A DNA stretch of 64,000 nt from Cyanidioschyzon merolae (Eukaryota): NCBI GenBank assembly GCA_000091205.1, contig AP006501.2. One strand, given 5' to 3'. The position numbers and the translations under genes were made by a program. Of this stretch, positions 1 through 64,000 are shown piece after piece. Numbering within the stretch: position 1 is the first letter of the stretch; each line of letters starts with the position of its first letter. A model generated the notes under the pieces. The model saw nothing but the letters and a program-made list of their open reading frames with translations. It had not been told where the DNA came from and searched no databases.

Positions 1-680
1 GCGTTGCTCATTGGGAGGCGCCGTGAGAGGAGTATACCAAGTCCCGGTGGGCTCGTTTGCGAATGAATTTGTATTGTGGGAAGCATCGGGCATTCGCGAA
101 TTTTTTCAATCAACTGAGTGCCCTGAAGGAGAATCAAAGTGAGAGGTTGGTAGTGACGTACGGAGCAGGGCGCTGGATGACCCAAAAAGGAACTACGCCA
201 GCTCCAACGACGAGAACGTACAAGGAATGTGCAAGGCGTTTCGCTACGATGCCTGTAGATCGGTTCCGAACGTCCTATACACACCATGAACTGGGTTGTA
301 CACTACAGAGAGTCGAGATGGAAAAGTGCCAACGGAGCTTTGAGGACATAGCAAAGTACGGACCGATGACGGGGGAGCAAATGGAAACAAGGGCGAACGT
401 TCGTGGACTCCTTGCACTTGTTAGTACAGTCAATGGCAACGAAAAACGGATGGAGTATGTGAATCGTGACTTTAATGCCGCTCTCAATATAAGGAAATGT
501 GCGGTGCTGGAGAAAAGACCTCCAGAGTAGACAAGACGGAACTTTATCGGACAACCTCTCAAAGTCGAACTATATGAGAAAAAGTTGGAAGACGTAGTGG
601 GTGACCCGTCGAGAACGACTCGCAGCCGTCTGCACGTCAGTCGGACACGTCTTGTCCAAGGCGCAGTTGCTGCCACGACT
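1..680 (+). mobile_element. TnpB/Fanzor-like RuvC nuclease gene relic, copy A. Its 5' part is cut off by the window edge. ORF 57-530 is intact, and a frameshifted continuation runs to about 680.
   Basis: ORF 57-530 carries the TnpB/Cas12 'VDRFRTSYT' motif (compare VDPxyTSQTC), a degenerate zinc-finger region, and the RuvC-III motif 'NRDFNAALNIRK' (D-x-NAA-x-NI). After the stop, a +1 frame reads 'GQPLKVELYEKKLEDV', matching the C-terminal tails of copies B and C ('GHPLQLEVYTEKLKRTAG', 'GQPLRVEMYGEKVKSIAGG'). Confidence 0.5.
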
Positions 681-723
681 GTACACAGCCGGAAGCTGTG
701 ACTGAGATTACGCGAAAGCGCTC

Positions 724-1428
724 ATGGCGTCGACTGGATCTGCCCCTATTGAACACGCTCGGGAACCGTGTCCTGATCGGATTCTAGACGATGTCGGAGG
801 TGCGTTTTGCATGGGCGCCATCGGTGGTAGCATCTGGCACTTTGTAAAGGGCATGCGCAACTCCCCAAGGGGCCAGCGACTCCTGGGCAGCATCGACGCC
901 GTAAAGCTTCGCGCACCGACGCTCGGAGGCAGTTTTGCCGTCTGGGGCGGTCTTTTTTCCACTTTTGACTGTGCTATTGGCGGTCTACGCGGAGTCGAAG
1001 ACCCGTATAACGCCATCGCAAGCGGAGCGATCACCGGGGGTGTGCTCTCTGCGCGGAGCGGCCTCCGAGCGTCGGCACGCTCGGCGCTGATCGGTGGCGT
1101 CTTGCTAGCGATCATCGAAGGGCTCGGAATTATGTTGACCAGAATGACTGCGGAGATGGGCCCAACTCCGGAAGAGGTCGAGCGGATGCGGCGAGAGTTC
1201 GCGGAACAGCAGCATCGGCAGCGACTGGAAGGCGGTGCCGGTACCCGTACCGCCGACGGCTTTGCGGCTCCCGCTGATGAGCGTCTGGGCATGGGCGCGA
1301 ATGACGTCGTTTTGACAGAAAATTCTGGCGTTCGGGTCGGAGGCAGTGCGGACCCAAGCAGTCACAGTGGCCAGAACGAGCCTGAACGCCGCGGCGGTGG
1401 CTTTCTGCGTTCCCTTTTTGGTAGCTAG
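724..1428 (+). CDS. TIM17: Mitochondrial import inner membrane translocase subunit Tim17
   Basis: 234-aa ORF. Its N-terminus '[36 protein letters not shown]...[29 protein letters not shown]...[24 protein letters not shown]' fits the Tim17/Tim22/Tim23 family with typical Tim17 spacing. A Gly/Gln-rich C-terminal tail follows. Confidence 0.9.
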
Positions 1429-2782
1429 GGTGACTGCGCTCGACACATGATTGATTGCTTGGAGGTCATACCGATGCCAGGAAACAGTCCGATTGAATAG
1501 AGAAGCTGGCGGAGCGCCGCTCGCTTTCGTTGCATGAACGATTGCCTGTTCTGGTCACTGCTGCGATGCAAATCCAGTGAAACTTGTGCTTGGTTGACGG
1601 CCTTGCATGCGATGAGGCCCGGCGTGAAACGCATTTTGGCTCGAGCAGCCCGCGTAACGTCGTCAGGGTTTCGAACTAGAGCGCGCTCGTTATCGACCAA
1701 GCAGCTGGATGCCAAGCTCGTTACAGAAGCGAGCGATCACCACGCGAAAACATTAAGAAACCCGTTGTGTCGTTCAAGTAGACTCAGTCGTATTTCAGAA
1801 TACCGCTCGCATCTTGCGGCCTTCAGTACAAGATTGAGCGTCCCTTAGCACGGTGAACCCGCAAGATTTGCCTGCTGCGATGAAGGCCCGCAGTGCCTTT
1901 CATCTCCGCAAAACGCAAACGATAGACAGGAGACGCCCCAGCGGAATCAACCTCGAAGCCTGTCAACGCTGATGGACACGACTCATTTGGAGCAGCGACA
2001 CAGTGCACCTTGCGGGCCGGTGCCATTTGGCCTTTAGGGAAATCCAAAACGACTCGTCCAAAGCGCAAGATGCACCATCCAGCCGGCCAAGGCGTCAGCA
2101 GTTTGGACGGTACGTATGCCGGCCGTGGCTGCCCGGCACTCGCAAACCAGGTGCACACACTGGATTCGACGCCCGCGTGACCCTAACGAGGCCCCCAGAG
2201 CGGAGCCTACTGCAGCCAAGCCATCCAAGTAGCACTGCAACATTCGCCGATGCGCAAAAATGTGCCGCATTTGAACCCGGCACTCAGGTCGAGCGCTTGT
2301 GCAGGGCCTCGGCCGACTCCCCCGAGGGGGCAGGCTCCAGAATCGCCGCTCCAACGCAGCACTCGACCGAATGATACGCTATACGAGACTTGAGCTTTCC
2401 GCGTCGCTTTTGCACACGTGTTCTGGGCTGCTTGGAAGCGACCCCAGTTGCTCGACGACATGCCCCGGTGGATGCTGCTCAGCGCTGTGGCATCAGGTCG
2501 GATGCATCGCCAGCTCCTGAAACGATGCCACATGAGGGTGACCCATCAGAGCGGGAGCGATCGCTCTCCATCGCCGGACACCAGTCCCTGCGTCCATATA
2601 CGAATCTGAAAATGTTGGTCATACTGAGTCTCCGGGGCGACCAGGGTGCCGCACCTACAGCACAGCGGCTGCTCGCGCGACGTCATCATGTTCTGCTGCG
2701 GAGGCCGCGTTCCCGCTGGGCACCGACCGAGGTTCGCGAACGCGTAAAGCTGCCGTCCAGTGCCTATCGCTGACCGATAGCT

Positions 2783-5700
2783 TTAGACGGAACGCCCAAA
2801 CCAGTGACGACACCGACGCTGGAGCACTTGCAGCGCGTGCTCGTTCGTTGCACCCTCAGCCTCCGCAGCGATGATCAGGAGACGTTCGGCCAGATCAAGA
2901 ACGGCTTCACCGCAGCTCTCTCCGACTTGTGGCAAGTTGTGGCCAGTCAGGGGCCACGGACAGGCGTCTACCAACGCCGCAGAGCCTGTCCAAGCAACGT
3001 CCGGCGAATCAAGCATCGAACCTGCATCCTGGAGGAGATCATTCACGAGCACAGCGTCCGTGTAGAGCTCCCAGACGAGTTGCAAATCCACCGGCCGAAC
3101 GAGTTGCGTTGCGGTAACCGGCTGGATCAGTTCCTGTGCAGCAGCTGCGGGGCATGCGACACCAGCAAAGCCGTTCGCAAAAGCGAAAAGGTTCCGCTCT
3201 ACAATCAGGGTCAGACATTCCGCATCCAACGCATTGTGACGTTGCATCCGCCGCGACAAAGTGCGTTCCAGCGCCAGCATGGTATCGTAACGGAGGGTGC
3301 ATTCGAGTAACCGCACATAGAGCGCAAAACATCGAAACTGCCAGTACGCAAAGCAGTGGTTATCGTAGAGCAACGGTGCATGCGGCAACTGCTCCGGTGC
3401 TACCAGATACCGGTGGTTCCACATCAACCAAAAATAGCCGTGCCGCGAAGCGCTCGACGCATCCACACGAAACAACGGCTCCAGGGCAGTGATCGCTCGC
3501 GCAGCGTCCTGATAACCACAAAAGACGCCCAAGGCGTACAGGTAGGCACTGCGATACGACGGCAGCTCAGCAAGTTGCGTCAGCACAGACCCAAGCTCAT
3601 CGTTCGATCCATTCGACCTCGTCGACCGCGTCGTCGTCGTTCCAGGATGTGCGCTCTTCGAACTCGGGATCCAACCGAGCGCTTGGTAGAGCGCATTCGC
3701 CAGCACTGCGAGTCGGTACTCGAGCCACGGTGAGTACTGCAACTGGGCCTGGCCGTGCAGTTGCTGAGAAAGTCGCGGCAAAGCGTGTTCATAGCGCGCA
3801 AGTCGTTCGGCGATACGCTCGACACTGCTTGCGTACGACACGGGGGGCGCGGCTTCGCCAACCTCCCGTAACCATTGCCAGTAATCGAGCAGAAGCGCTA
3901 CTTCTGACTCCGCTGCTGGTGCGTCTTCCGCATCCGGGGTATCGTCTTTCCCGTGCGCTTGTTCCCGCAATGTGCACAGCAGGTTGGGCATGGAAGCACG
4001 CGCGGATTCAACTGCGCGCTTTGTATCCGGCGCAAGTGTATCCCAAGCAGCAGCCGGGATATGTATCGGAAGTAAGAGATAGGCACAGTAGAGTGCCTCC
4101 CAGTGAGCAGCAGTATGGACAGCGTGAGCGTTTGGTGTACGTTTTGCGCCCGTGGCGTGTCTGCATGAAACGGAAGCGGCTGCTTCAGGAGCCGACGCGT
4201 GTCCAGCGGTACCGCTGTGGCTCGTCATTATGATTACTGCATCCGGGGCGTGTTTGTTGCCACCAGACGCGATCGTCTGAACGCCCACAGCGAACCGATG
4301 TGCTGTGAGCAGCCACTCCACGTACCTGTGAAGACGAAAGCGGTTCGCGTTGCCAATAAGTTCCGCTGTTTCCAGTGAAAACTGTGCAGCATGACGCATA
4401 CAGGTCGCCAGTGCCAGTGTTAACTCGGAATCATCGAGTCGCGGACAGAGTGCGCGTCTGTCCTCGAGGTTTGATACTTCCGAGTTGCATGCGAGCTGCT
4501 GCTCGGTACGCTCAATCGTACCTTTGCCGGGATGATCAGCAACGATGCCAACAGCCGCGGTAGCAGCCTCAGAAGACGGAGCATCTATCGCAGAGGCAGA
4601 GGTATCTCGTGAAACAGCTTCCGGATCGACAGCCTCGACCGCTGCTACTCCTGCTTCGGATGCATTGCCCGAGCCGGTTGCTTTCCTTTGCGTTGCTGCC
4701 GCGGGAGCAGAAGCCGCTGTGCCCATTTCTGTAGCTGGCGTCGGGGCTGCGGCTGTCTCCGATGCTGTTTCCGTTGACGACTTGGCTGCACCGGGCGACT
4801 CGTGCCGTGTCGCCCGAAAATACGGGCTAATTCGTGGGGCTGGGTTGTCGGCCTCAGGGGACAACAGCCCCTGTAGGCGCTTCCGGCCAACACATCGTTC
4901 TTGCTGCGGAGCATCCTGCTTCAAAGCTGCCGATCCAATGAAGAAAGGAAGCAGCAACTCAATGAGTGTCTGAAGCGCGTCTAGCAGCTCGGTTGGTAGC
5001 AGTCGAGCCCGTCGCTCTGGTTCAGCCACTCTCTTGTACTCCAGGTCCAGGTACTCCATCTGCAGCCGGAAATGATACAGAAGCAGATCCCGATAACAGG
5101 GCAACAGATAGCGCTGCTCGATACCGCTTGCTGCTTGGATCAATTTCCCAGTCCATTGCCATAGCGTGCGAATACGGGGTCGTGAGCGACTCGCGAGCAC
5201 GTCGTCAAGTTCGGACTGACCGAGGGTCAGCGCCGGACAGAGCGCCTCCGGTGGAAGCACCATCTGCTCTGGACGCAGCGCTCTAGCCAAGGTCCATGCA
5301 CTGCAACTCGCTGCCACTGGTGGACCAGATTTCAGTCCGATCGCTGAGCAGTCTAGGCCATAAAGCACATGCAGGCATTGAATGCGCTCCCAGTCGAGAC
5401 GCGAAAACCAAGAAGGATCCCATTCCGGACTACACAGCGAACATCCAAGAAACCAACGCGCTCCTTGCTCTGCAGAGAGCCGCTCCCACAGCATTCCCGC
5501 ATAGAGCTGGTAAAGGAGGCTACAAGCCTGCCGCATTCGTTCGGAGGCTCTTCGTTCCATGGACAAGGCCGTCCCACGCTGTAGCCGCAGCGCCAAGCCG
5601 TGCAGAAGCTGATGCAGAAACGCACCGGCGGAGCAGCGAACAGCTTCATCCGAGTCTGAGAAAGCGTGCGTTCGGATGAAACGCTCTCGCCCAACAACAA

Positions 5701-8700
5701 AGAGACCAAACACTGCCGCCCATTCGACCAGGAGCTGATCATGCAGGTTTTGCTCAATGATCGACTCGGACGGGGCTACATCCCAGAGCAAGTCTAGGAT
5801 TCGCGGCAACGACACGCCGAGCATCTGATAGAGTTTGTGGCGCAGCTGAGCTGGCACCACGAGTGTCGCTTTCCCCAGGGCGTCAAGTTCCCGACGCAAG
5901 CTCTGCGCTAGAGCGGCTAGCTTTCGCCAGCGTGAAAGCGACGGCTCCCTACTGCGCTGGGCTTGCGCTTCCAATCGCGGAGACGAGTCCGGAGAGCGTG
6001 CAGTCGGAGCTGCAGACGCTGAAGCGGTTGCCGCCGTGACTCGCAACGTTACGCGCTGCAGCTCCTGCGCGGCAACGACTGCAGCACCGCCGGCATAGCG
6101 CGACAACAGCTGCCGCAATCTGACCTGAACAGTCTCGATTGGAAGATCCAAAAACGACAAGAGACGCATGAGCATCGCTTCCGAGTCCAGCATCTCGGTC
6201 TGAAACGTATCCTCGGAGGCGCCTAAACTCTTCCAGAGTTGTTCGAAGGCCGCATACTGGAGGCATCGAAGCAGGTCTATCTTGCCTAGGTGCAGCGATG
6301 TTTCTTCGGGGAGAGCGGCGTGCTCGAGGAGCTGATCCGGATGCAAGCCCGCCATCCAGCTGCATAGCACCTGGCATGCACTCGTTGCCTCCGGTCCGTT
6401 CTCCGCTGCAGTCGATGCGGAAACGCTACGGCAGCGCTCCTGTGCTCGACACGCCTCAGCGGATGCCAGCTGGGAAGCGTTCCCCGATGCCTCTGGCAAC
6501 TCCAGCAGTGCAGTGGATGCTGACGCTCGCCGGCGCAAGCGCCAGGCGCGCAGCAGCCTCTCGACTGGAGCATCGCTCTCCGTTACAGACATATCCTCGC
6601 AGAGCGGCGAGGTATCCTCGAAAACAAGTGCGTGTGTGGCTGTCGTCCCTGTGACAGGTGCAACCGTGTTCCTGCACCCCAGCGAAACAGACCCCTGAAT
6701 GGCTGTTTCCGTCCTTGCCGGATATTTCCCCGATGCTCGCCCGAAACGCTCCGTTGCTGCGTCATTTTGCAGCGCGTGTGCAGTGTCATCTGCAGTGTCT
6801 TTGGGATGCACTTCATCCGCTACGAACTGGCCTGCGGCGTGCCGCGGAACGGATATCTGCGACACCGATACCCCCGCAGCTGTGCTCTCATTCGCTTTGC
6901 TGGGTTCAGTCTGGTATTCTGCTTCCATGCTTGCTGCGATCGTGCATTCATTGTATCCGCTGGATGCTTGCAAAGCCTCTCTCTCAGCACAGGCTGACTG
7001 CTGACTGGTTGGCGGCTCCTGTGGCGACACCGATACCCGCTGAAGGCGCCCTGATGTACAACGTTTCCCTGCACTGTCCACGAAATGCGCTTCAGAAACG
7101 GTCGTATGATCACGTTGCAGGCGCTGAACATCTTCCCAGAGCGCGAGCGCTCTCTTGAGCGCATCCATCGCAGCGTTCCAATGCTTTTGCCGCAGCAAGT
7201 TCAGGGCGTGCAGGTACATGTACCGAATGAGCAACAGCATACGGATCGTGCTTGAAGGCAACAGGCCCTCCCGCATATAACCATCAAAGCAGGCTCGCGT
7301 CCTTGTGAGGACGTCGTCCACCAGTGACCAGTCTCCCGCCCAGAACGCAACCTCCAGGAGCGCTAGGCTACGCCACATCCATACCAGCCACCAGTGAGCG
7401 CGTTCCTCTTGTGGTATCGCGCTAGACGCTGGCGTGCCTAGCACGAACGACCCGGTACCGTTCGGATGCCAACTGATCCATAAATGATAAAGGCGACAGA
7501 GCTTTCGCGCTAGCGTCGTACGCATTCGCACTGGAATCGTCATCATTCGATCAAGTGCTTCGCCTAGTATTCGGTTCACGAGCGTTGTAAGCGGCAGAAG
7601 CGACTCGTGGAACTGAAAAGGCGCTCCCACGGAGCGCACAGCGTCGATGATTGTTGCGTTAGCTACCCGAGCTGTGGGCGTCTCTTGAACAGACTCGATC
7701 ACTTGTGCTGCCTGTGATGATGAAGCCGGATTCTGCTGCTCGGTAGCATCGTAGTCACGCAAGGCGTCGTGCAGCTGGCAACGCAGCTGTTCTAGAACTG
7801 CTGCTGCCTCTGGTGTTGCAGTTGCAGAAGCCGCATCTTGGTCGTTGGATGGCAGCAAACGCGATGCTGGTGCCGCTCCGTTGGCACCTGCGCCTCCGGG
7901 AATCTCACCAGCTGATATTCCTGCAATAATCATGGAACGTGGGACTGAAGAACTTCTAAGCGAAGCCTCTGTCTCGTACCGAAGAGACCGACGCGTTCTA
8001 CGGGCAGGTGACTCGCTTTCCGCAGTGGAAACACCAGCGCGGTTTGGCTCTGAACAAGTTTCCCCCGAACGGGAGCTTCGCGCCGGAGGCACCGTCGCCA
8101 CCGCCACCACCTGAGGGTCGCTCTCTACGCCGCCTCCTTGACACGTGGAGCATATTCCCCGTTGCTGCTGCTGCTGCTGCTGCATTGCTTCGTTCACCGT
8201 GACTGCAGCCGTTGCACTAGCAGCTCGACCGCGTGTCGAGGCCGTCAATGACGTCACAGGGTCACTGGTTGTACCACGAGTCGATTCGCATGCCGTTCGT
8301 TTCGAATGCTTGTGTTCCACTGGCTGCCGCTCTGCCGCTTCTGAGCCTTCCCTGGGTGATTCGCTAGCACCAGATGCACGGAGCTTGTTCGGTAACTTGG
8401 TCACTATCGCTTTCTTTGACGTTAATCCAGGCGCCGACTCTTGCGCCTCGGCCGGAACGCATGCACCTGCACGAAGCATGCCGCTATCCACCCGTTCTGA
8501 CACGCCTTCCTGCACGAACGAAGAAGATTCCGTCGTTGTCCGCATCACAGTAGCCACTCTTCCCGCCACCTGTTCAAAGGATGCAGCATCATCACCAACA
8601 CCACTAGACGGAAGCGCTGCAGCTCCTACACTAGAGAGCGGGGAGCGTCGAGCATCCGTTACGTGCCCGTGCGCGCCTTTGGCAGAAAAAGATGCTGCGG

Positions 8701-9991
8701 TTTCGCGTTCATCCCGTATGAACACATTGGCGGTGAGCAGCGGCTCTGCTGTATCCATTGCAAGACGCTTGTGTACCAATTGATCCACTTGATCGACTAC
8801 ATCGAAAACCAGTGCTCCGTCGTCATCCATTGGTATGATAGACAACACCGACGACTGCGACGATTCAGTTGCCTTCTCGCCCTGTGATTGTCGACGCCTC
8901 GTTCCTGCTGCCTCGCTTTCCAGCGTTTCATGCCGGCGTTTTCGTCGCCACGCCGCACTGCTCGCATGCGCTAGACAAGTAACTAGTCGTCGGTGCAGCT
9001 GTCTAAAAAGAATATTCCAGGCTGGCAGCGCCTTCTCGCTCTGACGCAGCAGTGCACGCGTCTGGCGCAGGGCGAAACAACACGCGCCTCGATACCCTGC
9101 AGCTTCAGCAGTAGCTGCGGCCTTCAGCCACAACAGCACGGTTTTCGGTTGGTAGTGCGTTGCCTTCGCGTACGCTTCGAAGGCTGCTGCGGGTTCACCG
9201 ATCCGTTCGTATACTTGTCCCAGGCTCCAGGCGCTCAGGTAACCTAGCCGCTTGATCCACGGGGCATCTCCCCGCTGCGGTCGGGAACTTGCCGACTCCA
9301 ACTTTTGTTGCTCAGCGAGCAGTCGCAAGACTCGTTCAAAACCGCTCGCTGCCTCGCTGAAACGTCCGTCTGCGAAAGCCTCGGCAGCTTGCGAGTATAG
9401 CCCTCGTAGTTCCGGCTCTAGCGGGAGTTTGGACGCAGGTTGATCACGTGTTACTTTGCTGGTTGCTTTCTCAGTTGATTCAATAGCAGATGCTGGCGCA
9501 AACCCCAGCATCTTCACACCCTGAGCCTTGTCAAGTCCAGTGAAGAGTGCGCGGGAACAACACGGCGTCGGTTTTTTTAATGGTGCGCACGAGCTATCAA
9601 CGTTTCGCTTTTTTTCGTTCTTCCGTGGACTCGGTTCAGATGAAAACGGAACCCTGAAGAGCGCGCTCGATTCGTTCATGCCGTCTTTCTTCCCCGGGAT
9701 TTTGGTACCTGTAAAGACTTGATATTCAATGAGCAGCATAGGAAGGTTTGCGGACTCATAGATTGGACTTGGATTCTCGGGCGTGTTTTCAGTTTGGCTG
9801 TTTCGACTTGCCGCCGCTGGGACATGAACGGTTCGCATCATCACGATGATTTGCGACGACCTCGAGCAACAGTTCGCAAAATACCCGAGCTTGTTATCGA
9901 TTCCATACATGGAAACGCCACTGTTCTCGCTTCGCTCTCCATAATATCCTCGAACCTGGTACGCCTCACCTGCTGGATCTTCAATCACCAA
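2783..9991 (-). CDS. Giant 2402-aa protein, low-complexity (Ala/Ser/Gln-rich) with N-terminal TPR-like repeats. It may be an HIR3/CABIN1-like scaffold, but identity is unresolved.
   Basis: One uninterrupted 7.2-kb ORF. TPR-like segment 'WSLGQVYERIGEPAAAFEAYAKATHYQPKTVLLWLKAAATAEAAG'. A polyQ run is encoded by (CTG)n at 8163-8185. The first ~118 codons lie inside the duplicated segment 9636-10958. Confidence 0.55.
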   Translation of the reverse strand: MVIEDPAGEAYQVRGYYGERSENSGVSMYGIDNKLGYFANCCSRSSQIIVMMRTVHVPAAASRNSQTENTPENPSPIYESANLPMLLIEYQVFTGTKIPGKKDGMNESSALFRVPFSSEPSPRKNEKKRNVDSSCAPLKKPTPCCSRALFTGLDKAQGVKMLGFAPASAIESTEKATSKVTRDQPASKLPLEPELRGLYSQAAEAFADGRFSEAASGFERVLRLLAEQQKLESASSRPQRGDAPWIKRLGYLSAWSLGQVYERIGEPAAAFEAYAKATHYQPKTVLLWLKAAATAEAAGYRGACCFALRQTRALLRQSEKALPAWNILFRQLHRRLVTCLAHASSAAWRRKRRHETLESEAAGTRRRQSQGEKATESSQSSVLSIIPMDDDGALVFDVVDQVDQLVHKRLAMDTAEPLLTANVFIRDERETAASFSAKGAHGHVTDARRSPLSSVGAAALPSSGVGDDAASFEQVAGRVATVMRTTTESSSFVQEGVSERVDSGMLRAGACVPAEAQESAPGLTSKKAIVTKLPNKLRASGASESPREGSEAAERQPVEHKHSKRTACESTRGTTSDPVTSLTASTRGRAASATAAVTVNEAMQQQQQQQRGICSTCQGGGVESDPQVVAVATVPPARSSRSGETCSEPNRAGVSTAESESPARRTRRSLRYETEASLRSSSVPRSMIIAGISAGEIPGGAGANGAAPASRLLPSNDQDAASATATPEAAAVLEQLRCQLHDALRDYDATEQQNPASSSQAAQVIESVQETPTARVANATIIDAVRSVGAPFQFHESLLPLTTLVNRILGEALDRMMTIPVRMRTTLARKLCRLYHLWISWHPNGTGSFVLGTPASSAIPQEERAHWWLVWMWRSLALLEVAFWAGDWSLVDDVLTRTRACFDGYMREGLLPSSTIRMLLLIRYMYLHALNLLRQKHWNAAMDALKRALALWEDVQRLQRDHTTVSEAHFVDSAGKRCTSGRLQRVSVSPQEPPTSQQSACAEREALQASSGYNECTIAASMEAEYQTEPSKANESTAAGVSVSQISVPRHAAGQFVADEVHPKDTADDTAHALQNDAATERFGRASGKYPARTETAIQGSVSLGCRNTVAPVTGTTATHALVFEDTSPLCEDMSVTESDAPVERLLRAWRLRRRASASTALLELPEASGNASQLASAEACRAQERCRSVSASTAAENGPEATSACQVLCSWMAGLHPDQLLEHAALPEETSLHLGKIDLLRCLQYAAFEQLWKSLGASEDTFQTEMLDSEAMLMRLLSFLDLPIETVQVRLRQLLSRYAGGAAVVAAQELQRVTLRVTAATASASAAPTARSPDSSPRLEAQAQRSREPSLSRWRKLAALAQSLRRELDALGKATLVVPAQLRHKLYQMLGVSLPRILDLLWDVAPSESIIEQNLHDQLLVEWAAVFGLFVVGRERFIRTHAFSDSDEAVRCSAGAFLHQLLHGLALRLQRGTALSMERRASERMRQACSLLYQLYAGMLWERLSAEQGARWFLGCSLCSPEWDPSWFSRLDWERIQCLHVLYGLDCSAIGLKSGPPVAASCSAWTLARALRPEQMVLPPEALCPALTLGQSELDDVLASRSRPRIRTLWQWTGKLIQAASGIEQRYLLPCYRDLLLYHFRLQMEYLDLEYKRVAEPERRARLLPTELLDALQTLIELLLPFFIGSAALKQDAPQQERCVGRKRLQGLLSPEADNPAPRISPYFRATRHESPGAAKSSTETASETAAAPTPATEMGTAASAPAAATQRKATGSGNASEAGVAAVEAVDPEAVSRDTSASAIDAPSSEAATAAVGIVADHPGKGTIERTEQQLACNSEVSNLEDRRALCPRLDDSELTLALATCMRHAAQFSLETAELIGNANRFRLHRYVEWLLTAHRFAVGVQTIASGGNKHAPDAVIIMTSHSGTAGHASAPEAAASVSCRHATGAKRTPNAHAVHTAAHWEALYCAYLLLPIHIPAAAWDTLAPDTKRAVESARASMPNLLCTLREQAHGKDDTPDAEDAPAAESEVALLLDYWQWLREVGEAAPPVSYASSVERIAERLARYEHALPRLSQQLHGQAQLQYSPWLEYRLAVLANALYQALGWIPSSKSAHPGTTTTRSTRSNGSNDELGSVLTQLAELPSYRSAYLYALGVFCGYQDAARAITALEPLFRVDASSASRHGYFWLMWNHRYLVAPEQLPHAPLLYDNHCFAYWQFRCFALYVRLLECTLRYDTMLALERTLSRRMQRHNALDAECLTLIVERNLFAFANGFAGVACPAAAAQELIQPVTATQLVRPVDLQLVWELYTDAVLVNDLLQDAGSMLDSPDVAWTGSAALVDACPWPLTGHNLPQVGESCGEAVLDLAERLLIIAAEAEGATNEHALQVLQRRCRHWFGRSV

Positions 9992-10958
9992 ACATAAGCG
10001 TGGGCATCGGGGAAGCTATCCAAACCGCTGGCTGGACGGAGAATCGTAGGCGGCTTCGCCACTTTTGTAAGCGGCTTTCACAAGCTGGTGCCTAAAGTTT
10101 ACTGACCCTGTCATGCCACATACTCGATTCTGTTCGAAACACGAATCCTCGTCCGGATATGCCAGCCGACACAATGGAACTCGACAGCAGCCGGATGAGG
10201 GTCACGACGCTTGCTGCCTGAGGCTCCCGACTCTAGTGTGTTCACGGCCAGGGGTCTTGGACTCGGACTCCAGGCATCGAGGCGGTCGTTTCCAATGGAC
10301 TTGTTGTGGTCGCCTTGCACGACGCGCAGGGAGTGCGGACGGATCGACGTTTCTCTACTTGTTCTGTAGGCTGGATTTTCCGTTCGGTCATTGCTTCACC
10401 AAGGGCAATATCGAGTTCGACTTGCTGCGTACCGAGTGGCGCAACGTGCGCTTGCACCAGCATCGAACAGCGTACGCACCGAGGAGATCGCCCAGAAGAA
10501 GCCCGTGGTGGTTCGGTATGACAACGGGCACGGAAACGGAGAAGAGCATCTGTGGAAGCCGCCTGTCGCGGTTAGGGGCATGGAGCGAGCGGCGAAGCAA
10601 GCCCTCACGGTCCATAGAGTGTACGTTATTGGCAAAGGTCTAGAGGTCATACGTGCACACCAGACCGCAAACAAGAGTGACCGCTTGAAAGAGCGCACCG
10701 GGTCTGTATGCAGAGAAGATGGGCATGGCGAACGAAGCGTGGATCGCGACTTGTACCTGTGCCTGATATGGGTCGATGAGAGCTGGAAACTGCGGGACCG
10801 GCACTTCAAACGCTGCCAACGATGTCCATCGCCTGCTGGCAACGGAGCTGGAGTGGCAGGAGTGTCCGGTGTACGCAGGTCCGCAGGAAAGCGACGGGGT
10901 ACGGAAGCGGCTCAAGAAAAGGTCCAAAACCGCAGGTTTCGTTGATCGTACCAAGATA
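9636..10958. repeat. Segmental duplication copy 1 (1.3 kb). It is a near-identical direct repeat of 19796-21118.
   Basis: Both copies start with 'tcagatgaaaacggaaccctgaagagcgcgctcgattcg' and run colinearly at about 98-99% identity for ~1320 bp, offset by 10160 bp. ORFs 10113-10643 and 20273-20803 are almost identical. Confidence 0.9.
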
Positions 10959-13749
10959 CCAAAAATATAGGGAGGGCGTCCGAATGGTCAGTCCTTGGTA
11001 TTTCAGACGGACATGTTAGCAGAGACTTTGAGCGCGGTTGAAAGACGCGGGCACTGCAATGGATCGCTTTCAAGACGAGCTGATGTGCTGCTGGGAAGCT
11101 GACAACGCTGGGTCTCGGCGAACAGCAAGCATCCAGGACTGTTCGTCTGGTAGGTAGACTCAGTGGTGACGAAAATTGGAGCACCATGCTGTCGCATATA
11201 TTGCCCAAGAAGATCGCTTTCTTTGTCTAGATACATCGCTGAGGCCTCGCGTACGATCTGCAGCTCCATACTTTTCCAGTGCCAGTCTCGAAGCGAAGAT
11301 GCCGCCGCTTGGCTCTTAGCCCCTGATCTTCTTTCATCGGATCTACTCAGTGTTTCAGCAAAATGCCCACACTGAGTATTCAACGATGATCTCGATAGGT
11401 CGCTCAAAAAAAGGCCGATGGACTGTATGGGAGCATGATAACTTTCCGGATGGTGATCGAGGCCTTGGAGTTGCGACGCGTAAAGTGCTATGACGCCTCG
11501 TTGCCGTTGGAATCACACCAAAGCAAGCGTCTCGGTTGACGACGGCCTTGCCCTCGGACGTTCGGTCAGCATTCCGTACACGATTTCGTGCATCTGTTTC
11601 AGTTTCATGCTTTCCTTGTATAGAGGTCCCATGGTACGTCGATGCTTGTGGTGTGTGTCTGTCGTCCTGAACGTATGCATGGGAATCGTACAACATCGAA
11701 TTCTGCACTCATCGCATGCTTTCGTCGAAGCAGCAAGAGTGCGACCTCTGCGCGCTCCAGCAAGTCCAGCATCGTAGGCTACAATGACACGACAAGACTC
11801 GGAGGTCATTTCCTTTCCCCATGCAATGAAAAACTCGGCAGAGGCATGCTTCTCGTGTTCTGAAAACTGCAGCTCGTAGCTACTTGAGCACTGTCTCGTG
11901 TAGGCCAGCCATGTGTATCGTCCGCAAGAGCCACTCGGATGTTCATATCCTCACTGGAAGAACCGTAGAAAGCATCTTCCTCTGCCGGACCTGGTACTCA
12001 GGACGTCAAGATAGGTCCTGACGCCGCTATTCCGCTTGTTGGTATGCCTGCTGCCTACGATCCTGCCCAGCTCTCGATGATTACGATCCCTGGGAAAATC
12101 AGATCATATTGCTTGTTCTGCATCGAGCATCAGTGGCGAGGTCATACGAGGGTTTCATCGAAGCATTTCAGAAGCGACTGGACAGCTGGTAGCCCTGCGT
12201 TCACAGCTCCTTCAAAGCGTTGCTTGACGACGTGCGTCCAAGCAAAGGCGGGGTAAGCAAGCTATGCTGGGCGACGATGCGACGCGAGCTTTCGTTGCGT
12301 CCTGCATCCCACATGTTGCGAGATTCTGCGCGTTACTATGTTTCTCATACAGAAACCTGTACAACAGTTTCAGGTTGATATGAACGCTTCGACGGTTCCT
12401 GCTTCCTGTCCCTCGCCGTCCTCTTTTCGGGAAGTTTAGTCGCTTGGTTGTTCTACGGTATCCTCTGCTGTTCAAATTCTCAGCGGAACGGAATAGCTAT
12501 GGTCGCTGTCCTCTGTATCCGTTGTTTACCGCGGACTCAGACTTACCGGATGGATGATGGAACCAAAAATTGCCTTCTCTATGTACAAAACTCCTCTCCC
12601 GCAAGTGCCTCTTCGGCACCCTCTCGTTCATGAACCGAGAGGCGAAAGAGCAGTTTAGGGCTGGTCTAGGTGCTGAGCGCCGCGTCGAAAATCTTGGGTT
12701 TCACAGATGCGAAGGACTCGTCTACTGATCCGTGAGCTTAGAAGCGGCGTTTTACAACGTCGTAGGAGACGCCTTGGACAGGATTGAAGCCAAGAGAATA
12801 GGCTGCCGCGAAGAGCTGCTCGACACCAGTGCCAGCTGCGCATACCTTGACCGCCTTTGGGTGCTGAAAAGCGACATTTTCTCAGGGCGGAACCGAAGAA
12901 TGTAGGAAATGAAAACCCCGAAATGCTTCGAAGAAGCGTGAGGTGCTCATCGATCCCAAGCGTTTGACGACTCGTGGGTGACTAGACAAAAGCATCGTTG
13001 ATGGGCCTGATATCCTTGGAATGCTCAATCATCTCTTCTTTGCGATCAGATGATTTTTCTTCTCTTTAAGGGTCCATAAACAAGCCTACCATTTCTCCCG
13101 AATGAATTTTCATGGAGTGAGACGAACACTCGGTTCTCCTGGAATAAGCGTTCCCATTTCAATACGAAAAATCAATGGAGTGATTAGGATCGTAAGGCGG
13201 TCTGTCGTAAAAGCGCGCTTTTTCTATCTGTGCCCATCCGAGTATCTTCATCGCTGGTTGTATCAAATGTGAAGAAACGTCACAGCCTGTGGATTCGCCG
13301 GTAGTATATCATGGACAACGTATGGGGTGCAATGGATTGCTGAGGATAACGTCGTTTCCATACCATATGATATGTACTGTTATGGGTGCAAGGCGTCCAG
13401 CATAAGGTCGATGAGAAGGTGCGTTCGTGCACCTGCTGTCGGTAGAATGACTCACTTTTAGCTGTAAAGCCTTTTGTCGCCAGCTATCAGTCAATACATC
13501 AAGTGTATCCACGACGTTCTTCTAATCTACAGAATCAACTTCTTTTCTTGGACATTTGCGTGAAAAACAATTCACGTCAACAATAACGTGTTGATACAGG
13601 AGGTCAAGCGCTCGCTGCGCTGACGATCATGCCAGGTACTTGCCCAGCAACGCTGCTCAGAGTCGTAGCGTTGCACGTTCTGCAGCGACGGGACGCGGGT
13701 ATTGATTCCATGGACGACGTGATAGTCTGTTAACGCACTTGGGCATTTC

Positions 13750-15411
13750 GTGTGTGTCCTTACACCAGAACCACCCTGTTCGTGCTTGCTATACCTTCAC
13801 AGCGGTGTGAGCGGTTGGCGGACCTTTGGCAGCTTCGTTCATAACTCGGAGGCGCTGTGCGTACGGCGTGCTCACCGGTCTGTTTACTCTGGGTGGCGAC
13901 GAACCTCTATGGGAACACGACATGCGTACGTTTCCCTGTCCGCATTGAGCCAAGGCTTAGCAAATCGACGCCCGTTTCACCCTACCGTCTTCGGAACTCT
14001 GGGATCGAAACAAAAGCGGCTTCAAAAGTGTTGCTTCTGTAACTGCGGTGGGCGTTTCCGAGTCACCATGCGTACAGTGCGCGGAGAAGGACCAGCCCAG
14101 CGGCGTCCTATGGTGGTTGTTATTGCAGGTCCCACTGCAGTAGGAAAATCGCAGTTGGCCCACGAACTCGCAGCTCGACTGAATGGTGAGATCATCTCTG
14201 CCGACTCGGTACAGGTTTATCGAGGGCTCGACATTGGCGCAAACAAGCCAAGCGCGTTAGAAAGATCGCTCATTCCCTATCATTTGGTGGACATACTGGA
14301 GCCGTCGAGAGACGCCTTCTCTGCTGGCAGTTTCTACGAGCTCGCTCGAGCGGCGACGACCGCTATCCTGGGTCGCCAACGTGTTCCCATCGTTGTTGGT
14401 GGCACCATGATGTACCTCCGATGGTATGTCTTGGGTAAACCCGCAACAACAGCACCGACACCGGAGATCACGCGCGCTGTTCTCGCTGAACTCGCCCTCG
14501 ACGAATGGGACTGGGACCGCTGCCTAGCGCGGCTGGCAGCGCACGACCCCGAACGAGCAGCAATGCTACATCGTAACGACTGGTATCGACTGCGACGGGC
14601 ACTCGAAGTCGTAAAAAGCACCGGTGGAATAGGTATTGGTGGCCTACCGCTCAGAGGCGGAGCGCCTTGTTCCCGTCGCGCAACTGCTGCGCCACTATCC
14701 GCAACGCACATGGCTGCAGGGCCGTCATCGTCGTCGGCATGGACCGACACCGCACCCCCTGCAACAATAACAACGAAAGCCCCTGACCTGGATGTGGACT
14801 TTCGTTGTTATTTCCTGAGCCTTCCCCGAGTGGAGCTGAACCGACGCATAGATGCTCGCTGTGAGGATATGGTGTGGCGAGGCCTGCTCCTGGAGACTGC
14901 AGGTCTGCTCCGGGGCCCATGGGCGGCTATTGAAACAGGTACGGGGCCGGAAGCGGGCCTCGATGCGGAAACATCCAAAGCGTTGAGTGCCTTTCGTGCC
15001 ATTGGGTATCGCCAAGCTATTGAGTACTTGCAGCACGGTGAACGGACCCCGGCTGGTTTGCGTGCCTTTCTTGCCAAGTTCATGCAAGCATCACGGCAAT
15101 ACGCACGAAGACAGATCCAGTGGTTTCGCTCAGAGACGCTTTTCCGCTGGAGAGCGGCAGACCAGCCGGATCTCGTGGATCGCATTGAGAATGAGCTGCA
15201 GCGTGTCTCGCCGGTCGACGCACATGACGATGCGGAGGACGCGCGACTTCGAATGGAGAGCCATCGAGAGGCGAAGCAAATGAAACGATACCAAAGTTGT
15301 TTGCAAATATTCCATGATGATAGCAGGGCATGGCAAGTGCTACGAGCGCTTGATCCTTCGAGACCCAGTGATCCTGGTGTGCATGCTCCACCATCGCTGC
15401 CGACGTCTTGA
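13750..15411 (+). CDS. tRNA dimethylallyltransferase (IPT; MiaA/Mod5 family) with an N-terminal extension of about 115 aa
   Basis: P-loop 'VVVIAGPTAVGKSQLAHELAARLNGEIISADSVQVYRGLDIGANKPS', 'PYHLVDILEP', 'VPIVVGGTMMYLRWYV', 'DWYRLRRALEVV'. All are hallmark IPT motifs. Confidence 0.85.
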   Translation: MCVLTPEPPCSCLLYLHSGVSGWRTFGSFVHNSEALCVRRAHRSVYSGWRRTSMGTRHAYVSLSALSQGLANRRPFHPTVFGTLGSKQKRLQKCCFCNCGGRFRVTMRTVRGEGPAQRRPMVVVIAGPTAVGKSQLAHELAARLNGEIISADSVQVYRGLDIGANKPSALERSLIPYHLVDILEPSRDAFSAGSFYELARAATTAILGRQRVPIVVGGTMMYLRWYVLGKPATTAPTPEITRAVLAELALDEWDWDRCLARLAAHDPERAAMLHRNDWYRLRRALEVVKSTGGIGIGGLPLRGGAPCSRRATAAPLSATHMAAGPSSSSAWTDTAPPATITTKAPDLDVDFRCYFLSLPRVELNRRIDARCEDMVWRGLLLETAGLLRGPWAAIETGTGPEAGLDAETSKALSAFRAIGYRQAIEYLQHGERTPAGLRAFLAKFMQASRQYARRQIQWFRSETLFRWRAADQPDLVDRIENELQRVSPVDAHDDAEDARLRMESHREAKQMKRYQSCLQIFHDDSRAWQVLRALDPSRPSDPGVHAPPSLPTS

Positions 15412-17860
15412 GCAATGCCTTGAGGCCTGTCGCAAGCGTGCGGAAGTTGCAATGTATGACGCAGGGCATCAACGTCAGCAGCTGTGGTTGCTTTCGCGAT
15501 TCTCCACGGTGTGCGTGTGTGCGCGGCGTCTGAAGCGAATACTCGCTGCAGCGTATTTCATGCCTTCTGGTCTGGAGAATCTGCTCCGCTGACGCAGAGT
15601 ATGGAGGTCAGCATGTGGGGTTGCTGTTGAAGAATCCGTACCGATTGTGAAGTGCGTGCTTCACTTGCGTCTGGAAGCGTGTGGCTTTGTCTGTATCCTA
15701 GTCGCCTCATGCTGCAGACGACTCGGATCCGCCAGATGCCAGAAATTCATAGACGCACTACTTCGTTCAGGTCCGGACTACATTTTGCAGTCATTGCGTG
15801 TGAGAAATCCAGTGCAACCTGCTGTACATGCGTAGTCGCGGTCCGCGAGTCTAATCAGGCAGTGTCTTGCTTCCGGATAAAGCACCTTGCCTGCAAGTGG
15901 GTACTCGTTGGTACACCAAACAACGTATTCATGGCAATATTGGGGCCTATAGATCACTGTGAAACCGTCGCACAGCTGTGAGCGAGTCCATCTTTTTCGG
16001 ACCGTTTCCGTCTCTCAAAATGCGTGTTTTTATAGAACCTTGCTCCGAAAGGTTTTCGACGTTACAGTGACTATCGGAATGCTGACATACCGACCGAGAC
16101 TGCCCGGCACCATACAGTGGACCCGGCGCCGCACCTAAAGGCTGTACCACGAGCGCTTCTTTTCGCTCGCCTTTTTTGCCCTCCAGTACGAGCCTATTCT
16201 AAAGCTCCGTGTCCCGCAACGCTGCACCATGCAATGTCCATGTTGTTGCGTTGATGCAGTGCCTGGTGCTGCGGAGAGCGCCTGCGATCCAGTTGCCCGC
16301 ATCGCATCCCTCGTAAGCAGTATCAGATGAAAAATGAACCACTGATGTGGTAGCTCTGTTGCTACCTCTGGGCTTTCTCTGGATTTTCTCCTAGATGTGA
16401 AGCCTCGGCATCCAAACTGCGGCGTTATGGGTGTTTGGATCCATACATAGATTTGGGAATTTATGAAGTGTTTTCGGAGGGGCTTTTTCGACACATTGCC
16501 AGTGTAATTCGATACATCGCTGCCATCAGCATGATTGACGACGTAGTGGTGAAAGGGATCGTAGCATATCGATATCATTGTCCAGTTCGTATGTACAGGC
16601 ATCCACGTATGTCCTCAAATTACGTGGAGCGTGTTCATGTCAGGTACTCTTCACGTTTCCTATTTTTCTGATTCAAGGCAACTCGTAGGCGCGGAAACTC
16701 GGGCTACAGGACTGACACGGAACACAAGTCGATGTCGTTCCTTGTCGACTTCTTTACGAACGCATACGGAAGCCGAAACGAATCTTTCGTGCCAAAAAAT
16801 CGATTTTACTCGAAAGAAAATTCCCCATTTCGTAGAGAGCATCGACGAAACGGCACTCGCGGCCATGATGGTACATCATAACGGGTACGCTCCCAGATGC
16901 TCACATTTCACCCATTTGCACGAAAATGGGGCTTTGACTCGGGACTCACTCAACGCAGCGATCGCTTCTGTTGTAGCGTGCGTTACCGCTTTTCGCGAAA
17001 TGCCGGAAGGCGGATCGATATTTCTCGACTTGTACTGCGACCTCGACCTATCTCTCGGTACTTTTCTTCCATCATGGACAAGGTCTGGTTCCAAAAGCCG
17101 TCAATCGAATGGCACGTCGTGCATTTGCAGGCACAACAGGCAGACTACTTTTCGGGGGAATTGCTCGCAAGAGACTTGCGATCATGGCGTACAGCACCGG
17201 GCGCTTGAGCGGAAGCGGCCTCCAAGCCAAGCCCTCTGTACGCATCAAGGGTATGGACAGAGCGATGAAACAAGCGTTCACGCTCCACAGAGCGCCTCTG
17301 GAAGGCGAACGAGGCGTGCCTGACATGTGGGACTCCTGACAGTAGCCAAATTTCCCGGCTGTGAAGCGCGCAAGGAGGTTGCATGCAAAGATGATGAACA
17401 TGGCAAGCGAAGCGCGGATCACAACTACCGCCTGTGCATAGAATACGCGATCAGTAGTCAAAAGCGGCAATATTAGGAATTGAACGCTGCCATCAACATG
17501 CTTTTTCTGCTGACAACCGAGCTGGAGGGACAGTAGAAATCAGCATGTTGAAAGCCGGAGAGCAGAGAGATCTGTAGGAGCCTGTCGTTGGAGAAACCTG
17601 CGAAAGGCTGGTATTGGTCACACTGGGAAGAAATACACAATTCTGTTTCTACACCCCTCGAGTTGCGTGCATGGAATCGTTTTATTTTTTCTCGCACGGA
17701 AGTATCGCCTTCTCCTTGCATCGAACGAGACGCTCCGTGGATGTGCAACCGCCGTCATTGACGTCGTCGCATTCGCTACGATCCGGGAACGGCTTGTTCG
17801 CAACTGCTTTGACGAGTTCGTACGGGTTAGTGCTTCTATACACTGGACAGGCAACCGCTT

Positions 17861-18649
17861 GTGATAATGGAAGCATCATCGATCCAGGTGGACCTCGGGC
17901 ACCTAAAAGTTATCGATAATCGAGCGGTAGAGGAGCAGTCCGACATCGATGCGCGAGCATCTACGGCGGTGCAGCGGCTCGTAGACGAGCTCTTCCAGCT
18001 GCCACCAGACACAGCTGCCACAGAGCAGGTGGGTTTTGGTCGGGTGGTGCGTCTTCCAGCGCCAATTGAGCGCCTTCCACGTGAGAAACCGCTTCCGAAA
18101 CGCGAACAGTTGCAGACCAGGTGGGAGCGTTTCGCCCAGGCCAAGGGCATTCAACGTCACAAGCGGGAGCGCTTCGTCTGGGACGAGACGTCTCAGTCTT
18201 GGCGCCCGCGCCACGGAGGTGGTAAAGCGCGTCCATCAATCCATTCTAAAGCTACTGAATGGATCATTGAGGATAAAGAAGAGGGACCACCCGGGCGGAA
18301 CCCGTTCCGCCGTCGGAAAGGATCACCAGAGAGCCGGAAAGCTGCTGCCGGGCCAACTGCCTCCGTCAAGAGCACCAAAGCGACCGCGAAGCGAGACCGT
18401 GTGAGGGAGGCACAGCAAAAGCTCTCGGAACGTATGAAGAGCGCCAAAGACGCCCTTGACCATCAACTTAGCATCGCCCAACGGAGCACTGCAAGTATGG
18501 GAGCGTACGACCGACGAATCGATGGTGAACGGGATCACCGGCAACGTGGCAAGTCACGGGCCGGGGAGCTGAACACTCCGTCCCAGTATGCTTCGGAGAG
18601 AAAGCGGGCCTTGCAGGTTGCAGATGCCGTACTCCAGGGAATTTCATAG
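17861..18649 (+). CDS. RRS1: Ribosome biogenesis regulatory protein RRS1
   Basis: 'DLGHLKVIDN...LVDELFQLP...LPREKPLPKREQLQTRWERFAQAKGIQRHKRERFVWDETSQSWRPRHG' matches the conserved RRS1 core (yeast 'LPREKPLPK...KWEKFAAKKGI...YDEASGEWVPKWGYK'). Confidence 0.8.
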   Translation: MIMEASSIQVDLGHLKVIDNRAVEEQSDIDARASTAVQRLVDELFQLPPDTAATEQVGFGRVVRLPAPIERLPREKPLPKREQLQTRWERFAQAKGIQRHKRERFVWDETSQSWRPRHGGGKARPSIHSKATEWIIEDKEEGPPGRNPFRRRKGSPESRKAAAGPTASVKSTKATAKRDRVREAQQKLSERMKSAKDALDHQLSIAQRSTASMGAYDRRIDGERDHRQRGKSRAGELNTPSQYASERKRALQVADAVLQGIS

Positions 18650-19338
18650 CGAAGAACGTGCGTGTACATCGGAGCCTGCATTCATGGAGCCGCATTCGTG
18701 GAAGGCCACCAGCAATGCGACGCCTGCGTAATATGGTGATGCAGTGTCCAGACGGACGGGGAATCTTAAAAGCAGGAAACTCGTTGGCGACTTGTGGTTA
18801 GAGGACGCGTGCAGCTGGTAGATATACGGCGCGCTCTGCGTGACAAAGACGATGTCCTCGTTCTATTCGAGATACGCTTGACAATCCTCGGATACTGAGA
18901 TGATATGAGACTTGTGATGATGCGCGTTGTCGCGAGCGCGTGGAGAAGTCCCGACCAGCAAACGCCATCGTACGCCATTACTTTCCTGTTTACGCATCCG
19001 CTCAAGACACGGGTATGCGGACATCCAAGAGTCAGCTGAATGAGAACTGCAGCGAGCTCCCAGGCGTGCTTTGAGGTTGAAACTCTCGCGTATACGGCGA
19101 GCTGCGCACGCAGTTTAAGAACACTGCAGTTGGCGCGAATGATGCGCAAATTATCCATGGATGCAGGTACGGAGCAAAAGCTGACCTAATGGAGATACAC
19201 TCCTGTAGACTGGTAGTAGTTCGCTCATGGACATGGCTCTTTCCATGTTCTGGATGAACAGCTACGAGTCCGCGATGGAGCGCAGTACCCCATGTTCCGA
19301 TATCTTGAAATACAGTGACATAAGAGACATATCGATCC

Positions 19339-19374
<36 letters not shown>
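19339..19374. repeat. (CGCA)9 microsatellite
   Basis: Direct read: cgcacgcacgcacgcacgcacgcacgcacgcacgca. Confidence 0.95.
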
Positions 19375-19375
<1 letters not shown>

Positions 19376-19470
19376 CTCGATCTGACACGCACGCAGTGGC
19401 CTCGACTAGGAACCAGAAGGCTCACGCGATCGATTCATCATTTCACTTCCAAACGGATCCTGATTATGAT

Positions 19471-20151
19471 TCATGGAATTGGCGAGTTTGACTCTACATC
19501 GAGTGTCGGTTGCTTCCGTGGTTGGTGGTAACCATCGTGCAACCCGAGGGTCCCAGGTAGCTTGATTGACCCTGCATCATTAGAAAGGCGACGAGAAGTA
19601 TGCCTTATGGGCGAGCGCCGCTTACCTACTGAGCCGAGTCGGCTACACTCTTCTCGACTCGCGATAAATTTTCCAACGATCGGTTGTTTGGTCGCAAGGA
19701 TTGGTATCAGTGACCAGGCACGTCGCGAGTGCGAATATCTCGTTGATGAAGGAATTGAAACTTGCGCGCTGTGTTGGGCACCAGCACGACACGCCTCAGA
19801 TGAAAACGGAACCCTGAAGAGCGCGCTCGATTCGTTCATGCCGTCTTTCTTCCCCGGGAGTTTGGTACCTGTAAAGACTCGATATTCAATAAGCAGCATT
19901 GGAAGGTTTGCGGACTCATAGATTGGACTTGGATTCTCGGGCGTGTTTTCAGTTTGGCTGTTTCGACTTGCTGCCGCTGGGACATGAACGGTTCGCATCA
20001 TCACGATGATTTGCGACGAGCTCGAGCAACAGTTCGCAAAATATCCGAGCTTATTATCGATTCCATACATGGAAACGCCACTGTTCTCGCTTCGCTCTCC
20101 ATAATATCCTCGAACCTGGTACGCCTCACCTGCTGGATCTTCAAGCACCAA
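19471..20151 (-). pseudogene. Partial duplicate of the 5' end of the giant gene. It is a chimeric 226-aa ORF: its first ~118 aa are ~97% identical to the N-terminus of ORF 2783-9991, then it reads into unique sequence.
   Basis: 'MVLEDPAGEAYQVRGYYGERSENSGVSMYGIDNKLGYFANCC...VPFSSE' matches the giant-ORF N-terminus. It diverges at the duplication boundary (19796). Confidence 0.45.
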
Positions 20152-21118
20152 ACATAAGCGTGGGCATCGGGGAAGCTATCCAAACCGCTGGCTGGACGGA
20201 GAATCGTAGGCGGCTTCGCCACTTTTGTAAGGGCGATCCACAAGCTGGTGCCTAAAGTTTACTGACCCTGTCATGCCACATACTCGATTCTGTTCGAAAC
20301 ACGAATCCTCGTCCGGATATGCCAGCCGACACAATGGAACTCGACAGCAGCCGGATGAGGGTCACGACGCTTGCTGCCTGAGGCTCCCGACTCTAGTGTG
20401 TTCACGGCCAGGGGTCTTGGACTCGGACTCCAGGCATCGAGGCGGTCGTTTCCAATGGACTTGTTGTGGTCGCCTTGCACGACGCGCAGGGAGTGCGGAC
20501 GGATCGACGTTTCTCTACTTGTTCTGTAGGCTGGATTTTCCGTTCGGTCATTGCTTCACCAAGGGCAATATCGCGTTCGACTTGCTGCGTACCGAGTGGC
20601 GCAACGTGCGCTTGCACCAGCATCGAACAGCGTACGCACCGCGGAGATCGCCCAGAAGAAGCCCGTGGTGGTTCGGCATGGCACCGGGCACGGAAACGGA
20701 GAAGAGCACCTGTGGAAGCCGCCTGTCGCGGTTAGGGGCATGGAGCGAGCGGCGAAGCAAGCCCTCACGGTCCATAGAGCGTACGTTATTGGCAAAGGTC
20801 TAGAGGTCATACGTGCACACCAGACCGCAAACAAGAGTGACCGCTTGAAAGAGCGCACCGGGTCTGTATGCAGAGAAGATGGGCATGGCGAACGAAGCGT
20901 GGATCGCGACTTGTACCTGTGCCTGATATGGGTCGATGAGAGCTGGAAACTGCGGGACCGGCACTTCAAACGCTGCCAACGATGTCCATCGCCTGCTGGC
21001 AACGGAGCTGGAGTGGCAGGAGTGTCCGGTGTACGCAGGTCCGCAGGAAAGCGACGGGGTACGGAAGCGGCTCAAGAAAAGGTCCAAAACCGCAGGTTTC
21101 GTTGACAGTACCAAGAGA
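19796..21118. repeat. Segmental duplication copy 2
   Basis: See copy 1. The few differences include 10414 a versus 20574 c, and 'tcgtaccaagatacc' versus 'cagtaccaagagatcc' at the distal end. Confidence 0.9.
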
Positions 21119-22013
21119 TCCACACTGTCATATGCGCACCCGAGTTTGAGCTCCTGTTCCATTTTATGCCGTGTGATGGATGTGATGCCGTGCACGAGAG
21201 GCGCGTTATCACCCAGGCAGGCAATCGCAGCGCTCCACCATTGCAAGTCAACGTCTCAGCGACAATCACGAGGCGATCCTAGGTATTTCTCTTGCTCATT
21301 CCAGTACGCTGCTGAGATTATTTGTAATGGATTACAGTGTTTGGGTGGTTTATCCGGATTCCATCAAGTTCCACAAAGCATATGCATATCGCCCGAAAAG
21401 ATCCAGAAGATGATTTTCTCATTTATGAGTATCTTGGTGGCAAGCTTATCGATCGGGAACGCCACCACACAAGTTTCACGCTATGTGGAAAAGTAAAACC
21501 CCCTCATGGATCTGTTATCAGTTCCTCGTATGGCAGTTACACGCGCATGAGCATGCCATTGTGTGACGAAGGCTGTTCGTTCGCAACGTCATCAGCCGAA
21601 ATACGACCCGAACAACATGCGTCATCGTTATGCCCCTTCCTGTGAGACACTTTATTTAAGTTAGTGGCTGAGCGAATGCACCTCATCCTCGTTCTCTAGA
21701 GGGTACGGCAACGATCACGGCGGCTGGGCTGATTCGGTCCAGCGCGCGATCCACCTCTCCGAATAGGCCCAAGTCGTCTAGAATCTGTACGATGCAAACA
21801 TTTTTCCTCGAACAGCGCAGAATCACGTCGTATCTGCCCATGCAGTACGCGTAGCTAGCTGGTTGCGGTGCTCGGCAAGACGATCTCGTTATAGCGCAGA
21901 CACTAATATCCGCGCGTGACGATCTGCGATCCCTAAGGTGGTTGTATACCGTATCATAGACGGTCTACGTAGTATCCAATGCCCAATATCCGCACAAAGC
22001 GACCTTATGTTGC

Positions 22014-23510
22014 CTAGTGCTCGCACTCTCGGATCAGCGCAAGCACATCGTAGATGATCCGAGCAGTCATTCCCCAGACAATTTTCCCGCTGCTGAGCTC
22101 TCGTGGTAGACAAAACATCGGTGCGGGGGCGGCCTCGGTCGAGAACTGTTCTAAGGGCGCTTGACGTTGCCCCGTCTCTTCTGGGGAGTCTCGCGCTGTT
22201 GTACCAACGATCTCCGAGGTTGTGTTTGCGCCTGCATGACTGGCTTCATTCACGAGATCCGTTCCCAGGGTCGTGTCCTCCCAAGTACAGTTACCTGATT
22301 CGGAGCGGCACGCCTCGAGAACACCGCGCGGCACCACAAGCAGGCTTTGAACCTCAGCCCGGTTCAACGCGAGTTGGCTTGGATTGACACGATCGTCCAA
22401 GTATCCGATGAATGACAAAACTCTAAAATTAGATGAGCGCAGAAGCGGCCGATACTCATGAAACTTTCCCAGTATGCGTATAAAACTAGGATCAAGTCCG
22501 ATCTCCTCTTGAGTCTCTCGCAAGGCGGTTTCCAGAAGAGAGCAATCCCCAGCGCGTACTTTCCCGCCAGGGCAGGAGATTTCGCCCCGGTGGATCCGAA
22601 CGAGCTTCGATCTCTCTGTGAGCACGAAAGCAACTTGGACGCAGGAGTCAGTCTCAGCCGCCTCGGGCCCGCGACAGAGTAAGACGAGCACAGCGGCATT
22701 CGGGGCCGCCACCGAGGGATCGTGATCCACGCGCACCGTGCGCAACGGCATTGTTCGCAGCCGCTGTTCTATGCGGTTCAAGAGATCACTGGTCCTCCTC
22801 GATCGAACATGAACGTGGCGTGCCCACGGCAAAGCTCGCTGAAGAAACGGCACCATGCGGATTTGGGTCCGGGTTCGTCCCAACGAGGTCGTCGACGACG
22901 CCAGCATTGGTTTCGACGGCACCTGTGATGGCGTCATTGTCACTGGTAACGACCTCGAATCTGTAGAATTCTGAGCAAGCGAGCGCCCCGGCATCGATGT
23001 GTTCGAGTTGAAGGCACTTGACCACCAGTTCCGCTGTGCCACCTTCCACAGTGTCTCGACCCAGTCACGCTCAAGAATACGGTGCTGAACAAAACGCACC
23101 AAGTTAGTAGCAAAGCCTCGCCGCGGCTTCCGCGACGTGGTGCATTGCAAGCCTGTAGTTGTGCGCCTCGGGCGCTGCCGTTTCGGTGGCTGGGCTGCCT
23201 GCGAAGCCGGTGGACGTGCTGGTTCAGGAACGAGCCGACCACAGAGTGAAGCGCGGGAGGCGCAACCAAGCGTCCTGTGCTCGACGGCGTCGCAAGCCTT
23301 TCTCAGCTGTACCCATGTGAAACTTGAAACCTTCAACAATCCTAAACCAGTCAGCGGAATGAAAAGCGTTGACAACACTCTAGCCCTGGGCGACTGCGCC
23401 GACACGCTGCCAACTCGCACGGGTGGCGCAGTTCCAACCTCGACTCCGGTCGTCGCCGGTGCCACCCCAGAGCAGAGCATCCCGCTCCCTTGACGTACCA
23501 GCCTACCCAT
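22014..23510 (-). CDS. Nudix hydrolase, CoA pyrophosphatase-like (NUDT7/8/PCD1 type). The N-terminal ~230 aa are low-complexity, so the true start may be internal.
   Basis: Nudix box 'GGKVRAGDCSLLETALRETQEEIGL' (GX5EX7REUXEEXGU). It follows 'AAVLVLLCRG...VAFVLTERS', as in CoA pyrophosphatases. Confidence 0.7.
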   Translation of the reverse strand: MGRLVRQGSGMLCSGVAPATTGVEVGTAPPVRVGSVSAQSPRARVLSTLFIPLTGLGLLKVSSFTWVQLRKACDAVEHRTLGCASRASLCGRLVPEPARPPASQAAQPPKRQRPRRTTTGLQCTTSRKPRRGFATNLVRFVQHRILERDWVETLWKVAQRNWWSSAFNSNTSMPGRSLAQNSTDSRSLPVTMTPSQVPSKPMLASSTTSLGRTRTQIRMVPFLQRALPWARHVHVRSRRTSDLLNRIEQRLRTMPLRTVRVDHDPSVAAPNAAVLVLLCRGPEAAETDSCVQVAFVLTERSKLVRIHRGEISCPGGKVRAGDCSLLETALRETQEEIGLDPSFIRILGKFHEYRPLLRSSNFRVLSFIGYLDDRVNPSQLALNRAEVQSLLVVPRGVLEACRSESGNCTWEDTTLGTDLVNEASHAGANTTSEIVGTTARDSPEETGQRQAPLEQFSTEAAPAPMFCLPRELSSGKIVWGMTARIIYDVLALIRECEH

Positions 23511-23619
23511 AAGATGCAGGGCCGGAAAAAGACTCTAGCGAGCTCCCAGCGGGCAACGAGTTTACACGTCGATAAAACGGCTGTGAACCGAGATTAGGTT
23601 TGGGATATCGCGGAGGTCG

Positions 23620-24690
23620 CTAGCCTGTGTAAGATTGTCCAATATCGTCGAGGACGCTATTGCTAGATTTGAACCTAAAGATATATATACATGCCAACTC
23701 ACAGACGCCTCCGAGTTTCTTACAACAGGCTCCTGCTGTCCGCTTCAGCTTTTCCGTGTACACCTCGAGCTGGAGAGGGTGTCCAGCAATGTTCGCTCGC
23801 ATCACATCCATGGGTCTCGTCTCCAGCACCGCATATCGTCTGATATTCATGGCGGCGTTCAAGTTGCGGTTCACCATTTCCGTTCGTTTATAGTTTCCGA
23901 TGGGACTCATCAATGCGAGGATTCCGAGAACTCGCGCCCCCAGTGCCTTTTGCTGCTCTGTATGGTTCCCGCGCTTTTCTATCGCCGGAGCGCACCGCTG
24001 CCTTATCTCCATCTCGGCCTTCTGAAGTGTACATCCTGGTTCATCCCTCGGATTTTCTATTTCCTCAAATGACCCCGATTGTCTAAGACCTTTGGTGATG
24101 ACCTAGCCGGAGGATGAGGGACTTGCGGAAGAGAGACGACATGTGTCCCGGTGTCACCGTGTGCTGAACGCTTCGGCGATTCGTCCAGTGCAGCGATTGT
24201 TACGTTTCACAATAGAAAACACTCTTCCGATGGAGTTCATCTACGGAGTGCACGGAGGAAGAGCATGCAGCTCTACCCCGATGGCATCGGAAAAAGACCG
24301 AACGCAACGGGTGTGGTCAAATGCCACGTTGTCGAACAGAGCGACGTTGCGAGACGTCAGCGAAAACTCTCTAATGGCTGGACGAAATTGCTGGTGCTGT
24401 TATATGAGCCTTCTGTACGAGCGAAACTAAGGCCGCCAAGTATATCCACTTCAGCTGGAAGAGAGGATAATGTCGTCGTTATCTTCGAGTTCGATCCTGC
24501 ATGGAACGGGCTCTATCTCCGCGACTACCCATATACGCTCCGAACGTCTTGTACGAAAAAAGTTTCATCGATCGAAACAAACCGCTCGATGCCCTCTGCT
24601 TCGTACTGATCGCGAGGTTCCAGGAACCCTGTCGTTGCGATTTCTTGTGGAAGATAGCGGAGTGTGAACTAGAACTTTTTTCCACTGTGT
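23620..24690 (-). mobile_element. TnpB/Fanzor-like gene relic, copy B. RuvC-III Asp is replaced by Asn, and the upstream part is frameshifted.
   Basis: ORF 23620-24012 (-): 'EIRQRCAPAIEKRGNHTEQQKALGARVLGILALMSPIGNYKRTEMVNRNLNAAMNIRRYAVLETRP...GHPLQLEVYTEKLKRTAG'. It aligns residue by residue with copy A ('EMEKCQRSFEDIAKYGPMTGEQMETRANVRGLLALVSTVNGNEKRMEYVNRDFNAALNIRKCAV'). Minus-strand frames at 24479-24685 ('SMKLFSYKTFGAYMGSRG') match copy A 'ERLVVTYGAGRWMTQKG' and copy C 'SMRLSWDETVGAYMDIRG'. Confidence 0.5.
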
Positions 24691-25427
24691 TCTAACGTTT
24701 TTAGGACCACACGAGCAAGCTGTTGCGAAAAATCGACGCGTGTGGCGACTAGCAGCGTCGCTTTTTGCTTTTCGTAAGGTTATCAACGGGTCCGTTGCTA
24801 CCAGTTACCGCAAACACGCTTTGAGCACATCGGTTTTTGGCGCGATGTGCATCTACTTTCTTTCAGTGTCTCTCAACCATCTGACTATTGTGGTATGTCA
24901 TACCTGAAGGAGAAGTGCTGTCCTCATTGCACTGTTCATTAAAGAATATATATATCCTACAGGCAAATCTAATACGATGCATACTGTAAAATGCATTGCG
25001 ATTCCGACCTCCTGCACTGCATCGCACCGGCGGTGGAACGAAACCAAGCTGGATGACGCGAAGCAGGCAGGCAAGGCAAATCATAGATGACTGAATTGTC
25101 TCTTCATTCGCGAATCTCTAACAAACAGCTCGTTCCTCGAAACTCCAGTTCTACACTCTCGCTTTCCAGCACCGTCTGTAGCGATGAACTCTGTCGATAT
25201 GGATCGCTGAGCGTGCTCTGTTTGACTGTCTCGCACGCTGCGGCAGTGGACACGCTCTTAGCTTGACACCTGGTGCAGCAGATGCGACTGCTGTACCTGT
25301 GAAACGGAGCCCGGTCGCCACCGCGCACTAGTCGCCGGGCTGGTTTTCCTGAGATCTGCGTTTCTATTTCTTCCCAGCGACGCTATTTGGAGCGAAATAA
25401 CGCAAACTTTTATTATTAGAGGAGTAA

Positions 25428-26183
25428 TTGAACGATTTCGGAGCTGTTCAACGGGGGAACGGTGAGGAGTTAGCGTCGCGGTTGCACACGCCGGTCAGCT
25501 GCACTTTTTGCACGCGCAGCGTAAACCCCGTGTCGCCCGGTTCCCAGAGACGGTTTTGGACCGAACTTATGGCCGCAGACTCCACTGAATCCAGCGACTT
25601 TGCTGTCATACCCTTTGGATCCGAGTACTTGCATTTTTTTGCGGTGAAGACGCTGATCGACGGCTTGCTGAGCGAGCCTTACTCCACGTTCACCTACCGG
25701 TACTTTCTACGCCAATGGAGCGAACTGTGTTTCCTAGCGGTTCGGAAACTTCCGCATGCTGCATCGTGTACACCGCTCCGATCTGAGGATTTGTTCGGTT
25801 GCATCATTGGCAAGGCAGAGGTGCACAGAGACTCGCTCCGCGGATATATTGCAATGATTGCCGTCGACATGACGCATCGTCGACGCGGTCTAGGCACATT
25901 ACTCGTACAGCGAACGCTGCAAGCCATGCAAGAGCGAGGATGTGATGAGGTAGTCCTCGAAACTGAAGTAACGAATCACTCCGCGCTACGAATGTATGAG
26001 AAGCTAGGCTTCTTGCGCGACAAGCGTCTCGAACGGTACTACTTGAACGGATCGGATGCGTTTCGACTGCGCCGCCGCCTGGTGCCGCTGCCGATGCCCA
26101 ACATCGACTCACCAGCACCCCAGCTGCCATTGAATCAGAAAACGTCGGAACCCGAGAGAATCACCGAAAGCTACTCTGATTGA
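25428..26183 (+). CDS. NAA30: N-alpha-acetyltransferase 30 (NatC catalytic subunit, MAK3-like), GNAT fold
   Basis: 'GYIAMIAVDMTHRRRGLGTLLVQRTLQAMQERGCDEVVLETEVTNHSALRMYEKLGFLRDKRLERYYLNGSDAFRL' shows GNAT motifs A and B with the MAK3/NAA30-type Q/RxxGxG/A. Confidence 0.8.
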   Translation: MNDFGAVQRGNGEELASRLHTPVSCTFCTRSVNPVSPGSQRRFWTELMAADSTESSDFAVIPFGSEYLHFFAVKTLIDGLLSEPYSTFTYRYFLRQWSELCFLAVRKLPHAASCTPLRSEDLFGCIIGKAEVHRDSLRGYIAMIAVDMTHRRRGLGTLLVQRTLQAMQERGCDEVVLETEVTNHSALRMYEKLGFLRDKRLERYYLNGSDAFRLRRRLVPLPMPNIDSPAPQLPLNQKTSEPERITESYSD

Positions 26184-26505
26184 AAAGAGCGTTCGAATAC
26201 GGGCTTTTCACAAGTGTTCCCGTGATTTGCATCCAGGTCCTAGTTGCTGTCGTCGAATATAATCTATACATCATCTCTGGGGAAGCCTGGGCTCCACCAG
26301 AAACGCGTTTGAAACAGTGTTTAGATGCGTATGTTCTTCGCGAGCTGAACGTCGCAGTACGACGCCTTCCATCGACTAACGTAAGTTGATGATGTGCCGC
26401 AGGCTACATCGCGAGGAACTCGCGCTTCTCGGATTGATTGCGCGATTTTATCCATTGTCGAGTAGGGAAGATACGCGCGGAAATCTTCCCTCTAGCCTCG
26501 AGTGG

Positions 26506-26810
26506 GTCATAGCGTTATCACCAACGCGATGCAGCCCACAAAGTTCTATTTGATGACATTTCACGTTGCGGAGTATATCTGCAGATGGCTTGTACGTGTG
26601 CGCATGTGCACATGTACATGCATCTACATTGGCATTACCGATTGTCATAGCGTTATTACCAACGCGATGCAACCTAGAAAGTTCTATTTGATGACATTTC
26701 ACGTTGCGGTGGATACCTGTGGATAGCTCATGCATGCATGCATGCATCATTGCATGTGTCCATGCGTGCACGCGCACGCATCTCCTTGGCGGCGGCGGCG
26801 GCGGCAATGA
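26506..26810. repeat. Composite repeat: an ~85-bp core present twice (26506-26590 and 26644-26728, period 138 bp), followed by (CATG)n and (GGC)6 microsatellites
   Basis: Direct read: 'gtcatagcgttatcaccaacgcgatgcagcccacaaagttctatttgatgacatttcacgttgcgg...' is repeated. Then 'catgcatgcatgcatgcat' and 'ggcggcggcggcggcggc'. Confidence 0.85.
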
Positions 26811-26910
26811 AGGTCATGGAGACACCTTGTATAACGATTGCGTTGCCGGGGTCCATGAGATGTTCTGCATGCCGCGTCAACTTTGACCTTTAGTTTTCGC
26901 TACTATCTTT

Positions 26911-28992
26911 GTGCGAGCTCGAGTGGCAAACTGTCGCGTTCGTTGCTTTTCAGCCTTGCGATTCCGTTCTTCAGGAATTCATTCATCCAGAGCCATTGCC
27001 TCGAACAGGCAACCTATGAAAGAAGCAAAGCTCATGGCGGGTGAAGTACTCGAGCGCTGGCCGGAGCCGACCTCTCTTCATGCACTCGTTGAGCGGCTGT
27101 TCGTCGAGCTCTTTAGATATGGCTCTTTATCAGCAATCGCGTTTCATTTCGACTTCAGTCTTGGAGTTCTGGAGCTGCACTGGCGCACAATCCCCGATAC
27201 GAACGCGGCACCGTCGCTTGACGTGAAGGATTGGCTCACGAACTGCTGCACGAGAACGGTTTTGGCTGCTTCTAGCCTGCGGATAGAGGGTGTATTCGCT
27301 CACCGTCCGATTATACGTCGCCAGCTCGAAGCGCAAGCCGGTCGGCTAGCCTCAGAATTGCTTTCGACCGTGTTGCGTCCGTGGGCTGCCCTATACGTAA
27401 ACGTCTCGTGGGAGGTAGCTCTCATGGGAAGCGGCACTCTCGCCTTTGCGCGGCACTTCAGATGGGATAATCCGAATGACGAGGCAGCATCCGAGCAGCC
27501 ATGGCTCCATCGAATGCGCCAATTGCTGAACGAAACAGCGGCTGTTGTGCGGTTTTCCACACACGTCATCGCGGGGAACTTGCCCGCGAGCCCGATGCCA
27601 TCAAGATCGGCATCGGGTGAATGGCATCTTGCTCTGGTCCACGGCTTCCGCCAATGCTGTTGGATCTTTGGCTGGAACGGGCGACCGTTGAAGATCGACA
27701 TCGAATGTCTGCAGCGGACGCTCGGCGTTCCGCATCGCGAGCAGCTTGCTTGCGGCATTGCACAGTGGCGTGACGGAAACGCTACATGGGGAGCATTCCA
27801 GGCAGATGGCTTCGATCATGCCCGAACAGCGGACTGCTGGTTGTGCAGTGGCCCAGCCGAATCATGCGAAGTGTTCCAAGCACTTCAGTTAAAGCTACGA
27901 GAACTCTTGGGGGTAAGCACCTCCACGTTGCAAACGGATTCGGTCTGGGGTAGCGTGCGCGAGCAAGCGCTGGCCAGTATCACTGCGTCTCGGCGGTCGT
28001 GCCAGCGACACGATGTCGTGCCGTCAACCGCGTCACTCCGCGATCCCGTACTCGCAGATGGCATTACGTCGACGACCCGCGCGCTGGCATTCTCCGAGAC
28101 CCTCGGCCGACCGCGAACGCCGCCAAGCCGATGCCGCACGCGTCCTTGCACGCGAGATACGTCGAACTTTCCGCCGTCGCTGAGCGTCTTCACGACGCGC
28201 GCCCTTGAGCGCCTACAGCCGGGCTGGGAGAGCGACCTCTACGGGGCGCAGGGACACTGCCCTGTGCCGATCCTCCCCGACCTTGACAATGCGCGCGTTG
28301 ATCCCACAGCTGCCAGAACGGCGGTCCAACTCCACGCCCGTGAACTTGAAGATGCAGTTGTCGTCGGTCAATTTGATGCCAAATTCATTGTGTTCCGAGT
28401 GCGCTCTGAAATTTTTCTATTGGATCAACACGCAGCGGATGAGCGGGCTCGTTTCGAGCAACTCACGCAGATGTATCAAGAGTCACTGGACCCCCGGAAG
28501 TACCCAACTGCTCTGAATCGCAGCGTTTCTCTTCGGGTCCCGTTGCTTGTCGATCTCGGTTCTCGTTGCCTATCTGCAACGACATGTGCATTCCTGCGGC
28601 ATTTTGGATGGTCCTGGGATGAAGCCTCATCCGAAAAGCCAATAGATACGCATATAGCGAGCACAGCTATCGCTGGTACTGAGCACCGATCGACTCTTCG
28701 AGTTCGCAGTGTGCCAAGCGTTCTCGGTCAGCAGCCGCTCCTCCAAGCTTCAGATCTGCTCGAGTGCATTGACTTGATGTTGGAAACGGATCACGCGGTT
28801 AGCATGGTACCTGCTGCACAGCGAGTCCTCGAAACGCTTGCTTGTCGTCACGCCATCATGTTCGGTGACCGTTTGGATCTCGCAGCCTGCCAACAGCTTT
28901 TGAAGCGTTTATCGAAATGCAGGTTGCCTTTCCAGTGCGCCCATGGGCGACCTTCGGTAGCTGCTCTGAGCTGCCCGAGGCGACCCCGGTGA
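26911..28992 (+). CDS. MutL-homolog C-terminal endonuclease domain protein (PMS1/PMS2/MLH3 type). No GHKL ATPase domain is recognisable in the 693-aa ORF.
   Basis: Endonuclease motifs are intact: 'DQHAADERARFEQL' (DQHAx2Ex4E), 'ACRHAIMFGDRL' (ACR/SCK motif), 'CAHGRPS' (CPHGRP), preceded by 'VVVGQFDAKFIVF'. The N-terminal 450 aa lack 'ELVENSLDA', 'DNGxGI' and 'GFRGEAL'. Confidence 0.75.
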   Translation: MRARVANCRVRCFSALRFRSSGIHSSRAIASNRQPMKEAKLMAGEVLERWPEPTSLHALVERLFVELFRYGSLSAIAFHFDFSLGVLELHWRTIPDTNAAPSLDVKDWLTNCCTRTVLAASSLRIEGVFAHRPIIRRQLEAQAGRLASELLSTVLRPWAALYVNVSWEVALMGSGTLAFARHFRWDNPNDEAASEQPWLHRMRQLLNETAAVVRFSTHVIAGNLPASPMPSRSASGEWHLALVHGFRQCCWIFGWNGRPLKIDIECLQRTLGVPHREQLACGIAQWRDGNATWGAFQADGFDHARTADCWLCSGPAESCEVFQALQLKLRELLGVSTSTLQTDSVWGSVREQALASITASRRSCQRHDVVPSTASLRDPVLADGITSTTRALAFSETLGRPRTPPSRCRTRPCTRDTSNFPPSLSVFTTRALERLQPGWESDLYGAQGHCPVPILPDLDNARVDPTAARTAVQLHARELEDAVVVGQFDAKFIVFRVRSEIFLLDQHAADERARFEQLTQMYQESLDPRKYPTALNRSVSLRVPLLVDLGSRCLSATTCAFLRHFGWSWDEASSEKPIDTHIASTAIAGTEHRSTLRVRSVPSVLGQQPLLQASDLLECIDLMLETDHAVSMVPAAQRVLETLACRHAIMFGDRLDLAACQQLLKRLSKCRLPFQCAHGRPSVAALSCPRRPR

Positions 28993-29456
28993 TCGCCAAT
29001 TCAGTGCTGCATCACCGAGAAGCTTGCGACAGAGCCTGCTTTTCTGTGCTTAAAGCGCTAGTTTCGTCACTCACGTATATCGACAATGATACTTGTGGAC
29101 TTGTTTCGGCTTTTCCATTGCGCGTGTTTGCAGGTTCGGAACAAACGCTAGCCATGCCGATGTTGCAGAGTTGGTTCGAAATCCACTAAACATGCCGCTT
29201 CACCATACGGAAGCACCAGCAAACCCATGAATGCATGCACGACCAGCGTGGACTTGGTCAACGGTTTGCAGGGCGTTCCCGTCGACAGCCCTGATGCGCG
29301 TACTTGAAACCGAGCTGGGTTAGCGTTCGGGCTTCACGTATATGCAAAGACCAGCATACCGCGTATACTCCGATGCTCGCTCCGTACACTATCGAGTACA
29401 AAGCAAATATCCAATGTACATTTTGTACATGATTGGAATCGCCGCTTATCAACATA

Positions 29457-31277
29457 CTATCTCCGTCCGTGCAAAAGCGCCAAAACAACGCGGCGCATTT
29501 TTTCATACGCTACCTCAATATCATCATTCACAATACGTAAATCGAAACCTGTAATTTTCTCAGCGATATCCATTTCCTGGCGGGCGGCCTCCAGGCGCCG
29601 ATCGAGTTCCGAGGGACTCTCGGTCTCGCGCCGCCGGAGTCGCTGCTCGAGCTCCATCAGCGAGGGCGGTGCAATCCAGATATAGAACGCATCCAATTCC
29701 TGTCGATCCATCATGGTTTGTGCACCCTGCAAATCCAGACTCAGAATGCAAACTCGAGGCGATGGCGATTGCGTAACAGCTCGCACAGCACCAAACGTCG
29801 TCCCGTAGTAGTTGCCGTAAACGCAGGCATATTCGATGAATTTGCCTGCGGCGACATCCGCCAAAAAATTTTCCTTCGACACGAAATGGTAAGACACACC
29901 GTCAACTTCTCCTGGACGCGGCGCTCGCGTTGTTGTCGATACCGAATAGCCCAGATGGTTCGGAAACTCTGCTAGAAGCCGCCCTATGAGCGTCGACTTG
30001 CCCACCCCAGAAGGGCCAGTTACCACAATGGCGGTTACAGCAGGCGGATTTCGCGCCAAATCTGGCAAGTTGCGGGCGCTGCGTGCAGCGCGTCGCGACG
30101 CCACGTCATGGTTGGAGGCGTATTCTGCGTGCTGTGATGCTGCATTGCGCGCTGCGCTCGCTGGTGCGATGCGTGCTGCCTCTGCATAGTCACGTATGGA
30201 AACATACCATAGGGGTATCTTGTACGAGAGAAACCCCAAGATGCATGAAAAGACCTGACTCGATGTCAGCGTGCCTCGCTGCGATAGCACGAGGCTCAGG
30301 ATTGCCACCATGGGCGCCGCATAGCGCGCAGCAGAGAAGACGGACACCGCGCGTGGCTGCTCGGTGGTACTCGCTGGAGCTGCCGCAGCGCCAGCCAGAT
30401 CAGTGGATCCAGCGATGGGCTGCAGGCGATCAACGGATCGCTGTAATAAGCGAAGATAGAGGACGCCAGCCGATGAGCCAGCCGCAAAAGCGAGAGCGTC
30501 GGCGATTCCCGCGCGCAGGAAACAAACACAGACGCCAATGCCGGACGTAACGAGTGTGCCCTGCAGGAGCCACCTCTTCAATTTCTGGTACTCTTGCAGG
30601 CCTTGGTCGCGCTCGGCGATCATCTCTGGGCTCAGCGGTGCGCTCCTAGCGGGTGGCGGAAGCGCCTCTAACGTCCACACTCGGTTCTGTGGGTCATACG
30701 CTACTCTGTCGCATACGACGATTTCGGTGCTCGTGCGCCATACTGTTTTTCGATTCGAACTCTCGATGAACTTGTTGGTATCGCCGACGCGTTCTAATGG
30801 CTTTATATCTGTAATAACCTGGACAGAGTTCGCACGTGGTGTGACGCCCTCCACAACGCCTATGAGACGCTCCTCTCGCCATCTGCCTGGATAGAGCACA
30901 ATATCTCCAACCTGTGGATCGTTACGTATCGCGTTCGCAGCGTTGTCTTGCTGCGCTGTCAACATCCGACTGGTGCTGTGTGGGGCTGCTTCCTGAGCGC
31001 CTCGCTGAAGCAGGCGAACTTGAGGGGCTCGCAGCTGGGCTCTCCGGCTTCTACAACCTAGCGCTGGACGCCGACTGGTGCTTTCACTGCGTCGTTTTTC
31101 GGAAGCGCGTCGCCTCAGCGAGTGGTCAGTCACCCGGCACGCTGTCGAGCGCAGCAAGGGCACGAAACTGAAAGTTGAGCGCGGTGGTCCACGGTGTGCT
31201 GGGTACCGCCTTCGTTCAACGCGACGCCCAAGTCCCCAAGGCGGTGACTCGTATAGTCGCCGTACGTTCGGTGACAT
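29457..31277 (-). CDS. Guanylate kinase (C-terminal ~200 aa) fused to an N-terminal extension of about 400 aa that contains predicted transmembrane segments
   Basis: GK motifs 'IVVTGPSGVGKSTLIGRLL', 'YSVSTTTRAPRPGEVDGVSYHFVSKENF', 'GKFIEYACVYGNYYGTT', 'ILSLDLQGAQTM'. The extension holds hydrophobic stretches 'LVTSGIGVCVCFLRAGIADALAFAAG' and 'PMVAILSLVLSQRG...VFSCILGFLSYKIPLWYV'. Confidence 0.85.
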   Translation of the reverse strand: MSPNVRRLYESPPWGLGRRVERRRYPAHRGPPRSTFSFVPLLRSTACRVTDHSLRRRASEKRRSESTSRRPALGCRSRRAQLRAPQVRLLQRGAQEAAPHSTSRMLTAQQDNAANAIRNDPQVGDIVLYPGRWREERLIGVVEGVTPRANSVQVITDIKPLERVGDTNKFIESSNRKTVWRTSTEIVVCDRVAYDPQNRVWTLEALPPPARSAPLSPEMIAERDQGLQEYQKLKRWLLQGTLVTSGIGVCVCFLRAGIADALAFAAGSSAGVLYLRLLQRSVDRLQPIAGSTDLAGAAAAPASTTEQPRAVSVFSAARYAAPMVAILSLVLSQRGTLTSSQVFSCILGFLSYKIPLWYVSIRDYAEAARIAPASAARNAASQHAEYASNHDVASRRAARSARNLPDLARNPPAVTAIVVTGPSGVGKSTLIGRLLAEFPNHLGYSVSTTTRAPRPGEVDGVSYHFVSKENFLADVAAGKFIEYACVYGNYYGTTFGAVRAVTQSPSPRVCILSLDLQGAQTMMDRQELDAFYIWIAPPSLMELEQRLRRRETESPSELDRRLEAARQEMDIAEKITGFDLRIVNDDIEVAYEKMRRVVLALLHGRR

Positions 31278-31769
31278 GAAGGTAAAGAAAGACTCAACGA
31301 GAAGGCGAACGAGTCAACACACTGCGAGCGGCAGCCAAGTACACTCGTCCCTGTCCGGAAATCCGCATTGCGCAGTGGAGGCAATGCATTCTGCGTCGCT
31401 GGCGCCTGTTATGGATCGTCCTCGGCGCTTGCGCTGTCCTTCATCCATCCAAGATTATAGTCTTTCAGCTCAATTGTGTTTCAATCCCGCTGCGGTTCGT
31501 AGCAGGAGATCGATATTATAATGCAATATACCGGCTAAATCGCAGACGAATTGCATGCAGGTTATATTCTTTTCTGAGTAGTTCAAGGAGATTTGGATTG
31601 CTCCTCCTGGCCAGTCATATCATAGGACTCTGATGGTTCAGGAACACTGAAAGAAACAAGAATATAGGCTCTGCATCAAAAACATGAATTCTCAAGGCGT
31701 GCTTGCGGTAAATGGTAGAAAACGGTCCGTCGATCAGCCTACGGAAAGCGAATAACGATAACAGTTGCT

Positions 31770-32905
31770 GACATGGGCGTTTCTGTTTCTCTGCCCTTGT
31801 TGGTGCGCTCCTGAAAACGCTGGGATCCAATCGCACATAAAGTCCTACCACACGAACAGCCATCATCCACCGAGTTCGCAACTACAGAGTTCCTGGAACG
31901 CAGCGATCGGTATGAATCACAGGAACGTCGGATTGTTTTCACAGTCGATGAGACTTTCTTGGGACGAAACGGTCGGAGCGTATATGGATATTCGAGGTGA
32001 AGGGAGCCCGCTGTATCCAGAATCGAACTCGAAGAGAACGAGGATATTACCGTCTGTTCTAGATGCAGAGGATTCCAGTCGCGGCCTCAGTTTCGCTCGT
32101 GGAGGAGGCTCATAAGACAGCATCCACTTTGTCGAATCATCGAAGACTTTCACCCTGACTCCTGGCGACTTCCTTCTATTGGACAACGTGGCATTTGACT
32201 ATTCGCTTTGCGTTCGGGCTCTTGCCTATTCTATCGGGTTTAGAGCTGCTTCTCATTCCTCGATACGCTCCGTGGCTGATTCAGATGAAAGTATCGTTTT
32301 CTATTGTGAAACCTAATGAGCGCTGCACCAAGCGGATTCCCAAAGCGTTCCGCACCCGGCGACACAAAGGCGCGTGTAGTCTTTCTTCCGTCGGTCCGTC
32401 TCCCGCCAGAAAGGTCCTGAAATAAGGGCATGAATAAGTGCGTCCATTTTCAAAAAAATCCAAGCGAAAGGCATGGACATGGAAGGCGAGGATCCTGGAG
32501 GGCAGTCATTGGTGGATGCCGGAAAAGAACAAAAAGACTCATCAGCTCTCTGACCATCGAGCAGAGAAGAGCATATGACAACGACGACGAAGAAGAAGAG
32601 GAGAGATGTGCAAGAAATGAGGTTTGCCCGTCGAGGCGACAATGAGACTGTAGTGACTCAGCGGGCATGAGTTCAAGGAATCCTCGCATTGATGAGTTCC
32701 ACCTCCGGCAATACACGCATGCCGTTCAGGAACCGAAACTTCAACGCCGCCATCAATACCAGACGATTTGTCGTACAAAAGACGAGAACCGAGAAGCTGA
32801 CACAAGCGAGCTTTTCGGGCAGCCTCTCAGGGTCGAGATGTACGGCGAGAAAGTGAAGTCGATAGCAGGCGGCCTTTCGCACAGGGCTGGGATGCCTTTG
32901 TGAGT
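31770..32905 (+). pseudogene. TnpB/Fanzor-like gene relic, copy C. It carries multiple frameshifts, and RuvC-III reads D->N.
   Basis: Frames pieced from ORFs 31765-32115, 32195-32425, 32430-32645 and 32667-32903: 'SMRLSWDETVGAYMDIRGEGSPLYPESNSKRTRI', 'VQGILALMSSTSGNTRMPFRNRNFNAAINTRRFVV', 'GQPLRVEMYGEKVKSIAGG'. These are colinear with copies A and B. Confidence 0.5.
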
Positions 32906-34980
32906 AGGTGTAAATATGTACGCTGTGGTGGTTGAGCATTTTTGTTTTCAACATCACGTGTAGAAGGCAGGCCTTGACAACGACTTCAAATTGATTTTTC
33001 CGATTTGAGAGTTTTGCTTTCCTGTCCTTCCTGGTCCTCTTCTCGGAGGAAGCTTTCTCTTCTCTGTCTGGTGGATTCGTTTTTTCTCCGTTACCTGGCA
33101 GGGTGGCATTGATGTGGTCGATAGTCAGTACGTCCATCGAACCGGGAAGAAGAGGCTTGCACGAACAGCCGGATCGGCACCATTCGCAGCTTTCTATACA
33201 TTGAACGTTCGTGATTGATGGAATGCGATGTTGCCCGACAACAGGACAGAAGAATTTGGGGGAGCGGAATCTTTGAAGAGTGCTTCAACCAACGATATAT
33301 TGATGTACGATCCCGTCCTTTGGGCGGTTTGTCAGCGACCACTCGATCGAATCACCACCAGGGCGAATGCTTACCTTATGCTCATTTCTTTTTTCTTTTC
33401 GAACACTGGTACATGGAGACTCCTCGAGCACCCATTTGCAGGAGTACCATTTCTCCCGAATCGGCTCTGATCGAGTGAGACAAACACATGCACTTTCTGT
33501 TGGCAGCGATCACGATTCAGGACAAAAACGACAGCAGGTGGTGTAGAATGTGCGACGATCACCCGCAGAAGCGTACTTGTACCTGTGTCCGCTCGTGTCT
33601 CTTCATAGCCAGTCGTTTGAGCGGTACAGAAACTTCACATACTGTGGCTACTTCCATAGTATTTCTCAAAAAACGGATGAAGTAGGAAGGGCTGATAAAG
33701 AGAGATTCATTGGGATGGAGTCTGGGAAGTGCTGCTATGGGTGCAGCACTTTCTGTATATGGGCGGGGTGAAGGGTGCCAGAGCCACTTGCTGAGCGTCG
33801 GATAACTGACTTGGACATGCAAGACCGTTTCACCGTATGCGACGAGCGACAGCGCCATGACATTCCTCGACTTTTAGCCAATCTGCAACATTCATTCGCT
33901 TTGCTCAATCTTCGCATGAAACACGGGCAAAACAGAAAAGGCTCGCTGGTGCAGGTATCCCAGAATTCACTGCTCTGAGTATAATGCCCTTTGACGGGTA
34001 GCAGAGCTTCTTTAGCACCGATCTTTCTGCCAGAATGAAGCGTGCAGTGAGAAAAAACTAGGGCCCACATCTCGTGCTCCTACCTGCGTATTTTTCACGC
34101 ACACAAGAACGAACAGCCTCTTAGCTCATTCTCAGTTTTCTATGCACCCAGCGCACGGACGCTTCTCGTTCTCGTATCTGAGAATGTTCGACGAATCATG
34201 ACGGGATGCGAAGTGTTTTACTAATTTATCAGTGTTTCGGCGACTCGGCTGCTGGCCAATAAGCTTCTGTCAACGTCCTAGATTGGTTGCTATTGAAGCC
34301 ATCCGAGGATAATTCCAAGCGGTGCAATGCAAGAGGGGGCACTCGAGCCGAATTCTCGCCTCAAAGAAAAAATTCTCGATTAGCTCGAATAGCCACGATT
34401 ATGCTTGAGTCTTGAGGCACGAGCTCTCATGCTGACCCATATCCTCCGTAAACTCAGGTGGAATGTATGCAGCGATTACACCAACCCACTCAAGAGCGAT
34501 CGGCAAGCTAGGGAATCGCCCCGAGTGCCGGGTGCACTCCTTTCGTGCGCTCAGCGACGCCGGATGACAAGCACTGCATAAGTCTTCCACGGAGCAAACG
34601 ATAAATAAAAGCTATCCACCGGATGTTCTCATCATCCTGTTGATTTTTGCGTGCGAACAGCAGCGTTCGACATGAGCCAGCACTCAACTGTCGAATACTG
34701 ATCCAGCACGACAGGTCAAGCATCGCGTCAAAACACCAGCCTACGAGAGCAAACGAGTTTTTCGCCACAGCGAACGGCATCCGTGGAGTCTTTGGCGTCT
34801 CATACCAGTGTCGACATCCTATCCACGTTTCCGATACGAATCATGGAAAGAGCACTCACCGGACTCGTGATGCATCGGCCGCGCGAATCGCTCCCCATGG
34901 AAAAATTGGTAATTGTTCCCGGGCTTGACGCTCCGCTGCTCTCCAATTGGAGCATTCTCCATAGCTAACGCATCGAACAC

Positions 34981-36165
34981 TTATGCTTCATCCTCATCTA
35001 CACCAGATTCGAGTTCCAGCTCCTCGTCTGCCAGAGACTGATGAACAGGTCTGGGGGCTTTGGCAGCGCTTCGTGCGCGCTGTTTTCGTCGCGTTCGCTT
35101 CCGCCCGCCGCGTCCACGTCGTTTTTCCCACGGGCGGGGAACCGCAACCGGCCGCAAGTAATCATACAACAGAGGTGTCGTGTTCGATGCCTCTGTTGTA
35201 TGCCACGCGGCGCAACGTGCTTCTTTGCGCCACAGGTCGAGGAGCTCCGCGTGTGCCCGAGCACCCATTTCACCCCTGCGATCCGTTGTTGTGCTCTCAA
35301 AAAGATCGACCCGAGCCATGAGTGCGATGCTGTTCGCTATTTTTCGGGCAATGCACCGAATGCGCCGTACGTTTGTTTCCGATCCGACCGCACCTGCGTT
35401 TTCTAAACCTGCAAGAATCTCACGGAGAAGGCTGCATTGAAAAATGGCCCCCCGTAGACACCGGGGGCCATAGAAAACGTACGTATCCCGCGCTCCGATG
35501 AGGCGCAACTGATCGGAAGGAAGTTTGGCCAAGGCCTCGAGGCCGCCGCACTCTGCGAGCACTCGCACCGCAAAGTTCTTCCCCGTCAGTGCGCACAAGT
35601 TGGGCGCCACAAACTCCACTTGGTCAAGTAATCGCATCATGAGCTCTTTCTCTTCCATCAAAAAACGCTTACTTCTCTGAATCAGTCTTGCAACTTGCTC
35701 CCAATCAGTCAGTGGCGGACCCAGTCTCCGGAGCAGCAGTGCAAGCCCCATGCTGACCTCTGGCGGCCACGAGCGCTCGCCAAGCACCGCTATGTCGATT
35801 GGTGGCGAACGGTTACCCAGAGCCTCAACGATTTCGAGTCCAAAAACTGGATCGCTCGTCAGTGTTCCCAAGCCCGGTAAGCGTTGTTCATAGGCGGCAA
35901 GCACTTGTCGACAGATCTCGCAAAGCCGGGAGTGCGTCTCCCGCACCGCTGCAGCGTTCCTCTCGAACGTTCTTTTCGTTTCCGAAAGCGTTTCCGCAGA
36001 AAACTTTACATCCTTAACAACTTTTTGGGAATCTTGGCTGGTTAAAAGCGTCCTGGCAGAAACGCCAGTGCTCATCAAACCCGAAAAGAGGCGACTGCAA
36101 CTGCGGTATTTGTCGTAGGAACGGCAACGCGTTCCGACGCGTGCGTTGCACTGCGGCTCCAGCAC
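34981..36165 (-). CDS. Nop-domain protein, PRP31-like (U4/U6 snRNP) and divergent
   Basis: 'APNLCALTGKNFAVRVLAECGGLEALAKLPSDQLRLIGARD...IRCIARKIANSIALMARVD' matches the Nop-domain consensus (LAKxPaStvqiLGAEK...IARxLAaKxALAaRvD). No NOP5 N-terminal domain is present. A basic C-terminal tail resembles PRP31_C. Confidence 0.5.
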   Translation of the reverse strand: MLEPQCNARVGTRCRSYDKYRSCSRLFSGLMSTGVSARTLLTSQDSQKVVKDVKFSAETLSETKRTFERNAAAVRETHSRLCEICRQVLAAYEQRLPGLGTLTSDPVFGLEIVEALGNRSPPIDIAVLGERSWPPEVSMGLALLLRRLGPPLTDWEQVARLIQRSKRFLMEEKELMMRLLDQVEFVAPNLCALTGKNFAVRVLAECGGLEALAKLPSDQLRLIGARDTYVFYGPRCLRGAIFQCSLLREILAGLENAGAVGSETNVRRIRCIARKIANSIALMARVDLFESTTTDRRGEMGARAHAELLDLWRKEARCAAWHTTEASNTTPLLYDYLRPVAVPRPWEKRRGRGGRKRTRRKQRARSAAKAPRPVHQSLADEELELESGVDEDEA

Positions 36166-36249
36166 AAACCTTCTTGTTGACGCGTATTACGTAGCACCAC
36201 AGCGTTCTGACCTCGCCTCACGAGATTTTTACAGACTTGTTCGGTCGCA

Positions 36250-37809
36250 GTGGTAAGCCAAGACAGAGAAAACGGCACAGGCTTCGGGTGGACCGGGCAG
36301 AAGCCGATGGTTTCCGCAGGCCCCCCTCAGCGAGCCTCAACGGGTGGCGGCGGCGGCTCCGGCGGTGGCAGCAGCAGCAGCAGCGAGGACTCAATGAAAC
36401 CTGCTGAGCTACCGGACCTTGCAGTTTGGCAGCCGATTTCACTGGTGCCTGCTCGCTTACGAAGTTCACGCCACAGCGTCTGGGACGCGAACGCGCTCGA
36501 AGACACGGTGTCGACGCTCGATGACCCCTGGTCGTTGCTCTCTGCAGCTTCGAAGCTTTTGGTGGAAAAAAGTCAGGGCAAGCGCCCGGAATCTGAGCAA
36601 GGCGCTCTCTACTCGCAGCGAGACGCAGACATAAGCGCTTTGGCTCCTGTGAAAGGTCTCCCACTTGAGTGGCTTCCGCAGCAGAGCCTTCGGAGCTTTG
36701 GCCTGCGAAACCTCGGAAACACCTGTTATGCCAATGCCGTTATCCAGGCGCTGCTGCATACGCCACCGTTGGTGCTGAAAGCGCTCTCCGATGGATGCGC
36801 CAGCGCCACTCCGCATACAGGCTTTTTCGATGCTATGGCAGCCTTCGTGCGTCTCTGCCGACAGCTGCTCGTTGTACGTCCCTCCGGAACGAATGCAGTT
36901 GCCCCGACGGAAATCATCCGCAACTTACCCGCAATCTGTCGAAGGTATCGAGTCGGACGGCAAGAAGATGCCCATGAGTTTCTCCGATTTCTCTTGGAGA
37001 GCATAGCGAGAAGCTGTAGTCGAAGGGGTGAGCGTCGTCTCCCTTCACAACAGGTCTCCAGTGATGAGCTGGTTGCTTCCGATTGTAATCATGGGACAGG
37101 TTGGATTACCCGCATTTTCGGAGGCCTACTCCGCAGTCGTGTCATATGTCGAACATGTCAGCACAAATCGTATCGAACTGAGCGGTTTTTGGACCTCAGT
37201 CTAGATTTTCGGCAGTCGGCCTCGATCTCCAAGTGCCTCGAACATTTCGCAGCGACGGAGTTGCTCGCAGGCCGAAATCGCTATGACTGTGCGGCATGCC
37301 ACGGTTACAGCGATGCGGAGAAGCAAATCCGCATTCGACAGGCTCCTGTTGTGCTCACGCTGCATCTGAAGCGCTTCCACGCGCTTCGAAAACTCTCTGG
37401 TGTTGTGCGCTTCTCCGAGTGGCTCGATCTGCGACCCTATATGGCTGAGGAGTTTGTGGCAGGCCCTGTGATGTATCGACTGTTTGCAGTGATCGTACAC
37501 GAGGGCCATTCGCTGTCCAGTGGCCACTACTATGCATTTGTTCGGAGTGCCAGTGGTGCCTGGTTGCGATGTGACGATGAGCACCTGTCACGAGTCGGTA
37601 TAGGCTCGGTTTTCGCGCAACAGGCGTACTTGCTGTTTTACTTACGCGTGGATGCTGTACCGGGCGAAAGCGCTATTGAGACTTCGGAGGTATCGACCGC
37701 AACATCTGAACCTGATACCAAAATCTCAGGTGGGGTTTCGACGGCCCCTGATTTCCAGGCGAGGCAAAGCAAAAAACCGCGATCAGAAGTGAAACGATTC
37801 GAGTCGTGA
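36250..37809 (+). CDS. Ubiquitin carboxyl-terminal hydrolase (USP/UBP, peptidase C19)
   Basis: Cys box 'GLRNLGNTCYANAVIQALLHTPPL', 'YDCAACHGYSDAEKQIRIRQAPVVLTLHLKRF', His box 'GHYYAFVRSASGAWLRCDDEHLSRV'. The N-terminus is Gly/Ser-rich, encoded by GGC/AGC repeats. Confidence 0.85.
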   Translation: MVSQDRENGTGFGWTGQKPMVSAGPPQRASTGGGGGSGGGSSSSSEDSMKPAELPDLAVWQPISLVPARLRSSRHSVWDANALEDTVSTLDDPWSLLSAASKLLVEKSQGKRPESEQGALYSQRDADISALAPVKGLPLEWLPQQSLRSFGLRNLGNTCYANAVIQALLHTPPLVLKALSDGCASATPHTGFFDAMAAFVRLCRQLLVVRPSGTNAVAPTEIIRNLPAICRRYRVGRQEDAHEFLRFLLESIARSCSRRGERRLPSQQVSSDELVASDCNHGTGWITRIFGGLLRSRVICRTCQHKSYRTERFLDLSLDFRQSASISKCLEHFAATELLAGRNRYDCAACHGYSDAEKQIRIRQAPVVLTLHLKRFHALRKLSGVVRFSEWLDLRPYMAEEFVAGPVMYRLFAVIVHEGHSLSSGHYYAFVRSASGAWLRCDDEHLSRVGIGSVFAQQAYLLFYLRVDAVPGESAIETSEVSTATSEPDTKISGGVSTAPDFQARQSKKPRSEVKRFES

Positions 37810-40800
37810 GTGTGTGTAGGCGTGCATCACACAGCGACTTGGAGAACTGTCTGGATTTGGTACGCGAGTCTAGCCGCAGTGACACCAATACTAGGTGATA
37901 ATCTAAATAGGTTGTACCTGACGGTGCATCTAGAACGCCATTTACAGCTTCCGAGACGTCCGTACTAGATGAATTTCCGGTATGGTTATAGATGAAGGCA
38001 CATTTTGTAAGCACTTTTTTCCGCCAAGATATCCGGAACAGGCTGCGCTCCTGTAAAGTTCCAGTTGTCGATATATTGGCGTTTTCAGCGAACCGCCTCG
38101 CGAGACCTGCGCGATTTCCTTTGAAGACTTGTGTTGAAGTGTATCGCTATGGCACGGTACCGCTCTGAACTCCGGACCGTCCTCCGGATTGCTCACGAGC
38201 GTGTCAGTTCAGGTTCATTCGCAAGTCATTGCGAGCTTCTGCGCTCCTCGAGCGACCTCTACTGAAACAGGTCTGTTTCCATTCCGTGCAACCGCCAGTG
38301 CCGATGACGAATCGCCTCTGGCTGTGGGTGCGGATCTCTTGAGCGATGCTCTACTCATTGGTCAGAGCCCGGTGTTCAAGGACTCGCAGCATTTGACCCG
38401 GATCCAACGCACCAGAAAGCGGAGGTAGAGCTAGGTTTTTTACCAGTCTCTATGTAGACGCAGCTTATAGTTTGCATTAGGCGCTTTGCTGACAGCCAGT
38501 TCCCGTTGCGCGCCAAGTGGTGCTGGATCCGATGCCATCTCGACGAGACTCGCGTAGCCTATGCAGCTGAGTCGATGAACTATGAATTGCCCGACGCTGA
38601 GCTGCTAAATACTATAAATAGATGTCTTTGCTCCTTGACGCTAGCATCTTGCATTTCATGGTCAATACGAGCACGAAATCGATTGCTGCCCCTGAGAGTC
38701 ATACGGACCCACGTGCAGCATCTGGTACATATGAAATCCTCTGGAAAAAGCCTTTTCCTGGGATATCTGGGGAGCATGGACATCCTTCCCAGCTGCTCAG
38801 CGGGGAATGGTAGGCACGTGCATTGCACCAGCACTTTCGCACTCAATGCCGCGACAAATTCGGGATACGAAAAGTGGCACGCGCCCGACGCATACATCAC
38901 GAAAGGCTCTTGAGTGTAGCCCTCGTTCCATATCAGATTCAGATGGATCACTGAGGTGCTCGCGCTGTTCCCCAATGTCGACTCTTTTCAGAACTTTTTG
39001 GTGATGTACAGCCTACATTTTCGAAATGGATCAATAGGGGCTCACGAATTCATACGTATTTCTGGAATGCTCGGTCGCCGTTTTGGAGTGACTCTTTCGA
39101 CGCGTTGCTGCTGGTATTAGTTGCTTCGCCATCATCAGGGCGATTCACGATGCTTTCGAACTAGGGTAAGAAACGTAATCGATATTATGATCCAGTTCAC
39201 ACCTGGGAGCTTCCACGCTTCCGCGTTGCATTCGTGCTGTATACCCAAATGACGTACTCTTCACGTTTGCGATCATTCTGTTTCAAGCGAACTTGTGGGC
39301 GCACAAATTGCAATACTGGATATTCGAGCAAGCAGAATACTCGACGTCGTCCTTTGACGATTCCCTCACGTGCTCGTTTCAGAACAACACGGAGCGTCTT
39401 ATTTCAAACAATCGTTTCGGGTGCAAACCCAAATTCTTCTCTGCTTGGGGCCATCGACGAAACCGCATTCCACAGCACAACGATACCTCTGCAAGTACAT
39501 GCCCTCAATGGCTCACATCGTTTCCCTTTGAATGGGACAAGGTCTTGGACTTTTACTTCAGTCATCGCAGGGATCGTTTCCAGCGGAGTATGCGTAAACG
39601 CCGTACGCGAACGGCGCACAGACTGATCGAAGTCTCTCGAGTTCTTCTTTAGACTGGATTTCGCCTGCAGTACTTGTTTCATCATGGACCAGCACCCTCT
39701 CATGGAGCAGCACGCGCTTGCACGTCCAGAGTACAGGGTACTCGCGAACAAGTCGGCCAGAGCAAGCTCGTGATTGCAGGTTACAGCATCCAGCGGGAAA
39801 ACGGAGGTGCATCGGAGAGACACGTTTTGTATCCGTCGACGGATTGTGCCGAGCGATGGAGAAAGCGTTCATCGGTCATGGAGCGCCCCACGAAGGTTGA
39901 GATACGATGGAAATATGGGAACACATGAGCGCTACAAAGAGCACACCGAAGCTGTATGCAAGGGACATGAAAATGGCAGGCGAACCCCGTAAGTCGTTAT
40001 GGCAACCCTGGCATGAAATGCTTACAAAACAGCCGGGAGCGTCGGAATAAAAAACTTTAACGCTGCGATGAACATCACTTGACTGCTAATACTAGTAAAG
40101 AGAGGGAACTGAGTCACCAATGTATTTAGAGCCGAAAATAAAAGAGAGTGAACGGCACTAATCACAGAAATCGTCCACAAATGCTTGTGTTGATATTCCA
40201 CAAAAGAAGAAATTCAAACTTCGAATGTACACCCAAGTTATATAAATAGACACGCTCCATTGTATCCCGATATGGCCGTATCCTCGGGTTGTGCACAGCA
40301 TAGAGCGCGCCACAAAATTTCATCCCGCATGGAACACTGTCCAGCGACTGTGCCTGCTACCTGCTCACCCGGGGCATCGGAGCTGTATACCATCGGACGC
40401 CCCATGAGATGAAGCGTCTGCAGCGCCAGTCGACGGATGCGTGCCACCACGAGCATGGATGCACAAAAGTTCAATACGATCTATTTATGTACATTTTGGA
40501 TCGAAATGGTTCTGCGCGGAGATACACGCACTGGCGCTTCTATCTCGGCAGCTACGGCCACGCGTCCGTGCCATCGCGAGCGCGCGGCTCTCGGCAGGCT
40601 GGACGTGAAATAGCTCAAATTTACGCCTTATCGAGTAGTTGTCCTTGCGTAGTCTCTGCTCCACAACCTATCTGACGCATGGCAAACGAAGACAAACCGG
40701 GAGCAACCCAAGAAACTGGAAGAACTAGTCGACTGCAGGATATGGCCGAGCGGTTCATGGCGGCGGGTGTCGGTACGTCGAGAGCCGGTTTCGACTTCGC

Positions 40801-42830
40801 ACCGGAGGCAAACGAGACGAGCCCCGAGGGCGGGGTCCCGATCCCTGGGGCCGGTTCGCCACCTCGAAGTAGCAGTCCCATGGCTCGCTCACCCTCGCAA
40901 GATATCTGGAAACGCACCTTTCATCCTGGCGGTCGCTCGCCACCAGATCGCAGTCTTTTCGACAGTGCAAGAGAGCACGTCGAAGGCGCGGCTAGCGGTC
41001 AGAGTGTAAGTGAGATATACGCCCAGAAACGCAACCAATATTATGTTGCGCCTCGAAAGGACTGAAGATTTTCTGGTGGCCTTGGAAGCGTCTGAGAACG
41101 AATTGGGCGAAAACTCCTGGTGCGGCGAAACACGCGTCCGAACTAGGAAGCACCTAGTCTGGTGTCTACCGTGCGCGTCGATAGTGTCGATGCTTTAGCA
41201 ACTTGCCGAGAGTCATGTTTTCATGACTTGCGTAAAGGGCTCTTTAGTGTTTTGGAAATGGACTCCTGATATGCCTTCTCGAACTGATGTCGTACCGATC
41301 CGAACTCGGAGCGGGACTTGCCGCGCGGTTGTTCGGCTCGCACGACTCCCCGCAAAGCGCGACGCATGGCGTGCAGGCTGCACTGTTAGCGTACCTGCGC
41401 GCTCACGTAGCGAGTCTTGAGGCCCTGTGGACGAGACACGGGTTCAAATACAGGATACATAGATTCGAAGCGAGCCTCCGATCCACTTGAAGCGTCATCT
41501 CAATGCGAGCAACCCTTTCGACACAAGATTCCAGGATACAGCTGGTCTGCTGCGCACATGACCAGAGCCACGGCGAGCGTCATGACTGCCACCTTGAGGT
41601 AGCGCAGCGTGTTTCTCACGAACGACCTCGGCCATGAGCCGCAGGTCACCAAGTCCACACTGGATATGCTCGCCGTAGCGACACGTGTGACGAATGCCGG
41701 CTCCCGCTGCCGTCAGCGGCGATAGCAGCTCTCGATATTCACGGAGCGTGAGATTGGTGTGCATGCATCAGCAGTTTCCCATAATGTATGGATAAAAGAC
41801 TCGTTTGCTCGTCATTCACGGCTGGTGTCCTTGTGGCAAATTCCGCGTTGTGACCGTTTTGCCCATATAGGCGCATCCAGAGACCGCTCGCGACGCATAT
41901 ATCTAGTCGAGGTACCGTCCAGCCTAAATATTGCAACATGCAGATCACACTTATGTATTTCACACGTGGAAGCATTTTTTGCTCCAGTAACCACACAAGT
42001 GGAGATGGATCCTGGCTTCCACCGCGTATCGTTCCCATGTTACGAATGCAAGCGGATATTGGAGACAGAGCGTAGCGGCTGACACAAAGAGCGATTGGCG
42101 GAGCAAAGGGTAACTCTACCTCGACATTTGCAAGCACGCATGACCAGCATATTGGCAACAAGACTTCCGTGTGCGGCCTCGCAAGCGATACTGGTGTGGC
42201 TTTTCTACGTGGAACCCCACCGTGAAGTGCACTAATCATGCGGGCACGATGCGCAACCACGACGCTTCTAGTGTACGCTTGGGTGCGTTTCTCGAACGGA
42301 TGACCTTAAGGTGCCACTGGGGCAAGCTCTTCTACGCCCATTGCCAGTGAGGATTCCCCCTTACCATGAGAGGCGCGCCCTTGAGGGCCAGCACCTTTAC
42401 CCATGTACGAGTATTCTCCTCTGCCAGATTTTTGAGCCTTCCAGCATCTCGTCGAACTGAGCTGGAGTGATTGGCCAGATACTGGCCTGTAGAACGCTCA
42501 CGAACACAACGTGGGCCGGGTTCACGGCAAGAATGGAGCTCACTGGGGATGATTTCGCGCACGTCGCTTCTCCAGGACAACAACGTGCTTTGGAATGATA
42601 CGCTTTGCATTCAGGGACTGGTCTAGACTTGTACTCCATTCGAGCCGATGAGGCCAATCTCCCCTGAGCGAAACAGTGACGCCATAATTTCGGAGCATGC
42701 GCAAAGAAGCAGCGTAGGAAATGGGTCCAATGCTCATTCATGGACTGAAAGGAGCATCATTCCCGCCGAATCCAACGCATATGTGTGCTCTCCTAAATCG
42801 ATACTTGAGGCCGCTACAAACGCTTACCTG

Positions 42831-43232
42831 CTTGTTGTTGACCGGGAATTTCTCTGAAGCGCGGAGCTTCCGATGGCGATTGTGAATCCCTGTGCCGATC
42901 CATACTGCCGTACTTGTTGTTGACCGAGAATTTCTCTGAAGCGGGGAGCTTCCGATGGCGATTGTGAATCCCTGTCCCGATCCATACTGCCATACTTGTT
43001 GTTGACCGAGAATTTCTCTGAAGCGCGGAGCTTCCGATGGCGATTGTGAATCCCTGTCCCGATCCATACTGCCATACTTGTTGTTGACCGAGAATTTCTC
43101 TGAAGCGGGGAGCTTCCGATGGCGATTGTGAATCCCTGTCCCGATCCATACTGCCATACTTGTTGTTGACCGAGAATTTCTCTGAAGCGGGGAGCTTCCG
43201 ATGGCGATTGTGAATCCCTGTCCCGATCCATA
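42831..43232. repeat. Minisatellite: 82-bp unit in about 5 tandem copies
   Basis: 'cttgttgttgaccgagaatttctctgaagcg[c/g]ggagcttccgatggcgattgtgaatccctgtcccgatccatactgccata' recurs at 42831, 42913, 42995, 43077 and 43159. The unit length is not a multiple of 3, which explains the three overlapping minus-strand ORFs 42738-43279 with rotating repetitive peptides. Confidence 0.9.
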
Positions 43233-43853
43233 CGTCCGTTATGCGTCCACGCTCGGCGCATGCGATGACTCGTCGGCAAGAGGCCTTGTCAAGCTACATC
43301 GGGCACGTGAATCGATCCGTCGTTCGCCAAGACACCCAAACACTCCACCAGACCTATGAGCGAGGGTCAAGCACAGCGGACCTTCTCCGGACCCACTCGT
43401 GAACTTCAGGGCAATTGCCTTGCTTCGTTTTCGTACTCCTGGGGCGAGCGACTCGCATGCAGTCTATGTTTGATAGCGGGATCACCAACCCCTGCACATT
43501 AGGCGCGCACGACAAGCTCGGCTCTCGTTGGAACACACAAAATCACAATAATTTCTGGGGAGCAGTATGTCTGGCATCAGGTGAAACTCGTACCTAGAGC
43601 GGTGAATCATGGATGCGCTGCGGTATGCAGATACCAATCCCGGAATCGGGGATCTCTTGTCAGTGGCATCGGTCTGTTGATCGAAAAAAAAAACTGAACC
43701 TCCACGAAATCGAGTTCAACGCGGCGCCAAATCATTCAACGTCGTTTCTCTGCAACAGCACGCAACTACGGTACTGTTTCCAAGCAAGCCGGGGTCTGCT
43801 CTTGCCCCGCACTGCCGCCGCTGGAAAGAACTGCTTGTGTACCTGTTTCACCA

Positions 43854-44948
43854 ATGTCTTCCACTCACGCCAGCTTACAGGTTTCAGAGGATTCAGTGAA
43901 GAAGCCCCTGGTGGTGGAGCGTGGTAAAGATTGCGCCCCCTCAAGGCCGAGTCTCTGGAGGCGGCTCGTACAGCACGGCAGCGCAGAGTACGTCACCGTA
44001 GGGAGTATGTGTCTTAACTTTTTCTCCTCTACTTGTATTGTGGTCGCGAACAAGTACGCGATGGATTCCCTGGGTTTTCGTTATGGATCAACTCTTACGC
44101 TCTTTCACTTTATCTGTACCTCAGCGCTTCTATACGTCAGTTCGCGCTGTTTTGGCCTGTTTGAACGAAAGCCGTGCGAGCTCTACAAGGTGGCAAAGCT
44201 CGCTGCTGGCGCTGCGGGCTTTGTCGTGCTGACCAACCTCTCCCTTCAGTATAACTCTGTGGGCTTCTACCAAGTCATGAAAGTGATGACAACGCCGACA
44301 ATAGTCGTGATCGAGGCTCTCTTTTACCAGAAGCAACTGGAGAACCGGCTGAAGCTAGCACTGACCCCGGTCTGTCTCGGGGTGGTGCTGACGACCGCTA
44401 CGGACTTTCGACTCAACCTGCACGGGACGCTGATTGCCTCCGCTGGTGTTATTGTAACATCCTTGTACCAGATTTGGTCTGGAACGATGCAAAAGACGTT
44501 GCAGTTGGATGCCCTCCAATTGCAGTACTACACGTCGCCTATGAGTGCGCTTTTTCTGCTGCCTTTTGTACCGCTCATGGATAATTGGCGGCCTGGAAGT
44601 CCCGATAGCATCTTCGCCTATGCATTCACACCATATCGCCTGGGAGTGATTCTGATGACGGGCGTGCTGGCATTTCTCGTGAACATCAGCATCTTCATGG
44701 TCATCGGACGGACCAGCCCTGTCACCTATAATGTTCTTGGGCACGCGAAAACCGCAGTCATTATATCCAGCGATTTCCTCTTCTTTGGTCGTCCAAGAGA
44801 TCTCCGAAATTTCGCTGGCGTGCTGCTCACCATGATCGGTGTGGTCTGGTACACGCATTTGAAGCTCGAAGACCAGCGTTCTGACGCCAAGTCAAAGGTG
44901 AATGATTCATCTGGATCGATTTGCAAGGCGAGCACTGCGAGTCCATGA
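43854..44948 (+). CDS. Nucleotide-sugar / triose-phosphate transporter family protein (TPT/DMT superfamily, SLC35-like), about 10 TM
   Basis: Multiple hydrophobic helices. The sequence architecture is typical of the family ('VANKYAMDSLGFRYGSTLTLFHFICTSALLYV', 'YNVLGHAKTAVIISSDFLFFG'). Confidence 0.65.
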   Translation: MSSTHASLQVSEDSVKKPLVVERGKDCAPSRPSLWRRLVQHGSAEYVTVGSMCLNFFSSTCIVVANKYAMDSLGFRYGSTLTLFHFICTSALLYVSSRCFGLFERKPCELYKVAKLAAGAAGFVVLTNLSLQYNSVGFYQVMKVMTTPTIVVIEALFYQKQLENRLKLALTPVCLGVVLTTATDFRLNLHGTLIASAGVIVTSLYQIWSGTMQKTLQLDALQLQYYTSPMSALFLLPFVPLMDNWRPGSPDSIFAYAFTPYRLGVILMTGVLAFLVNISIFMVIGRTSPVTYNVLGHAKTAVIISSDFLFFGRPRDLRNFAGVLLTMIGVVWYTHLKLEDQRSDAKSKVNDSSGSICKASTASP

Positions 44949-46289
44949 TTCCTCGCTGTGGGTGCGGATATCGCGGGGCAGGAGCAGTTGCGCGCTCCCC
45001 ACGAGATGGATCAGAGGTTTCTCGGCGGGCGCTGCACCATCCACAGCATATCTTCGTATTCGCCACAGCCGACACGCCCAGTCCTGATCGATAGATTCGT
45101 AAAACAGGTACTTGCCGGCCGGCTGTCTGCAGGAATCTCCGCATGTGTCACCGTTGACGAAGATGCAATCCTGCCTCCATCGGAAGCCGCGTATTGGCGG
45201 TTTAGCGATCTTCCTGTGACATAATTCGCTCGACGCTTCCGATGGGAGGCATCTCATATTTGAGACATCGGCAGTGCGAGACATTCCAGGCGAGGTAGCA
45301 TGCAAGCGCGTCTGCGCACTACTGTGCAGTCAAACCATGCGGTCGGTGCGGCTCATTACTGTCTACAACGAGCAGGTCATGATGGGAGAAATCGAGCCCT
45401 CAAGGCACCTCGGGCTGCTGGGTTTAAAGCCCGAAAATGAAGCCGGAGCCCCCGGGCCATCGCGCGACACAGCACTCCATATCGCCGCGCAGGCAAGGAT
45501 CATATTGTGCCTTGGGTTGCTCTGAATGCCGTCCGTATTCAGATCTCTGCAATCGACTAGACGAGCGCTGAATCCGCAGCTTACAGCCCAAGTCTGCGAG
45601 GTAAACAGTGGCTTTTCGATTGCCGCCCACCGCACCTGTGATCAGGATGCGCAACCGTTTGTATGATTGGCATCTGAGAGAAGGCGTCAAGAAGCGAGCC
45701 ATGCGCCCTGCTTGGCCGTCGTGCCATACTTCGACCAGGGCGCACAGGTCATTCACCAAAGGTGATGCATCAGCTGTGAGACATACCCAGCCATAACGAA
45801 TTTCTTTGGGCGCGGTTATAGCCGCCGGCAAGCGGTCTTCTAAAGGTGTCTTTCGCACACTCCCGCCGATGCACTCATCGCTTCGCGAATGGTAAACAGA
45901 GTCTGCATACCAACCACACGCAAAAGATCCAGTAATGAAGCGCTTCTAAATCGGGTCGTGCATCGGCATCGGAGACGCTGCACTAAGGATTCCCAACAAA
46001 GAAGCACTTCTGAGCTGGAGCGTGCACCGACATTAGAGAGGCTGCAACGGTAGCTTTCAAACATTTTGGGCATATGAACCGTTCCGAGTACATGCAGACA
46101 TTGCAGAACGGCCCCATCGCAATATGAATGCAATATGCAAGGCGGTACCCTAAAAACAGCCCGCTTCAGCGTCGATTGTGATACAGCGTCTCCTACGCAT
46201 AGGATCGCAAGTTTTCATCTGCTGAGACCGCATGCCGAATTCGCCGTCCACGCCGCCTTGAGATCCATTATGGGACACGATTCATGATG

Positions 46290-47363
46290 CTACGAAAAGA
46301 GGCGGCATAGGGCAGCTCGCTCAAGATTCGCTTCGATTGCCTTGGATGCCGACAGGTAGTACCATTCTTTCTTGCTCTGCCCAGTTAAGTAACTCTTTGC
46401 ATCTCCGTATTCAAAGAAATAAGGTGGCCAGAGCACTCTTGTAGTCGCCTTGTTATATATGACATCCACATCCGCGACGCCTCCCGATTGAATAACCTTG
46501 TTCACATCGATTGTGCTCAGACTCGCGTCCAGACGAAACCGCTGAAGAATCTGCTCTGCACCGAGCGCCGATATCGCGTATGCTGCAGTGCCATAAGTTA
46601 GATGCCGAATATGGGGCAGCACAAATCTCGCAGTACAATTGATGCCCAGAGTCTCGAGCTTGAGTTCCTCAGAATAGCCAGCACGCAGCAGAGACACCAG
46701 CTTCAATTCCATCTGTAAGACTGGTCGGTCTTTGGTACATGCTGCTGCAGCAAGATCGGCAACATTGCTTTCCCATAGCGGCAGAATTTCTAGCGAGGCG
46801 TCGTCTTCAAGTAAGAGCGCTGTTCGACAACCCGCACTGCGGACCCAGAGCAGTGCCAGTAAGTGCGAAACGGAGCACGCAACCTGCGCGTCTATTGACT
46901 CCAACTTGACCGGACCTGTGAACGCGAAGACGCGTTCCTGTCTTTCTGCCAAGGACCCAGTTTCGGCTATATCCCTTCGGTAAGCATCTTTCAGGTCCAC
47001 CTCTGAAACGCCTTGCAGGTGCAGCACGTTCGGCTGATGAGCGAACCATTGAACGACTTGCGCGAGCCCCGGGCTCCGTGGCGTCTTCTCGAGGCCTACG
47101 ACCACGAGACAGTGATCTTTTCTATCCAGCGATAGCTTTTCCAGAACCTGCTCCGTCAGTTCGTCACCTGTCTTCCAAAGGCGAAACGCGGGTTTCTCGA
47201 GTGCCGCGCTCACAGAAGGCAGCCGCCGCCGCTGCACGAAAAGGCGCCGGTGCAGCACCAGCGTTGCAGCGATGAGCACCAAGGCTACCAGAACAAGCAC
47301 CCGCAGGACCCGCCTCGATAACGGTCGACAGACAAGATATTCCATATTTTTGTCCTCACGCAT
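46290..47363 (-). CDS. Type II membrane protein, glycosyltransferase family 25-like
   Basis: N-terminal signal anchor 'VLRVLVLVALVLIAATLVL'. The segment 'ACSVSHLLALLWVRSAGCRTALLLEDDASLEI' resembles the GT25 'GCxxSHxxxW...xLIxEDDxxF' core. Confidence 0.35.
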   Translation of the reverse strand: MREDKNMEYLVCRPLSRRVLRVLVLVALVLIAATLVLHRRLFVQRRRLPSVSAALEKPAFRLWKTGDELTEQVLEKLSLDRKDHCLVVVGLEKTPRSPGLAQVVQWFAHQPNVLHLQGVSEVDLKDAYRRDIAETGSLAERQERVFAFTGPVKLESIDAQVACSVSHLLALLWVRSAGCRTALLLEDDASLEILPLWESNVADLAAAACTKDRPVLQMELKLVSLLRAGYSEELKLETLGINCTARFVLPHIRHLTYGTAAYAISALGAEQILQRFRLDASLSTIDVNKVIQSGGVADVDVIYNKATTRVLWPPYFFEYGDAKSYLTGQSKKEWYYLSASKAIEANLERAALCRLFS

Positions 47364-49195
47364 CCTACGAGCTCGGCGACCATACGCTCTGCAGCTTTCT
47401 TAGAGCCCTCCAAACTTCGGGGCTACACGTTTCGCACGCATGGCGCCGCACCGGACACGTGTCGCATTCTCATACGAATCGCCAGTGCTCGATGTCGAAT
47501 CGCCGACGGTGGCGTGTGCTGGGAAAGTGTCCATATGATACATGCTTGTTCTATCTTTGCCATTTATCTTCCTTGCGGGATGGATATTGATGTTCGGGCA
47601 TGCGTCCATCATGCTTCATGCTCCGTCCAAGTACCATAAACCAAACATTCTTTCGGATATACTGGTCATTCCGTATGTTCAATCGTGCACCAAGTGGCGG
47701 CCTTGCTGCGTCCCCAATAGCACCTGTACCGCTGGTACGGATCAAGTACGGAGACAGAACAGCTTTGCCACACCACTAAGAGCGTGGGCCCGAGGCCGAA
47801 TGTATTCGAAAACCGGGCCGGGATTCGTGATCATGCTGGGAGCCTGTAAGCTGCGCAGACAAAAACTACTGCCTGTGGCAGCGCGAAGCGATGTTGTACG
47901 GGTCCAATGCGACCTGGACGACGCCCAGACGCAGCCGATATGCTCCTAGTCCCAGACTAAACTGCGTTGCGGACGAGCTGCTCAGGTGTTACTCCAACGT
48001 CCGCCAATGGGGACGCACGAAGCGTTTGCCCAGCAGACTCGTCGAGCTCGCGGGACCTTCCGCCTACAAGGTAGACTTTAGAATTTACGGAAAACATTGC
48101 CCGCTTTCAACGCATACCGTTGAGGGGAAAGAAATCGTTATCTCATCGCTAGTTAGTGGTTCGTTTGTGTTCTTTACTATGAGGATCGTTCAACACCTCA
48201 TCCGTCGTCGATGCTTTCTTCGTGCCCTCTCCTTTGCACGAGAACAATGAATCTCCGAGCGGCATTCCAGATATCACTGCAGCGTGGCTGCTATCGCGAA
48301 GGTTCAGCACACTGTATCGGCCTTGTGTGACGTCTTGCGAACGTGCCCCTTGCGAAGGCGTGAGCAACGCAGGGTTGGGGCTCTAAATGCACTGAAAGAT
48401 GCAGCGATGGAAACTGGAGTGAGGGAGCTGAGCGACCGACCTCCCGTCGTACGTGGAACGTATTGAAACCCATCAAACAGAACGAAAGGGTAGCGTCGAA
48501 TGTGCGTGTGGTGGACATCGATGAATTGCGGACGTCGATCACGTGTTTTTGGTGCACAAGTTGCCTCCCGAAAATGACTGGGATGACGACGAGACTCATC
48601 ACCAACGACGCAACGAAAGAAAAAGATTGATGTCGTGTATTGCTCGGATCCCCAAAGTGCAGCTCCACTAGAGTGTCAGACGCCAGGGCAGAGGGTAATC
48701 TTCCAGCCGAGGCACCATATCAAACCGTGACAACAGTGGATGCTCCAGCACTTTGTAGCTGTTAAAGATCAGAATGAGAGGAGGTCAACAACCTGCATCG
48801 CTTCGTCGCACAAGAGAAATTAGAAATCCAAGCCCAGAGGGAAAAAGCTTATAATCCTCCCATACCAGAGTTCTTGATACGAGAGAATGGCTGTTGTGTC
48901 CTGGGTCTCGTACACAACGAGCATGATGTACTCTGATACAGCAATGAGACAGCATTGGTATCAGATCGTACGCAGAGCCTGGCGGAGGCACCCGCGAGCC
49001 GTCGCGAAGCGCAGCTCCTGATGCGCGCGTCGATGCTGCAATCTGAAAGCGGCGGCGGCATCGCGACGCTGCACCACAGAGACTGCTTCGAGACGTTCAT
49101 GCCTTACTGCTGTGATTCACGAGCGCTTCACCATAACCGTGCCTTACACTGCGGAAAACTTTTGGGACTCTTGTAAAGAGTGGTCTGGTTCCTAG

Positions 49196-50377
49196 ATGGT
49201 GCTAAATATACCTCGGCCGTTGAGCAAGGTTGCGGGTCCGCGGGAGATTGTTCGTCAGTTCGTGCCGAGCTGGTTTGCAGTGACCATGGGTACGGGGATC
49301 CTGGCGGTAGTCATTAAAGACTTCCCGTTCCAGTTTCCGCACCAAGACGACCTCGGCTGGGCGTATTGGTTCTTTAACGTCGGATTGTTTGGGATCTTTT
49401 CGATTCTCTTTCTGAGCCGATGGATTTTTTTCTTTAACGACGCCATCCCAATGTTCCATCATCCTGTTCAATCCATGTTTCTTGGCGCTATTCCAATGGG
49501 TCTTGCAACAATCGTTAACGGGTTGGTGCTCTTTGGCACGCCGCACTGGGGCAACAGTGCAACGATAGCGGCCATCGTGCTTTGGTTTGTGGATGTGGGC
49601 CTCGCGGTCCTTTGTGGGCTGCTTGTTCCGATATTCATGCTCACGACACATTCGCACGCTTTGGAAAGCATGAGCGCAGTCTGGCTTCTACCAGTGGTTC
49701 CTGGCGAAGTCGCAGCGGCCTCTGGAGGTCTCCTGCTCGCGGTCGTTCAGAACCAGCGGCTTGCTCAGAATATTGCGTTCATCAGCATGCTCTTATGGGG
49801 ATTTTCGGTCCCGCTCTCAATGAGCATTTTGGTGATATTCTTCTTGCGTCTCGTACTGCACAAGCTACCGCCATCAGATCTAATTATTAGTTGTCTCCTT
49901 CCGCTGGGCCCGATAGGTACCGGGGCGCTAGCTGCCACCGAACTGGGACTCTACGCGAAGCGCACCTTTGAGAACAGCGGTTATGGCGTCTCCGCGACAA
50001 CTTTCCAGAGCTTGGCCTCTGCCACCCCGGCAATTGCCATGTTCGTTGCTACTGCTTTGTGGGGCTATGGCGTCTGGTGGCTGGTGATTGCCATTTTTGC
50101 AATCGGGCACACGCTAAGAAACCGACTACCATTTAATCTGGGATGGTGGGGTTTGATCTTCCCTCTGGGCGTGTTCACTGCATCAACAGCAGATCTTTAC
50201 AAATTAACGGATTTCTATCTGTTTCGCATACCAGCAGCGGTGCTTATATGCATCCTATTCGTGCTGTGGTGGGTTGTTATGTTCCACACGGTGGTACGAG
50301 CTTATTCAGGGGAGTTATTTTATGCACCGTGCCTTGGACCACGACAGGCTTGTACGCAAAACGAGCTTGAGATTTGA
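49196..50377 (+). CDS. TDT-family transporter (tellurite-resistance/C4-dicarboxylate transporter; SLAC1/Mae1/Ssu1-like), 10 TM
   Basis: The hydrophobic profile and the segments 'VPSWFAVTMGTGIL', 'WLLPVVPGEVAAASGGLL' and 'LPLGPIGTGALAA' resemble TehA/Mae1/SLAC1 family signatures. Confidence 0.6.
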   Translation: MVLNIPRPLSKVAGPREIVRQFVPSWFAVTMGTGILAVVIKDFPFQFPHQDDLGWAYWFFNVGLFGIFSILFLSRWIFFFNDAIPMFHHPVQSMFLGAIPMGLATIVNGLVLFGTPHWGNSATIAAIVLWFVDVGLAVLCGLLVPIFMLTTHSHALESMSAVWLLPVVPGEVAAASGGLLLAVVQNQRLAQNIAFISMLLWGFSVPLSMSILVIFFLRLVLHKLPPSDLIISCLLPLGPIGTGALAATELGLYAKRTFENSGYGVSATTFQSLASATPAIAMFVATALWGYGVWWLVIAIFAIGHTLRNRLPFNLGWWGLIFPLGVFTASTADLYKLTDFYLFRIPAAVLICILFVLWWVVMFHTVVRAYSGELFYAPCLGPRQACTQNELEI

Positions 50378-51015
50378 GTGGGTCATCTATGAATAGTCAG
50401 CTGCAGTCGATAAAGTATCCACATTGTCGAAGTGAACTGGCAACACTTATGAATCTGCGGTTCAAGAAAATCAGTGCTGGATTTCAGGCCGCTCCAGCAG
50501 GTGCAAACCTTACCGTCCTTGACGCGGAAGCACGCGGCTGTCAGCGCTCCATATGCAGTCGTGCTCACAGAGTGCCGGATCAGGTAACTTGCGTAGTTAA
50601 ACAATTTAAATCAGTTCCGCATTCCAAGGTCCATGCAGAATGAACTAGAAGCATAAGGAATACACGCATACCCGAGCTCGCGAACTGGTGCGTGACTAGT
50701 TTGTTTACGACCAAGATGCATAACAAAACTACCATTAACTAGTTTTTTCCAGTGACAAACGTTTACTTAGGCCAGCGTTCTCCGAATATGCGCATTTTTT
50801 TCCATTGACAAAACTACCATTGACTAGTGGAATGCACGCCTCACTTGCCAACGCGCTGACCAGCGCTGATACCAGGACGCGCTGCTACGCAGCATCCGCT
50901 TCGGTGCTCCTAAACTTTAGGGCGATACTCCAGCGCTGTAGTGTTTGCTGGATCAGACCTGAATATGACTTAGTCAACTTTAAACGGTTCCTCTAGCGTC
51001 TTTCTCAATAGAGTT

Positions 51016-52308
51016 TTGAAGATGCGGATCGCGAGAGGTGTTTTGTTCTGGCTGCTCTGTGTGAACTTTTGCTGGTGCCACTTATCCATCGGTGCGCTGC
51101 GGGCGGTACGAGCGATTTCCGTGTCTGAGGAAGTCTCGCTTCCAGGGTTTCGCCTCTTTCCTCGGGTTCCTCAGTCTGAGGCGAGTACTATTTTCTTTCG
51201 GGATCTGCTGCTCCCGAAAAAAACTTACAGTATCGACTGGAGCGCGGAAGCTTCGAGCCGATCGCTGACGAGTGGCTTGCGCAATGATAGAGGCACGTTT
51301 ACGACAAGCGAGGGAAACGTTACGTACGTGCAGACGTTGCGGGACGCTGACGGACACCTCTATGTGTGTCGTGTACCAGCAGATGAGCCTGCAACGCCCA
51401 ACAACGTTGAGACGGTATCCATGGATGTGGAATCGGAGCCTACCATCGATCTGGACGCGGCTCTGCAGAAACAGCTGAAGGACAAGTGCTTCTACCGGCA
51501 GGGAGGTTGGCGGGTGTTCGAGTTCTGTTTTCACAGGCACGTGCGCCATTTTCACTGGGAGAGACGGCGCTCGATGCCTGCAGAGCGCGAGCGAATTCGT
51601 GCGGAGATTGAACAACTTCTGAAGGAGCACGTTTTCCCCGAAGGCCCGAATGGCGAACCTGGTAGAAAACGTTTCCTGCGGCTGCTGATACAGGCTCAAC
51701 AAATACCACCTGACGGGAGCCTGAACCTCATCATCAAGGACGAGGTCTGCATGGGCATGTACGATGAAGCACTCGACCGCGAAAGGATACGTAACGGCAC
51801 GAATTTGATCACCAGTGGTGCCTTTTTCAGCGGGCGACGCTGGCAGGCACCCCCGCAAGCAACCAACGGTGCTGCGTCGCGCGTCGACCGTGGGTCGGAC
51901 GCTGAGTACCGCCTGGAATCCGATGGACGTGTGCTCCCAGTTGCAGGGGAAGGTATCGGAAGCGCCGTCGCTTACTTGGTGCAACCGTATACGAGAGACG
52001 GGGATCATTGCGACATAACAGGACGTCCACGCCGCACGATGGTACGCTACCGTTGCATTGAGGATGTTCCGCGGATTGCAATTTTCGATCCATCCCCCGT
52101 GGTAAGCTCGTTCATTGCCTCCGTGCATGAGCGAAGCACCTGCGAATACGACCTCGTTTTTGTGACGGATGCGGTCTGCTCACATCCAGCTTTTGTTTCA
52201 CCTGCACGCCATTCGGTGCCCGTTGTATGCGAACGCATGTCATCTGAGATGGAAGCGATAAACATTTCGCCGGGTAGCGCGCAGCATCCTGCTCTGCATC
52301 GTAGTTGA
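51016..52308 (+). CDS. OS-9/Yos9-like ER lectin with mannose-6-phosphate receptor homology (MRH) domain. It is secretory (signal peptide present).
   Basis: Signal peptide 'MKMRIARGVLFWLLCVNFCWC'. MRH-type cysteine and aromatic pattern 'CFYRQGGWRVFEFCFHRHVRHFHWE' and 'CDITGRPRRTMVRYRCIE...IASVHERSTCEYDLVFVTDAVC'. Confidence 0.6.
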   Translation: MKMRIARGVLFWLLCVNFCWCHLSIGALRAVRAISVSEEVSLPGFRLFPRVPQSEASTIFFRDLLLPKKTYSIDWSAEASSRSLTSGLRNDRGTFTTSEGNVTYVQTLRDADGHLYVCRVPADEPATPNNVETVSMDVESEPTIDLDAALQKQLKDKCFYRQGGWRVFEFCFHRHVRHFHWERRRSMPAERERIRAEIEQLLKEHVFPEGPNGEPGRKRFLRLLIQAQQIPPDGSLNLIIKDEVCMGMYDEALDRERIRNGTNLITSGAFFSGRRWQAPPQATNGAASRVDRGSDAEYRLESDGRVLPVAGEGIGSAVAYLVQPYTRDGDHCDITGRPRRTMVRYRCIEDVPRIAIFDPSPVVSSFIASVHERSTCEYDLVFVTDAVCSHPAFVSPARHSVPVVCERMSSEMEAINISPGSAQHPALHRS

Positions 52309-53048
52309 CGATGGTGCTGCTATGAACGTGATTCCTTTCCAATTGCGAAGACATGGGGATGAAAGGGAGTCAAATGCATGTGCGTCTCTGGTACAATGAG
52401 GCGAGCTGAGCACTGCGACACGCTCTGCGGGTTGTGATGTTCATGGTTCCCGGCTACTGCCCGGCTAGGATCTAGGGTTCGCGTCGCCTCCAAGACTCGC
52501 CACTTCGGCAGAATCACTCATGGACAATGATCACCTGATGAAGATCGCATATTCGCTGGAGCATGCCTGACAGCTCTAGAGCCCGTCGATACGACGGGGG
52601 ATCGCCTACTCGACGGGCACATGCGATTGGAGCATTCTCCTCGAGCGGTATGCCTTCACTGGGATCCGCGCTTCGCTGCGACTTGTGAGTACAGCGCGAT
52701 ATCCAGCGGAATTGTTGGTCCTGTGTCGTTGCTCCGTAGGCGTCGGCGCTTTCGAATGCTTTGCGCTCTGGTGAGCAGTGGTTATCCATATGACCGAGTG
52801 CATCCGTTCATGCTGGAACCTGGAAGGCAAGCTGGGGTTTATCTGGATGTGGAGACGCTTTCATCGCTCCGGTAGCCTGGGCATCTCCTGGGATACGTCT
52901 GCAATCCATGCAACTGCTAGAAGAGCAACGTCTTTTACCGGATCTGGATGCGGCGACGCTGTCATAGCTGCGGGTACCCTGGCCATCTTCTGAGCTACAT
53001 TTGGACGGAGGCGCGGACTCATTTCATCAGAACACACGAAGCGCATCT

Positions 53049-55367
53049 TTAACGCCATTGAATGATGCTTAGACCGTCTCGAATAGGCAAAATGACCTGC
53101 GTAACGCGTGCATCTTCCAGTACGTGTTGGTTAAAGGCATGAACCGCGTCCATGAGCTTCCGACTGCGTAGCGCGATGCGCTCTGCATGTTCGCCAAATT
53201 CAACATCCTCCATTTGGGCGTGTTTCTGCTTCCCGTAAACAGGCCGAAACAGAACATTATCGACAAGCAACGCACCATTCGGAGATAAGAGTCTATGATC
53301 CAGGATGAAATCAAAGTAGGTGATGTACCGGCGCTTGTCAGCGTCGAGATATATGAGATCAAAAGGCGCAACAGCTTGGTCGCGGAAGCGCTCCAGTACA
53401 TCCAAAACGGCGCCTCGGTGCAGCTCAATAGGCGCCAGCTGACCAGCAACACATTTGAAGAACTGCTCGGCGGTGTCTGCAGCGTTGGGGTCCTGCTCAA
53501 CCGTCACCACAGTTTGGACGTGGTTCGGACCCATGGCGCCAGCAAAACACAACGTTGCATAACCGGTAAACGTGCCCAGCTCGAGCACACGTTGCGCTCG
53601 CAACAGCCTAGCGACCGCGTGCAGGACGGCACCTTGGACAGGTCCACTCATCATGTGCGCGGCTTGCGGGAACTTGCGATGCGTCTCGGCCGCGAGCTCC
53701 CGCAGGATTGGTGCTTCGGTACCCCAGGGAGCGGTGCGGCTCATGGTCTGTGCGTACCAGTGCAGCTCATTGCTAGCGCTTGCGAGTGCAAGCTCGAGAC
53801 CTCGCTGGCACTCGGGGCTACAGCATCCCGAGAGCCGGTGGCGACAACGTGCGCACTGGATCATCCGTCGATGGCAAGGTACATGCGCACAGTGCAAGAC
53901 GTCCAGTGCTGGGGCACTGCACGTTTCACATCGGCTCAAAATATCATTCGTCACCGGGGTTTTGAGGCGTTCATCGAATACATAGATGGATCCTTTGAAT
54001 TTGGGATCCCATCCTTGACGATGCGCCTCTGCGGCGTACGAAACGACGCCGCCGGCAAGTCGCTCCACGCGTTGAAATCCGAGGCGGTTCTCCAGATAGG
54101 CAGCTGCTTTGACACAGCGAATTCCGCCTGTGCAAAAAGTGAGTATCCGTCGATCTCGAGGCTCGTTTGCTAGACGCGCCTCAAGCGCTTTCCAAGTCTC
54201 CCGGTAGGTGCGGGTGTTCAGGGGGCGAGCCTCAGCGCTCCCGAAAAATGTTCCAAGCTGCGTCTCGTAATCATTCCTCACGTCGATCAGAATGGCGTGC
54301 GGGTCTTCCAAAGCCTGATGCCACTCTGCCGGGCTCAGCTCTCGACCAGCTTGCGTCAGATCAAGCGGCTCCTTGAGACCGTCAGCGACGATTTTCTGCC
54401 GACAACGGATATGTAGGTTACGAAACGGAGGCTGTGCAGCGAATTGAGCTGCCGACAGCAACTGTGGATCCAAGTTCAGATAGACACCAGCGAGTTCAAC
54501 CAGGTACGGAGACTCGGCTTCGAGCAACCGCTTCAACGCGTCGAGGCTACGCAGAGGAACTGCGACCTGCGCGTTGATGCCCTCCGGTGCTATGTAGATG
54601 CGACCGCGAATCGCCAGTGGTTTCAGGTAGAAACGTAGACGAGAGGCGAGCTCTTCCGGCTCTGCAATGGGCACAAAGCGATAGAATGAAAGCATTTGGA
54701 TATCTTCGTCTACGGCATCGAGCTCCTTGGCTGGATAAAATGGCGGCAACATCCGTGCCCGCTGCCGTTCTCGTACCCCGTCGGTGTTTCGGGGCCGCTG
54801 TCGAAACTCCTCTATCATAGAATCGCTGATTTGCGGGTCGAAACGCAGATACAGAGGGGCTTTGGCTTGCCAAGCCTCTTTTAACAGTGCATCAGAGTCA
54901 ACGAGCTCCAGCGAGTCTGGCCTGTGTGCAACAAGGACAACGTGAAGCGGTGTGCCCTCGAGTCGTTGCAGCGCTGAGAAGCGTTCCCATATCCCTTTTC
55001 GAAGCAATTCAAGACTCGGCTCGGTTCCGGGAACAAAGATGCGTCCTTTCCGGTCACTGGCCGCCACCCGAAGAGCAGCTCGTAGTTGCGGTGCTAAATA
55101 GACCCGAAATACCCACTGGGCACCCTGGAACTCGCGTTCTGGTTCACGAGTGCTTCCGGTCACATAAGCCAGATCCGGCACGTTTGCTGATAGGTGCCGA
55201 AGCACGCTCCGCTGCGACCGGCGACGGCATGCGGCGACCTTGAGACCTCGCCGAAACGCAAAACAGAAAGTTTTCGAAGGCGAACTTGTCCAGAAAGCGA
55301 CGGGTTGTGCGAAAGCGACTGCCTTCAACTGTGTACACGGCGACATCCACAGCATGAGCAAACGCAT
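53049..55367 (-). CDS. Fusion protein: TrhO/YceA-type rhodanese tRNA U34 hydroxylase domain plus C-terminal class I SAM-dependent O-methyltransferase (CCoAOMT/TrmR family). It also has an N-terminal extension of about 190 aa.
   Basis: TrhO part: 'SFYRFVPIAEPEE', 'GRIYIAPEGINAQVAVP', 'IRCRQKIVADGL', 'HAILIDVRNDYETQLG', 'ILTFCTGGIRCVKAAAYLENRLGFQRVERLAGGVVSYA', 'GSIYVFDERL', and a Cys-rich tail. E. coli YceA reads 'YCTGGIRCEKASAWM', 'GKNFVFDERM'. OMT part: 'RVLELGTFTGYATLCFAG', 'VVTVEQDPNAADTAEQFF', 'FDLIYLDADKRRYITYFDFILDHRLLSPNGALLVDNVLF'. Confidence 0.85.
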   Translation of the reverse strand: MRLLMLWMSPCTQLKAVAFAQPVAFWTSSPSKTFCFAFRRGLKVAACRRRSQRSVLRHLSANVPDLAYVTGSTREPEREFQGAQWVFRVYLAPQLRAALRVAASDRKGRIFVPGTEPSLELLRKGIWERFSALQRLEGTPLHVVLVAHRPDSLELVDSDALLKEAWQAKAPLYLRFDPQISDSMIEEFRQRPRNTDGVRERQRARMLPPFYPAKELDAVDEDIQMLSFYRFVPIAEPEELASRLRFYLKPLAIRGRIYIAPEGINAQVAVPLRSLDALKRLLEAESPYLVELAGVYLNLDPQLLSAAQFAAQPPFRNLHIRCRQKIVADGLKEPLDLTQAGRELSPAEWHQALEDPHAILIDVRNDYETQLGTFFGSAEARPLNTRTYRETWKALEARLANEPRDRRILTFCTGGIRCVKAAAYLENRLGFQRVERLAGGVVSYAAEAHRQGWDPKFKGSIYVFDERLKTPVTNDILSRCETCSAPALDVLHCAHVPCHRRMIQCARCRHRLSGCCSPECQRGLELALASASNELHWYAQTMSRTAPWGTEAPILRELAAETHRKFPQAAHMMSGPVQGAVLHAVARLLRAQRVLELGTFTGYATLCFAGAMGPNHVQTVVTVEQDPNAADTAEQFFKCVAGQLAPIELHRGAVLDVLERFRDQAVAPFDLIYLDADKRRYITYFDFILDHRLLSPNGALLVDNVLFRPVYGKQKHAQMEDVEFGEHAERIALRSRKLMDAVHAFNQHVLEDARVTQVILPIRDGLSIIQWR

Positions 55368-55612
55368 GAGAAGAGAACGTGTCTCGGAGACCCGATACCT
55401 CCCGTGTGTCTAGACGGAAGCCGTACCCCTGTTTCCCTTAAGCGCCGGTGCACGCGAACTCGTACCGAGTCGAGGCAACGACCAGACAAGCCGAGGTGCC
55501 GGTACGCTTTCACCAGCCTGTTCCGAGCTCCGAGTCCAATCAGTGCAGAAAACTTTTACAACGGCGTTTCGTTACCCTCTGGGCAGTGCAGGTGCCACGA
55601 AATGAAGGAACT

Positions 55613-55614
<2 letters not shown>

Positions 55615-55647
<33 letters not shown>
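55615..55647. repeat. (CAG)11 microsatellite, about 250 bp upstream of the TrhO-OMT start codon
   Basis: Direct read. Confidence 0.95.
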
Positions 55648-55650
<3 letters not shown>

Positions 55651-58574
55651 AGTATGTCGCGGTGTAAGGTTCGCGGAAACGCGAGCCTGAGGCAGTCGGT
55701 ATCCGCCGTCGAAGAGTTGGGTCCAAGCTTATGTGCGATACCTGCAGGTTCTGTGAGAAACTTCCTCCAACGCTTGTTTGTGTTTCTATAGCATCGGAGC
55801 TGCGAACCAGAGTCCAATGGATATGTGGATGCTATCTATACCCAGAGGGAGGTTTCCGATGTTCCGCAGACGCCTCCGGAACGCACCTACCCGTAGAACA
55901 ATCGTCTTCTCGAGGGGTGCGCGTTGAACGAACTGGCAACCGTCCCTGCGCCGAGCCTAACACCGGCTCTTGAAGCGGTGCTAAAAACTGCCTCCAAGTA
56001 CCTGGTGCCGTCACCTGGGAAGTAGCACGGCGAGCAATGCTCTTAGCCGCCACTATCACAAGAGGAGCGCACTTGATACTGCTAGGTTTTGTGCGTGCAC
56101 GAGCCAGTTGTCACAGCAAACTGCATACGTTTATGCGGTACCCCGTCTGAAGAAGCCCTGCAAGATAGCTCTGGGTTCAGATGCCTATCGCCGAGGTCCT
56201 CCACATGCAGTAAAGCTGATTCGGATAGAAATCAGCCCGTGCTACGCCCGTGGCGGTTTGAAATAGAAGCAGCTCCATCTTGTGCACCTGGACCTAATCG
56301 CTAAACTTTCGGTCTCTTCCCAGCGTCACAAACAGCAGCCCCTGCGAGCGTTGGCTGCGACTGCATCCTTTTCCTCTTTCTCGTATTCGGCACGAAAGAC
56401 GTCGGCCAATCTTTTGCCTCAAGGTGCATTGCCAGCAGTCGAAGGGCCGTGATAGCAGCATTCAAGTGTCAATTTCGTAGCTTCCCGCGGTTGTCTACAC
56501 ATCTGAAATGCAAGCGGATATTGCGCTTGACGAATCTTTGTCGTAGGCAGCCGAGGAACGCCCCTCGCAAAGGGTAACACTCGACTGTGGTCAGGCGCTC
56601 CTAAATATCCATCGAACCTCTTGATGTTCCGATTACCGCCCAGTTTTGCACGTAAACGGTTGGTTCATCGCCGGATACATGCCTTGGGCTGCTACAGATG
56701 GCTCTCAGCGATGCTCTCCTCGGTATTCGGGCACGCTGTCGTGTCCTTCGATCATGGGCTTCTTCTAAGTGGTCCCCAAGGTGCTGTCGCTGTCTGTTGT
56801 ACAAGAAAGCGAACGGAGCCTCATTGAATACAGGATTTGTGGCACGGCACCTTGTTCATCATGGACCAAGTACCGGATGGTTAAATATATTTTTCGGAGA
56901 ACAAGTTTACAAATTTCGATGCTTCTACGCAGCCTCTACCCACGGCTGTGACGCATTTTTCTCCAGAAGCAATCGTAGTGATCACTGAGGGCAGAGTGCA
57001 AGACCCTTTTGCATGCAAACAAAAGAGACGATATCGTCTGGAAGTATATCTTGTGACAGGTATCGAGTTGCGGTCGACAACTGTTTCTTGAATGCACACA
57101 AAGAGAGAAGGGTTTCTTTTTAGAACGAACTCTACTATTTGAGGTGAAAGGTTCAGCGAACTTTCAACAAGATCTTGCGAGCAAGACTTCAAAGGACGAA
57201 GTCGAGTACTTTTCATTATATATCCAGCGACGTGAATCGCTCCACCGGAGAGTTGCCCTGAGACAGGAGGATCCAAAACTTGAGCGATACGTGATCGAAT
57301 ACGCAGCAAAATAGGGAAAGGAGAAACGCACAGGCTGTAAGAATGAAATCGGACCATGATAATAGCGGTTACACGAACTCTTGTTTGCGAGCATCGCAAA
57401 TCATCTTGCTAATGACGGTGACGTAACGAAATCCAACGCAAACGCGTCGAATGAGCCAACCAGAAAAGTGCGGCGGAGAATCCTGAAACCATACATGAAT
57501 CCATACGCCCCTCTCCCTCCAGTTCGATTTTCGAGGCTTTGCATCACAGAAAATAACTCAGGGGAGACTCGAAACGCAGGAACAGAACGACAAGCTGAGT
57601 GTTCTATTCTCGTCCGACGCAGGTGGTACCACGTGCATGAAGCACACAGGTCGGAAGCTGTCGCTTCATGGACAAGTGCCCGTGAATGCGCCAAGAGGTT
57701 TTGCCACGCACGTACAAATATATTTTTATCGTATGGAATTCAGCACCAGTAGTTCCGCATCAGCACACATAACGCTGGCCAATGTTTCCGAAATGTGTCT
57801 ATACCACTGCATTGAGCAACACCAAGCCTTCTCTCTGGGTTCATCCATGCTCAGTGCCAATTCAATACTCTGGGAAAGAAAGTCTGGGCTCGCTTCAGCC
57901 AGAGCACAACTGGCGATCACCGGTCGGATATCCTAGCTTCAGTTGCGCGTGACGCCACCTGCCGGGGCACTCGCCAAACATGGCTACCTAGTGCACCCTC
58001 TTGCAGCAAATGCTCATCACACTTTGATGTATTCGCAAAATACCTCGTTCATAGCCTCGCTTCGCATAGAATGTCGGTCTTGGTCGCTGCCGGCGTTTAG
58101 CCTACTGAAATGTTTGCAGTATCGCCTGAGGCTCGGATCGACCAGGGCGCCTACCTTCCGTTCGGATACATTCCCGCGAAACGGATACGCACGCGGGGCC
58201 AGCACATGGTACACCTCTTCATTGGTGGATGACAAGCAAAAGCCCCGATCGCCAACCGACCATGCATTCCACACAGACACTTTTGTAAAGGAGTGATGCG
58301 GCGTGCAGCGCTCTTCCGAACAGCCACCTGTGTGCCACGCGCCGTGCCGCAACGGTACGCCTACCGACGTGCAGACGCTCCGAGTATAAGCCAGCGAACA
58401 CGAGTCCCGATTCTGCGTCTGATGAATGACACCTCAACTGGCCGCCCCCAAAGATATTTTGAAGTGCCAATATATCTCCGTGTTGTGTCTGCGCATCGAC
58501 GCTACAACTATGATTATCACGGACATTTACGGGCGACACGACGCACGGTGCAACGTACGCAGTGATAGGTTTGT

Positions 58575-59333
58575 ACAACGGAAATTATGGACCTTGGAAC
58601 CTGTACGTAGGGTGACGAGCGATGGATGCTAACCAGCATACCGGTCTCCGTGCCACTATGAAGCATTCGTGGTTACGATAAACATCCTATCAAATAAAAC
58701 AAGAACTTGAATAGAGCGAATCAGCGACGTACTGCACAAACACGACGTTTGGAGCGGCAGATACGACGGAAATTATGGACCTTGGAACCTGTACGTAGGG
58801 TGACGAGCGATGGATGCTATCCAGCATACAGGTCCCCGTGCCACTATGAAGCATTCGTGGTTACGATAAACATCCTATCAAATAAAACAAGAACTTGAAT
58901 AGAGCGAATCAGCGACGTACTGCACAAACACGACGTTTGGAGCGGCAGATACGACGGAAATTATGGACCTCGGAACCTGTACGTAGGGTGACGAGCGATG
59001 GATGCTATCCAGCATACAGGTCCCCGTGCCACTATGAAGCATTCGTGGTTACGATAAACATCCTATCAAATAAAACAAGAACTTGAATAGAGCGAATCAG
59101 CGACGTACTGCACAAACACGACGTTTGGAGCGGCAGATACGACGGAAATTATGGACCTTGGAACCTGTACGTAGGGTGACGAGCGATGGATGCTATCCAG
59201 CATACCGGTCTCCGTGCCACTATGAAGCATTCGTGGTTACGATAAACATTCTATCAAATAAAACAAGAACTTGAATAGAGCGAATCAGCGACGTACTGCA
59301 CAAACACGACGTTTGGAGCGGCAGATACGACGC
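58575..59333. repeat. Tandem array: 188-bp unit in about 4 copies
   Basis: 'gaaattatggaccttggaacctgtacgtagggtgacgagcgatggatgct...' recurs at 58581, 58769, 58957 and 59145 (period 188). Identical 63-aa ORFs recur at 58707, 58895, 59083 and 59271. The array ends about 100 bp before the likely start of the lunapark-like gene. Confidence 0.95.
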
Positions 59334-59337
59334 GCCA

Positions 59338-60723
59338 TTGGAGACGCATATCTGGAGCGTTCGCGGTATCGCTTGCGCTGCGCAGGCTGTGGGAAACTGC
59401 TTGTACTTGCCCATGGGTTTTCTATGGTGGTTGGGTATGGGATCAAGTCGTGAACCGCGCGAGAGTCGCCGACTAGCGCGTCTCGAGAAGCGCATATCGG
59501 TTCTCAGTGGTCGACTCGAGGCTTGGCGACGACGGAAAGAGCGAACGCTAGCCGCCTTCCGCCTTTACGCCTTCTTCTTTGTGTGCATCTGGACTGCTTA
59601 CGCCTTTACTTTCAATGACTTGTTGTTTCTGGGGGCATTTGCGAATAGCAGGCTCAGGGCTGTTCTCGTGCTGTCGACGAGTGGTGGTGCATACCTCTTT
59701 TTGTACAAGATCGCTTCGCTCTGGTATCGTTGGCGCATCGAGTCCGCCGAGGAGAGACTTGCCAAGTATCGGGAAGAAAAGGCCGAGCTTTTAGAACAGC
59801 TGAAAGAAAGCACCCGGTTCTACGAGACAATAAAGCTGCTGGAGAAGTACGGTGGTGTACCGGACGCGCTTCGCCCGATCAGCAGCGCGGAAGAGTCGAG
59901 GGCAGCGTCTCCAACGGCAACATCTGGCACACCTGGAGCAGTGCGGGCACCTGGAGAGCAAGAAACAGCTTCCAGCTCGGGCGTTGCATCACCTAGCGCA
60001 GGCACGAGTGGTTCTCCGAGAAGCTCTACAATTGCCCGCTTGACCAACCGCGTCGTTGATGTCCTAACCAAGGACGAAGAGGACTGGGATGAGCCCCAGA
60101 CTGCCCGTGAAGCGTTCCTTATAGGACGCCTGCGCGAAATGCGGGAAGCGCTCACACGTGAGCACAGCCAGCGTCTTCAGCTGCAACGTGCCCTCGAGAG
60201 CCTCGAACGGCAGCTGTGCGACTTACGGTCGCCGTCACATCCAGAGCCTGCAGCATGCCCTTCGGATCCTTCTAATCTGGAAAACAGGCGGATACCAGAG
60301 AACAATCCCGAGACTTCTGGCAGAGGTGTGAAGGCGGCAGCAGTCACCCTGTCCACGAGCAAGGCTGGTTCTCTTCATATGGAGGACGCGGGCGTGTCAC
60401 CGATCACTGGTCATGGACAGCGACGTGGCGTCTTGAATAATTCCCCAACTGAGCCGGTGTCGCGAGCACAGCTCAACGACGAACCCATGGATTCAGTATT
60501 GAGCTCCAGCGTGGATAGGTCAGCCCTGTCGCTGCACAAATCGAACGAGGATGAATCCGAAATCTGTGCACAGCGCAGCGGGCATCCACGGCAACCCAGC
60601 ACTGAGCAGAGCGGTACTCCCATTGGGCACGGCCCATCGAGCGGATCGCGGAACGAGTCGCCTCTGCAGACGATGCAAAAGCTCCGCCGCCAGCGCCTAA
60701 ACCCTTCTCGTACAGAGCGCTAA
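59338..60723 (+). CDS. Lunapark-like ER junction protein (N-terminal lunapark domain), divergent. The likely start is Met34 at 59437 ('MGSSRE', an N-myristoylation-type start).
   Basis: 'LARLEKRISVLSGRLEAWRRRKERTLAAFRLYAFFFVCIWTAYAF...LVLSTSGGAYLFLYKIASLWYRW...EKAELLEQLKESTRFYETIKLLEKYGG' parallels the lunapark N-terminus: a coiled coil, two TM hairpin segments, then 'ETYKTAKLILERFDP'. No CxxC zinc finger is evident in the Ser/Pro-rich C-terminal half. Confidence 0.5.
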   Translation: METHIWSVRGIACAAQAVGNCLYLPMGFLWWLGMGSSREPRESRRLARLEKRISVLSGRLEAWRRRKERTLAAFRLYAFFFVCIWTAYAFTFNDLLFLGAFANSRLRAVLVLSTSGGAYLFLYKIASLWYRWRIESAEERLAKYREEKAELLEQLKESTRFYETIKLLEKYGGVPDALRPISSAEESRAASPTATSGTPGAVRAPGEQETASSSGVASPSAGTSGSPRSSTIARLTNRVVDVLTKDEEDWDEPQTAREAFLIGRLREMREALTREHSQRLQLQRALESLERQLCDLRSPSHPEPAACPSDPSNLENRRIPENNPETSGRGVKAAAVTLSTSKAGSLHMEDAGVSPITGHGQRRGVLNNSPTEPVSRAQLNDEPMDSVLSSSVDRSALSLHKSNEDESEICAQRSGHPRQPSTEQSGTPIGHGPSSGSRNESPLQTMQKLRRQRLNPSRTER

Positions 60724-62083
60724 ATGAATCGGAAAACGCATCTTGGTGCCCTGGTTGGTGCAAGCACCTCTGGATATGGACTCGAATCGCTGACCAATGT
60801 CAGGGCTGCGATCATTCCGCGTCTACACGGGCAGCGAACGAGATGCGTTGTCCAGGTGGTGGTGTATAAGATGCCGCCAACGTAAATTGTCGGAGTGCCC
60901 AGGGATCGTTGTATTCCTGATCAAGTGTGCTCGACCGGCCAGTTGGATGGCGCTGCGCTCACTTGGCGAATCTCCCAACTCTTTGGAGGGGATACGTTGC
61001 CGGTCGCCTGTTCGGATGTGGGGCGTTCATTCGCAGGTGGCCGGCTAGAGAAGCATCGCGGAGGTTCCCCAGATCGACGTGCGGCGCTCGATGACGCTTT
61101 CATAGACTGAATGTGGGCTGGGACCTGCCCCGCAACAACGACTCTATTTGCGGCACTTGGCCAGTTCGTCCAGGAGAATGCGTCATTTGGCCGTCCTACT
61201 TGGAAAGACTCCTAGTCGTGTGCATCGCGGGTTTTCCCAACCACGGGAAACAACCCAAGCGCTCCATCGAAAATGCTTTGGAATAAAATTTGAACCACGA
61301 CATGCACACGAACATTCGCAGCGCATACCAGATTTCCCAGCAACAGCGTGACATAAAGTGGGCAACTGCGTATGCTGCTAGCGTTCGTTCCTCATATATT
61401 CAGATAGCAGCAGCAAAGAAAGGAGACCAACGCGTATGCTGCCGCTCAAGCACCGATACAGTGTCCACCACAACATGCACGAGGGACCAATCTTCCTGTC
61501 TGAGCGGGTTACAGTACTGCGAAAGTGCGGGAGCATCCAAGGACAGGCGACTGCTGGTTTGTTGTCTTGCTCACGAGTGGTCCCGCTTAGCGTCAGCAGC
61601 ATCGACAGTGGCACACCCACCGATGTGGCAATACGTCGCTGGTAGCACTCTGTTCATTCGCGTGCACGGCTGGGAATCGGTAGAAACTGTGGTTGCAGGC
61701 GTGGTATCCGGGGATCTCAACATGCAGCTTGTCGTATCCAGCCCCATATCGTCACTCCTGGAACGAGGTGATGCCTGTGTGCATACAGAGTCATTCACGA
61801 AACCTTGCAACGCCACCGAAGCGCTGCTGTAGAGACGTGTCTGCCTCATGATACGGAAAATAATCGTGCGCGTATACTTTTCCAATATACTGAGCACATT
61901 TCCCGTTAGCACAGACAAGTTCGATGGACGGGTATGACAGTGCGTGCTTTTGTTTCCATTTGGTCGTTGCAAATCACCCGTTAGCATAGACTAGGTCGAT
62001 ATACAAGCGCGAACGTACGTACCTTCGTTTCCATGTGTTGTTCACACATCTCTTGTTTGCCTAGACTAGGTTCTTTCGTCGAG

Positions 62084-63580
62084 TCAGTGGGGTACTGCAC
62101 CAGTGGGATCCGGCGGATTCGACTCTTGTCTATCGTATTGATGAAAGGCGCCCTCTCCGATGAGCTTTTGCGCAAACAGATGATCATAGATACGATACGC
62201 TTTCTTGTCGTCAATACCGAGCAACAGGCGTACATCTTTTCGACGGACAGCGCCTGTGCGAGCGTTCTCGCGCAAGAGGATCTCTTTGCACACCAGGTAC
62301 TGGTGCGGCGAAAGTCGCAGACCAGCACAGAGCTCGGTCTCACTCCTTGTCAAGAGTTCGATGCCATCCGTACAAAAGAGCTCTGGTCCAGACTGGCGTC
62401 GGAGACTGCTCACTTGCCCATTCCAGTACGCATACAGATCAATGCCGTTCACTTTCAGCACGCGTTCACGAATTTGCTCGGCATCCGGTCCCGTGAGCGC
62501 ACCATGTACTCGCTGCAGCAGTTCTTCTGAAGGCAACAGTCGACGACCGACCCCTGGGGTAAGTTTTGAAACGTCCACAAACGCTGCTGCCGCTGCCAGC
62601 TGCGTCGCCTGCAACTGCACTCGAGCTTGATAGAGCGCTTCGATGCGCTCTCGCAAATGGCGTTCACGAAGCATCCCTAACAGAAGATCTTCGTGAATTT
62701 GAGGGTTGAGCGAATGCCGAAAAAATGGTTTCGAGTGCTCCCAGAGGTCACGCAGATCTGGACTCATGGCTTTCTCTACACGACTCTTAGCCTTCAGGTC
62801 ACAGAAACCAGAACCCAGGGCGAAGCGTTTGCGCTCGACCCGCTCATCGAGGCAGTGATTGTAGATCTCCATGACGCGGGTCTTGAGTTCAACGTCACGA
62901 GCGTTTTCCGTGCGTTCGATTTCCATGTCTGCCACGATTTCCTCCCTTTCGTTATCCCATTCGTAGATAAAGTCACCACGCTTCGGCATGTATCCCGACA
63001 TTTCATCAATGGTGTACTCGTGCATCACTTTGAGACTTTTCGGGTCTGGCTCGGGTAGCTCTTGAATTTCTTGGGTAGCAGGTCGCGGCAGCAATGTTGG
63101 ACGAAAGATATCCGCGATTCCTGTTGGTGTGGCCTCCAGGTAAACACGCGTATAATGCAGTTCTGCGTAGCGTGCATTCTTGCCGCCTCCGATCATGGTC
63201 GAAACATCGGACCAGTTGCCGATGCCGTAGTATTCGAGCGCTTCGAGGAGACGTTCCTCCTCAGCACCCGTCCAGCTCTCTTCGAAAACGTCCACATCTA
63301 CGACCTCCAAAACTCGGTAATCGTGATTGGAACGATGATCATCAGTTTCTGCTCCGATGGAGAAACAGTCAATACAGAGGTCGTACTCGACGCAGACCGC
63401 ACATCGAATGCGGACGGTGTCTGAGATATCCCGAGCGCAGTTGTTACAGTGGTATCTGCCTGAAGTGCTCGTTACCGGTTGTTTGGATGACTTGCGAGCA
63501 CCTCCGCGACGTTTTCGGGAGCGTTTCACATCGATATCCGCAACGTCACTGCTAGCAGAGTGCCCTGCAGTGGAGTCCAT
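62084..63580 (-). CDS. ADA2: Transcriptional adapter ADA2 (SAGA/ADA complex), with ZZ zinc finger and SANT domain
   Basis: 'YHCNNCARDISDTVRIRCAVCVEYDLCIDCFSIGAETDDHRSNHDYRVLE' is the ZZ finger. 'WTGAEEERLLEALEYYGIGNWSDVSTMIGGGKNARYAELHYTRVYL' is the SANT/Myb domain. The C-terminal region is SWIRM-like. Confidence 0.85.
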   Translation of the reverse strand: MDSTAGHSASSDVADIDVKRSRKRRGGARKSSKQPVTSTSGRYHCNNCARDISDTVRIRCAVCVEYDLCIDCFSIGAETDDHRSNHDYRVLEVVDVDVFEESWTGAEEERLLEALEYYGIGNWSDVSTMIGGGKNARYAELHYTRVYLEATPTGIADIFRPTLLPRPATQEIQELPEPDPKSLKVMHEYTIDEMSGYMPKRGDFIYEWDNEREEIVADMEIERTENARDVELKTRVMEIYNHCLDERVERKRFALGSGFCDLKAKSRVEKAMSPDLRDLWEHSKPFFRHSLNPQIHEDLLLGMLRERHLRERIEALYQARVQLQATQLAAAAAFVDVSKLTPGVGRRLLPSEELLQRVHGALTGPDAEQIRERVLKVNGIDLYAYWNGQVSSLRRQSGPELFCTDGIELLTRSETELCAGLRLSPHQYLVCKEILLRENARTGAVRRKDVRLLLGIDDKKAYRIYDHLFAQKLIGEGAFHQYDRQESNPPDPTGAVPH

Positions 63581-64000
63581 TGGTGAACGTGGCGCCTGTA
63601 GCCGTGCTCTAGTATGTACTGAATCACAACGCTAGAGCGGAACACTAGATAAAACTGTACAAGCGCTAACAGCGCTAAAAAGGCAGCCGCTAGCGTCCGT
63701 GAAACGCTCGGTGGTCTTCACCACCAGACGGGAAACGAGTGCCTCGTTGTTACAACGGACACCTCGTTCACAAAACGCTCAGTCGAAACAGCAGAGACGC
63801 GCGCTTTCCCACCGAATACGATGAAGTCAGAAAAGGTCGCTCAGTCTCGCTATGGAGTCAGCGGCACACAGCGTAACAACGTCCACACCGCCGAGTACTC
63901 CCAGCTGGTGCGCTAACTGTGGGTGTACCCGCTGCTAGCAGGTGCCTCCCAGGCTCTCTAGAGACCTCGTGAGTTTCTTTCCGAGAAGCGTCGCTCAGCT

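Follow-up and report, generated by a model that had tools for sequence, protein, structure and literature searches.

On the minus strand of a 64,000-nucleotide stretch of Cyanidioschyzon merolae DNA (the window; contig AP006501.2), one open reading frame encodes a TrhO-type tRNA hydroxylase unit followed by a class I O-methyltransferase (OMT), and we consider it somewhat probable that this nucleus-encoded protein is a plastid-targeted bifunctional enzyme converting U34 of tRNA to ho5U and then to mo5U. The proposed pathway runs as follows: (i) a presequence of about 80 residues would be removed from the organelle-targeted, most likely plastid-targeted, protein, (ii) the TrhO unit would use O2 to hydroxylate C5 of U34, yielding ho5U34 in four-codon-box tRNAs (Ala, Pro, Ser, Thr and Val type, anticodon UNN), and (iii) the C-terminal OMT, dependent on SAM and metal, would methylate the 5-hydroxyl to give mo5U34. 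The OMT would be tethered by a short flexible linker, and therefore the ionisable ho5U intermediate would not be released. A beta-grasp N-module with conserved arginines probably helps to hold the tRNA or mediates oligomerisation. The two enzymatic steps, the choice of tRNAs, the targeting of the C. merolae protein to the plastid and what the beta-grasp module does are all predicted from sequence, as is the occurrence of mo5U in this alga; an organellar role of the fusion protein is likely. The gene and its parts are as follows.

53049 to 55367, minus strand: whole gene, 772-residue ORF plus stop codon (ATG start, ORF call)
55125 to 55367, minus strand: presequence-like N-terminus, residues 1-81 (composition, non-conservation, pLDDT below 50)
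54822 to 55118, minus strand: conserved N-module of beta-grasp (ubiquitin-like) fold, residues 84-182
54390 to 54698, minus strand: UPF0176_N (acylphosphatase-like) domain, residues 224-326 (Pfam 4e-21)
54030 to 54335, minus strand: rhodanese domain of TrhO, residues 345-446 (Pfam Rhodanese 4.7e-8)
54114 to 54134, minus strand: CTGGIRC active-site loop, residues 412-418 (match to E. coli TrhO)
53805 to 53996, minus strand: Rhodanese_C Cys cluster, residues 458-521 (Pfam 1.4e-15)
53721 to 53774, minus strand: flexible inter-domain linker, residues 532-549 (pLDDT below 50)
53061 to 53717, minus strand: class I cation-dependent OMT (PF01596), residues 551-769 (Pfam Methyltransf_3 1.8e-30)
53157 to 53246, minus strand: family-specific insert leading into the start of a basic helix, residues 708-737 (alignment with TrmR)

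The OMT domain matches PF01596 over profile positions 7-201 of 204 (106.3 bits, gathering threshold 22), and this whole-domain match bears out the label "CCoAOMT-type" that an earlier note on this DNA had given it. The domain contains the SAM motif L595-Y603, E624 and the metal and catalytic residues D675, D677, K678, D703 and N704; in 33 homologues E596, G598, G602, E624, D675, K678, D703 and N704 are invariant or nearly so. The insert consists of a floppy loop (708-724) of low model confidence, followed by R730, R734, R736 and K737 in register with the tRNA-binding K177-R181 of TrmR, the bacterial enzyme in which loop 164-185 is disordered without RNA and R178-R181 contact the phosphates of the anticodon stem-loop. 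The basic segment R734-S-R-K737 is present in 31 of 35 fused proteins and deleted in 36 of the 40 nearest stand-alone OMTs, and position 86 (TrmR numbering) is Arg in 28/35 fused versus 7/40 stand-alone proteins. The phosphate contacts Lys136 and Arg181 of TrmR are matched by the invariant K678 and by K737, which is Lys or Arg in 27 of the 35. Three of the nominally stand-alone OMTs (P0136, P0160 and P0204) are probably pieces of fused proteins.

The label "TrmR-type", also proposed earlier, did not hold as regards the clade. The domain shares 25% identity with B. subtilis TrmR (59 bits) and falls outside its close neighbors, taken as the Firmicute cluster within PF01596 with about 40% identity or more and E of about 1e-41 or better. 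Against the family profile, SynOMT scores 132 bits, the Coxiella OMT 128 and COMTD1 107, whereas the TrmR-type structures score 57-75 and rank behind more than 20 other OMTs. With B. subtilis TrmR (YrrM; 5zw3/5zw4) the algal domain shares the PF01596 Rossmann fold, the SAM motif, the Asp/Asp/Asn triad, Lys136 (K678) and, before the last long helix, a basic stretch corresponding to R178-R181; it differs in having GTFTGYA and DADK instead of GTAIGYS and DAAK, and a loop insert that is about 12 residues longer in direct pairwise alignment. TrmR is, furthermore, encoded in an operon with trhP1/trhP2 and is not fused to TrhO. Arg86, Arg90 and Arg178 of TrmR form a specific tRNA-binding signature (Ryu 2018). 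In C. merolae Arg178 corresponds to R734, but Arg86 is replaced by Gln625 and Arg90 by Ala629; among the 35 fused homologues R178 is found in 31 and R90 in none (Ala in 32, with Arg or Lys at position 89 in 22). These arginines vary even among validated or structurally characterized TrmRs, 8k1f having Ile86 and 3ntv having Met90 and Asn178.

The closest known proteins are SynOMT (3cbg), the Coxiella OMT (3tr6), human COMTD1 (2avd) and flavobacterial 213-residue OMTs, with 36-39% identity (38% for a flavobacterial OMT) and identical metal and SAM motifs. Unlike the algal domain, they stand alone and lack the basic insert, and they act, as far as is known or suspected, on small catechols. By sequence, the OMT domain groups with the SynOMT/Coxiella/COMTD1-type enzymes, outside the Firmicute TrmR clade, and its being nearer to catechol-type OMTs of small molecules than it is to TrmR counts against our preferred assignment. 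The earlier note had named a non-TrmR clade with a different substrate as grounds for refuting its reading; of this, the part about the clade is borne out.

An unlikely alternative is that the TrhO half makes ho5U34 while the OMT has a different target, either a small catechol-like metabolite of the sort methylated by SynOMT/COMTD1-type enzymes or a hydroxyl on some other RNA or nucleoside, with the fusion serving co-localisation or regulation. Besides the identity of the closest solved and stand-alone relatives, it draws on the full DADK and DN metal site, typical of catechol OMTs and retained here (TrmR has DAAK and reportedly does not need Mg2+; Ryu 2018), on the lack of R86 and R90 in C. 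merolae, and on the nearest stand-alone OMT, that of Olleya, which is flanked by 3-hydroxyanthranilate/kynurenine-pathway genes. However, the order of the fusion and its short linker are kept in red algae and many secondary-plastid lineages, and, unlike their stand-alone relatives, the fused OMTs possess, by gain or retention, a TrmR-like basic insert and Arg86. In addition, ho5U presents a phenol-like hydroxyl beside a carbonyl and would be a plausible metal-chelating substrate. The gene context of a Pseudanabaenaceae stand-alone OMT contains nothing tRNA-related nearby.

As to the location of the predicted mo5U synthesis, the first 81 residues are rich in Arg, Ala, Ser and Leu, contain no Asp or Glu before residue 65, vary between homologues and are disordered (pLDDT below 50), which suggests a putative organellar, probably plastid, transit peptide. 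The suspicion in the earlier note that an N-terminal extension of about 190 residues might be organelle-targeting can be retained for this segment; residues 84-182 proved instead to be a conserved folded domain, in which R96 and R109 are nearly invariant. The profile of this N-module matches just 116 of 1.84 billion cluster representatives, TrhO comes after it wherever the sequence runs far enough, and it appears to occur only in the TrhO-OMT fusion family.

The search for the same architecture in related taxa, suggested by the earlier note, yielded red algae and ochrophytes: we collected 146 homologues, all with the arrangement N-module, TrhO, OMT, from red algae, diatoms, bolidophytes, chrysophytes, and pelagophyte-like and brown algae. 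The chromerid Vitrella has a TrhO-OMT fusion in which the N-module was undetected. The distribution of the fusion family tracks red-type plastids. Among 108 full-length ochrophyte-type homologues, 40 have a signal-peptide-like N-terminus and 20 a small-x-small motif directly before Phe (for example SVAS/FQP, VVTA/FSS, GASA/FQQ); the combination of signal peptide and Phe in these copies is, as a sequence feature, a plastid-targeting signature. The N-termini of the red-algal proteins from Pyropia (MSAFAVV), Cyanidium (MRAGFV) and Cyanidiococcus (MLLRGF) resemble rhodophyte transit peptides.

Two observations count against the plastid. The C. merolae protein has no Phe among its first six residues, and plastid-less oomycetes reportedly keep the fusion (PMC6599085). 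Two-step mo5U synthesis in C. merolae on mitochondrial, dually targeted or cytosolic tRNAs rather than plastid ones would accommodate both, together with the Arg-rich presequence, which contains a predicted helix (45-59) and lacks the N-terminal Phe of rhodophyte transit peptides, and with the many homologues in which a recognisable signal peptide is missing. We nevertheless find this placement improbable in view of the Phe-containing N-termini of the other red-algal orthologues, the signal peptide and Phe motif of the 20 ochrophyte proteins and the association of the family with red-type plastids; moreover, mitochondrial family-box tRNAs are generally reported to have an unmodified U34.

The TrhO unit is complete and is predicted to be a bona fide tRNA U34 hydroxylase. 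The scores of its UPF0176_N, Rhodanese and Rhodanese_C domains all exceed the Pfam gathering thresholds, and the protein scores 187.9 bits with the NCBIfam TrhO equivalog NF001133 (cutoff 170). Mapping on the trhO gene of NC_000913 equates C412, T413, G415 and R417 with C200, T201, G203 and R205 of E. coli TrhO, all of them essential, while R321 and R323 of a basic beta-strand correspond to K112 and R114, which are needed for activity; the four loop residues and basic residues at 321/323 are kept in 13 of the 13 fused homologues checked. Compared with E. coli TrhO (YceA; 9j5o, 4f67), the core is 36% identical and has the same three domains, CTGGIRC loop, basic strand and Cys cluster, the latter with eight cysteines common to both proteins. 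Bacterial TrhO is, in contrast, a stand-alone protein of at most about 350 residues, whereas the algal protein adds a presequence and the beta-grasp module upstream and the OMT downstream. Other eukaryotic proteins with a TrhO core, functionally uncharacterised, differ in lacking both the fused OMT and the N-module. That the rhodanese half is a sulfurtransferase or some other non-hydroxylase, and the protein unrelated to xo5U, is suggested by historical labels alone ("predicted sulfurtransferase", "Rhodanese domain-containing protein") and is very improbable against the equivalog match, the three-domain architecture and the conservation of all residues essential for hydroxylation.

The fusion itself is real. 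A reading-frame check of the window found no internal stop in the ORF, whose product is identical end to end to C. merolae 10D XP_005539069.1/BAM83033.1/UniProt M1VM75. At least four independent metagenome contigs carry the same ORF, it has collinear orthologues in Cyanidiococcus (73% identity) and Cyanidium (52-55%), and both halves lie on one mRNA in diatom transcriptome ORFs marked 'type:complete', so that an annotation or assembly artefact joining two separate genes can be practically dismissed. The hidden stop or intron that the earlier note had considered as a possible divide did not appear, and its description of one polypeptide with a TrhO-like and then an OMT domain, in pathway order, was upheld by the Pfam and NCBIfam matches: the Pfam searches it had proposed returned UPF0176_N, Rhodanese, Rhodanese_C and Methyltransf_3, and CTGGIRC (412-418), LELGTFTGY (595-603) and DADK (675-678) are all present where it had placed them, with DN at 703-704. 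The domain matches, which in the PDB include the tRNA U34 hydroxylase TrhO as the top match (9j5o, 5.8e-39) and many class I OMTs, are far above chance level. The 64,000-nt window contains no tRNA genes.

The earlier note had treated the fusion as new Rosetta-stone evidence. Its reality stands, but the argument was published by Sakai et al. 2019 (Nat Commun 10:2858, PMC6599085), who chose yceA as the second hydroxylase from yceA-trmR fusions in Phytophthora sojae, P. ramorum and Phaeodactylum tricornutum and had already proposed xo5U-type modifications in eukaryotes. Their fusions contain the same two enzymes in the same order and led to the same inference of functional linkage, and the diatom proteins in our family are of this same kind. 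The earlier study, however, only noted the fusion, terming the organisms 'bacterial species', and includes neither the beta-grasp module, nor targeting signals, nor the OMT clade; in its Supplementary Data 2, C. merolae is scored TrhO=1 and TrmR=0, and the red-algal fusions are undescribed (PMC6599085). The same profile lists 'trmR' genes for Bacteroidota, cyanobacteria and Rickettsiales. With the core idea already published, the surprise is limited.

Within +/-6 kb of 80 bacterial trhO loci, mainly from Bacteroidota with the others from CPR and Bdellovibrionales, no ORF matched PF01596, even at E<1; as controls, TrhO was recovered at every one of the 80 loci, and the OMT HMM recognized TrmR at 1.6e-26. 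Gene-neighborhood support, at 0/80 loci, was therefore discarded, and the link between TrhO and the OMT comes from the fusion alone. A cyanobacterial, endosymbiont origin of either half found no support: among the matches listed, which are similarity lists and not a phylogeny, the nearest bacterial relatives of both halves are Bacteroidota and others rather than cyanobacteria.

In the literature, chloroplast tRNAs for Pro, Ala and Val, and possibly Ser and Thr, carry an unidentified U34 modification; palm tRNA contains ho5U, and the TrhO homologue there is predicted to be chloroplastic, while xo5U derivatives were not found by mass spectrometry in Chlamydomonas. In our literature search, no report placed mo5U or ho5U on tRNAs of plastids, of algae or of C. 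merolae. We tentatively propose, as a possible but less than even prospect, that the enzyme installs the U34 modification of plastid family-box tRNAs, mo5U in the red lineage; that an early red alga acquired the fusion, with a beta-grasp tRNA-handling domain, which ochrophytes and chromerids then received along with the red plastid and oomycetes kept; and that its OMT was an independent catechol-type recruitment convergent with Firmicute TrmR.

If the assignment is true, xo5U-type wobble chemistry, seen as bacterial, works in eukaryotic organelles. A candidate would then also be at hand for the modification at U34 of those plastid tRNAs that each decode a whole four-codon box, an issue as old as the earliest chloroplast tRNA sequences and relevant to plastid codon usage and to the design of transgenes. 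With few introns in its genome and targeted gene replacement available, C. merolae allows a direct test of the mo5U hypothesis. The current annotation of XP_005539069.1 reads just "hypothetical protein, conserved".

The fusion gene and the Pfam domains of its product are located as follows:
53049-55367, minus strand: fusion ORF of 772 codons with an ATG start
Residues 224-326: UPF0176_N
Residues 345-446: Rhodanese
Residues 458-521: Rhodanese_C
Residues 551-769: Methyltransf_3 (E 1.8e-30)

The proposed joining of TrhO and an O-methyltransferase (OMT) on one polypeptide is confirmed by this single ORF, in which the Pfam search matched domains of both halves, and the motifs named in the earlier note were all recovered (CTGGIRC at 412, LELGTFTGY at 595, DADK at 675, and DN at 703). 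The translation matches XP_005539069.1/BAM83033.1/UniProt M1VM75 of C. merolae 10D from end to end without a difference, which identifies the window as C. merolae nuclear DNA; these records are labeled only 'hypothetical protein, conserved' or 'Rhodanese domain-containing protein'. Independent hot-spring metagenome contigs carry almost identical versions of the ORF beside the same neighbor genes. One neighbor whose adjacency is conserved on these contigs is a 430-aa ORF (51016-52308, plus strand, TTG start as listed) with a weak, sub-threshold match to a glucosidase II beta-subunit-like (PRKCSH/MRH) domain (E 0.0058). Upstream of the fusion gene, about 250 bp from its start codon, the intergenic or 5' region contains a perfect (CAG)11.3 trinucleotide repeat (55615-55648). 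The G+C content is about 55% throughout the window; antisense ORFs of up to 292 aa that overlap the fusion gene (e.g., 53295-54173, plus strand) are assumed to be by-products of the high G+C coding sequence.

By every sequence test for TrhO membership, the first half reads as a TrhO: (i) it scores 187.9 bits with the NCBIfam equivalog model for the oxygen-dependent tRNA U34 hydroxylase TrhO, above the cutoff of 170, (ii) its best solved relatives are the TrhO structure 9j5o (5.8e-39) and Legionella Lpg2838, and (iii) the essential residues are retained. Formation of ho5U34 in E. coli requires C200, T201, G203, and R205 of the CXGGXR loop, and also two residues of a basic beta-sheet, K112 and R114 (Sakai et al. 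2019, PMC6599085). Alignment with E. coli TrhO, taken from NC_000913, gives C412, T413, G415, R417, R321, and R323 as the algal equivalents, all six of which are kept in 13/13 fused homologs checked; the Rhodanese_C cluster likewise retains eight cysteines.

Other TrhO fusions were found in bacteria. Six proteins (P0079, P0082, P0083, P0085, P0086, and P0089), several of them from Planctomycetota/Pirellulaceae, combine an RluA-family pseudouridine synthase domain (PF00849) with the TrhO core, again tying TrhO to an RNA-modifying enzyme. Two proteins of Acidovorax-like bacteria (P0080 and P0087) join TrhO to glutathione S-transferase domains, perhaps a sign that the hydroxylation chemistry has a thiol or redox requirement.

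The second half is a complete class I cation-dependent OMT: many class I OMTs are its best solved relatives, and 33 homologs show little or no variation at E596, G598, G602, E624, D675, D677, K678, D703, and N704. Its earlier description as TrmR/CCoAOMT-type thus holds for the enzyme class, with the SAM and metal motifs intact, but not for the relation to TrmR. The TrmR clade was defined as Firmicute neighbors of about 40% identity or more with Arg86, Arg90, and Arg178 specifically conserved (Ryu et al. 2018), and the algal domain is placed outside it by sequence. Identity is 25% to B. subtilis TrmR (sequence checked against PDB 5zw3; exact match over residues 1-217) versus 38% to a 213-aa flavobacterial OMT; the Arg86/Arg90/Arg178 signature corresponds to Gln625/Ala629/Arg734; and the family-profile search ranks SynOMT (132 bits), Coxiella OMT (128), and human COMTD1 (107) over TrmR-type entries (75, 75, 60, and 57).

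A basic segment, R734-S-R-K737, is nevertheless a real TrmR-like feature. It stands in the same register as TrmR R178-R181, 12 residues before a conserved F/Y-N, and R178-R181 touch anticodon-stem-loop phosphates in the TrmR-ASL crystal structure. When the 40 nearest stand-alone OMTs were aligned with 35 fused proteins, Arg178 was present in 31/35 of the latter, whereas the former have a gap at positions 177/178 (36-37/40) and Asp at position 180 (32/40); three exceptions among the 'stand-alone' OMTs are probably fragments of fused proteins. Arg at position 86 occurs in 28/35 fused proteins versus 7/40 stand-alone OMTs. The sole low-confidence stretch of the OMT domain in the AF2 model, loop 708-724 directly before the basic segment, resembles TrmR loop 164-185, which is disordered without RNA. 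Given the non-TrmR clade together with the basic insert, the Arg86 pattern, and the floppy loop, the algal OMT looks like a catechol-type enzyme bearing RNA-binding adaptations; on this evidence it would be TrmR-like in action, yet no TrmR orthologue. The main rival explanation, that the OMT half acts on a substrate other than ho5U-tRNA, draws on the placement outside the TrmR clade and has the RNA-binding adaptations against it.

No PF01596 gene was found within 6 kb of any of 80 bacterial trhO loci (positive controls worked), and no trhO was found near the nearest stand-alone OMT genes, which leaves the eukaryotic fusion as the basis of the functional link. The closest stand-alone OMT, from Olleya (L005:600-6642; 38% identical to the algal domain), has its gene immediately downstream of a kynurenine-pathway cluster that encodes 3-hydroxyanthranilate dioxygenase, an ACMSD-like amidohydrolase, an aldehyde dehydrogenase, RidA, and an FAD monooxygenase. 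The substrate of the Olleya enzyme may accordingly be a hydroxy-aromatic compound. Among the matches listed, and as a matter of similarity rather than phylogeny, the bacterial proteins closest to the TrhO half and to the OMT half come mostly from Bacteroidota (Flavobacteriaceae, Saprospiraceae, Cytophagales), not from cyanobacteria; for a function presumed to derive from the plastid, this was not expected.

The N-terminal extension of about 190 aa, formerly read as a possible targeting sequence, proved to be composite. Residues 1-81 are presequence-like (unconserved, without acidic residues before 65, Arg/Ala/Ser/Leu-rich, and predicted to be disordered), but residues 84-182 form a conserved module, predicted as a beta-grasp domain (pLDDT 93.5, pTM 0.83), that is found in nearly all fused homologs and matches no Pfam model in the search of the fusion protein. 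R96 and R109 of this N-module are nearly invariant, and the module may serve in tRNA handling or in oligomerization. Its profile, searched exhaustively against 1.84 billion cluster representatives, detected it in only 116 proteins, with TrhO always next wherever the sequence continues far enough. Among the matches, P0272 (1214 aa) has two TrhO-HMM stretches ahead of the OMT, and P0332 (751 aa) continues after N-module and TrhO for about 250 residues without an OMT match; P0240 and P0277, with 11 and 7 short repeated matches and none to the local HMM, are probably low-complexity repeats.

The search for the same architecture in related taxa yielded 146 homologs with N-module, TrhO, and OMT, from sources including Cyanidiococcus, Cyanidium, Pyropia, many diatoms, Triparma, Ochromonadaceae, Phaeothamnion, and Chrysophaeum. 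From Ectocarpus and Pylaiella the search gave nothing but TrhO-only fragments, and the N-module was not detected in the TrhO-OMT protein of the chromerid Vitrella. Red-type plastids are common to all named lineages. Targeting signatures were recognized by established motif knowledge, not by a predictor. Small-x-small|Phe after a signal peptide is the diatom bipartite plastid signature, and rhodophyte transit peptides usually begin with Phe near the N-terminus. Among 108 full-length homologs with at least 60 residues ahead of the N-module, a hydrophobic N-terminus resembling a signal peptide is present in 40, and in 20 of these it ends in small-x-small|Phe. Three red-algal orthologs carry Phe within the first 4-6 residues, unlike the C. 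merolae protein. On balance, these signals favor a plastid location.

The observation is thus confirmed and its original interpretation partly supported. We give slightly better than an even chance to a plastid-targeted bifunctional enzyme, in which the TrhO half would convert U34 to ho5U34 and the OMT half would then convert ho5U34 to mo5U34. According to a 2022 review, a U34 modification of unidentified nature occurs on the chloroplast tRNAs for Pro, Ala, and Val, perhaps also on those for Ser and Thr, and xo5U was not found in Chlamydomonas; ho5U was reported in palm tRNA, where the TrhO homolog is chloroplast-predicted. The literature searched yielded no report placing mo5U or ho5U on plastid or algal tRNAs.

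The Rosetta-stone argument is not new, since it was made by Sakai et al. (2019, PMC6599085), who also took eukaryotic trhO homologs to suggest xo5U-type modifications in eukaryotes. Their Supplementary Data 2 scores C. merolae as TrhO=1, TrmR=0, and the red-algal fusion was therefore unrecorded. The protein adds a new, unannotated red-algal member to a fusion family known from earlier work. Newly added are a third module with a beta-grasp fold, targeting signals of the plastid type, and an OMT that has a TrmR-like basic insert but a non-TrmR origin. The fusion will be little surprise to specialists; it offers a tractable route into the old open question of plastid wobble uridines. Phaeodactylum and Thalassiosira, like C. 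merolae, have the fused gene, yet are scored TrhO=1, TrmR=0, so fused copies of the methyltransferase are missing from the count in the published phylogenetic profile. Few solved structures come closer to the fused OMT than human COMTD1 (PDB 2avd; 107 bits), which ranks well above TrmR, and vertebrates also possess a TrhO homolog, TSTD2, so TSTD2 and COMTD1 may possibly be paired on tRNA.
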